Shown here piece by piece: positions 1-64,000 of a stretch of 64,000 bases of DNA. Position numbers and translations under genes: made by a program. Each line of letters begins with the position of its first letter. The first letter of the stretch is position 1. The notes beneath the pieces were generated by a model, which was not told the DNA's origin, ran no database searches, and was given only the letters and a program-made list of their open reading frames with translations. Source of the DNA: Eledone cirrhosa (Eukaryota); the NCBI GenBank assembly GCA_964016885.1, contig OZ024744.1, positions 52,328,001 to 52,392,000 on the forward strand, given 5' to 3'.

Positions 1-369
1 GTATGATTTGTTTTTTTTAGAATAGTGGATGATGGAGCGCGTCTACCTGAAATGGAAAAAAAAACCGTTTTGTAAAAAGAGCTATAATTGAACACTTGCG
101 TAAGCGTGTGTTTGTATGTGTTATTATACGTCTGTACGAAGTTAAGAAGAAATGTGTGTATATGTGTGAGTAATAGAGTGTGTGTGCATGTAAGCTATGA
201 GCAAAAGTATGTTAATATAAGGGTGTGTGTGTGTATTTACAGAACAGTGAAGGGAAAAGTGGAGTGTGCATATTTTGTCTGTCTGTATTAGTTGTAAGAG
301 AATATGTTTATGATCATGAGAGAGCGATAGGAATCTAGGGGTGTGATAATGGATGGGGTATTAGAGAAA

Positions 370-1020
370 TTGGGGAGATGAGTTGAGTCCAAGAGGGGAT
401 TATGACCCAAGGCGGTGAATCAGACTTTGTTCTGTCATGCTGCGCGAAGCCTGCGATCCATGATGTAAAAGGACACCCAGGACTGAAACATGTAGGGAAG
501 AATGACCAGGAGAACAGAAATGACGGGCGACAGGAGTATCCAAACCGAGTCGTATGTCCCTCAAATTCTCAGCAAAACGGTCCGCCATACGGCGTCCCGT
601 TCGTCCGATACATAGAGACCCGCGAAGGGAACACCGGAGGGCATAGACAACATGGGTGGATGTACAGGTGAAGGAATGGGGGATACGGAAATACCCGTTA
701 GGGTCTGTAAGACTGGTGAGGGTGGACATAAAGGGACAAGCATTGCAGCGGGAACAGGAACAAGGATGAGAGCCTGGTGGTGTCGTTGGAGAGGACGGGA
801 AGGAACTGCAAACCAGAAGTTCGCGGATGTTGCGGGCGCAGTTAGAAGCAATAATGGCTGGGTTTGAAAAAAAGCGAGAAGTGACCGTGTCAGAAGGGAA
901 GATACGGAAGGAACGGAGGACATGTCGCCGGAGTGGTAGGGTGATGAGGTGGTAGGTGATAGAGAAATGAAGGCGGGTGTTGAGAGGGCGGGAGTGAGGT
1001 GAGAGTGCTGTGGTGCGGTC
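370..1020 (-). mobile_element. Penelope-like element 3' fragment: RT C-terminus and GIY-YIG endonuclease
   Basis: ORF 400..1326 contains CSRCNACPFM...FTCTSTHVVYALRC...CIGRTGRRMADRFAENLRDI...PVARHF...EQSLIHRLGS, a PLE GIY-YIG signature. The N-terminal part of the ORF is only (CA)n. Confidence 0.85.
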
Positions 1021-1039
1021 TGTTTTACGGGCGCAACAT

Positions 1040-1230
<191 letters not shown>

Positions 1231-2096
1231 TAAATAGCCGTGTTTACACCGTGTCCCTTCATATCGTAAGAAGTGACTAAACGTTTGATGTTTGAAAGGG
1301 CATCCATCTGTAAAACGTTGTCTCAAAAATTCCCGTCCAATCTATGAAAACCTGGAAAATTCAATGTAGAAATGGTGGTGATGATGTTGCTGATGACGAT
1401 GATGATTATTATGGTGATGATCACATTCATATTGTGCCATTATATTCATGAAATAGCGTTGCCTTCATTCAAAAATTAAAATAAAGCCCGATTCTATGAA
1501 ATGTATCAAAACAAACAATATGTTCAGAAATCTGAAACATAGATCTCCCTTCGTAGCAATGTTCAATTAAAACTTATAGTATTCTCCTCAACCTTGGGCT
1601 CATCGGGCCGGAGATTATCCCACTCTCATTAAGCGTTTGAAATTACACCACTCCCGTCTGGACTGCATATTGTTATTGCTTTTGTTGTTGCTGTCGTTAC
1701 TGTTGTTGCTTTTGTTGTTGCTGTCGTTGCTGTTGTTACTATTGTTGTTGCTTATTTATAGGTCTATTCCTGAATACATCTATGAGTCATCGCTCGTGTA
1801 TTGCTTAATTATAGCAGTGCATTATAGTACATTATAGCAGTGCCACCCCTAAATAGTGGATATCTACCCCCAGTGATCGATAGGACTACCCATGGGTTAT
1901 GGTTGAACTCGTGGGTCAAAATCTGATATATGTATAAGGAATGAGAATATATAAAATAATTGAATCCTCTTTTGACACAAGGTGAACAATTTTAAGTGAT
2001 GGGTCAAATAGATTAAATCCTCTCCTGCACTTCACTGGTACTTTCGTTTATTGACCCCGTAAACTCATAACGTAGAGTGTCATTACTAAATGTTAT

Positions 2097-2198
2097 AATT
2101 GTTTCTACTTTTGGCACAAGGCCAGCAATTATCCAGTGCATTACTGGTACTTTATTTTATCGACCCCGTAAGGATGAAAGGCAAAGTTAACCTCGGCG
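2097..2198 (-). mobile_element. tRNA-derived SINE family 1, 3' part
   Basis: Reverse complement of gccgaggttaactttgcctttcatccttacggggtcgataaaataaagtaccag...agtagaaacaat, as in the copies at 10.1, 17.6 and 23.3 kb. Confidence 0.85.
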
Positions 2199-3465
2199 GT
2201 TATAATGATTTTTTATTGAACACAGTGAAGATTCTGCCAATCCACTTGCTTATACAGGTTAATGACTTATATCTAATTAAGGTATATACTGTCTATTGCT
2301 GTTTATTTACTTATTTAGCTGGGGTTGCTGAAACCCTGGGGTTGATGCTGTAAAGATTTGGTGGATCATACCATGATTTCCTTTCTGTTATAGACAGTCT
2401 GACCTCAGAAGGAACCGTCTTGATTTGTACAGAAATATATATTCCATCCATGATAAACAAAACTCCACTATAAGATTTAACAATTATTTTATTTATATTC
2501 TCTATTGGCTAATAAATCAATGTAGATGTGACATGGAATACTGCCCATTATAAACTGTACATATGATATGAGGTTTCGATTTCGACACCAACACAAAATA
2601 ATACAGAAACAATATAAATTAAATGTGAGTTTTACAATAATCTCAATGGACTGTATGTCACAAAATGAATGAATGGGTGTATGCCTGTGTGTGTATGTGT
2701 GTGCGTACATGTGTGTAGATAAAAAAAAAAAAAAAAACTGACAGTGGAAATGCGGACACATTCCTTTATCATCAGCTGTCTGATTTGGAGTTTGTTTTGT
2801 TAAAGAACGGTAGAAGGCCACTGTTAAAGAATACTTGATTTTGTTTCAAATCCAGCATCTTCTAGAGGAGTAATCCTGTCTCATTCTGGGATGAAATCAG
2901 CAGCCGTTACTCGGTATTTTGTCACATAATGAAACAGTACAAGTTCCGTAAAAGTGACTGTTATTTAAAAATATATATAAATTAACGTTAAGACAGATGT
3001 TGTGGTTACATAATCTCATTTATTGTACAACATGGTGACATCATGAAATGTTAACACAATTATGTGAAGAAATTTGGTTAAGTTGATATGCTGCTGGCAA
3101 AGTCTTACATGTATGCGAAAGTCCAGTTCACTGGACTTTTGCAAACATAGAAGCATTTGCCTGCGGGGTAAAAGCTTAACCAAATTTCTTCACATAATTG
3201 AGTTATCATATAATGATGCCACACCGGTGCCAGTTACTGTTGTAATGATTGAAAAACGGTTGTACATTGGTATCAATGAAATACGTATTAGGCAATAAAT
3301 ATGATTACATATCCATAACACCTGTCTAACTGTCAGTTCATTCAAAGAGACCCCGTCATGTTTCATTACCATCGTAGCGCTGACGTGGAGTGATTTTACC
3401 TAATTACATCTGTTTATCAACGAGACGTAACGCAATTTTCACGGATATGGATCATAGTAATTTGC

Positions 3466-3525
<60 letters not shown>

Positions 3526-3602
3526 AAAATGGAACGGGAACAAAACAGAGAGGCAGTACGAACAAAGGTTTATTAGTTTCACGCTCTTGAGAGTGGGGGA
3601 GG

Positions 3603-3637
3603 GGGGACGTTTCGGGCATAAGCCCTTCTTCAGTCGA
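3603..3637 (-). ncRNA. Minimal hammerhead ribozyme in a PLE-type terminus
   Basis: Minus strand CTGAAGA-aGGGC-ttat-GCCC-GAAA-cgtc; stem I not evident. Its flank (3521-3600) recurs inverted at ~5275-5360. Confidence 0.6.
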
Positions 3638-3682
3638 AAAGTGGGTGGGAAGAGAGTTCTGAGGGTGTGTAGGGGAGTGGAG

Positions 3683-3721
<39 letters not shown>

Positions 3722-3848
3722 CTGAGTTTTTCGAATATTAATAATAATATTCGATTTGTTTGTAATTGTGCAAACAAACCTCATTCTTAAAGCCATGTCA
3801 GTAGAATGAGCCCCTTATTCTTTCTCTTGTGTTGGCATGTTAACAGAA

Positions 3849-3892
3849 CTGAAGACACTAATGTTTCTGGGTATCACCCTTCATCAGTACAG
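3849..3892 (-). ncRNA. Hammerhead ribozyme candidate
   Basis: Minus strand ctgta-CTGATGA-aGGGT-gat-ACCC-a-GAAA-cattagtGTC-ttcag. Lies in a unit bounded by ~50-bp inverted repeats (3735-3785 / 4112-4162). Confidence 0.6.
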
Positions 3893-3956
3893 GTCACTGT
3901 TCACTTGCCAACTGTCAGAGCTAGTGAAAATTGATATTTTCTAAAGTATACAGTAA

Positions 3957-4070
3957 CTGATCGGCCTGATTTGCATATTAGCAGACTGGCTGATCCAGTC
4001 AGATCTGCATGTTAGCAGATCCACTGATCACCAGATTTGCATATCAGCAGAGTGGCTAGTCAGTTTCATA
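3957..4070. repeat. ~33-bp tandem repeat (3-4 units) with ATTTGCAT octamer motifs
   Basis: ctgatcggcctgATTTGCATattagcagactgg / ctgatccagtcagatctgcatgttagcagatcca / ctgatcaccagATTTGCATatcagcagagtgg. Confidence 0.75.
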
Positions 4071-4493
4071 TTACGAGCGATTAATGGCCTACTTTGCTAT
4101 ATAAAACAAATATGAGGCTTCTTTGCATAATTGCAAACATATTGAATATTATTATTAATATCAGGATACATTTATTGTATTCAGCCATTTAGAGCGAACA
4201 TTAAAAAAAATTTTTTTATTATATATATATATGTCTGCATGTGTGTCTGTGTGTGCTCCTTGTGGATCTTTATCAGTTCGGGTGATGTTTGTTCCATTTG
4301 GGTTGTTCAACAGATCAGCCTGCTCGGGTGATTGACATGCAAGCGGCTTTACGTATCACAGATACGTGCCCCTGTAATATAATTCTCAGGTAGAACCAGT
4401 CTGATACAGTATATAGCCAGACTGGGGGGTAGGGGGGGGGGGGTGAATCACAGCTACAACTCCTTTTTCGAGATGAATGGGCTGTACCATGGT

Positions 4494-4899
<406 letters not shown>

Positions 4900-4994
4900 T
4901 ATATATATAAGTAAAATAGAGAGCACTCAACGTAATGCAACTCACCCGTCTTCGTTTGTGTATTTGGTGGTGCGAGTACGGAGTTAATTATTAT

Positions 4995-5267
4995 AAAATA
5001 ACAGGAGGCTGGACTGGTGTAAATCATTGAAAGGTTTATTATACTATGATCATTTCAATGACCGGGTTCAGTATGAATCCGGTGACATCATCAGGTATTG
5101 AAAATATAACAAAGGAATATAACAGATAAAATCCATGGGGCAGCCCCATGGATTTTATCTGTTATATTCCTTTACTGTTACATTCCTTTACTGAACCCGG
5201 TCATTGAAATGATCATAGTATAATAAACCTTTCAAGGTTTTACACCACTCCAGCCTCCTGTTATTTT
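4995..5267. mobile_element. Fold-back PLE terminus (palindrome with apex at 5142)
   Basis: atccatggggc-a-gccccatggat apex; arms are reverse complements with an internal deletion in the right arm. Confidence 0.8.
5041..5098 (-). ncRNA. Hammerhead ribozyme
   Basis: atac-CTGATGA-tgtcACCGGattcatactgaacCCGGTcatt-GAAA-tgatcat-A-gtat: stem I atac/gtat, palindromic stem III, AUA site. Confidence 0.75.
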
Positions 5268-5356
5268 CTAATTCACCCCCCCACCCACTCTCAAGAGCGT
5301 GAAACTAATAAACCTTTGTTTGTACTGCCTCTCTGTTTTTGTTCCCGTCTCAGTGT

Positions 5357-5414
<58 letters not shown>

Positions 5415-6855
5415 TCACAAGAATCAAAGCTATGTTAGAACATTTAATTGCTGACAATTGTTTCTTCCAAGCCTAGGTTTGAGGTCTTCGGAACATTATT
5501 AATAATGTTTTTACATATAATCAGCCTCCTATTCTGCCGAAGAGTCATAGATACATATTGTGGACAGCAGTGTGGGATGGATGCGACATATATTATGTTA
5601 TACTATAATTGTGCAATAAGATTCAAAATTACAATTAAAAGCTTTTGGTGGAGCACATGTGACAGATAATACAAGAGCGTTTAGTAAATAAATAAAATTA
5701 AAGAGACAGTACGTGCGTTAGTCATATATAATGCAATTGAACAAGCAAAAGTATCAAGTATATATGAATGCTGGGTGTTGCATAAAAAATATAAGCACTT
5801 AAAGCAGGTGTGTTATTATATTATGGTGGTTGCAATGCGGAGATATTTTCTGTGTAGATCAAATATGTGTGTATGTAGAATAAGAAAGTTCCAGGTTTCA
5901 CATTCATTACATATTTCACGGTGTATTTGTGTTGAGTGTTTGTTATAGTAATGGCTTGTAATGTAAAGTAACTTAGTGTTATTTAGTCCATATCGTATAC
6001 TACATTTGTAGAGCTGGGAGAATTTTCTACTCTTTAATATTCGGAAGTGGAAATGGAAATAAGGGGAGCTAATGTGTAAGGGGAGGTAACTAGCTCATTA
6101 TAATAATAATTAAACTCATTGTTCTAAGGGACATTATATAGTGTTATAATTGAGGGCCTAATATAGAAACTATATATTTATATTTAATTTAATTTAGTTT
6201 TAAACCCAGTCTACTCTCGCCTAATACATTAAGGTATCATTAGAAAGTTGCCTATCCAATATTATAAAGTGCCATAATTGAATTTCCCATACAAAGAGTT
6301 ATGTATTTATATTAATTTAATCTTAGATACAGTCTACCCTCCCAAAATATATCAAAGGTTTTACTAGATTGCTGTCTACCCAATATATGGTAAGCCATGT
6401 AATACCGTATAGCTGTTTGCATGATAACATAGATATATCTCTAGAGTAAATAAACGCATCACATCCTTTATATACAATGTTATTAATGTTAATCCATACA
6501 TTTAATTATAGATGTATATATAATTCATTGTTCCATATTGCATTTAAGTTAGATAAATCCCTTATGTTACTGCATTAATCCTATATATACAATGATATTA
6601 ATTTTTACATTTAATTGAAAATGTATATATAATTCATTGTTACGTTTAATATTTAAAGTTTATCTAAATATTTCCATCACTATATAATTATAAGTAATCT
6701 AAGTTTACTATATTAAGAATATTTCTAGAGTATAGAGTTATAGGTCGGCTGAATTGTGTAGAGGAAAGGGTGGATCAAAGAGTGTGGTGCAGTGGTGCAA
6801 TGCAAGCCCTAAAAGTGAAGCGCTAATGGAGATGCTGAGTTCAAAACTGACATTG

Positions 6856-7810
6856 TTATATACTAGGTTTAAAGCTTTGGAAAAGAGTGTCGGAAGCCGT
6901 GCTGGCACGATGCAAACACTCCGATTTTTTATTAAGGAGGTTAAGGTTCGAAAAGATTATAGTATGGATCTCTAGAAGACAGAGGTTACAGAATTTATTA
7001 GGTGGTTTATACGATACTCCCCTACCTACTACTTCCCATTGAAGTGTATATGATCTATTCCTAGTTTTCAGATAGTGTATGTAGCTAGATAGTGAAGTGG
7101 AGTTGGCTAGATTGTGCTTCCTGAAAGAGTGAAGGTGCGAGTTGTATCTCGTCTTGAAGCAGTTCGAAGTAGAGCTTATATAGGTTTTAGAAGAGTTGAT
7201 ATTGTTGACCGTGCATGAGTAAATGATGTCCTTGATTAAGCAGTTGTTACCTAAAGGACAGGTTCTATTAGATCTACAGTTACATTTATTTTGGGTTTTA
7301 TCTTGTCGGTTATTATGCTGCGTAGAAGTCTGGTTGCTAGGTATTGCATTAGGGCTATGATGGTTGTCGATCCCAATGTTATTGATTTCATTATTGTTAC
7401 TACTATTATTACTATTGCTATTAGGGTTAGTAGTTATTATGTTGTTTTGAAAGTTTCCCTCTTGTTGTGTTTTAATTTGATGGAGATAAGCATTAATTTT
7501 TCTTTTATTACTACTAGCTATATGGTATGTTAGGTGTGGTAGAGTAGGAGATGTTAATGGTGTTTTTATTTAAAAGCCTATTGTACTTGTGGCCCGATGG
7601 GAAGTTTCTTTCTAGGATTGAGAAGAAGGCCCTAGGTAAGAGGGGTTGAAAAAAGTATTAGTTCTTCTATTTTTGTTTTTTATATCTATTGAGGTATTTC
7701 TGTTTATAATATTTTGGTGTCTACTATAGTGCGAGTTGGGCTTGATACTACCCTTCGTATTAGAGTAGGGGTCGTTATTATTCTTACTACCGCTATTCCT
7801 CATGGCCATA
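6856..7810 (-). pseudogene. PLE RT-linker and GIY-YIG endonuclease remnant
   Basis: Manual translation: TFFNPSY...NKCNCRSNRTCPLGNNCLIKDIIYSCTV...YISSTSNCFKTRYNSHLHSF...STSLSSYIHYLK...WEVV...FCNLCLLEIHTI...LNKKSE; stops and frameshifts upstream. Confidence 0.85.
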
Positions 7811-7865
7811 TTGTGAGAAATCGGCAGAATAGGAGGTTGATTATATGTACAAACATTATTAATAA

Positions 7866-7912
7866 TGCTCCGAAGACACCAAGCCTAGGCTTGGAAGAAA
7901 CAATTGTCAGCA
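7866..7912 (+). ncRNA. Hammerhead ribozyme, CCGAAGA core variant (mirror copy 5449-5495, minus)
   Basis: tgct-CCGAAGA-caCCAAGCctagGCTTGGaa-GAAA-caattgt-C-agca. Confidence 0.7.
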
Positions 7913-8152
7913 ATTAAATGTTCTAACATAGCTTTGATTCTTGTGTATTCTATATTAGCTCTGTATAGCAAATGATGTTCTTACATTGAGCTATTTATCT
8001 TACTGGTAATAAGGTAGTAATAAATTACTGACCTTAACTGTTTATAGTTGTATATAGTATAGTATATACATAACTATAAATAGTATCCTTAATATTATAT
8101 ATATATATAATTCGTTTTTGAACAAAGGTGAGACACACAAAATAAAAAGCTA

Positions 8153-8195
8153 GTCACTGATGACGTCACAGAATGTGTGACGAAAGAGAGTTGAC
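8153..8195 (+). ncRNA. Hammerhead ribozyme
   Basis: gtca-CTGATGA-cGTCACAgaatgTGTGAC-GAAA-gagagt-tgac; stem I gtca/tgac, stem III poor. Confidence 0.65.
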
Positions 8196-8964
8196 AATAT
8201 GTAAGCAACCTTCCCGTTATCAAACCAACCAACCGGAAATTCATAATAAATTGAAGTGAAAACCAACAGGTGCGTGTATTTTTATTGGCAACATCAACCT
8301 CCCAAAGTATAACAATATGTATATATATATATAGACAGGCTAAATGTCAAGTAGATATGTACAAACATGGTAATATGCTGATTGAACGCAGAGGAAAGGA
8401 AGCGACGAAGGAACGCGTTGATTGGATGTTGAACGTGTATCGCTCACTATCTTAATTTCCCTTTTATCTGTTACTCTCCATTTCTACCGCCGTTATTTTC
8501 CCCAAATTCAGTTCAGCAAACAGACAAACAAGTATATCAACAATTGAAAATGAGTACAAATTTGAGGAAACCTTATTCCTGAATCCAAAGATATCACATT
8601 CCAAGTGAGAACATGATTGGTCCACTGGTTTTAAAGTGCATTGGAGACAAACAGACAAACAAACGAACAATGTTATAGATATAGATATACATATGTATAT
8701 ATATATGTATGCTTCCTGGTATATATATATAATATTCATGAATTATCTATAGTATAGAATAGAAAGATAACATCGATACCAGTTGATGGAGTGTATCGAT
8801 ATATAAATCAAATAAGAGATACATGAATTGAAGTGCGATTATATTAAATAAGAAGCTTCCCGAAGAAAAACAACAAACAAAAGAAAGCATACGTTGATAC
8901 AAGTTGTGATTTCTCGCCATAATTTATTCATTACAAATGAATGCATGAAGTTGATGATGATAAT

Positions 8965-8965
8965 A

Positions 8966-9022
<57 letters not shown>

Positions 9023-9043
9023 TTATATATATATGCATATATT

Positions 9044-9099
<56 letters not shown>

Positions 9100-9103
9100 G
9101 ATA

Positions 9104-9171
<68 letters not shown>

Positions 9172-9175
9172 GAGA
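8965..9175. repeat. (TA)n microsatellite, representative of dozens in the window
   Basis: Long TA runs also at ~4630, 24920, 32800, 34440, 38300, 41040, 43420, 44360, 45700, 57220. Confidence 0.95.
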
Positions 9176-9777
9176 GAGAGAGTATTGAGTACTCTGGTGC
9201 GTTATGGTCCATCTGGTTCCTTACCACAATTCCTTCGTTATATATATATATGCCTGTGTGTATGTGTGCCTGTGTGTGTGTGTATATATATGTATGTATA
9301 TATGCACGTATGTGTGTATGTATGTATATATGCATGTATGTGTGTATGTATGTACGTATGTATGTATATACATATAATGTAAATATTAAACGAAGTATTC
9401 TTGAAGCGGTGATATATTACTAATGAAAACTTCTTCCGGATGATATATCCATATCAAGCAAGGAAGACATAAATACATAATTATATGAATATATAAATAT
9501 ATAAATATATAAATATATAAATACATAGACATATAAATATATAAATATATAAATATATACATACGTAAAAAGATATAAATATAAATATATAAATACATAG
9601 ACATATAAACATATAAATATATACATAAGTAAATAAGAAATATAGGGATAAATCAGTTCTGAAGCCGTAGTTCCGTGTCTAGAATGTCTGATGAATGATC
9701 AGATGGATTTTGTAATATTTCAAATGTGAAAAAATTAATTGATCATATATATATATATATGTGTGTGCGTGTGTATG

Positions 9778-9862
<85 letters not shown>

Positions 9863-10107
9863 CCATACATTGACATATAATACATATACATACATTCATA
9901 AATGCATCCATCCATTTGACTAGCAGTAGTTAGGGTAGAGTGGGGGAGGAGTCAAACTCAAAACCCCAAAATCAAAACTTCTACTTCTGTCAGCCAACTA
10001 ACAGAGAAAGGAGGACAAACACGGAGAGTGATATGAACTCTCCTCTAAAAATATCTATATAAAAATTAATAATTTTTCTTCCCCTTTTTATTATTATTTG
10101 TATAAAC

Positions 10108-10297
10108 AGGCGGTGGATTGGCAGTATCGGTAGAGGGTCGGACAGCATGCTTTGCAGCAAAAGTTACGGCCCTTTATGGTCTGAGTTCAAATCCTGTCGA
10201 GGTTAACTTTGCCTTTCATCCTTACGGGGTCGATGAAATAAAGTACCAGTAATGCACTGGGGTAATTGCTGGCCTTGTGCCAAAGGTAGAAATAATT
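10108..10297 (+). mobile_element. tRNA-derived SINE family 1, full length
   Basis: A-box-like tggcagtatcggt, B-box-like gagttcaaatcc, conserved core gcctttcatccttacggggtcgat, AT-rich tail. Confidence 0.88.
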
Positions 10298-10507
10298 ATT
10301 TGTATAAACATGAAACTTAACCATCTGCATTTAATGCTGAAACCGGTAGCATTATTAAATGTGGAAATATCCTCTTTATAAATAGATAAATGTTTTGATA
10401 TTACACTGAAAGAATCTCTTCAGCATTTTCTACTGAAAAATATTTTCCTTTCTACTATTTGTTTTTTATATATATCAACTCGTGTGTTACTTTTCTACAT
10501 CTAAAGA

Positions 10508-10675
10508 CATTTTTTCCAATTACAACCCACCCGACCCCTCAATCTATCTTATGTCTCATTCGTTCTTCTGATGATGGACTAGCGTCCAAAACGTTAAGAT
10601 CCTCTTCCTGCTATATCAAGCGTTAACCTAATATATCCCTTCCATATACTGTACCGATTGTGTTGTTATTTTACC

Positions 10676-10680
<5 letters not shown>
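10508..10680 (+). mobile_element. ~170-bp HHR-bearing short element, copy 1 (HHR 10564-10599, GAAA mutated to AAAA)
   Basis: Collinear with 42665-42840 and 46279-46450; tctt-CTGATGA-tGGACtagcGTCC-aAAA-cgtt-aaga. Confidence 0.8.
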
Positions 10681-10735
<55 letters not shown>

Positions 10736-10744
10736 GATGGGCAT

Positions 10745-11560
10745 CTATATAGATTGGTCTCGTATTGTCGGATTCAAAACAAATGTAGATATTCTTTTTA
10801 TCACTGTATAAGGAATGTGTTTGTATATGTTTAGGATGACAACATATTAGTAGTGCACATTGTTTTGAGTATGTGGTATATAATCAACATCCGTTTCCAT
10901 TCATCTATCCTAAAAGGGAGTTCTTTCTTGCTTGCTAAATACCATAGTGAATTGAAGGTGGGTATTTATGGATTTTATATTATTTTAAAATTCTATCTTT
11001 CTTTTTGTTCCATAAGATCAAAGAGTCATGAAGAAAATCTTCCTAAGTCTTTTACTCCAAGACTTTTTTTAGTGAATCTTCACGAGTTTTCTTGATTTGC
11101 TAATGTTGGTGCTACTTTACTATACATGGCTCTTCCTGAAATTCGTCGAACATAAAATGATAGTTTTGTAGAAAACGTAATTTGTTTCAATACGTTCTGT
11201 TAATTAAAATAGATGTGTTAGGCCAATATTGAAATGTCTCTATTCCATAAATACGTGGGATATAAGTGTATATACTAATCCCATCAAATGAAACAATAAA
11301 TGTTGTAGTTTTATTTATTCTTTCCGTTCAATAATTGGTATATTGGTGTCATTTCGAATAAATCTTGGTACGTATACTAGAAAATGTTTTATTAAAATAG
11401 CCTAGAAATCTCATAATCTACATGTTTCGCAAGTTTCAAGTCTTGTGATGAAGATAGTTTGATGTATTTCGAATTAGATTTTTGGCATACTACGATTATT
11501 TCTTTATTCTTATGAACCTTTGGTAAACCGAAAAAATTACTCGTTTAATATTTGTTAATT
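10745..11560 (-). pseudogene. Highly degenerate Penelope-like reverse transcriptase
   Basis: Manual translation fragments: TSNFFGLPKVHKNKEII...SQDLKL, VSFDGISIYTYIP, GRAMYSKVAPTLAN, CCHPKHI; many stops and frameshifts. Confidence 0.7.
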
Positions 11561-11629
11561 TACCTCGTTATCTCTGAGACATTTCGATATAAATTTAATG
11601 ATGCAGAAATTTTACCATTATTAGAGAGA

Positions 11630-11791
11630 GAGTCGGACGCCATGCTTTCCAGCATAGTTACGTCACCTTACGATCTGAGATCAAATCCCGCCGAGGTTAA
11701 CTTTGTCTTTCATCCTTACGGGGTCGATAAAGTAAAGTACCAAAAATGTACCAGTAATCGCTGGCCATGTGCCAAGTGTAGAAACAGTTAT
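11630..11791 (+). mobile_element. SINE family 1, 5'-truncated
   Basis: gtcggacgccatgctttccagc...gccgaggttaactttgtctttcatccttacggggtcgat. Confidence 0.8.
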
Positions 11792-12802
11792 TAGGAAATA
11801 TTTATATTGGTTTGTCTTTTCTTGTAAGGCATTTTTTTCCTAGCATGTTTTCGATGTCCATAATGAAAGCTACTTAATTTGTTGGTTTCCTTAATTCTAA
11901 TATCAGAGTTTTCTGGTAGTTCTCTGAGGTTTGTCTATTGTAGTGTTGCGAAATTTGGTTTACTAGAATTTCTTTCAACACGCTGATGCGTATGTGTATG
12001 TGTGTGTAGATGTGTGTATATCCGCATATGCATACGTTTATATGTATGAGTATATAAATATAAGCGCGCAAATACAGACACTTATAAAAACACAAACTCA
12101 CAGGCATGTATACGTTCACACAAAAACACACACTCATAAATTTACATAAACACACACATACACATATACTCACACACGGGGTAGCAAATGGAACGGAAGG
12201 CGTTGTTTTGCTATAGAGTTTTCACTATCCCCTTGCTTCCTATGACACACACACATATATTCACACAAACTCAAATTTATATGTAGATTGTACACACAAG
12301 TGTAGTGAATGTGAGACTCTGTTTTCTGTAGTTTGTCATTACACCTTCCCCCCTCAGTCATCTCTAGTGTGTGACATGATCACCCCTTCATAGTTCAGTT
12401 CAATGGCTGATATTCTCAATCATAAAAGTTCAATTTCTATATTTATTTTAATTACGGGAAAAATTATGAACGATTACTTTTTGCTGTTCCGGTTCCCTCT
12501 TGATTTAATTTAAGACTGAACTCCATTGATAATTCGTTCAGCGGGTCCTGACTACTTAGTCTTTCTGGAAATTTTTCGAAGTTGACGTGGTTTAAATGTG
12601 TGATGTTTTTTTCCGATACAGTAACTGCTCACATAGTGCAGCGATGAAACTGCACAGTTCGGAACATTCTTTTCCCACACAAATCCGTTTATCCACTATG
12701 TAACGTATTGTGCCCAATCTGATATGCAAATTCCTATTTACAACATAAGAATTTTGTAGAATCATTGCGACAAAATCTAATTGTCTAGATCGATTTCTTT
12801 TG

Positions 12803-12857
<55 letters not shown>

Positions 12858-12859
<2 letters not shown>

Positions 12860-12990
12860 GTAGTAGAGTGGGTAATAGGAAAAGACTCAGGACCCCGACG
12901 GCTGAGCTCTGGCCGTTTCGACAACTAGTTCAGAAATAGCTGTCGAAACGGCCGGATCTCAGCCGCCGGGGTCCTGACTCTTTTCCTATA
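12858..12990. mobile_element. Short fold-back element in (TA)n (GAGCTC/GAAACGGC family)
   Basis: Arms 12875-12930 / 12935-12989 are reverse complements; relatives at 9181-9241, 32113-32180, 34570-34726, 39081-39270. Confidence 0.75.
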
Positions 12991-13106
12991 TATATATATA
13001 TAGAGAGAGAGGTTTTGAGTATATGTTGGTTGTATACCAACACCTAGTATGCAGGCTGGAGCACTCGACGAAGTGCGCAGGTTGCTTTGGTTACTCCGGA
13101 GTAATG

Positions 13107-13543
13107 TAAAATAAAGTTAAATAAAAAGTCAAATGTTTAAAATTTAGCTTCGTTTATTACTGCTATATATATTTCAGTGACAGCCATCTTTGGCTGTGAC
13201 CTCTTCAGGCAGTTTGAATTAGTGTGGTATAGACAAGTACATATGTTGTTGAGGTGTATAATTTTGTCAATACTCTGATATGCCCAGTTCCTGGTTAGGT
13301 TGTTATTTCACTGAGGAACTGGAATCATATGATTCCAGTTCCTCAGTGAAATAACAACCTAACCAGGAACTGCGCATATCAGAGTATTGACAAAATTATA
13401 CACCTCAACAACATATGTACTTGTCTATACCACACTAATTCAAACTGCCTGAAGAGGTCACAGCCAAAGATGGCTGTCACTGAAATATATATAGCAGTAA
13501 TAAACGAAGCTAAATTTTAAACATTTGACTTTTTATTTAACTT

Positions 13544-13550
<7 letters not shown>
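13107..13550. repeat. 444-bp spacerless palindrome carrying a hammerhead on each strand
   Basis: Apex ggaatcat|atgattcc between 13328 and 13329; arms essentially identical. Confidence 0.93.
13444..13498 (+). ncRNA. Hammerhead ribozyme (mirror copy 13159-13213, minus)
   Basis: actgc-CTGAAGA-ggtcACAGCCAaagaTGGCTGTcact-GAAA-tatatat-A-gcagt; 5-bp stem I. Confidence 0.82.
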
Positions 13551-13589
<39 letters not shown>

Positions 13590-13617
13590 CATAACAAAAG
13601 GTTGATTTATATATATA

Positions 13618-13675
<58 letters not shown>

Positions 13676-13916
13676 GGAGATTCAGTGATGCGTGTGCATA
13701 TGTAGGTGTGGATAAAATACTACTAATAGAGACTAGTAGGAACATTATTCAACTCAGTACTCCATACTTTAAGGAAGGCAGATTGTAGATTTAAGTCATA
13801 TAGGACGTATGGCCATCTGAAACCGGTTTAATCTTCAACGTAGGGCCCATATATTTTACAATAATAATAGTAATAATAATAATAATAATAACAACAGCAA
13901 GAACAACAACAACAAC

Positions 13917-13992
<76 letters not shown>

Positions 13993-14240
13993 CTTTCTTT
14001 ATTAACCACAAGGGTTTACATAAAGTAGACATTAAGGACAGTACAGGACAATACAGGAAGGTACAAATGGGCATTTCTGCGTGTAAAAAACAAGAACAGA
14101 GTATGTAATAATAGAACAATGAAAACATTCCCCAATAGGAAGGAGACTTCCGAGGGACATTCGTGGAGAAAGCCCATTAAAAAGCCACAGTGACCCTGAC
14201 CACCAGGGCAAGTGCCATCGCCCAGTTTTCCACATTTAAT

Positions 14241-17200
14241 TTACAGACACATACTCAGAGTAGGCCCATTCACTCGGGACATTCTTGCCTCTCTCACATG
14301 CCCGGCTGACGGCACCTCAATGCCTGTAGAGTTTATCCCGAACTGGCAAAGTTCCTCGGTAGCACTGCCAGGCCAGGGATTTCTGGAAGTTGTCCATAGG
14401 CCCCGGCCCGAAAGTTCTTCCGAAGAGATTGGCTAGTTGATTTTCGCCGAGGCCTAGAGTTTCCCCAAGTACGTCGTCGATCTTCCTCTCCACTAATCCT
14501 CTTTAGAACGCCAAGGTGGAGTTTCCACCGATCACATTGCCCGATTAGTCGAGGGCTGTGAGCGCCTGAAGACATTCCAGTCTCCAAGCGCCCTCTCTAG
14601 GTCTTCGCTTGACCCAGGACTGCAGCTCCGTTAAGGAGACGAGCTGGGGATAGACGCGTCTAGCAAACGGCGACCACACCTGATCACCGTCGAGGAAGAG
14701 GTGGAGATGTCGTAGCCTGAGCGCGTGTCTTCGCATCATCAGCTACGGCATTCCCAGCCCACCACGTAGCGGGTGTTGACAGCAGATGGACCGCCTGACC
14801 ATCGGAGCGCGTCCCTTCAACAAAAAGCGAAAGAGCAAACGCTCCAGCGCAGTCAGGCGGGGATTAGGACAAGGTGCGACGGTCAGGCGGTAGTAGATGA
14901 CGGACGCGATATACGCGTTAGCCACCTCCGCTCGACCTTTCAGGGATAGCTTCCTCTCTGCCCATTTCTGGGTGAGAGAAGCCACCCTGCTCGTCACCTC
15001 GTCCCAGTTTTGTCCTTCTGGTGATCCGGACCAAACCAGACCCCGAATAATTTAACCGGTCCGTCCGTCCAGCACCCGACGACGCTGTTGGACGGCATGG
15101 ACCTGCCTCTCCAGATGCCGAGCTGCAAGCCCACTGACTTTTCCTGGTTGACCATTGCTCCTGTCACTGCTTCGTATTCTCTTAGTGTAGTGCCGATCGC
15201 CTCGATGTGTTTGGCGTTCGACACCACTACGGTGACATCGTCCGCATATGCAGACACGGATCTTCTGCATCCTAGTTCGTGCGGGACCCCCCCCCCCTCA
15301 ACGTCTCCAGTTTGTGCAGTAATGCCTCGAGAATCAATATGTACAAGAGGGACGAGAGGGGACATCCTTGGCGGACCGAGCGCATGATGTTGAACGGTTC
15401 CGAAAGGTGACTGTTCACTCTCACCACAGAGCAGATGTCGCTGTGCATGGCAGGGATCCAGCCTTTGAAGACGGGCCCATAGCCAGCCGCCTTCAGGACT
15501 GCCGCTAGGTAACGATGGTCGATCCTATCGAAAGCTTTCGACTGATCTAAATTGATCAAGGACCCACCCGCGCCAGGTTCCCTAGCTACTCTCTCTACGA
15601 TGTATCGCATGAGGTGGAGGTTGTCGTGGATAGATCTGTCGGGAATGGCGCATGTCTGTGCCTCTCCCACCAGACCACCAACGACAAGCGCCAACCTCTT
15701 GCTAGCACCTTCGCCAAAATCTTGAACTCTCTGTTTAGCAGAATTATGGGCCTAAAATTATCTATGTTATCTCCCCTTTTCGCATCCTTTCTCAGCAGCG
15801 CCACAGCTCCTCGGCTCACAGAGCTGGGAATTCTCCCGTTCTGTTGCCAGTTGCAGTAGACGTCCGCCAAGAGGCCTCCGAACAAGTCTGGCATCTGTAC
15901 GTAAAGTTCATAGGACAGACCATCCAAACCAGGCGATTTACCTCTTGTGCAGCCAGTCATTGCCTCCCGTACTTCAGCAGCTGTTGTCGGCTTTTCGCAA
16001 CACTCCGCCTCAGTGGTCGAGAGCCGCGGCAGTCCGTCGATGTAGGCACTAAAGACCATCCCTCGATCCGGCCCCCCGCTGACCCGAACAGCTGAACGAA
16101 TTATCGCTGAAAAGCTTCACACATTTGCCCGGGATCGAGTAGTATGCGCCCGTCGTGGTCCACCAAAGACCGGATCGTGGCTTTGTTGCCACGACGCGCC
16201 TCCGCCAGTCGGACCCATGGAACGACTTTCGTCCCCTCGTGTCTGAGAGCACGCACCCTAGCTCTGACAACGCAGCCTTCGTGCTTTGCCTTGAAGAATT
16301 GGTCAAGGGCCAATTTCGCCGCAAGTACGTCGGTCGCGATGCCTTTGCTAAGCGCCTCGTCTAATTTTCTAACAAGTTCTTCCTCTACTCTATTTTTCTC
16401 TATTGCTAAAGCCTTACTAAACCTAATGGACTCTATTCTAATCGCTCTTTTCAGAGCAAACCACCATCTGTTGTTGACGATGGCTCCCCGTCAACGCCCG
16501 CTTAACTAGTTCGCTAATCCGGTCTCTGTAGGCCTTGCACGCTGGTAAGGATGCGTTTAGCTTCCAGTAGCCGGGTCCTCGTCTATGAAGCCTATCTAAG
16601 TCAAGCACACAGATAACGAATTTATGGTCCGTGTAGCTGACTATCTTGAATTGTGGACAGCCTATGCTAGACCTATCTATTTCCCTATAAAATACTGTAT
16701 CTAGATATGATCTGGATGAACCTATGCGATTTGTCCAAGTCCACATTGGCACATTCGGGAAATCCAATCGGTACCTGTCAGACAGTTCAAAACGCCTGAG
16801 CAGGTTGGTGAGGCTCTTGCACCCTCCTCCCCTATCCGCTAATCCCACACAATCCCAGCGTGCATCAAAGATCCCCTTCCAGTCGCCCACTAACACTAAA
16901 GAGCGGGACGTTCCAAGAAAGGTCTCCAGACGCCGGAAGAAATCAGGCCACCCTGCTCCTTTCGGGGCTTAGACTGCCACTAGCCTGAAAGCTTGCCCGT
17001 CTCCGCTGGTCACTGCTAGCACCCCCAACTTACCTTCTGGGTCCACGAAGACAGCCCGTATGGCGAGATCCAAACCTAAAAGCACAGCAACTCGTCCCCC
17101 CGATCCCGGACGGCTGGGGGATGCGTACACATCGTAGCCGCCGAAGATCGGTGTGAAGGCCCGTGCTTCGGAGATTCTGGTCTCGCTGACGGCCACTACA

Positions 17201-17298
17201 TCTATGTTTAGTGACCTGATGTCGTTGAGCAGGTGGCCCTGCTTCCATGACGACCCCAAGCCACGCGCATTTATGCTGCCTATTCTGAGTGAGGTCAT
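14241..17298 (-). pseudogene. Tx1-like ORF2 (APE endonuclease and reverse transcriptase), frameshifted
   Basis: MTSLRIGSINARGL...VAVSETR, LVGDW, SYTDHK, KSPGLDGL, NFRPIILLN, DQSKAFD, SVRQGCPLS, SAYADDV, LSLKGR, GGLGMP. Confidence 0.92.
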
Positions 17299-17332
17299 GT
17301 TGAAATGGAGTGGAAAAGATGGGAAAGATCAC

Positions 17333-19440
17333 TTACCTTACTTCTCGTAGAGGAAGGTTGGTTTGCCCATCCTTTTCATTGCTTGTGGCCTCCTCCGGAA
17401 GGATGTCCTTATAAATCCTCCTGGAGAGTGTTTGTCGGAAGTCTCCGATGTCTTTGGGGAATTTTTGTTTTAGTGTCGTGTACGTTTTCTGTGTGATGCG
17501 AGTGATTTGTATGTGTGGAGGTGGTGTGAACTTGCGGGGTGTTGTGTAGTCTTTTTCTGTGATGCTGGTGTTGTGTTGCATGTAGTGTAATAATTGGTTG
17601 TTGTTCAAATTTAATTGTTTCTACTTTTGGCACAAGGCCAGCAATTATCCAGTGCATTACTGGTACTTTATTTTATCGACCCCGTAAGGATGAAAGGCAA
17701 AGTTAACCTCGGCGGGATTTGAACTCAAACCATAAAGGGGCGTAACTCTTTGCTGCAAAGCATAGCGTCAGACCCTCTACCGATACTGCCAATCCACCGC
17801 CCTCAACGGTTGTTGTTCAAATTTAATGCTGTGTAGTGTGTATCGTTTTGGTTGTTTTGCTTTGTTTGCGTTTGTTGTCGGTTTGTTTCTGTTACGCTTT
17901 TTGGTGAATTTTGTGGTGTTGGTGATGGTGGTGTTGGGGTTAATGATGGTGATGGTGTTGGTGTTTGTGGTGATGGGGTTGGTGATGCTGGTGTGGATGG
18001 TGGCATATCTGTCCTAACTTTTTTGTTTGATAATTTATTTGTTTCCCTCTGTATTTTGTTTTTGGAGGGGGAAGGAAGAGAATTTTTTCTTTTTTTTTTT
18101 CTTTTTTTCTTTTTTTTTATACCGTTTCCCACTCCTCGTCGTCACAATCTGTCTCCAGTTGCGATAGGCCGGGGAGTGGAAAATCCTCCATAGGCGTTGG
18201 TTTTGGTTGTGGCGTGGTGGATGGTGTAGGTGCTGGTGCCAGTTCTGGCGCGTTGGGTGGTAGTGGTGTTGGTTTTGCTTCTGTTGCTGGGGTTGTTGCT
18301 GTTACAGTTGCTTCTTTTGTTGCTGCTACAGTTCTTGCTGCCATTTCTGCTGCTGGTGGTGTTGATGGTTGAGTCACTGGGGTGGGTAAGAGAGGTGGCC
18401 TCAACCTTTTTTGCCTGAGGGCAGAAAGCCCTTAGGTGGGTTCCTTCACCACAAACGACACACCTAGGCCTTCTGCCCTCGACGATTACGGTGAGGTGGC
18501 TGCCGTCAGTGAGGTCTATTACCTCTGGGATCTCCTCAATGCTTTTATGGTCCGCTTGGATCAGGAGCTCCATCCCAGATCCGGACCAGTTCTCCTGCTT
18601 TTCTTTCGTTATTTCGATTATCTTGGTGTTGGCCTCGATGCCGGCGAGGACGGCAGCCATTAGCCAGGGAATTTTGATGGCCGGTGGAACGTGGGTTAAC
18701 CTGATCTTCACAAGTCTCTGGTCACAATAGCTTGGGACGAGTGTGAAGTCGTCACTTCTTAATGGGGCCATGGAGTGTTCTCTGGCCTCCTGTGGTGTTT
18801 CAAAGAACACGTCCACGGTTTCACATTTCTGCCCACGTCTGGGGTGTGTTTTTTTTGCCCACACATGTCCCAAAGCTTTTTAGATTTGGGACTCGGAAGC
18901 CCGTTCCACTCGGCGCGATTTTATGTTAATTGTCCGATAACACACGGTACATAGGCGACGATGCTCCATTTTATTAGGTGGGGTGGGTGAGGCTGACCCT
19001 GTACCCTTCTTTTGGCTTCTTCTAATTCCTCCTGAGTTACCTGGATCGCCTCGCACGTTTTTGCTACTCTAGCAAAACCTCAGGGTAGTTTTCTTAATTT
19101 CATTGTTGCTGTTGTTGTTATCGTTATTTTTGTTATTGTTAATTTTAGTTTCAGTTGTGGTGGTTCTGTGGAAGAGTTCATTTTGGTTGAATTCATTTCG
19201 ATATCACGAGTTAATTTATTTTTTCTTTTGTTTCTGTTGTCGCTGTGGTGGTAGTGGGGGAGGGGGCGCTTTAACACCTGCAGTCATTGGTAAGGGCGGG
19301 AAATGAATGTCTGGCTGAGACAAATTTAAAATATTGCTATTGCTTATATTTTTAGTGTTGGCAAACGTAGTAATATTTACAATGGTGGTGTCGGTGTGAG
19401 GTGTTAGTTTGTGAGGAAGGAGTGACTCTGAGTCTTCCAT
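17333..19440 (-). pseudogene. Tx1-like ORF1 (gag-like, CCHC zinc knuckle), frameshifted and interrupted by a SINE
   Basis: ORF 18142..18873 has RPRCVVCGEGTHLRAFCP (CX2CX4HX4C), followed by low-complexity Pro/Thr-rich segments. Confidence 0.8.
17612..17802 (-). mobile_element. SINE family 1 inserted in Tx1 ORF1 with a target-site duplication
   Basis: Full SINE; ggttgttgttcaaatttaat is duplicated at 17596-17615 and 17808-17827. Confidence 0.88.
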
Positions 19441-19666
19441 GATTTTTCAAAGAAATTTGTTTTGTTTGATAATTATAAAAAGTTTAAATTTTGGGCTCAA
19501 AGCCCCAATATTTTTGAGTGTCCTTTTCAGAAATCAATCTATGTGCACTTATATGCAGTTAACAATAAAATTTTTCCATAAATGGCAATTTTAAACAACT
19601 GAAAATAACAAACCTTTGCGGAGCTCACGATGATACGATTTACTACGTAGGTCGCCAATAATAATG

Positions 19667-19712
<46 letters not shown>

Positions 19713-19769
19713 CAACAACAAGAACATATGATATTTATATACGTGTGTGGATGCATGTGTGTGTGAGCG

Positions 19770-19802
<33 letters not shown>

Positions 19803-20469
19803 AATCTTTCAGTCTTTCACTGGTTTCCATCAGTAAACAGCACTAATGATGGGACATCATCTTTAAGGGCTTTTAGTTGAGCATATCGATCCAATATCTT
19901 ATTTCAATAACGTTATTGATTTTATCGATCTCAATTTGCCGAACCTCTTGGTTACTGGACATGAAATTTACACTAAGTAAATAACATAATCGCGCGCACA
20001 GATACCGATATGACACAGACATATAGATACATACACACACAAGCACAAACCTTCACACATACATCTATAAATACATACATAGATATAATAGAATATATAT
20101 GTGTATGGATGTATACATATATATATATATATTAATGTATATATACATATATATATGTGTGTACATGTTTGGGTGTGTGTGTAAGTGCATATATATGTAT
20201 GTATGTGTGTGTGAGTGTGTGTGTGTGTTGCAAATCTGCTGTTTCGCTGATGTCTATTCCAGTTGTTTTATTAACGGGATGACGTACTCAGGAAAATTAA
20301 CTTTTAAGGATTTCAACTATTTCTCAGGGAGATTCGATGTAAAACTATGGTTGAAATAGTTGGCCATTTCAATTAGAGGCACAAATAATTGTATCCAGCG
20401 GAATCGACTGGAACCACAAGAAATAAAGTATCTAATTATGTTTTTCTTTTTCTCTTAATTTCGTGTACA

Positions 20470-20755
20470 TTTTTACCGGCCACCTTCCTGGTGGTGACGT
20501 TGTAAAAGAAAGGAAATTGAATCACAAGAATGTTTTGCAAATTTTGAAGGTGCCAGCTATCGCAGCTATTTGTAGTCTATGAATTAGGGAGCTGTGCTCA
20601 TTGTCCACAAATCCAAGTTCAGTCATACTTTGGTTCAAGTGGGCTGGTATATAACCCGTAGCTCCAATAATGATGGGTATGAAGCTGAAGGTGTATCTTG
20701 GATACTGGATCTGGAAACTCCTCATCAATGGTCCGTAGATGTCCTCCTCTTGTAT
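20470..20755 (-). mobile_element. RLE-type non-LTR retrotransposon 3' fragment (R4-like)
   Basis: QEEDIYGPLMRSFQIQYPRYTFSFIPIIIGATGYIP...LQIAAIAGTFKICKTFL; a relative lies at 55260-55440. Confidence 0.7.
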
Positions 20756-20784
20756 TTTTGTATATACGTATGTATGTATATGAG

Positions 20785-21011
20785 GGGTCACTTTTGAGTG
20801 TACTGTTAACACGTAACCCAGTACACCTGTCACGTGGTCGGGTCGTTGGCGACTAAACCGGCACCCACACCAAGTTTAATTGGTGAGGAGGGTGATTTTG
20901 GGCACCGTGCAGGACAAAAAATAAAACTTGACAAAGGGCGGAAGAACTCATAAGATTCAACGGCAATACAAAAATGTGTAAATATGTATATATATATATA
21001 TTTATGTATGC

Positions 21012-21069
<58 letters not shown>

Positions 21070-21420
21070 ATATATATGCGCGGGGGACATAGAAATAATT
21101 GGGCTGGATACCCGATCGCGTGGTTAAACCACAGGGAGTGAAGGACCCCTAGCATTTGTCAGAGCATTCTTCTAGGAGAAGGCAACTCAGGAAACTGGGA
21201 TTACTCCGACATAAAACCTGCAGCTCAGTAGTTACTGATGATGTTTATCCTTTCTTTTCGAGTTATAGCTACTGTCGCTCAGAAAGTGGGATTGGCTCCG
21301 TGCACAGTCTTTCCTCACATTAAAAAATATCTTCACTCACAGTCATTGCACGATAGAATTAATTAATAATTATTAATAATGGTATATCGTGCAATGGTTC
21401 ATACTCGATAAGGAGTATAG
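20785..21420 (+). mobile_element. Non-autonomous RTE-related element, family A
   Basis: Collinear with 48976-49525 (minus) and 55995-56605; ggtcgggtcgttggcgactaaa head; (ATGT)-type flanks. Confidence 0.75.
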
Positions 21421-21504
21421 CCATTGCACGATATGTTTGTACGCATGCATATATGCATGTATGTATGTAAGTATGAATGTATGTATATATATATGTATGC
21501 AACA

Positions 21505-21737
21505 ACTAGCGTGGGATCACTTTATTATCAGTTGTTGATAAAATATTTACCAGGATTCTTCTCAAACGCCTGGTGATGCACATTGCACCTAAAATTCTGT
21601 AGTAATACCAGTGCCGTTTCGGTCCATATCGGGGAACTGTAGATATGATCTTCACTGTGCGGTAGATGTAGAAGAAATGTAAGAAGCTTGATTTGTACAA
21701 TTTGTACAATTGCTTTATTGATCTCGCGAAGGCTTTT
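21505..21737 (+). pseudogene. RTE-BovB-like RT fragment
   Basis: Manual translation: RGITLLSVVDKIFTRILLKRL...QCRFGPYRGTVDMIFTVR...CFIDLAKAF, with stops. Confidence 0.8.
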
Positions 21738-22039
21738 ATATACATTCATATATATAACCACGCATGCGTACACATGTACATATACATGTGCCTTTTTATA
21801 CCTGTATGTGCTTCTGCATATCATATATCTAAATATATATGTATTGTCATCACATTTCTGTAGTATTATCTACTTTAATATTTATGTGTGTTTGTGTATG
21901 TAGTGGCCAACGGTAACAGCACCAACCAGCCAATGATATGTTGTCACCAAAAACTTCACTACAAGTTCGTCCACTCTGACTATCCGGCGTACTAGCCAGG
22001 TGCAAACCGCCTCATATGATAAGCTAACAGAAAACAGGT

Positions 22040-22760
22040 GTTATTCTGGTAACGTCACCGTCTCGATAGTAGTGAGTAGAGATGTGGTTCGAGGACCCAG
22101 GTGACCAGATGTTTCCACTGCTATACATTCGGGGATCGGGGACACCAGGTATTTCCACTGTTATGAGTTTGGGTACCCAGAAAGTCAAATATTTCCACTG
22201 CTATAATTTCAGCGACAAACGGAAAGCGGCCGATACTCAAGAGCTTGAAATCTTCAAATAATCGGGCAATGAAACTTGGGTCTATTGGTGAATTGACCAA
22301 GCTGCTCCCCGAAATGTTGTCGCTGCATGTCGTGTCCCAGATGAGGGGTTTAACAATCCGGAATAGAAATATTGTGTCGCTTCGGTTTGAAGCCACCGGT
22401 TCGAGCGGCGATGTGAAGGCAACAACGTCCAAAAGAGGCTTATTGAGAGTCGGATAGTATGGGATGACAGATGATAATGCAGAAAGCGTTTACTATGGAT
22501 CCGCATTGGCATCCGTGTTGCGCGGAGATCAGAAGGTCAAGCCTCAGGGAAGCACCAATGCGTAAACAGCCACAGTCCAGCTGAGTACCGGTTGTCAGCG
22601 AGGGTATTAGGTTAAGCCAGCATCGTTATGGAGCTATGTGAAGAGGCAGAAACATGTCAGATGGTGATAATTAAGTTTTTTCGCGGTAATTTGAGTTCCA
22701 TCTACAGTGGGGAAATTGGACTCCCACAGAATCGTGACCAAGTCAGCTGCAAGTCGCGCA
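22040..22760 (-). mobile_element. CRE-clade non-LTR retrotransposon 3' fragment (Zn finger and RLE)
   Basis: LRIGASLRLDL...GCQCG, LEPVAS...KPLIWDTTCSD, AVETSGHLGPRTTSLLTTI. Confidence 0.7.
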
Positions 22761-23330
22761 GGCCGCCTTTATTTTCTTGATTGTAAGAGGCTCTGATGTG
22801 TTGTGGAGAACAATGTCGAATAGGGCACTACAGGAGGCCAGCAACACGAGAAATACTGTTAAAAGAAATGAAGAGATCGGAGACCAAAACCAACGCATCT
22901 TACAGATAGAAATTTATAGTATGTTTCCGTTGCTAAGAGTACAATTTCAAATATATTAAAATTAACTATAAAGATGAGCGCTAAGATTATGCAAAATAGT
23001 AAGTCCATTTTAGAATTCTACAATAAATTATAGGGTATATAAAGTATATAAGCAACTCAGTTATGTATTTTATTGTAGTTGTTTTGACTATACACAAATC
23101 TTCTGAGAACTCAAGGAGGATTGAAAATATAGTCAAGATAGATGTAGATATATGTAAATAATATATATAAACATATGTGTGTACATAAATACAGACACAC
23201 ATATATATAAAAATATATATAAATATATATACAACTAAAATACAGAGTTATTAACTCATATTGATACCCTTCAATTAACAAGCTCAAAGTATAAATACTG
23301 AGTATTATATATACTGAGTATTATATATCA

Positions 23331-23520
23331 GGGCGGTGGATTGGCAGTATCGGTAGAGGGTCGGACGCCATGCTTTCCAGCATAGTGACGTCCCTTTATG
23401 ATCTGAGTTCAAATCCCGCCGAGGTTGACTTTGCCTTTCATCCTTACGGGGTCGATAAAATAAAGTACCAGTAATGCACTGGGTAATTGCTGGCCTTGTG
23501 CCTAAAGTAGAAACAATTAT
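23331..23520 (+). mobile_element. SINE family 1, full length
   Basis: gggcggtggattggcagtatcggtagag...gagttcaaatcccgcc...agtagaaacaattat. Confidence 0.9.
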
Positions 23521-23774
23521 ATAATAATATATGTAAAAATAAACACAGTAAATTCCGTGTCTTAAATTACGAGGGTAGAGAATGCCACAAATGTTTTATA
23601 TATTTAACCTGAAACATACAGTAGGATATAAAATTATATACAGACCGTATCAATAACCAATTTTATATCCTACTGTATGATTCAGGTTAAATATATAAAA
23701 CATTTGTGGTATTCTCTACCCTCGTAATTTTAGACACGGAATTTACTGTGTTTATTTATACATATATTATTATA
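23521..23774. repeat. ~115-bp inverted repeat with a 23-bp spacer
   Basis: 23521-23635 is the reverse complement of 23659-23774. Confidence 0.85.
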
Positions 23775-23945
23775 AATATATATATATATAAATATATATG
23801 TATGTGTGTGTGCACGTAAACAAAAATTAAATTAAACTAATTTATACATTCTGAAAAAAATAAGATGAAATTATCTGCCATATTTTGGCTGTCTCTATCC
23901 TTATATTACATTTTATAATAGTTGTATCATGGTAATATATATATA

Positions 23946-24005
<60 letters not shown>

Positions 24006-24724
24006 ATATAGAGAGAGATGTGTGTATGTGTGTATTAGCAATTCGATAAACTAACAAGTAAATATTTAGATTCCCTTCTACCAATTTATTCCTTCCGCCA
24101 CCTTCAGACACTGCAGTCCTCCATTCATACACATGACAACCATCTACAGATATTCTGCTAACAACATACTCGCCCTTTATGATAAATGACATACAACATA
24201 TAACACACACATATACGCAATCATATCGAGTAAGATATCTCAGATAGGCAAAAATCTATGAGTCTATTTAAGTTTCTTTTTTTTTGTTTTTGTTTATTGA
24301 ATGAAGGATTGGTGAATATTTAGTTAACTTCCAAATTTAGTACATAACTGGTGTTTGATTTCACTGAAACCGGTGGAATTAAATACCGAACATCGACTTG
24401 CCTGAGATTTGAACACAGAATATAAAGGAAGATAGTAATTGTTTCTAATTTTGATACAATGTCGGGAAAGGCAGAGTCAATAAAAGTGACCCTAGTACAT
24501 TACAGGAAGAATATTTTACCACTCACGTCAGAATGAAAGAGAAATCTTATTTCGGCGGGATTTCTACTTATAAAAGGCCTTGGAACCGATAATGATCTTG
24601 TTTGCACACACATACACACACACTAATATATATATATAAATATGTGTGTGTATATATATATGCACATACAAATATATATATATATATCCATATGTGTGTT
24701 CATACAGAGTTATATAAATATATA

Positions 24725-24771
<47 letters not shown>

Positions 24772-24915
24772 GTAAGTATATTTACATGTATGTATGTGTG
24801 TATATACTAAGCGTACATAATTTTTGATACCTGTTTTAATATTAATATTCCACCATCCTAATATATACACGTATATATATACATATATATATGTGTGTGT
24901 GTATATATACAAATG

Positions 24916-25167
<252 letters not shown>

Positions 25168-25963
25168 GAGAGAGAGAGAGTGAGTGAGTGAGAGTGAGAG
25201 AAAATATATTATATATTTATTTGCATAGTTATATTTATATATATATATATGTATATATGTATATATATGTATATATATGTATATATGTATATATGTATAT
25301 ATAGTATATATATGTATATTTATGTATATATATGTATATATGTATACATATGTATATATATGTAAATATATGTATATATGTATATATATGTATATATATA
25401 TATGTATATATGTATATATGTATATATATATATGTATTTATATATGTATATATATGTATATATGTATATATATGTATATATGTATATATATGTATATATT
25501 TATATATATATATATATATATGTATATATGTACATATATGTATATATGTGTTTCGGTCAGTGTGTACATATCCTTACGTATATCTATATGATCGTAAATA
25601 TTTACTTGATTGTGTGCGAACGTCTAGTTGCTAATATTATTTTGTTTGTATTTGTGAATGTCGGTGAGTGTGTGTGTGTCTAAGCGTGTGCATGCATGAG
25701 TGTATGTGTGTATGTGTGTACTTGTGTGAACGTATATCGCTACATCTATGTGTGTGTGTGTGTTCGTGTATTAAACATGTGAACAGCGTATATAATATGT
25801 ATGTCATTAGTGGTACAAAATATTTACCAGAATGTACTATACACTGTTTTTTCATCTACACACAAGATACACATAGACACATGCTAGAATGGATGCATAC
25901 ACATATATCTATATGTTTATGTAGAATTATAGATATTTGTATATATATATGTGTGTGTATGTA

Positions 25964-26052
<89 letters not shown>

Positions 26053-26137
26053 CTACATATATATATATATATATGTAGGCACACACACACACACATGTTT
26101 TTAAAATCCAACGCCAATGAATACACCAGGATTTTTT

Positions 26138-26192
26138 CATTCTGATGATTGAAAGCAACATTTGTTTGCTTTTAAGAAACCACTGGTAAATG
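26138..26192 (+). ncRNA. Hammerhead ribozyme in a PLE terminus (26090-26295)
   Basis: catt-CTGATGA-TTGAAAGCAAcatttgtTTGCTTTTAA-GAAA-ccactggt-A-aatg. Confidence 0.85.
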
Positions 26193-26422
26193 AAATAATT
26201 GCCTTATGTTGTTTATTACATAACTATTAAGTTCTGTTACCTACATAGAGCACTCTTTTTTCTTAGACTTTTCCGACGGAATTACTTCATTCACACTTAT
26301 ATATATATATATATATATATTTTATTTTATTTTATTTTTTTTTTCCATTTTGACGCTATAGTCACTTATATATTATGGAATACTGTTGGCTTCTTGCCCC
26401 AATAATTTCTATACTTTTCATT

Positions 26423-26477
<55 letters not shown>

Positions 26478-26479
<2 letters not shown>

Positions 26480-26784
26480 GCCGGAAAAGAAATCGCCAAG
26501 TCCCTTAAATTACATGACCGAACCGAACCTTTAAGGGTAAAGACCCCGCACTTTACCCTGAAGGACCATAAGGGAAATTTCCTCAACAAACCATCAGTCA
26601 GACTTATCAACCCCACTCGTTCTGACATCGGCTCTATCAGTAAGAAGATCCTGGATAGAGTTCTACCATCATTGCGGGCAGCCTCACCACTTCCACTCTG
26701 GAGTAGAACATCTGAGGCAATATCATGGTTCCAAGAATTACCCGATAAACACCACACTCGCTTCCTGCAACTCGACATAGAAAA

Positions 26785-26785
<1 letters not shown>
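26478..26785 (+). pseudogene. Isolated internal Penelope-like RT fragment between (TA)n tracts
   Basis: [41 protein letters not shown]...[12 protein letters not shown]...FLQLDIEK. Confidence 0.85.
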
Positions 26786-26864
<79 letters not shown>

Positions 26865-27048
26865 CTATATATATGTATATATATATATATATATGTATAT
26901 ATAAATATATATATATATAAATGTAGGAGGTGAGTTTTATTGTAGTACAATAAAGCAATGCAGATATCGGATAAGTAGCACTCTACAGTTTGTAGGACTG
27001 GAGTATAAATAATATATAAGATCAAAAGATGGTTAAAAGAATTCCATG

Positions 27049-27119
27049 TATTTTATTATGCGCATTTAAAAAACAAATATCATCATGCGATGACATTTGC
27101 GTTTTCGTCAGATAAAATA
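27049..27119 (-). ncRNA. Hammerhead ribozyme (GAAA mutated to TAAA) at the end of a PLE-like 3' region
   Basis: tattttat-CTGACGA-aaacgCAAATGTCATCgcatGATGATATTTGttttt-tAAA-tgcgcat-A-ataaaata; 8-bp stem I. Confidence 0.7.
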
Positions 27120-27834
27120 GGGAGACATGATATGAAGGTTAAAAAACACTTGCGAATAGTGCAGTTTTAAATCAACATATGAAAAGTAGTTTTAGATTGA
27201 TGTGTGATATTGGGAAAAAAAATTGAGGGGGGGAGTTGGAAAGGATGAAAAAGAGGAGGAGATGAGAGTAAAGAATGGAGGGGGCGGAGTATAATAAGGA
27301 AGGATGAGATAGGAGGAGAGATGGGTGATAGAGAGAGAGAGATAGCTTTTATAACTGAGAAAAATATATTGTTTTATAGAGAGAGGTTAAAAAACCGTTG
27401 GAAGATGATATATAAATTAAAAGAAGTTGAAAATTAACGAAGAGGAAAATTTAAGAATAATGTTAAATTAAGGTTTGTATATTGAAGGGTTTAATAATAT
27501 GTGCGATGGAAAGAAATTGTTGATATGTATTATTAAAAAAAATATAAAAACAGTAATGTAATTAAGGATATATTGTGAAAAGAAGTAGACGGGTGGATGA
27601 ATATGTGTAATATGTAGAAGTTAGATGAGCATGAAAGGGAGAAAAAAATAATGAATAGAGGATGAATATTCTAACGTAAAAAAAAATGTTTATGTTTACG
27701 ATGGATTTTTCAAGGTGATATTATAAAGTATTTAAAAGGGTAATAGTAAATTTTATGGCCAGTCATAGGATGGAAGAAGGAAGAGTGGATATTTGTGGTG
27801 AGTAATAATATATATATATATATATATATGCATG

Positions 27835-28720
27835 TGTAAATGAAATATTTCCGTCGGAAAGGTACAGGAACAAAGAGTGTTCTATCTATGTAGGCTACAG
27901 AGCTTATTAGTTATGTAATAAACAACATAAGATATTTATTTCATTACAGGGTAAATGTAATACCAAATCTATTGTGTATGAGGCCAAATTGACACATATG
28001 ATTAATAACCAACCAGCCAGGAATGAACGACATGTTGGCATGACTCAGGACAGATTTAAAACCAGGTACTATGCACATGTCGCTTCTTTCAAACACCCTG
28101 AAAAAAGAACAGTAACGGCGCTGGTAAATAAAGTGGGGGAGTTTAAAGACAAAAACATTCCGTACACTATTGATTGGTCTATTTTAGACCATTCAAGAGA
28201 TTACCAATGGGACACAAAAAATGTTTTTTGTGTACCACGGGAAAATTTAGAATTCTCCAAAACTGGAAAACCTCTACCACTTGACTCAACTCTAAGACCG
28301 AGATCTTTAGATGTTGTCCACACATGAAATCGCATCTACTTTTTAACTGGATTAACATACCAAAGATTACTCAACCACCTTGAGCTTCTTCTTTACTTAC
28401 ACGCCTTCCACTCACTACCTATTTCATCACCTTTTGAACTTTTACTTTCTACCAATACATATTTTTTGCCCCTCATTTCGTTCTATATTTCATCTGACGT
28501 ATATCCCCCCCCCCCACTATCTACTATACCTTTAATATATACACAACCACCACCGTTATCCTTTACCCAGATCACTTTTTAACTATATACCCCTATCCAG
28601 ATCTCGTCACTTAGTCACTACCTTTACACCAACTTTCTCCCTTACCTGTTTTTAATAATTGTTTTTATTATTTTATTTCACTCTTACTTACCCACTAGGT
28701 AGTTAAATCTACTCACTTAG
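27835..28720 (+). mobile_element. 5'-truncated PLE: inverted pLTR piece (27835-27945), GIY-YIG remnant (27945-28375), pyrimidine-rich 3' region
   Basis: LQGKCNTKSIVYEAKL...VGMTQDRFKTRYYAHVASF...YTIDWSIL...; the 5' piece is the reverse complement of the 26190-26295 family. Confidence 0.85.
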
Positions 28721-28805
28721 GGTTGTATGTGGGCGCATATGCAGACAGACTTATGTGTACTTACATAATTACGTGTTTTTATATTTTTATGTTTGTGTGT
28801 GTATA

Positions 28806-28885
<80 letters not shown>

Positions 28886-29279
28886 AGTGTTTGTGTATAT
28901 ATATATATAGATATATATGTAATACATTTGTTTATATGTATTTGTATACATGTATGCATGTGTTTGTATATATATATTTGTATATATGTTTATATATGTG
29001 TGTATGGATTTAGGTATATGTTTATTTGTATGCGTGTGTTAATTTATTATTGCGTGAGTGTGTGTGCACGCGTATGTGTACGTATGTACGTGGGTTATGT
29101 ACCTTCGAGATTCATTTATTTTTGTAGGGTTTTTGTATGTGTATGTATGTGGATGTGTGTGTATTTGCATGTATGTATGTGTGTTTATATATTTGTATGT
29201 GTATCTGTGTCTATATATGTGTTTATATAAGTATATATATGGGTATGTATGCACATGGATGTGTATGTGTACGTATATT

Positions 29280-29318
<39 letters not shown>

Positions 29319-29379
29319 TATGCGTGTGTGTTTGCATGTGTGGATAGGTATATATGCATGTATATATGTATGTGTGCAT

Positions 29380-29476
<97 letters not shown>

Positions 29477-29554
29477 TCATATGTATTTGTTTATATTTGT
29501 TTATATTTACACAATATACCAAAGTAATGAGAGAACTAACAGGTTGATATATAT

Positions 29555-30390
29555 ATATGAAAAATGGCGTGCTGCGTTGTTGCAGCTGGGATGCATATTA
29601 ATAAAATTAGCTGTCATCAGTGATATTCCAGCTGTCATTGGCATTTCTTCGCATTAAAGATCATATACCTCTGGCTAGTGCGAACAATAACTAAACAAAG
29701 TTATTGGGACACGTAGAATAGGGTGAAGCGAGCGAGAAAAGTAAACAAACAGAGATGGTAATGCAGAGAAGAAATACAAATGACGGCTGGAAGATCACAG
29801 ATGACGGACGCCCTGTCTTCTCGCTCTAATTTTATTCATATGTATCCCATTTGCAACAACGCAGTACGCCAGTTTTCATTTATATTTTTCCCTCCGCTGT
29901 GACGTGTCTGTTTCTTTCTTACTGCTATCCTCTTTCCCTCTCCCTGTATCTCTCGCCTTCATTTCACCGCCTCTGCCAGTCACTCTCTCTCAGCTGGCCT
30001 CTTCCGCACACTTTCACTCACTCACTCTCTGCTAATCCCCCTCTCTCACTTCCTCCCGTCTGACTTGTGTGAAATCCTTTTCTCGCTCACATTTCACATG
30101 GTCTGGACGTGTCTGTGTCTCTCCTCGTCCATGATTTGATCGAACTTAAGTTCACAGATATCATGGACTTGTTTCCCCTATTCCTCTCTTTCCATTGCAT
30201 TACCATCTCTAATTGTTTACATGTCTCGCTCGTTTCACCCTATTCTACTTGTCCCAATAATTTTTTTAGTTATTGCTCGCACCAACCAGAGGTATACGAT
30301 CTTTAATACGAAGAAATATCAATGACGGATGGACGATCAGTGATGACGGACGCCCTGCCATCTCGCTCTAATTTTATTCATATATATATA
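29555..30390. repeat. Nested inverted and direct repeat unit between (TA)n tracts
   Basis: 29650-29770 inverted vs 30195-30310; 29778-29845 direct vs 30320-30385; 29555-29615 inverted vs 29825-29885. Confidence 0.7.
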
Positions 30391-30767
30391 CATATATTTT
30401 TATTATTTTTTGTTCTTATTTATTTTTTTTATTTAGTTATTTCTACTTCCCTACTACTTCCCAAATTTGAGTGCATATATATCTGTGTATATGTATGTGT
30501 ATGTATTTATGTTCCTGTCATTATTTCCTTGTAGACGCTAATACGCTTATGTGAGAAAGTATACGTCTACGTACTTTTTAGTATATGCGCGTAGTTGAGT
30601 GTGTGTATGTTTACGTTCTGGATATTTATATTTTTATTTTTATATATATATATATATTTTATTTTTTCCCCTATTTCCTTTTCGCCCGTTTTTTTCAGCC
30701 TCACTTTCATATTTCCTAAATTTTGTTTTCAAATCCATATTTAATAAAAAACACCATGTTTTTTATT

Positions 30768-30824
30768 CATTCTGACGACTGAAGACAGACACAACATCTG
30801 TCTTCAAGAAACCACTGGTAAATG
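30768..30824 (+). ncRNA. Hammerhead ribozyme, relative of 26138 with a different stem II
   Basis: catt-CTGACGA-cTGAAGACAGAcacaacaTCTGTCTTCAa-GAAA-ccactggt-A-aatg. Confidence 0.85.
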
Positions 30825-30856
30825 AAATAATTATCCTATGTTGTTTATTACATAAT

Positions 30857-30916
<60 letters not shown>

Positions 30917-30923
<7 letters not shown>

Positions 30924-31158
30924 GTGACGTTTTTTACAAAATGAAAAATAACCGAGGTGAAAGTAAAAAGAAAAAAAGTTCTTCTGCTTTTCAAAAGTAG
31001 AGTTGAGATGAAAGGTCTGTGAGAAAAACCACAGACCCTCCATCTCAACTCTACTTTTGAAAAGCAGAAGAACTGAGAAACCGGTAAAGGAACCAAATAA
31101 ATATATATATTTAAAAAAAAATAAGACTCCAGTTGCATTTTCGATTTCATCTTTTTTT

Positions 31159-31165
<7 letters not shown>
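30917..31165. mobile_element. Fold-back PLE-type terminus, same family as 34807-35170
   Basis: Shares ttgaaaagcagaagaactg.gaaaccggtaaagg and flanks with the 34.8-kb unit. Confidence 0.75.
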
Positions 31166-31222
<57 letters not shown>

Positions 31223-31703
31223 ATGTATATTTGTAAATGTGCAAGAATTGAGGAATAGTGAAAGGTATTTTTGTGAGTAAGAGGTATTTGGTGTGTATAA
31301 CGTATCTATATAAGATGTAGATACCTGAAAGTACCAGCTGACACACACACACACGCGCGCACACACACACAGACACACGCACACACACACACACACACAC
31401 ACACGCATATATATATAAATATAGAAATACGCATATTTATATATGCGTGTGTTTGAGTGTGTGTACATACACTTTCATCTTATGTATCTTTGTTAATATA
31501 TATATATGTATATTATGTGTAAGAGACTAATTAATGTATGTATGTATATATAGGCCAGTTGTACAACTGTACATTTAAGAACAGCCGTCTAGTGTATACA
31601 CAACTCGGTATTGTGCCTGATTTATCATAAATTCCAATACATCTCTGCGGACACACGAACACATATACACAGCAGTATATACATACACACACACATACAC
31701 ATT

Positions 31704-31797
<94 letters not shown>

Positions 31798-32327
31798 TAC
31801 ATACGTACATACATACACACATTCATATATGCGTACATACATACACAAATACATACATACTTACACACATAAACACATAAATACATACATGCGTACATAC
31901 ATATACATACATACTTACATATATACATACATATATGCATATATACGTGCATACATACATACACAGGCACGTTTGCACTTGCATTCAATTGTACATTTAA
32001 AAAGCATATCACTGTGTTTTACATGGCTGTTGTGTTCCAAGTGTAAAATAAGATGTATTATACAATATTTAAAGCGTGCTATATATATATACGTATATAT
32101 ATATATATATATATAGGAACATGTATGACCCCGACGGCAGAGCTCAAGCCGTTTCGACGGCTATTTTTGGACTTCGTCATATATATATATATATATATAT
32201 ATAGCATGCATGCACACAAATTTACGCTTTTAAATATTGTATAATACATATATATATATATATATAAATATACATATCTACATAAATATATTGTATATAT
32301 TGTATAGTATATATATAAATACACACG

Positions 32328-32375
<48 letters not shown>

Positions 32376-32445
32376 CATATATATACAGATATATATACAC
32401 ATATATATATATATATATATATATCTGTATATATATGTATATATA

Positions 32446-32497
<52 letters not shown>

Positions 32498-32807
32498 CGT
32501 ATATATATGTGTATATATAAATATATGTATATATCTATATTTATATACATACACACACACACACACTCACACACACATATATGTATATTTATATACATAT
32601 ATGTGTGTGTGAGTGTGTGTGTGTGTATGTGTGTGTGTGTCTGGTGTGTGGTTTTGTAAATATGTATATATATGTATCTATTTTTCTCCGTGTGCCTGAA
32701 TGAAGGGTCAGTGTAGAAGTGCCTCCTCCATTTTAAAGTGGATGTCATGACTTTATCCCTAAAAAAATGGTAGCACATATACGTTAAGTGTTTAAAAATT
32801 TGTTATG

Positions 32808-32868
<61 letters not shown>

Positions 32869-32950
32869 TACATATATATATACATATATATATACATATA
32901 CGATATATATGTATACATATACGATATATATGTATATATATAAAAACATA

Positions 32951-33027
<77 letters not shown>

Positions 33028-33134
33028 TATATACTATATATATAAACATATAACTTATATATATATAAGTTATTCCGGGTTGAATAAGGGGTACCCACAG
33101 TAAGTACTCAATACATAGCAGAGTATAAATGTTT

Positions 33135-33251
33135 TAATATAGAAAAGCTTCTACAGGACTAGAACTGTTTCATTCGTGAGAAATCATCAGAAATTGTGCT
33201 GATGATTTCTCACGAATGAAACAGTTCTAGGCCTGTAGAAGCATTTATATA

Positions 33252-33256
<5 letters not shown>
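33135..33256. ncRNA. Fold-back unit with an HHR-like motif on both strands (plus copy ~33195-33232)
   Basis: CTGATGA-tTTCtcacGAAt-GAAA-cagttc; arms inverted around aaattgtg (33191-33198). Confidence 0.6.
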
Positions 33257-33311
<55 letters not shown>

Positions 33312-33343
33312 TATATAGTATATAGTATATATAAATATATATG

Positions 33344-33377
<34 letters not shown>

Positions 33378-34434
33378 TATATATGTTATATATATATACG
33401 ATGTTTATATATATATACTATGTTTATATATATATATAGGTGTGTGTTTGTATGCACATACACACACACACACACATACACACATAGTAGTAGTAGTAGT
33501 AGCAGCAGTGGGATTTGTAGTTGAACGAGTGTGTTGTATATGAAAACAGTTTAGTGGAGAGTGAACAACGAACACATACACACTTAGACTCAGACAAACT
33601 TACATACACATTCACACTCTCTCTGACACACTAACTCATACACTAACTCACACACAGACACACACACACACATACACATACTCAAACATGTGATGCACAC
33701 ACGCACACACATATACAGACACACGTACACGTATATGCTTATGCACATGCACACGCACATCACACACTCACAGAAAGCTCTTTGGATTTTTTAAAGGCTC
33801 TCCGTTTACAGGAGAATGTTGGAAAAGCGTAAATGTTGTAGTGAAAGCATTCTATTGGCTGTTGGCCAAATGTTGAGTCTGGCTGGCAAATCTCAGCAAA
33901 CAGACACACGGCCATATTATATGGGCGGTAGTTTAGCAGTAGCACAACTTCTGCTTCTTCATCATGTTCTAAATATGTTTTTGTTTCTTCTCTTTTGTGA
34001 AAAATAAAAAAGTAAACAAAAAAATACAGGATTGGGTAGAGGGAAATTCATGTAAACGTACAGGGAAAAACATATTGTGAACATGATAAAATACATTGCC
34101 ATATACAAATACACACACACATACACACACACACATACACACATACATACAGACACACACACACACACATACACATACACACATACAAACATGCACATAC
34201 ACATATATATATGTTTGTGTGTATTTTATCATGTTCACATTATATATATACTGTATATATGCATGTGTGTGTGTGTGTCTGTGTGTCTGTGTGTGTGTGT
34301 ATGTGTGTGTGTGTGTGTATAAAATCAGTTTTTTCACCCTCTAAACAATAATGGTTTTTGATTTAGGCACAAATGTTGACGAGATGGTATGTGAATGAAT
34401 TCTTTTTCGTTTGTTGTGTACGTATATATATATA

Positions 34435-34570
<136 letters not shown>

Positions 34571-34806
34571 CGCACCAAAGTACTCAATACTTAGGGTAGT
34601 AGAGTGGGTAATAGGAACGAGTAGGACTCCGACGGCTGAGCTCAAGCCGTTTCGACGGCTAATTCAGGACTCGTCCAGAATTAGCCGTCGAAACGGCTTG
34701 AGCTCGGGGGTCCTACTCGTTCCTATATATATATATATATATATATGTGTAAATATATATATATATATATGCTTGTATGTAAATTTATATATATATATAT
34801 ATATAT

Positions 34807-35108
34807 ATAAAGAAAAAGAGATGAAATCGAAAATGCAACTGGAGTCTTACTTTTTTTTTAAATATATATATTTATTTGGTTCCTTTACCGGTTTCGCAGT
34901 TCTTCTGCTTTTCAAAAGGTGAGTTGAGATGGAGGGTCTGTGGTTTTTCTCAAATCAGATGTGAGAAAAACCACAGACCCTCCATCTCAACTCACCTTTT
35001 GAAAAGCAGAAGAACTGCGAAACCGGTAAAGGAACCAAATAAATATATATATTTAAAAAAAAAGTAAGACTCCAGTTGCATTTTCGATTTCATCTCTTTT
35101 TCTTTATA
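34807..35108. repeat. ~145-bp-arm palindrome (9-nt loop) carrying a variant hammerhead on each strand
   Basis: 34807-34951 is the reverse complement of 34961-35108. Confidence 0.9.
34995..35032 (+). ncRNA. Hammerhead ribozyme with a U3-A8 core (mirror 34882-34919)
   Basis: cctt-TTGAAAA-GCAGaagaaCTGC-GAAA-ccggt-A-aagg. Confidence 0.72.
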
Positions 35109-35164
35109 CTTTCACTCGTGTAGGACACCTCGGTTATTTTTCATTTTGTAAAAAAAAACCTCAC

Positions 35165-35203
<39 letters not shown>

Positions 35204-35211
35204 TGTGTGTG

Positions 35212-35325
<114 letters not shown>

Positions 35326-35729
35326 TGTATGTGTGTGTGTGTGTGTATGTAAAAATGTATGTGCGACCAGGTGTCTCTTCTCTTCTGGATATAAATGTTA
35401 TTATCTTCTTTATCTTTTGCAGATGGAAACATTTCTTAATATACTGGAAAATATATATATATATATATATGTATACACACAAACACATATTTTCATACAC
35501 ATACTTTTTTTCCTTATAGATAAATTACGTGCCACCAGGACTGGCGATATGATTAGGTTAACTAGGCAGCCGCCAAGGGAGCCGAGTTTCGCGTTACTGA
35601 ATATTAAGAGACCTCAGACTTATATAAATTTCTACAAATGGACGCATATCTGAAAGAAGAGAATACATATTATAGTGCTTAGCTGAAGGTGCTAAATATC
35701 CTGGCGTCGGTTTTACACACCATTCTTGT

Positions 35730-36030
35730 TCTCTGTTTAGCCAATAGAAAGACTGCGAATAACCCAGGTTCTGCTGCACTCCGGGCTGAGGAGGCCAAAC
35801 TCCTCAAATACCGATCGCACTCCGATAGCTATGCGGTTGTGCCCTTGGCAGTGGAGACTTCTGGTGCCCTCGGCACTAGGGCTACTTCCCTACTCACCAC
35901 CATAGGCGCTGAGCTGGCCAGCCGCAAGTGTGAGCCCCGCGAGTTGGAGTGGTTTTCCAGCGCGTCTCCCTTGCCGTCCTCCGGGGAAACGCCTTCTCTA
36001 TTCTGTCCGCCGGGGCTGTAGGGAGAGAAG
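35730..36030 (+). mobile_element. CRE-clade RLE 3' fragment
   Basis: PGSAALRAEEAKLLKYRSH...VPLAVETSGALG...QRVSLAVLRGNA. Confidence 0.8.
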
Positions 36031-36470
36031 AATATGTTAGTTGAATTCGGTTAGTTGTTATATTTCAATATACATAGAAAGACTATGTCTGAATCATTAG
36101 AAATCTCACAACAGTATACCAAGATCAGTAAATATAATATATGGCGATTTAGATTTCCACCAGTTTGCTTCTATTCTCTCGATTTTGTTATCTTTGTATC
36201 TGAGGGTGTGTATATAAAAGAGCACACACACACACACACACACATACACCTACCTACACACACAGACATACACACATATATACACAGATACATACACACA
36301 CATATACACACTTATACACACAAATACATACACACAAATACACACACATACACACACATACACACACATATATATATACTGCATTAATGCAATTCGGCAG
36401 TTTCATTAAGTGAGCTAGGCGTTGGCCGAGAAACGTTGACTTAATACCAGCGATTTTCGTCACCTTTATA

Positions 36471-36546
<76 letters not shown>

Positions 36547-36674
36547 TCTTGATCACGTTGACCGACCAGTCTATGCGGCTGGTCACAGCACGCCGTGCTG
36601 TTTTAGCCATAAGATAACGCCACCCCACTGGGATTTATATATATATATATATATATATATACATGCACATATAC

Positions 36675-37055
<381 letters not shown>

Positions 37056-37103
37056 TATATGTGTGTGTATATATATATATGTGTAAGTATGTATGCATGT
37101 ATT

Positions 37104-37149
<46 letters not shown>

Positions 37150-37151
<2 letters not shown>

Positions 37152-37750
37152 AGGTCACCAGTTGTTGCTATTGGTAACATGTATCCTGGCTCATGGTCGG
37201 GTCGTTGGCGACTAAACTGGCAACCCCACCAAGGTTTCTTGGTGAGGAGGGTGACTTTGGACATCCTTCAGGACTAAAAACAAAACGCGTCAAAGGACAA
37301 AGGAGCCCGTAAGAGTCAATGGCCATCCAAAATCACCGGGAGAGATGACTCATTAGCCTTTGTCAAGGCAGAATTCTAGGAGAAGGAAAACTCTGATATA
37401 ACACCTGCAACCCTGATGGTATCCAATGATGTTGACTTGTTCTTCTTTTTGGTAAATATCATCTTGGCTAAGAGAGTGGGACTGGCTTTGTGCAGTGCCT
37501 TTGCTCACTATAAAACCTTCACGGCTCAGGCATTGCTTTATTTCTGGAGATCTCTCTGCACTTGTCGTCACATGGTACCATGGGCCCAGCACTATGTGTC
37601 AATAATTGTCACAAGTGTAGTGTTTGTGCCAGAGTTTTCAAGTCGCTGGCTGGACTAAAAAGCCACACGTGTTCAGCGCATCGGTAGGAGTTCTCCTACA
37701 TGGATATAAAGTAGTGGCCGTACTCGAAAACGAGTTGGCAGCCACCATGT
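37150..37750 (+). mobile_element. Non-autonomous RTE-related element, family B
   Basis: Head shared with family A; tail encodes [17 protein letters not shown], a C2H2-like motif typical of RTE-BovB C-termini; copies at 48586-48916 and 55487-55885. Confidence 0.78.
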
Positions 37751-37756
37751 ATATAT

Positions 37757-37839
<83 letters not shown>

Positions 37840-38051
37840 TATATAAAATAAACAGCAACTATATATTTATATATGTATATGTACATGTATATATCTGTAT
37901 ATTTATATACATATAACTGTATGTATACATATATATATATTTATATACATATAACTGTATATATATATATATATAAGTATTGAAGTTTCCGTTGAAAATT
38001 GAAAAAGTCATAGAAATGAAGAGTGCTCTATATAAGTTACAGAGCTAATTT

Positions 38052-38127
38052 TTTTGTCTGACGAACGAAGGAGGACGTTTCTTGTATTTGTCTTATTCGG
38101 GAAACCTCTGGTAATGAGGTAATTATA
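38052..38127 (+). ncRNA. Hammerhead ribozyme candidate
   Basis: CTGACGA-aCGAAggAGGAC...GTCTTaTTCGg-GAAA-CCTCtggtaatGAGG-TA; stem I weak. Confidence 0.6.
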
Positions 38128-38298
38128 TTACATTGTTTATTATACATTATATATATATATATATACATATAACTGTATATATATATATTTATATATATAT
38201 ATTTATATGCATATAATTGTATATAAATATATATATATATATTTATATACTATTATATGTATATAAATATATATATATATACAGTTATATATATATAA

Positions 38299-38472
<174 letters not shown>

Positions 38473-38571
38473 TTATATGTATATAAATATATATATATAT
38501 ATACATACGATTTTATATATATATATATACATAAAAACATGCATACATACTTACATATATACACACACATA

Positions 38572-38838
38572 TAACTGAGGCACTCCGTCGGTTACGGCGA
38601 TAAGTCTTCCTGTTGTTCCGATCAACGGAAAAGGCTGCTCATAAAATTTACTGCAGGTGGCTGAGCATTCCACAGACAGGCGTGCTCTTAACTCAGTTCT
38701 AAGGGAGATTCCGCGTGATACAGAATGTGACACGGCTGGCCCTTCGAATTATTGGCACAAGTAAGTTTTGCCCGCTGAGTGGACTGGAGCAATGTGTAAA
38801 AGTGTCCTACCAAAGGACACAGCGTGCCCCTGGGAATC

Positions 38839-38839
<1 letters not shown>
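38572..38839 (-). mobile_element. SINE family 2, inverted duplicate of 36790-37055
   Basis: Near-identical reverse complement with the same truncation point. Confidence 0.85.
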
Positions 38840-38879
<40 letters not shown>

Positions 38880-38897
38880 CATGTGTAAATGTATATG

Positions 38898-38979
<82 letters not shown>

Positions 38980-39014
38980 CATGTGTAAATGTATATGTAT
39001 GTATATATATATAA

Positions 39015-39084
<70 letters not shown>

Positions 39085-39292
39085 ATGTTTGACCCCGACG
39101 GCAGAGCTCAAGCCGTCGAAACGGCTATTTCAGTCCAGAAATAGCCATCGAAACGGCTTGAGCTCTGCCGTGGGGGTCAAATATTTTCCTATTACCCACT
39201 CTACTACCCTAAGTATTGAGTATTCTGATGCGTTATGGACCATCTGGTTCCTTACCACACCTCCTTCATTATATATATACACACACACACAC

Positions 39293-39364
<72 letters not shown>

Positions 39365-39539
39365 AACAGAAAATGAGATAGAAAGAGACAGAGATAGTCG
39401 GATGAATGAGAGAGGTTTAGCAAGAATCGACATCAGTTTGGCTCATTATTTATCGACCTCGAAAAGATGAAAGACAAAGATAACCTCAGCTGGATTTGAA
39501 TTCTGAATCTAGAGAACCTGACTGAATGGCACGTAGCAA

Positions 39540-39830
39540 CGATCTATCCGACATTCAGACGAGACTCTGAAAACGCCACACATTCTCTCAGGTCTACACT
39601 CTAGCAAATCTAACGTGACTATCTAAATATTTTATTGAAGCTCCATCCAGATTCAACTTGGACAACCCGCAATAAATCGAGACTGACTCATACGAACAGA
39701 GACATGAAAGCATCTTCCAATGGTGGCATGCTAATCTTGTCATCTTCAACAGTGAAACTACTCAATTATCGATTATATCATAAAAACTATATCACACGTA
39801 GTTCTCTCCTAAACACCAACTAGTTTATGT
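39540..39830 (+). pseudogene. Ancient CR1/Jockey-group RT C-terminal fragment (continues at 43160-43310)
   Basis: SIFQWWHANLVIFNSETTQL here; ETLSWRNHVRNIA...FSTRKYF at 43.2 kb. Confidence 0.55.
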
Positions 39831-40266
39831 GAATAAATGTTTCTATAAGGGTTGTCATGTCTGAGAGACATGCGCCATATCCACTGTAGAATAAGCTCAA
39901 GGATTCCATTTAATAGATCCAAGCATTTCATATCAACTAGAAATAGTTTGACATATATATATATATATATAAAATAAACATATGAAACAATCACAGGGAA
40001 TAATTTGTAAAGGATGTAAGCACACATAGCTAGGTAGGTAACTAATTAAAGTTTAACTAGAACTTCAAATATAGATACCTTTTAAAATGATTAATCTCCT
40101 TTGTATATATTTCTTTAAGTAAGAAATATATTTCACCAATTAATCAGTAAATCACAGTAGTCAAATCCTGGATGGTCACCAAAGAGAAGAAAATACATCC
40201 TTTACAAATTTTTCCCTATGATTGTTCCATGTATTTATTTTATATATATGTCAATCTATTTCTAGT

Positions 40267-40300
<34 letters not shown>

Positions 40301-40302
<2 letters not shown>

Positions 40303-41010
40303 CAGGTCTTTACGAAGGTCCGACTTCCACCCCGATCTCAAGCTGTGGCACGCCGCCCACGCTTTGCTCTTCTTCTCAACCACATCATCTTGCGTATTCC
40401 CAATCTTTGCTCCCAAATACAGGAAGTCCTCAACCAATTCCAGCGGCTTCCCGCCCACATTAGTCATCCCTCTGGCTTCTCAACATTCTCTACCAGATAT
40501 TTTGTTTTAGTCTCATTCATTCTCAGCCCCACACTCATCGATACAGTCTCAACCTCCTGTATCGTAAAGACCTGAAAATCCACCTCTTCATTGCTGTAGT
40601 GGAGTCTGTGCTGCTGTACGGGTCTGAGACTTGGACACTGACCAAGAAACTCACACAGATGGTGGATGGGTGCTACACGAGAATGCTGAGGATGGCGCTG
40701 AACATTAATCAGTATACACTGAGGATGAAAAACTCAGAACTGTATGGGAGCCTCCCAAAAGTCAGCTCAAAAGTGACACAGAAGAGAGTGAGGTTAGCTG
40801 GACATGCTCACCGACATCCAGAGATGACATTGCACTCGGTGCTCCTGTGGGAGCCCCTACATGGAAACGAGGAAGACCAACGTTAACGTATGTTGATGCC
40901 CTAAAGACAGACACTGGTCTGTTGGAGACGCAGGATATGGCAGCGATAATGAGGGACAGAGACCGCTGGAGAGAACTCGTCCATGGATCTCGGGAATTTT
41001 ACCCGCCCCA
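40301..41010. mobile_element. RTE/RTEX-like LINE 3' fragment with 5' inversion (minus 40301-40562, plus 40562-41010)
   Basis: GLRMNETKTKY...VEDFLYLGA...WKSDLRKDLK (minus) continues as RKDLKIHLF.AVVESVLLYGSETWTLTK...RLAGH...GRPTLTYVD (plus). Confidence 0.88.
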
Positions 41011-41038
41011 GAATATATATGTGTATATATATATATAT

Positions 41039-41128
<90 letters not shown>

Positions 41129-41178
41129 AATATATATATACATAAATATATGTATATACATATATATATATATATATG

Positions 41179-41254
<76 letters not shown>

Positions 41255-41328
41255 CATACATATATATATATATATATGTATATACATATATTTATGTATA
41301 TATATATTTATATATATATATGTATATA

Positions 41329-41392
<64 letters not shown>

Positions 41393-41399
41393 TAATAAT

Positions 41400-42324
41400 A
41401 AATTTCAAGACTAAAATCCAAAGAGGGCTCGATAAGGATAAATATATATCAAATATATAAGAACCGTAGAGCAAATATTTATTAAAATAACAGATTAAAG
41501 TTTAAGCAAAGAATCCCTGCTTTCACGCTTAACGGGATCTTCTGAAACTAACAAAGTCAATCTGTAAACGCAGAAGTGGATATTTCAAAAAACGTTGCAA
41601 CCGGAGGAAGACAGGAAGACGATACTTTGGTTCGTGGAAACGTTCCCTGGCAAAGAACGGGAAAAAACGAATAATACGTCATTAATAGGAGCGATGAAAA
41701 ACAATTACGCGCAAAGACAGAACCACGTTTATGGTATAAAAGAGGTCGTAGACTAATGTTCTCTTAGGTGGTTCATAGAGACGTTCTCTGGCAATGAACG
41801 AAAAAAACGAAGATAATACGTCATATGTGGAGCGTGGAGAACAATAGCACGCAAAGACAAAACCACGTAAATGGTATAGCAGAAGTCGTAGACTAAAATT
41901 CTAGCTAGGAGACTGAATGAATCTCCGCTACAGAGTTAAGAACAAAGTAAATAAATACAATACAGAAGTAATAGAAATAAATAAATACATACACGCAAAC
42001 AAATACGTACATACACAAGCATACGCAAAACACTTACCATAGGTATACAAAACCACGCACATACAAATATGTGTCTGTGTGTATGCGTGTATACAAATAA
42101 ATAAATAAATAATTATATTAACGTATATAAATAAATAAATACGTAAATAACAAGCGCACACACATACCCACATGTAAATACACGAATGTTCGGAGACGAA
42201 AGTCAACCAAAACATGAAGTACACATATACACACACCCTACATACGTACGAACCTGCATACTCACACAGACGCAAAACTCCCGTATACACATAGTCAAAC
42301 CATATGTACCAGAATAAAAAAAAA

Positions 42325-42355
<31 letters not shown>

Positions 42356-42668
42356 AAAATAATAATAGTTTATACGCCATAACATAAACAATCAAATATA
42401 CATACGAGAAGGTATACGTACCTTCACGAAACATGCGGGTAAAATTACTTACCTATGCAAATAAGTAATGGTATAAACAAAACATATACTTAGCTCCCAC
42501 ATCAAGACGTAAAATATCCACGTATAGATCGTACTATCCATTAGGGTATAACGTGGGGCTGTAATACAGGAAAGTTTTGTGCAATTTATGTTTACAAGCC
42601 GAAATTGCCTCAGATTTTTTGTTTAAGATGTGGTCTGTGGCGTAGAGTATTTCCAGGGCCTCAGCATT
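41400..42668 (-). mobile_element. PLE 3' fragment: GIY-YIG tail, 3' region with a ~141-bp tandem duplication, degenerate HHR
   Basis: EALEILYATDHILNKKSEAISACKH (42530-42668); duplication 41640-41765 / 41781-41905; cagaaga...gaaagc at ~41515-41545. Confidence 0.65.
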
Positions 42669-42840
42669 TTTTCCAATTCCAACCTGCCCGTCTCGCCAAT
42701 CTATCTTATTTCCCATTCTTTCTTCTGATGAAGGACTGGCGTCCGAAATGTCAAGACCTTCTTGCTATATCAAGCGTTAACCTAATATATCCCTTCCATA
42801 TACTGTACTGATTGTGTTGTTATTTCTGTTTACCTTTTAC
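42665..42840 (+). mobile_element. ~170-bp HHR-bearing short element, copy 2 (intact HHR 42721-42756)
   Basis: tctt-CTGATGA-aGGACtggcGTCC-GAAA-tGTC-aaga. Confidence 0.85.
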
Positions 42841-43419
42841 ATATATATATATATAGGAAAATGTTAAAGGACCCCTATCGTCCACCTGGTATATATATAT
42901 GTGTGTGTGTGTGTACAACTACCTAATCGCGTATGTGTTGCACATATGAATACATACCTCTATACAGGTTTCTATATATGTGTGTATATATATCCATATA
43001 TGTGGATGCGTGTGAATTCGTGGTGGTTAATGTGTTCGGTTCACGATCGTAAGGTCACAAATTTGATTCATGGCGGCGCGTTCTGTCCTTGAGCAAGATA
43101 TTTTACTTGACGTTGGTGGATCCGACAGAGGTTATACAAAAGTAACAACATATGTATATATATCTCTCTTCGGCTGAGAATGATGTTGAGCTTTATCATC
43201 CCTGAAACTCTTTCCTGGAGAAATCATGTCCGCAATATAGCAATCGCAATATACCAAAGAGAAAGCTTCTGTTTTAGCACCAGAAAATACTTCCCTTTCT
43301 CCTACGAAATCTATCTATTTATCTATCTCTTTCCCACCCTCTCTCTCTTTTATGTATATATATATTAAAATAACAGATTAAAGTTTAAGCAAAGAATCGC
43401 TGCTTTCACTATTTATTAC

Positions 43420-44451
<1,032 letters not shown>

Positions 44452-44600
44452 GATATGAAACGAAAGGAGGTGTGTGGATACTAAAAACAAGGTTTAGGAT
44501 GGTGGTTAGGACGGAACAAGAGGAGAAAGGAAGAAAGGAGTTTCCTTCGTCAGCTGTAAATGTTTCCCGATCCGATGTTTCGGCGCTGAATTACAGGACA

Positions 44601-45669
44601 TCAATTTATTGTGTGTTACAATTGTTTCGCCGGCAGACAGCTCGAGACACGATCATTGTGTGGATCTGTCTGATTCCGGATCTGCAGGTTCGTCGGACAC
44701 TTCGAAATACTTCGGATCAAATTTTCTCACTGGGGTGTTATCGTCAATAAACATCCTCTTCGCTCGTCCTGCTATTGGCTGTTGTTTTTCTACGTTATCA
44801 TAAATTTTGACCAACAGGTTCTGTCACACTGACCATCAGCTGCCCTTCTTCCTCCCACACTTCAATGAATCCCTGCTGGGTTTGGTAGTTCAGACGTCCT
44901 TGCGCGCACTCACACACACACATATATATACACACACACTCATATAAATAACAACATCCGTACGCATATACTCCCGCTATACATACGCACTTAAAGAGAA
45001 CCCATAAAGCTATAGACATACGCGTCTACAGACGCCTGCCCACATGCCCACGTACATCAACTCAAACACACACACGCACACACATGCATACGCGTATATC
45101 TACTCGTATACACAAACACGTACACACATATTCATAGACACGCACATTCACACACATGTCCATATATAAAGGCACAAAAACAGACTCGCTCGCAAACACA
45201 TATATATGTATATATATATATATATATATACATATGTATACACACAAACAAGCCCTTACCCTACAGTGAGTGCGCGTACACACACACTCTTACAAATATG
45301 TGCCTATTACCTACTGGCCAACGCACGTCTACAATGATACACACATCCATACACATACATGTATATATATACACAGTGTTGAACAAAAGGGTGACGATGG
45401 TTGCCGAGCACTGTACGCCGTAATTCGGGATGTTTGTTTGCAAACAAACCGAACATTATAATAAATATTCGGTAAACCCATACGTACATATATATATGTG
45501 TACATGTATGTATATATATATGACGCTAACACCCCAGTGAGAAAATTTGACCCGAAGTTATTAGAAGTGTCCGACGAACCTGAAGATCCGGAATCAGACA
45601 GATCCACACAATGATCGTGTCTCGAGCTGTCTGCCGGCGAAACAATTGTAGTAACACACAATAAATTGA
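44601..45669. mobile_element. ~145-bp inverted repeats (44601-44746 / 45521-45669) containing a long-stem-II HHR (plus, 45577-45655)
   Basis: CTGAAGA-tCCGGaatCAGACAG...CTGTCTGCCGGc-GAAA-caattgt-A; the left copy has CTGCAGA. Confidence 0.72.
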
Positions 45670-45693
45670 GTTCGGATACATCACTGATTTTTC

Positions 45694-45815
<122 letters not shown>

Positions 45816-46236
45816 TATATATATAATTATATATATACATCAATAATATTAATAAATGGAAACTATCTTTATAAAACCATATTTATTTTATTATATATAT
45901 TTCAAGGGTTCGAAAATTTTGGCACGCTCATAATTATATATATATATAGATACATGCTGAACACTGAGATGGCTTAAATACCATGCAAAGAAAGTAAACT
46001 AGAATGAGGGTTATGGAAGAAAGATATTCCCTTACACAAACTAATCCCCAACCCATGGACTAGCTGTACAATCTCTGAGGTTTCTATACATTTTACGCGC
46101 ACGCTCATACCCAAATTGTACAGACATACACAAGTTAAAATTTAGCAATGACAATTTCGTACCACGAGGAGGCGAGGAAAATGACAGTCTGTTTTTGCAC
46201 ATACGCTCTCTCTCTCTATATATATATGTGTGTGTT

Positions 46237-46278
<42 letters not shown>

Positions 46279-46281
<3 letters not shown>

Positions 46282-46450
46282 CCAATTCCATCCCGCCCGG
46301 CCCATCAATCTATCTTATTTCTCACTCTTTCTTCTGATGAAGGCTAGCATTCGGCACGTTAAGGCCCTCCTCCTGCTATTTCAAGTGTTAACCTAATATA
46401 TTTCTTCCATATACTGTACCGATTGTGTTGTTATTTCTGTTTACTTTTTA
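46279..46450 (+). mobile_element. ~170-bp HHR-bearing short element, copy 3 (decayed HHR)
   Basis: Same ends as copies 1 and 2; CTGATGA retained, GAAA lost. Confidence 0.8.
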
Positions 46451-46539
46451 CACATATATATATATATTATGAAATACTGTTGGCTTCACGCTCACAACAA
46501 TTTCTATACTTTAATTTATATATATATATATATATATTT

Positions 46540-46780
46540 CATATGATTCCAATTCCTCAGAGAAATAACAACGCAACTGGGAGCTGGACATATCGGAGTA
46601 TTGACGGAGTGAAACATACTTCAACAACATGTGTACCCGTCTCTACCACACCAATTCGGACTGCCTGAAGACGTGATGATGGATGACTTTTTGTACAATT
46701 CTCGTATAATATATCTCGCATCCATTACACCTTGTAAATACGAAACTGTTGTTCACAACATCAATATATATGTATCTATA
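46540..46780 (+). mobile_element. PLE terminus homologous to the right arm of the 13.1-13.55 kb palindrome, HHR-like with a long stem II
   Basis: catatgattccaattcctcagagaaataacaac...actgcCTGAAGA...GAAAc. Confidence 0.65.
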
Positions 46781-46917
46781 TGATTGTTCAGTTGAACAGG
46801 AGGTTAATTATATGTACAAACATTGATAATGCTGCGATGATTCCAAACGAAAGTTTGGAAGAAACGATTGTCAGCAATGAAATGATTTGAACATAACTTT
46901 TATAATTGTGTATTTTA

Positions 46918-47025
<108 letters not shown>

Positions 47026-47027
47026 TT

Positions 47028-47117
<90 letters not shown>

Positions 47118-47272
47118 AAATGTACTTTATTTCTTAGCTTGGCTATGTTCAATATACTTTAAAATAGTATAAGTATTAAATAACATATTTGTATTAAAAC
47201 ATTTATAAGGTATTAAATGTTTTAGGAAATATATTCTATCATTTTAATTTGTTGTCTGTTACACAGACACAA

Positions 47273-47449
<177 letters not shown>

Positions 47450-47744
47450 TTGTATAGAATCTATTGTCAGAAGACTGGGCAGAAGACAAAAAAGAGCAGT
47501 ACACGATATTTAGTGAAATAGCGATGCCGGCCGGCCGGCGTCAGTACTATTCTTGGCAGCGCTGTCTGTCTCAGAAGCAATACAATATACATGAAGAAGC
47601 AGGGTCGGGAAAGATTTACATGAAGTTAAAAGTTGAAAGGAAAGGGCAGTAATAGGAAAAAGGAGTCATTGGTAGATAGGTAATAATATGTAGAACTAAC
47701 TGTAGAGAGTAGAGTAGGTTAGAGGAAGTAACTGATGAGTCTAG

Positions 47745-48330
47745 CAGCAACACTGACAGCAACAATAACAACAATGACAACAACACTGAAAATAAAAAGG
47801 AAAACAACAACAACGAGAACAATAACGACAACAATAACGACAACGACAACAATTAAGACAACGACAACAATAACGACAACGACAACAACAACGACAACAA
47901 TAACGACAACAATAACCACAACAACAACAACAACAACAACGTCAACAATAACGACAAAAACAACGACAATAACAACGTCAACAATAACGACAACAACGGT
48001 GACAACAACAACAACAACGACAAGATCGATGACAAGAACGATGTCAACGACAAAGGCAACAACAAAAATGACAACGACAAGACAACGACGACGACAACAA
48101 CAACAACGGCAACAACAACGATGAAAACAACGATGACAACGACGATGACAACAACACCAATAACGACAACGACAGTAACAACGACAACGACAACAACATC
48201 GACGACCACAACAACAACGATGAAAATAACAACGACGACAACAACAATTGCAATAACGATGAGGACAACAAGAACGAGAACAACGACAAGAACAACGGAG
48301 ATGACAATAAGAGGGTTAGCTACAACAACA
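47745..48330. repeat. Degenerate (ACA/ACG/ATA)n trinucleotide array
   Basis: Produces spurious poly-Thr and poly-Val ORFs. Confidence 0.9.
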
Positions 48331-48585
48331 AATGTATACATACATGAATCTTGTCATTCTTTTATCGTCTGATTACTGTGTCCGTCCTGTTTCATGTCTA
48401 TTATTTCATAATTGATTAATTAATTTGTTAATTAATTAATATAGCCAACTAATCTCCACAACTTTTCTATTTAATCTTCATAAACAATTAGACGTATATG
48501 AGGGTAATCAATATTGGTTTCTCACTAACTAGAGCACCACATGTCTGTAGACTATTGATTCTCGTAATACTTGGCTACATACATA

Positions 48586-49525
48586 CATGGTGGCTGCCAA
48601 CTCGTTTTCGAGTACGGCCACTACCTTATATCCATGTAGGAGAACCCCTACCAATGCGCTGAACGAGTGTGACTTTTTAGTCCAGCCAGCGACTTGAAAA
48701 CTCTGGTACAAACACTACACTTGTGACAATTATTGACACACAGTGCTGGGCCCATGGTACCATGTGACGACAAGTGCAGAGAGATCTCCAGATATAAAGT
48801 AATGCCTGTGCCGTGAAGCTTTTATAGTGAGCAAAGGCACTGCACAAAGCCAGTCCCACTCTCTTAACCAAGATGATATTTACCAAAAAGAAGAACAATT
48901 CAACATCATTGGATACATACATACATACATACATACATACATACATACATACATACATACATACATACATACATACATGATAGTTGCCCCCTCGTTATCG
49001 AGTATGACCATTGCACGATATACCATTATTAATTAATTCTATCGTGCAATGCATGTGCGTGAAGATATTTTTTAAAGTGAGGAAAGACTGTGCACTGAGC
49101 CAATCCCACTCTCTGAGCGACAGTAGCTATAACCCGCAAAATCGGTAACTACTGAGCCGCAGGTTTTATATCGGAGTTATCCCAGGTTTCTGGGTTGCCT
49201 TCTCCTGGAAGAATGCCCTGACGAATTCTCCTGAAGAATGTCCAGCCCGACTATTTCTATGTCCCCGCGCATATACATACACATGCACCAATGTATATAC
49301 ACATATGTACATGTGTATATACATATTTACACACCTTTGGAGAGCCATTGACTCTTATGAGTTCTTCCGCCCTTTGTCAGGTTTTGTTTTTTGTCCTGCA
49401 GGATGTCCAAAATCACCCTTCTCACCAAGTAAACTTGGTGGGGTTGCCCGTTTAGTCACCCGACGACCCGACCATGTGACAGGTGTACTGGTTTCGATGT
49501 TACCAGTAGAACTCAAGAGTGACCC
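48586..49525 (-). mobile_element. Tandem RTE-related elements (family B 48586-48916, family A 48976-49525) in (ACAT)n
   Basis: Reverse complements of the 37.4-kb and 20.8-kb elements, separated by (ACAT)n. Confidence 0.8.
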
Positions 49526-50739
49526 GACATGCATACATACGTACACACACACAGTCAACGCGATCAGTCGTATATTTTGGCGTGGGAGACTATTTATTAA
49601 ATTTAAGATGAATACTATCTCCGACAGTTATGCCACAACTACATTCATGTTGAACAACTGTTTATTCTTCTAACTAGCCCTTCTGAAGACACCTTTTATT
49701 CGAATTCGTAGAGATATCCGACTAAATACATAATTCATTTTACAAGGATTTGCTACAAACAGCATGGCTGAACACAACATCAACAACAAAATTAAGGAAG
49801 TATCGAAGACAAACAACGATAAAGGTAAACAAACTTTATTCAGTTGTAGCTACAGAAGAAACCGAAATTATAAATCGCATTTCTCTTGGAGTTGCGAACT
49901 TAATAATGATTTATTTAAGAACAGGACTAGTTAGGAAATTACAAGTACAATCCCTTAATGGATCAGTAAAAATATGTAAAACATTGCAAAGATTTTGCAT
50001 CTAATAACTGCATATACACATGTACAGATACAACTCAAAACATCCACATCCACACATACAATAACATTAATATCCACACATGCATGCATGCAGACATACA
50101 TACATATCTACCTAGATGGTGTTGTGTAAATTCCAATCAGAGAGTCTCGTGTCTGTGTTAGAAACCGACTCTCTCTCTATTGGCAAACATTTGTGAAATT
50201 ATAAAACATACGTGCATACACACATAGTCATATATATAAAGGAAAAAATAACACGAGGAACTTCCACGTGGTCGTTCGACCTGCTAGAAATCGCAATCAC
50301 ATAACTCACAAAGAATATATATAGTGCTACATCATTATCATGATGTAGCCTCAGCCGAAATGAACCCAACGATAGTTCCCGATATGTCTGTCTCTCATTG
50401 CATTGCATTGACTCCATATGTCAAACAATACCTGAGTCCCCTGGCTTGTGACATCGTTTGACAGATGTTTGTTTCCAAAGCCCTTAAGGAGATATAGCTT
50501 TGTATGTGGTGTGTTGGCAATGTCCTGCAAATCGCAGAATATCAGAAATACGAGGGAGATCATCGCATATTGCTCTAAGACTCTTTTGTAGCCTCCATTT
50601 TATGTTTTGAGCCCGAGGAAGCAAGGAGGTAGATGCTCCATTTAGGTGCTGCTAGGAATTTTCTCTGATGTTCTAACCATTCTATGCCTTTAACTTTCTC
50701 ACAGCAGTTAAAAAACAACAACAATATATAATGGTTTCA

Positions 50740-50947
50740 GAGGTAAGCACAGAACAAACAGTTACTTGGTGGGAAAGTCAATTAAATCGATCCCAGTGCA
50801 TTCCTGGTACATTGCTGGGACTGACTTTATTATATTGACCCCGTAAGGATGAAAGGTTGAATTTGAACTCATAAAGTTAAGGGCCGTAAATCTATATTGT
50901 AAAGCATTGTTTCTGATGCTCTACCGATACTGCCAATCCAGCGCCCT
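50740..50947 (-). mobile_element. SINE family 1, diverged (others at ~54670-54845, ~53990-54090, ~39440-39520, ~24470-24565)
   Basis: gaccccgtaaggatgaaagg...ctctaccgatactgccaatccagcgccc. Confidence 0.75.
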
Positions 50948-51157
50948 AAAATTAATAATAAATAAACAAAATGACACCTAGGATAATATAGTCTTATATG
51001 TATTAGATATACTTTGGAATTGCTAAGCTTGGAAATTCTTTCACAATATATCGACCACAGGGGGATTTAACTACAGGAGTAAACAACAATACAACTTCAG
51101 GTAATGTGAATATCACTATATGGTCGTTCGAACGATTGGATATTAAAACTGTTATAC

Positions 51158-51219
51158 TCTGCTATGTATTGAGTACCTTACTTACTGTGGTTACCTCCGA
51201 TTCAACCTGGAATAACTTA

Positions 51220-51269
<50 letters not shown>

Positions 51270-52484
51270 TAAATCATGTCCTTAGAATTATTAGATAAAA
51301 TATATACCATTTCCTCTCCCAATTAGCATAATTAACCATATAAAAAATCAATTAGACCAGGCTATAAGAATAAAGGCTCCTATGAAGAAATATTTAATAA
51401 ATAACTGAAAGCAGCCTCTACGCGGTGACCCCAATAGGGTATTTATCCAACATTTCAACAGCATGTAGAAACTGACTAAATATACCGTCAACCATACACA
51501 ATTAGGTGTAAATTTAAACTTAGAAGAAACGTGTACATACCGTAATAACATCTCTACCATGGTTTCGTCCGTATTTTTAAATATTCTATTGTTAGGATGA
51601 ACCTAGAGTAACAGACTCTTCAGGAGTCAAACTCAAGTTGGACGAAACCATGGTAGAGATGTAATTACGGTATGTACACGTTTCTTCTAAGTTTAAATTT
51701 ACACCTAACTGTGTATGGTTCTAAGGACATGATTTATGATATATTGCTCTGATTATTTAATTTATTAGTTCTTCATTGAGCCACAACGTGACCAGTTGCC
51801 ACATATATATCTATGACTTTATGTATATGTAAATCTTTATATTTAATAATCTCCTGTTGGGTTGAGATACAATTGGGCGATATTGGGCTGCGCTTTCTAG
51901 CAACCAGCCTACTCGCCGTAAGCAACTAATCACATTCTTTCTAACTTGACCACTGCTACATCACGATTCTTAGCCATTTTTAAATCTATTTTTGGCGCGA
52001 TCGTTTTGGAAAATTAACTGTCCAACTTGAGTTTGTCTCCTGATGAGTTTGTTACTCTAGGTTCATCCTAAGAATAGGATATCTAAAAATACGGACGAAA
52101 CCATGGTAGAGATGTAATTACGGTATGTAGACATTTCTTCTAAGTTTAAATTTACACCTAATTGTGTATGGTTGACGGTATATTTAGTCAGTTTCTACAT
52201 GCTGTTGAAATATTGGGTAAATACCCTATTGGGGTCAACCGCAAAGAGGCCGCTTTCGGTTATTTATTAAATATTTCTTCATAGGAGCCTTTATTCTTAT
52301 AGCCTGGTCTAATTGATTTTTTATATGGTTAATTATGCTAATTGGGAGAGGAAATGGTATATATTTTATCTACTAATTCTAAAGACATGATTTATGATAT
52401 ATATATATATAGATATATAAATTAAGTTATTCCAGGTTGAATCGGAGGTAACCACAGTAAGTAAGGTACTCAATACATAGCAGA
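51158..52484. mobile_element. ~470-bp inverted repeats (51158-51643 / 52020-52484), PLE-type terminus
   Basis: Arms are reverse complements, each with an HHR; a third partial copy at 51640-51720. Confidence 0.88.
52036..52112 (+). ncRNA. Hammerhead ribozyme with extended stem II (mirror 51551-51627)
   Basis: tctc-CTGATGA-GTTTGT...ACGGAC-GAAA-ccatggt-A-gaga. Confidence 0.82.
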
Positions 52485-52491
52485 TATATAC

Positions 52492-52523
<32 letters not shown>

Positions 52524-53059
52524 GTATATATATAAATATATATATATATGTATATATATGTATATATATGTATATATATAAACCATAGAATTTGTCTAAA
52601 CAGATCAAATAGATTGCAGTGTTTTCATAAATTCATAATTTCAGTTTCATATTTCATCGTGTGTTGTCAATAACTGGAATATTTTCATATCTCTTCTCCC
52701 CTTTTAATTACAAGAATATTGGCTCCTGTAATGCAGTCAAAATAAGCGGACCATGATAAATCCAGTATCGCAACAAGTTGAAGAGTATATAAATTACTAG
52801 CTTAGAAAATCAAGTAAATTAATTGTATAGGCGGAAAAAGTGGGCAGAATCGAACTCGGTATCTTTCACATATCAGCTGGTGCTGTTTTTCTTAATGGCG
52901 AAACTACCCAACCCTAATTTAAGATATATTCTCCGTAGTAGCTGATGGCCACAATCTTTCCGTTCATAGGAGTATTTTACCCGATTTTGTAAGCTATTAG
53001 TTACTCTCTGCCTTTGAGATCCCTACATTTTCTATGGAGTTATAAATAATGTTTCGTTC

Positions 53060-53370
53060 ATAACCGTGTGAATGTCGCGGGAAGAATGAGCCGTTTCTCT
53101 TAGATGAGATGGAAAGCCTGTCCTGCTGTAGTGTCAAGTGACATTAAAGTTTCCTTGACGTCATCAATCCACTCCCTTCTAGGTTATTGTCTGGTATTTT
53201 GTGGCTAGACATCCTTGCGTTATACACACGATTGGCTATTTGAAAATGTGACATTCTGATGGCATGCTTAAAACACCATAGTCTTCGTTGTTGCATGTAA
53301 TGATGGATTGGTTGATATGTGAATGCAGTAATGGTTCTGGATCTAACTTCCACAGTAATAGCTTAAAATG
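53060..53370 (-). pseudogene. Old RTE-like LINE C-terminal fragment
   Basis: EVRSRT...MQQRRLWCFKHAIRM resembles the RRLRWFGH..RM motif. Confidence 0.5.
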
Positions 53371-55259
53371 TATGTCTTGTTATAACGAATGTATTTTAAA
53401 AGAAAAATGTCCTTTAAGAAATCATTTGAGCTAAGAAAGAAGACAAAGATTAAGTACAGCAAAGATGTTCAACAATCTACTTAGAATCGACCGGAAGAGG
53501 ATAATATCATTTGTCGTCGCGAAGGAATTTAAATCCTACTGGCAAAAATTCTCACGTATTTAGGTTTTCGCTTAGAAATGTTGTATCAGATAGAAACATG
53601 CTTCATACGTATAATGTGGAATTAGTTACTGATTATTGGCGACAATAAAACTACTGGCTGTTAGTTGGCATTCAAGGAAGAAAATACTTAAATCCATTAA
53701 GAGACTCCCTAACTCGAAAGTATTCATCAAGTCAGGTAAATATTTGTACCTGCTCCGAATTGTATATCCATTGTCTAAAGCAGACTGGGAAAATTTTTAC
53801 CCAAACATGTCTGTAAAACATGATTTTCTTAGAGAAATATGTCGCCGAAGAATACAGGCTGAGGAATACGAGAAAAGTAATGTGGCTAGGATTTATTTAC
53901 AACATATCAACATGGAAAACTTCTATTATTATTATATCAAATGATGATTGCTTTGTTACAAAGGCGCGGGTCATAAATATGGCTGTAGGTAAAGTCAATT
54001 ATATCGACCTTAGTACTTAATTAGTACTATATTTTATGGAACATAGAAAAAGGAAAGTCAAAATTGGCTTCGGCAGGATTTGAATTTAGGATGCGAAGAC
54101 GGGGAACAAATACCACAAAACATTTGATCACCTTTTGGATTTTAAGAATGCATTTCTGGTGAACGATGGGAGACAAAACCCAACCATCAGTGGTTCAGTT
54201 ACAAAGACAGGAGGGTGACACCCACCAATTGTCAAGGCCCATCTTGCCAATGGACAGAATGTCAGTGACAAGGCTCTGTGGATCCGTCCATCACTATAAT
54301 CAAGGTATAATGCAAGTCAGCACTCAGATTTCTTGGAACTACAAGCAGATGGTGGGCCTTTCGTTGTGATGGTTGGAATACTATTCACATTTGAGACAAT
54401 GAATGAGTGTCATTTCCGTAGTATCTTCGATGGTGAGGGCACTCAGAAGATGTAGTGTATGTAGAATCAGTTGTCGTTCTCCGGATATCTGCACGAGCAC
54501 TTCCACCACTGTTCATTCGTTTTAAGAGCTATCAGTATCTAAAAGGTGGAGTCATAGACTTCTCCGATAATAGATGATCAACAAGAGTATTTGACTGGCA
54601 CTTCATTATATATCTTCACATGAAGTCACAATGCAAAGTGGTGTTCTTTCACAACATAATAACATCAACAATTATTTCTGATTTAGGCTCAGTGACAACA
54701 ATTTTGGAGGAGGCGTAAGTCGATTAAATCGACCCTAGTGTATTACTGGTACTTTATTTTATCAACCCCGTAAGAATGAAAGACAAAGCTAACTTTACCG
54801 TAAAGCATATTGTTCGATGCTATACCGATATTGCCAATCCACACTCCCTCCAACAATATCAATGTTAAATGGGTTATCCTGTCTATTTTGTAAAGATAGA
54901 ATTATAAATGTGTTGTTTTTAATATAATTACTTTAATTATATGGGAGGTAGTTTCACAATTTTTTACCAATAGAGAGAGAGAGAGAGAGAAACGGTTTCT
55001 AACATAGATACAAGACTCTCTCTTTGGAATTTGCACAACATCGACTAGGTAGATAAGTATGTATATCTGCATGCATGTGTAGATATGGATATTATTGTAT
55101 GTGTGAATGTGGATGTTTTGAGTTGTATGTGTGCATGTGCATACGGTTAGTATCTGTACATGTGTATATGCAGTTATTAGATGCAGAATTGTTTGAATGT
55201 TTTACATATTTTTACTGTTCCTTTAATGGATTATACTTACAATTTCCTAACTAGTTGTG

Positions 55260-55440
55260 TTCTTTCTGTTCCTGTGAAGTCTAGCTTCTCAATATTTGTA
55301 TTGAGGCAGTTACTAACATACCCCAGTGCCCCAATAATCACAGGCATAAATCTGAAGGTGTAATCATGGTGGAGTATTTGCAGATTTCTCATTAGTTCTG
55401 CATAGATATTCTCCTTTTCGCTACTATTTGATATTACATT
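55260..55440 (-). mobile_element. RLE-type (R4-like) fragment
   Basis: EKENIYAELMRNLQILHHDYTFRFMPVIIGALGYV. Confidence 0.7.
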
Positions 55441-55486
55441 GGCATTATGTATGTTTGTATGTATGTATGTATGTAAGTATGTATGA

Positions 55487-56605
55487 CCCCTTAGTCTTTG
55501 TCAAGGCAGAATTCTAGGAGAAGGAAAACTCTGATATAACACCTGCAACCCTGATGGTATCCAATGATGTTGACTTCTTCTTTTTGGTAAATATCATCTT
55601 GGTTAAGAGAGTGGGACTGGCTTTGTGCAGTGCCTTTGCTCACTATAAAAGCTTCACGGCACAGGCATTGCTTTATATCTGGAGATCTCTCTGCACTTGT
55701 CGTCACATGGTGCCATGGGCCCAGCACTATGTGTCAATAATTGTCACAAGTGTAGTGTTTGTACTAGAGTTTTCAAGTCGCTGGCTGGACTAAAAAGTCA
55801 CACTCGTTCAGCGCATCGGTAGGGGTTTTCCTACATGGATATAAAGTAGTGGCCGTACTCGAAAACGAGTTGGCAGCCACCATGTATGTATGTATGTATG
55901 TATGTATGTATGTATGTATGTATGTATGTATGTATGTATGTATGTATGTGTATGTATGCATGTATGTATTGTGTATGTATGTATGTATTGTTTCGTGTCA
56001 CTTTTGAGTGCTACTGGTAACATGTAACCGAGTACAACCGGTCGGGTCGTCGGTTACTAAATCGGCAACACCAACAAGTTTACTTGGTGAGGAGGGCGAT
56101 TTTGGACAGTCTGCAGGGCAAATAACAAAACCTGACAAAGGGTGGAAGAACTCATAAGAGTCAACGGCCATCCGAAACTGTGTAAATATGTATATGCACA
56201 TGTACAAATGTATGTATATGTGTATATACTTGGGTGCATGTGTATGTATATACGCGGGGACATAGAAATAGTCGGGTTGGACACACGATCGCGTAGTTAA
56301 ACCACTGGGAGTGAAGGACCTCTAGCCTTTGTCAGGGCATTCTTCTAGTAGAAGGTAACTCAGGAAACTGGGATAACACCGATATAAAACCTGCGGCTCA
56401 GTAGTTACTGATGATGTTGATCTTTTCTTCTTTTCGGGTTATAGCTACTGTCGCTCAGTGAGTGGGATTGGCTCAGTGCACAGTCTTTCCTCACTTTAAA
56501 AAATATCTTCACGCACAGGCATTGCCCGATAGAATTAATTAATAATTATTAATAATGTTATATCGTACAATGGCCATACTCGATGACGAGGGGGCAGCCA
56601 TCATG
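55487..56605 (+). mobile_element. Tandem RTE-related elements (family B 55487-55885, family A 55995-56605) in (ATGT)n
   Basis: Both end in ...ctcga..cgag..ggcagcca.catgtatgt. Confidence 0.8.
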
Positions 56606-56614
56606 TATGTGTGT

Positions 56615-56865
56615 ATGTAAGAAATGCATTGTGGAAGTTTCTCCAGAAACTTGGTTGCCCTGATAAGTTCCTTGTTTTGGTTAGGTCTTTCCATGATGAC
56701 ATGAAGACTTGGGTTAATGTCAGAGGTAACATGTCGGAGCCTATCTCACTAAAAAATGGAGTGAAACAGGGGATATTCCAGCACCGAACCTGTTTGCCAT
56801 ATACTTTGCAATGGTTGTCTATATTGCATTCAGGAATTGCGAGCATGGTGTTTACGTCCAATATC
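56615..56865 (+). pseudogene. RTE-BovB-like RT fragment
   Basis: RNALWKFLQKLGCPDKFLVLVRSFHDDMK...SEPISLKNGVKQG...APNLFAIYF. Confidence 0.85.
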
Positions 56866-56970
56866 TATATATATAAGCGTTTCGCTTTGTTTTTGACCAC
56901 TGCCGAAATTCGATCTCGCTGAAATTATATTTATATATACATATAATATATACATATATATGTCTGTGTG

Positions 56971-57044
<74 letters not shown>

Positions 57045-57200
57045 ACTGTTTACATGCACTCAATATTATACTCTTACATGCTTACGCACATTTGCTGGTA
57101 AGTACACATACAATATATATTCCCAAACATACGTACACCTGAACATCGACGTTTATCTACGAAAAAGGATATTAGTTATGTACATATGAAGATACACACG

Positions 57201-57300
<100 letters not shown>

Positions 57301-57397
57301 TATATATATATGCATATATATATATACTTCATTATCTATATATATAGATACGTACATGTATATATATATATATATGCACACACACATATATATATAA

Positions 57398-57455
<58 letters not shown>

Positions 57456-57473
57456 ATATATATATATATATAC

Positions 57474-57507
<34 letters not shown>

Positions 57508-57527
57508 CTATATATATATATATATAC

Positions 57528-57627
<100 letters not shown>

Positions 57628-57731
57628 ATATATACATACATACACACACACATATATATATAAATATATATATATATACATATATATATATAAATCAATA
57701 TATATGTATATATATATATATACAAACATAC

Positions 57732-57813
<82 letters not shown>

Positions 57814-58260
57814 TCACACACACATACTTATGACCCCGTAATCTTCAGTCTGTCACCACAAACTCGTCCCATCATACACACTTTCAATTGTATACACAGT
57901 AATTATTTAATTATTTACACACCTTGATGTGTAAATACAAATCTAAGTGTGCATCTATATTTAATTGAAATAAACATCCCCCCCCCCCTCCATCCCTCAC
58001 ACGCCCCGCCATAGATTTACTTTCTCTCTTCAAATGTTCATCATAAGAAACTGTATCAGCTCTCCTTGGGTGGCAATAGTGGGGGTGGGCGGGGCTGTCT
58101 GGTGGGTTCTGCTTTCACATGTTCTCGCAATATTCTTCTTTACGTTTACACTAACGCACCCCGTTCACCCATCAGGCTATCCACCCGGCCACCCGGCCTC
58201 TCGGCCTACCTAACTCGACTTAACTCACCTCATTTCGTCCATATGCACTTGATAACCTCA

Positions 58261-58302
58261 TTTCTTCTTCTTCTTCTTCTTCTTCTTCTTCTTCTTCTTC
58301 TT

Positions 58303-58333
<31 letters not shown>

Positions 58334-58545
58334 ACTCTTTCAGCCGCGTATGTATGTATGTATGTATGTATGTATGTATGTATGTATGTATGTATGTATG
58401 TATGTATGTATGTATGTATGTATGTATGTATGTATGTATGCATGTATGTATGTATGTATGTATGTATGTATGTATGTATGTATGTATGTATGTATGCATG
58501 CATGCATGTATGCATGTATGCATGTATGTATATATGTATGTATGT
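58261..58545. repeat. (TTC)n followed by (ATGT)n microsatellites
   Basis: Direct reading. Confidence 0.95.
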
Positions 58546-58648
58546 GTGCACTCAAACACACACAAAAACATATATATGTGTATATATATATAAATAATAA
58601 ATTATATGTTGTGTAGATGTGTGTGAATGTATACCTGTATATATATAT

Positions 58649-58739
<91 letters not shown>

Positions 58740-59006
58740 TATGTACGTGTGTGTGTATCTCCGTGTATGTATGAGTGTATGTTTACATGCATGTATCTAC
58801 GTATTTATATATATGTATATGTATGTTTCGTTCATGTTCTTATTTCATTAAGATTTTTGCGCTCTGAAAAACGAAGTAGGGGCGACAGGTGGAATGAGAC
58901 GAGTGCGGCGTGGGTGGGATGGCCGGGTAAGTGGTGTAAGGACGCACGGGTGGCGAGTAATTTGCTTTATTGTAGTGTTTAATAAATATCACAATGGAAA
59001 GTAGAA

Positions 59007-59043
<37 letters not shown>

Positions 59044-59055
59044 GTTATTTCTATT

Positions 59056-59102
<47 letters not shown>

Positions 59103-59105
<3 letters not shown>

Positions 59106-59200
59106 CTTCTTTATTGGCCACAAGGGCTGACATCAAGAAAAACATTACAGACGGCACAGGACGGTACAGGACGGTACGATGTGGGTGTTGTGCGTGTGTA
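59103..59200 (-). mobile_element. Tx1-like LINE extreme 3' end (subfamily 2)
   Basis: Nearly identical to 63033-63120; abuts (AAT)n. Confidence 0.8.
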
Positions 59201-59209
59201 ATAATAAAA

Positions 59210-59612
59210 GTAATAATAATAGACCTGACCTGGTGGTTTTGGACGAGGAAAAAAGATCGTGCCTGATTGTGGATGTGACCTGCCCATTCGACACGAGAGT
59301 GCAAAAAAAGGAGAGGGAGATAATTAACCGATACCAGGACTTAAAGTGGGAGTTAAAAAGGATTTGGAACTGCCATGAAGTCAAAGTGTTCCCAATTGTC
59401 ATAGGCGCACTATGTACTATCTCAAAGAGTTTCCAAGGATGGTTAAAGAAAATTGGTCCCGCCCCGCTTTTTGGAACACTTCAAAAGGCATGCTTGCTGG
59501 GAACAGCAAGAACCCTCCGATACGTCCTGAATATCTGAGGCTGCAGGTAGCAGCTTGATATTCATTTCAACAAACTTTCCAGTTAACTAACATCAATGAC
59601 TGAGACTCAAAG
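59210..59612 (+). mobile_element. R4/Dong-clade non-LTR retrotransposon 3' end (restriction-like endonuclease) with (TAA)n tail
   Basis: NRPDLVVLDEEKRSCLIVDVTCPFD...KEREIINRYQDLKWELKRIW...PIVIGAL...LQKACLLGTARTLRYVL. Confidence 0.88.
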
Positions 59613-59649
59613 AATAATATTAATAATAATAATAATAATAATAATAAAA

Positions 59650-62600
59650 ATGCTGTCTTTATTAACCACAAGGGTTTACATAAATAAGACATTAAGGACA
59701 GTACAGGACAATACAGGACGGTACAAATGGGCATTTGTGCGTGTAAAAAAAACAGAGGATCTAATAAAAATAACAATGAAAAATTCCAAATAGGGGGGAG
59801 ACTTCCGAGGGACATTTGTGGAGGAAGCCCATTAACAGGCCACAGTGATCCTGACCACCAGGGCAAGTGCCCTCTCCCAGTTTTCCACCTTTAATTTACA
59901 GACACATACATGGGCCATACTTGATTCTCTCACCCATCTTTCAATAAAATGCTGGGAAGAGAGGACTTCCCTCTCTACCCTGATTTTCCTTTTCAAATGA
60001 AATTTGAAAAAGTCAATCAGGGCATCACCGAAGAGATAAGTGCTCGTCTTCAGCCCTTTCAAACGTGTCCACCATACTATCTCTTTCGCCATGGCCACCA
60101 GAGATATAAAAACTACCTGCCCTTCCAGGCTAAAGGAAGAGGGCGGGGCAACCCTCACGATGGACTCAGCTGATAGCCGGATCCGTCATACACGCGACAG
60201 CAAGTGTTCGAAATAAACCCACAAGTCAGCAATTCTCGGACACTGGACGAGTGCGTGCAGGACGGTTTCGTCGCCCTGCACGCATCTCGGACATGCCTGG
60301 CTGACGGCACATCCATGCCTGTAGAGTTTATCCCGAACTGGCAAGGCTCCTCGGGTGCACTGCCAGGCCAGGGATTTCTGGAAGTTGTTCATAGGCCCCG
60401 GCCCGAAAGTTCTTCCGAAGAGATTGGCTAGTTGATTTTCGTCGAGGCCTAGAGTTTTCCCAAGTACGTCGTCGCTCTTCCCCTCCACTAATCCTCTATA
60501 GAACGCCGAGGTGGAGTTTCCACCGATCACATTGCCCGATTGGTCGAGGGCTGTGAGCGTCTGAAGACATTCCAGTCTCCAAGCGCTCACCCTCGGTCTT
60601 CGCTTGACATAGGAGTGCAGCTCCGTCAAGGAGACGAGCTGGGGATAGACGCGTCTTGCAAACACGGCGACAACACCTGATCACCGTCGAGGAAGAGGTG
60701 GAGATGTCGTAGCCTGAGCGCGTGCCTGCGCATCATCAGCCACGGCATGCCGAGCCCTCCACGTAGCGGGTGTTGACAACAGATGGACCGCCAGACCATC
60801 GGAGCGCGTCCCTTCCACAAAAAGCGAAAGAGCAAACGCTCCAGCGCAGTCAGGCGAGGCTTAGGACAAGGTACGACGGTCAGACGGTAGCAGATGACGG
60901 ACGCGATGTACGCGTTAGCCACCTCCGCTCGACCTTTCAGGGATAGCTTCCTCTCCGCCCATTTCTGGGTGAGAGAAGCCACCCTGCTCGTCACCTCGTC
61001 CCAGTTTTTGTCCGTCTGGAGGTCCGGACCGGACCAAAACCCGAGAAATTTAACCGGTCCGTCCATCCAGCGCCCGACGACGCTGTTGGACGGCATGGAC
61101 CTGCCTCTCCAGGTGCCGAGCTGAAAGGCCCACTGACTTTTCCTGGCTGATCATTGCTCCTGTTACCGCTTCGTATTCTCTTAGTGTAGTGCCGATCGCC
61201 TCGATGTGTTTGGCGTTCGACACCACTACGGTGACATCGTCCGCATATGCTGACACGGATCTTCCGCATCCTAGTTCGCGCGGGACCCTCCTCAACGTCT
61301 CTAAATTGATCAAGGACCCACCCGTGCCAGATTCCCTAGCTACCCTCTCTACGATATATCGCATGAGGTGGAGGTTGTCTTTGATGGATCTGTCGGGAAT
61401 GGTGCATATCTGCGCCTCTCCCACTAGACCACAAACGACAAGCGCCAACCTCTTTGCTAGCTCCTTGGCCAAAATCTTGAACTCTGTGTTTAGCTGAGTT
61501 ATAGGCCTGACATTATCTATGTTATCCCCCTTGTTCGGATCCTTTCTCAGCAGTGCCACCGCTCCTCGGCTCACAGAGCTGGGAATTCTCCCGTTCTGTT
61601 GCAAGTTGCAGTAGACGTACGCCAAGAGGCCTCCAAACAAGTTTGGCATCTGTACGTAAAGTTCATAGGGCAGACCATCCAAACCATGCGATTTACCCCT
61701 TGTGCAGCCAGTCATTGCCTCCAGTATTTCAGCGGCTGTTATCGGCTTTTCGCAACACTCCGCCTCAGTGGCCGAGAGCCACGGCAGTCCGTCGGGGTAG
61801 ACACTAAAGTCCATTCCTCGACCCGGCCCACCGCTGCCCTCGTACATTTGAGTGAAGTGTCGCTGAAAAGCTTCACACATTTTCCCGGGATCGAGTAGCA
61901 TGCGCCCGTCGTGGTCCACCAAAGACCGGATCGTGGCTTTGTTGCCACGACGCGCCTCCGCCACTCGGGCCCATTGAACGGCTTTCGTCGCCTCGTGTCT
62001 GAGAGCACGCACCCTAGATCTGACAACGCAGCATTCGTGCTTTGCATTGAAGAATTGTTCAAGGGCCAATTTCGCCGCAAGTACGTCGGTCGCGATGCCT
62101 TTGCTAAGCGCCTCGTCTAATTTTCTAACTAGTTCTCCCTCTGCGCTATTTTTCTCTATTGCTAAAGCCTTACTTATCCTAATGGACTCTATTCTAATCC
62201 CTCTTTTTAAAGCAAACCACCACTTGTTGACGATGGCCTCCGTTAACGCCACTTAACTAGTTCGCTAATCCGGTCTCTGTAGGCCTTGCGCGCTGGTAAG
62301 GACGCGTTTAGCTTCCAGTAGCCGGGTCCTCGTCTATGAAGCCTATCTAAGTCAAGCATACAGGTCACGAATTTGTGGTCCGTGTAGCTGACTATCTTGA
62401 ATTGTGGACAGCCTATGCTAGACCTATCTATTTCCCTACAAAATACTCTATCTAGATATGATCTGGATGACCCTATGCGGTTTGTCCAAGTCCACATTGG
62501 CACATTCGGGAAATCCAATCGGTACCTGTCAGACAGTTCAAAACGCCTGAGCAAGTTGGTGAGGCTCTTGCACCCTCCTCCCCTATCCGCTAATCGCACA

Positions 62601-62860
62601 CAGTCCCAGTGTGCATCTAAGATCCCGTTCCAGTCGCCCACTAACACTAAATAGCGGGACGTTCCAAGAAAGGTCTCCAGACGCCGGAAGAAATCAGGCC
62701 GCCCTGCTCCTTTCGGGGCATAACGGCCACTAGCCTGAAAGCTTTCCCGTCTCTGCTGGTCACGTCCAGCACCACCAACTCACCTTCTGGGTCCAGGAAG
62801 ATGGCCCGTATGGCGAGACCCAAACCTCTCTGAAAAAGCACATCAACTCCACCCCCCAAT
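59650..62860 (-). mobile_element. 5'-truncated Tx1-like LINE, same family as 13992-19656
   Basis: High identity to the 14-17 kb copy; APE, RT (internal deletion) and CPRC...HALVQC; 3' end in (AAT)n. Confidence 0.92.
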
Positions 62861-63001
62861 CCGTGCCTGTAGAGTTTATCCCGAACCGGTAGTGCCCCCC
62901 GGTTGCACTGCCAAGCGACGGATTTTTGGAAATTGTCCATCGTCCCCGGATCGAAAGTCCTCCGGTACAGACTGGTCACTTCGACTTCGTCTCGACGAAT
63001 G

Positions 63002-63035
<34 letters not shown>

Positions 63036-64000
63036 TTTCTTTATTGGCCACAAGGGCAGACATCAAGAAAAACATTACAGACGGCACAGGACGGTACGAT
63101 GTGGGTTTTGTGCGTGTAAATATTTTTATTATTTATATAAGAAAGAAAAGAAAAAAAAAAGGACATAAAACATAGATATATAAACAATAAAAATGAAAAT
63201 TGAAACAATGAAAAATTCCCCAATAGGGGGAAACCTCCGAGGGTTACTCGTGGCGAAAACCACACAAAAGACCACGGCCACCCTGACCACCACGGCAAGC
63301 GCCCTCTCTCAATTTTTCCATCTCTCAATCTACAGGCCTATATTCAGAGTGGTCCCGTTCACTCGGACCATTCCGCTACATTCACCCACCTTTCAACAAA
63401 TTTGTTAGAAAGCAGCACTTGCCTCTCCACCCTGATTTTCCTCTTCAAGTGAAACTTGAAAAAGTTAATTAGGGATTCGCTGAAGAGGAAAGTGTCTGTC
63501 TTTAACCCTTTTAACCTTGTCCACCACACAATCTCTTTCGCCATGGCCACCAGGCAGATGAAATCCGCCTGCCCTTTCTCCTCGAAGGAAGACGGCGAGA
63601 CCAACAGCACAATGGACTCAGTCGACAACCGGATGAGTCCCACACGCGACAGCAACTGTTCGACCTAGCACCACAAGTCAGCAATGCTCGGGCACTGAAC
63701 GAGTGCGTGCACAACGGTTTCGTCGCTCTGCGCGCATCTCGGACAGGCTCGGCTGACGGCACTTCCGTGCCTGTAGAGCTTATCTCGAACCGGCTGCGCT
63801 CCCCGGTAGCACTGCCAGGCCAGGGATTTTTGGAGACATCCCAGTTTCCAAACGCTATCCCTCGGTCTTTTTCTGACCCGGGACTGCAGCTCCGTCAAGG
63901 AGACGAGCTGTGGGAAAACGTGCCTGGCGAACGGCGACCACACCCGTTCACCATCAAGGAAGCACCAGAGATGTCGCAGCCTCAGCGCATGTTTGCGCAT
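62861..64000 (-). mobile_element. Tx1-like LINE subfamily 2: small fragment (62861-63000) and 3' end (63033 to beyond the window)
   Basis: LAWQCYRGAQPVRDKL...CPRC...HALVQC, AKEIVWWTR; 3' end in (AAT)n. Confidence 0.88.

Follow-up and report, generated by a model that had tools for sequence, protein, structure and literature searches.

A U3-A8 hammerhead motif in the pLTRs of an abundant Penelope-like retroelement family of Eledone cirrhosa

Several natural hammerheads show covariation of the C3-G8 pair to U3-A8 (Perreault et al. 2011, PMC3088659). According to the same paper, ribozymes with the U3-A8 core were previously shown to be active in vitro, and its reference 32, Przybilski and Hammann 2007, concerns the biochemistry of 3-8 pair exchanges. 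The U3-A8 core was also described in Penelope-like elements (PLEs) of Schistosoma, where the hammerheads were missed by a first descriptor and about 1,300 matches were obtained with a new one (Cervera and De la Pena 2014, PMC4209133). Minimal PLE hammerhead motifs are described there as having low activity, and a dimer model has been put forward for PLE hammerheads (PMC4209133, PMC6765202). The account in PMC11167929 gives a PLE hammerhead that cut only with protein and was dispensable for insertion in vitro, with no RNA reads ending at the cut site. Neptune/Nematis PLEs are described as encoding an RT, a CX2-5CxxC linker and a GIY-YIG with CCHH, and PLEs with an inverted 5'-truncated copy, an optional tail and microsatellite targets are reported in the same source (Craig et al. 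2021, PMC8557442).

We analysed a 64,000-nt stretch of the Eledone cirrhosa genome (assembly GCA_964016885.1, contig OZ024744.1, positions 52,328,001 to 52,392,000; the window), in which an initial annotation had proposed a hammerhead with a compensatory U3-A8 core. Direct reading and a descriptor scan gave the following parts.

34995..35032, plus strand: hammerhead motif of type I; U3-A8 core, helices I and II of 4 bp each, palindromic helix III (direct reading and descriptor scan)
34995-34998 and 35029-35032, plus strand: helix I, CCTT with AAGG
34999-35005, plus strand: hammerhead core TTGAAAA
35006-35009 and 35015-35018, plus strand: helix II, GCAG with CTGC, loop AAGAA
35019-35021, plus strand: GAA box
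35022-35027, plus strand: palindrome ACCGGT (helix III)
35028, plus strand: A17, the end of the GUA triplet; predicted cut at 35028/35029
34882..34919, minus strand: mirror copy of the motif in the inverted arm (descriptor scan)

Stems I and II, the GAAA, the palindromic stem III and the GUA site were thus as first annotated, and the core did read TTGAAAA in place of CTGANGA. The annotated range of 34882-35032 contained the motif, but not as one hammerhead; two copies lie there in opposite orientation, one in each arm of a perfect 147-bp inverted repeat. With positions 3 and 8 left free, the descriptor matched both arms of this fold-back, and there was no match in 20 local shuffles of the window on both strands. 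The motif showed the YUGANRA and GAAA boxes, the UH cut triplet, the G10.1-C11.1 pair and the three helices closed by helix I that define type I, and its family keeps a Watson-Crick pair between positions 3 and 8 (U3-A8). Helix III of the monomer was a 2-bp/2-nt element only. The hammerhead models of Rfam require a canonical core and longer helices. When 34960-35070 was scanned, Rfam returned no hammerhead family at E up to 10 and two chance lncRNA matches, in line with the expectation that searches for CUGANGA would miss the motif; given what the models require, the missing match says nothing on descent. Among the best 150 of 271 matches listed for the whole window, Rfam gave microsatellite-driven miRNA matches below gathering scores alone. 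Judged by sequence, the motif was confirmed as a hammerhead-type RNA motif of a known kind with its core read correctly, and its cleavage is predicted.

As described in PMC4209133, the hammerheads of the Cercyon PLEs of Schistosoma mansoni are alike in their U3-A8 covariation, type I fold and helix I of 4-5 bp, in their pLTR location, in occurring mostly as single motifs from truncated copies, in escaping a standard descriptor, and in forming opposite-strand motif pairs 100-700 bp apart. Unlike Cercyon, the motif here has a 4-bp helix II without an extra base between 9 and 10.1 and a 6-nt helix III palindrome; exact matches of this single family number about 11,700, compared with about 1,300 heterogeneous ones there. 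PLE hammerheads of Drosophila, rotifer, shrimp and mosquito share the small palindromic helix III, the predicted dimer and the pLTR location, but the text on them names no U3-A8 core (PMC4209133; PMC6765202). The exchange itself is the one that Perreault et al. (PMC3088659) describe for hammerheads said to be active in vitro.

The arms of the fold-back (34806-34952 and 34962-35108) formed a perfectly complementary inverted repeat of 147 bp. Compared with L034, a near-full-length copy of the family found elsewhere in the genome, the window contained two insertions.

34956..35171, plus strand: 5'-truncated PLE 3' end, consisting of pLTR and a tail of about 63 nt (35109-35171), then (TA)n; 95% identity to the L034 pLTR
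34806..34955, minus strand: inverted, tail-less copy of the same PLE end, pairing without mismatch with the other arm at 34806-34952
31018..31165, plus strand: second insertion of the same family, a tail-less truncated end; 93% to the L034 pLTR
31053..31090, plus strand: decayed hammerhead motif of the second insertion, U3-A8 core at 31057-31063
30915..31021, minus strand: fragments of the second insertion in inverted orientation, with the tail at 30915-30959 and part of the motif at 30977-31021

The insertion at 34956..35171 begins at the common 5' boundary of the family, and an inverted-copy arrangement of this kind has been described for PLEs (PMC8557442). The fold-back is not read as a MITE, since its arms represent the 3' end of an element that bears an RT and differ in length from one insertion to another. 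In the second insertion, the first helix II pair was broken (C11.1 to A at 31076), the fourth helix I pair was an A-G mismatch, and the MFE fold was without hammerhead helices. This site, annotated at about 31055-31090 as an independent insertion with the same core, is a separate insertion and does carry that core. However, it is no independent evidence of compensation, because it belongs to the same family (the two insertions are 86% identical over 211 nt). RNA read through both arms of the fold-back would form a single 147-bp hairpin abolishing all hammerhead helices. Being enclosed in this perfect fold-back, the window copy is predicted to be inactive and is probably an inert, promoter-side-truncated stub.

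Other repeats were observed in the window. A different fold-back family lies in (TA)n at 34567-34726, 32109-32178, 39091-39236 and 12858-12993, with variable arms, a GAAA-flanked stem and no recognisable hammerhead core in the parts present. Canonical C3-G8 hammerhead-like motifs occur in other repeat families at 26142, 30771 and 52040 (plus), 51623 (minus) and 13449 (plus)/13208 (minus), sometimes as inverted pairs; the pair at 13449/13208 passes the loosest descriptor only. Frames resembling an endonuclease and an RT were visible by eye in two decayed LINE-like elements at 14997-18879 and 60189-63132 (minus), and other PLE-like ORFs have left remnants at 10748-11553 and 556-834 (minus).

The 3.0-Gb assembly containing the window was searched at the DNA level, giving 45 matches from 40 scored candidates. 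Among the matches listed, 30 retrieved loci had their 3' end in common, with simple repeats behind it that were mostly (TA)n, and reached upstream to varying extents, the longer copies spanning >4 kb. L034 is laid out as an inverted stub, a pLTR, an ORF region and a second pLTR, and the hammerhead motif is present in both pLTRs (3659 and 8340) on the ORF strand, as it is in L221-L240. In Pfam, its 768-aa frame matched RVT_1 (E 1.3e-6, score 28.7 against a gathering cut-off of 29.6) and, at the C terminus, GIY-YIG (E 2e-4, score 22.0 against 22.6); a C-x4-C-x2-C linker and a CCHH motif were seen in the translation. The protein had 796 relatives, many with the same domains. The structure and domains of L034, together with the 95% pLTR identity, identify the window element on this evidence as the truncated end and inverted stub of an EN+ PLE (RT, Zn-linker, GIY-YIG). 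With pLTR direct repeats, an inverted 5'-truncated copy, a tail and a microsatellite target, the family resembles the Neptune/Nematis EN+ PLEs, as it does in its RT-linker-GIY-YIG order and CCHH; the tail is about 63 nt here against 30-40 there (PMC8557442). The CX2-5CxxC linker before a GIY-YIG with CCHH would mark it by sequence motifs as Neptune/Nematis-type. In many copies, the stop-to-stop frame is exactly 775 aa (777 aa in a sister family) and starts well past the first ATG behind the 5' pLTR (L034:3858-7275), which suggests a conserved frame break (a frameshift, an intron or a separate upstream ORF) rather than random decay. Another locus (L022/L039, G000:C27) holds a 130-bp tandem array with seven motif copies on one strand and one inverted, and is the sole sampled locus with tandem motifs near enough to favour a dimer in one transcript.

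The core pair was counted genome-wide with an exact 29-letter pattern (Y at 3, N at 7, R at 8), which counts motif matches rather than insertions and leaves family copies with other changes outside. There were 11,746 exact matches, with 11,672 U3-A8 (99.4%), 51 C3-A8, 23 U3-G8 and no C3-G8. The claim that a whole family uses the U3-A8 core was therefore borne out, U3 and A8 co-occurring in nearly all copies, and a C3-G8 consensus was absent; a looser pattern with the same helix III also found no C3-G8 in the whole genome. At the free position 7, A was changed to G in 32 matches, a comparable number, so the mixed cores are ordinary post-insertion changes at background level. Co-occurrence of U3 and A8 inside one family is a single inherited event, not covariation. 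Two subfamilies differ at two bases immediately 5' of the core (34993-34995 versus 31051-31053 in the window), so that helix I has 4 bp in one and 3 bp plus an A-G mismatch in the other; the two are roughly equal in number (34-35 and 39-40 of 75 copies). No age difference between the two variants was detected (25 versus 25 copies, 77 columns, p 0.46), and all 10 near-intact ORF loci L221-L230 had the 4-bp helix I.

Evidence for covariation came from related families. A search with a 59% relative brought up a second local family with 57-58% protein identity. All 10 of its retrieved loci had TTGAAAA, a 5-bp helix II (GATGG/CCATC), GAA and a GUC triplet, and 19 of 20 motif copies kept the palindrome ACCGGT; among 2,000 exact matches, U3-A8 was found in all of the first 100 listed. 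Helix I of the sister family is interrupted (2 bp, a mismatch, 2 bp). The pLTRs of the two families do not align over any length, yet they can be matched in register at the core box and at the GAAACCGGT box, and helix II differs in sequence yet still pairs. We also collected 115 related-ORF loci from metagenome and genome contigs (75 distinct kept of 459, plus 40 of 40). The descriptor found 27 distinct motifs in them, 26 on the ORF strand, against no match in reversed loci and 2 in three shuffles. Fifteen were C3-G8 and ten U3-A8, with one C3-A8 and one U3-G8 (Fisher p 1.4e-5 for the 3-8 association, kinship ignored and many motifs being from one assembly). That 25 of 27 keep C3-G8 or U3-A8 supports the proposal that the change is compensatory. 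A quick RT tree of 23 segments, comprising the two local families and 21 outside loci with an ORF-adjacent motif (five distinct motifs not clearly linked to an ORF were excluded), needed 5 changes of the U3-A8 label, at least 4 of them forced by well-supported branches, and placed C3-G8 carriers as the nearest outside relatives of both local families. Eleven of the closest outside relatives, all without a strict match, were also searched for a relaxed form of the motif; none was found, and these loci are not in the tree. Taken together, the tree changes and the paired outside motifs indicate that positions 3 and 8 have probably changed on several occasions without losing their pairing, one U3-G8 family excepted. 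That family (L303, L313, L314; 5 motif copies) is nested among U3-A8 families and is possibly a wobble intermediate. PLE-type ORFs, some with hammerheads, were also observed in contigs filed as bacterial genomes or MAGs (L316-L355), and are probably animal host DNA carried into bins.

Folding was consistent with a dimer. The monomer helix III cannot close because of its loop of 2 nt, and the cofold of two motif copies was a palindromic helix III dimer at -20.3 kcal/mol (-18.9 for a designed two-site dimer). With ACCGGT in both local families, the intermolecular helix III in the predicted cofold and the pLTR location, the motif appears to belong with the short-helix-III dimeric PLE hammerheads. 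Two motif copies would pair via their ACCGGU palindromes into a 6-bp helix III, U3-A8 would substitute for the tertiary C3-G8 pair, and the cut would fall after GUA. Helix I had a predicted probability of 0.7 when the motif was folded by itself; this fell to 0.03 once 210 nt of context was included and to 0 for the complete fold-back. As regards the tertiary contact between helix I and loop II of fast natural hammerheads, the MFE folds contained no distal helix I. The weak helix I in about half of the copies and in the sister family would argue against strong activity. In the RNA of a full element, the motif would likely be a slow self-cleaving ribozyme needing a dimer or protein.

An anchor lying 65 nt downstream of the core had 14,614 matches, and we mapped the 5' boundaries of the first 90; some entries are two arms of one insertion, and the precision is a few bases. 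Boundaries accumulated at -44..-37 of the core (39 of 90), and a core-anchored sample agreed (27 of 60 at -43..-38). Both window insertions begin at this hotspot (34956-34962 and 31018). Around the cut site (+27..+33) there were 3 boundaries, 2 exactly there, against about 1.8 expected from 20 starts over the neighbouring 78 nt, so that no excess of 5' ends at the cut site was seen in the 90 boundaries sampled, and 78 of the 90 copies spanned the site. The hotspot adjoins CCAGATG, which we take to resemble the initiator consensus. Since PLE transcription starts are located in the pLTR (PMC8557442), we infer that the hotspot is the RNA 5' end; an alternative is a reverse-transcription stop at a small hairpin predicted there. 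Under either reading, the upstream pile-up means that most templates were uncut or rejoined, in keeping with the finding in vitro that insertion is templated by uncut RNA.

We conclude that the motif is very probably the pLTR hammerhead of an abundant U3-A8 PLE family, likely a slow self-cleaver dependent on a dimer or protein and likely dispensable for insertion. It is unlikely, if worth considering, that the motif is a hammerhead by descent that is no longer catalytic in the family and survives in the pLTR as a signal for folding or protein binding. The weak helix I, seen even in the young-looking sister family, would suit such a loss, as would copies crossing the cut site while 5' ends accumulate elsewhere; hammerhead mutants left insertion of another PLE unaffected in vitro (PMC11167929), and other functions are left open in PMC4209133. 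However, G5, A6, A9, G12, A13, A14, A15.1-U16.1 and H17 are kept across two families with unalignable pLTRs, and the 3-8 pair is kept in both local families and is Watson-Crick in nearly all outside motifs. Decay from a C3-G8 family, or a chance match in an A/T-rich palindrome, is highly improbable: the locus is indeed a fold-back in an A/T-rich, microsatellite-rich window and the second window copy is decayed, but decay is refuted by the genome counts, where C3-G8 is absent under the exact and the looser pattern, and chance by the empty window shuffles and by both motif helices lying within one arm, independent of the fold-back.

The U3-A8 variant itself is not new. The variant, its PLE location and its escape from descriptors are already in PMC3088659 and PMC4209133, and the core is the family norm, so that neither a new ribozyme class nor a new core is at hand and novelty is low; the open-access literature on octopus/cephalopod hammerheads yielded no account of this particular family. 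The gain is modest: the known U3-A8 hammerheads are joined by those of a very large family that is uniform in sequence and has many open RT-EN frames. The text of PMC4209133 gives no cleavage result for the U3-A8 variant, and the present family offers a clean natural substrate on which cleavage by U3-A8 PLE hammerheads could be examined. Returning to the preferred reading of a slow pLTR hammerhead, we offer as a tentative and rather doubtful extension that PLE hammerheads switch repeatedly between C3-G8 and U3-A8, possibly via a viable U3-G8 wobble, and that U3-A8 and a weak helix I together mark a ribozyme that is deliberately slowed and gated by protein in this genome. If this is true, the family of about 11,700 copies would record that reverse transcription passes the cut site while it is still intact and runs on to a fixed 5' end of the RNA, which lies about 42 nt upstream of the core, and that fixed end would map the transcription start of the element from insertions alone.
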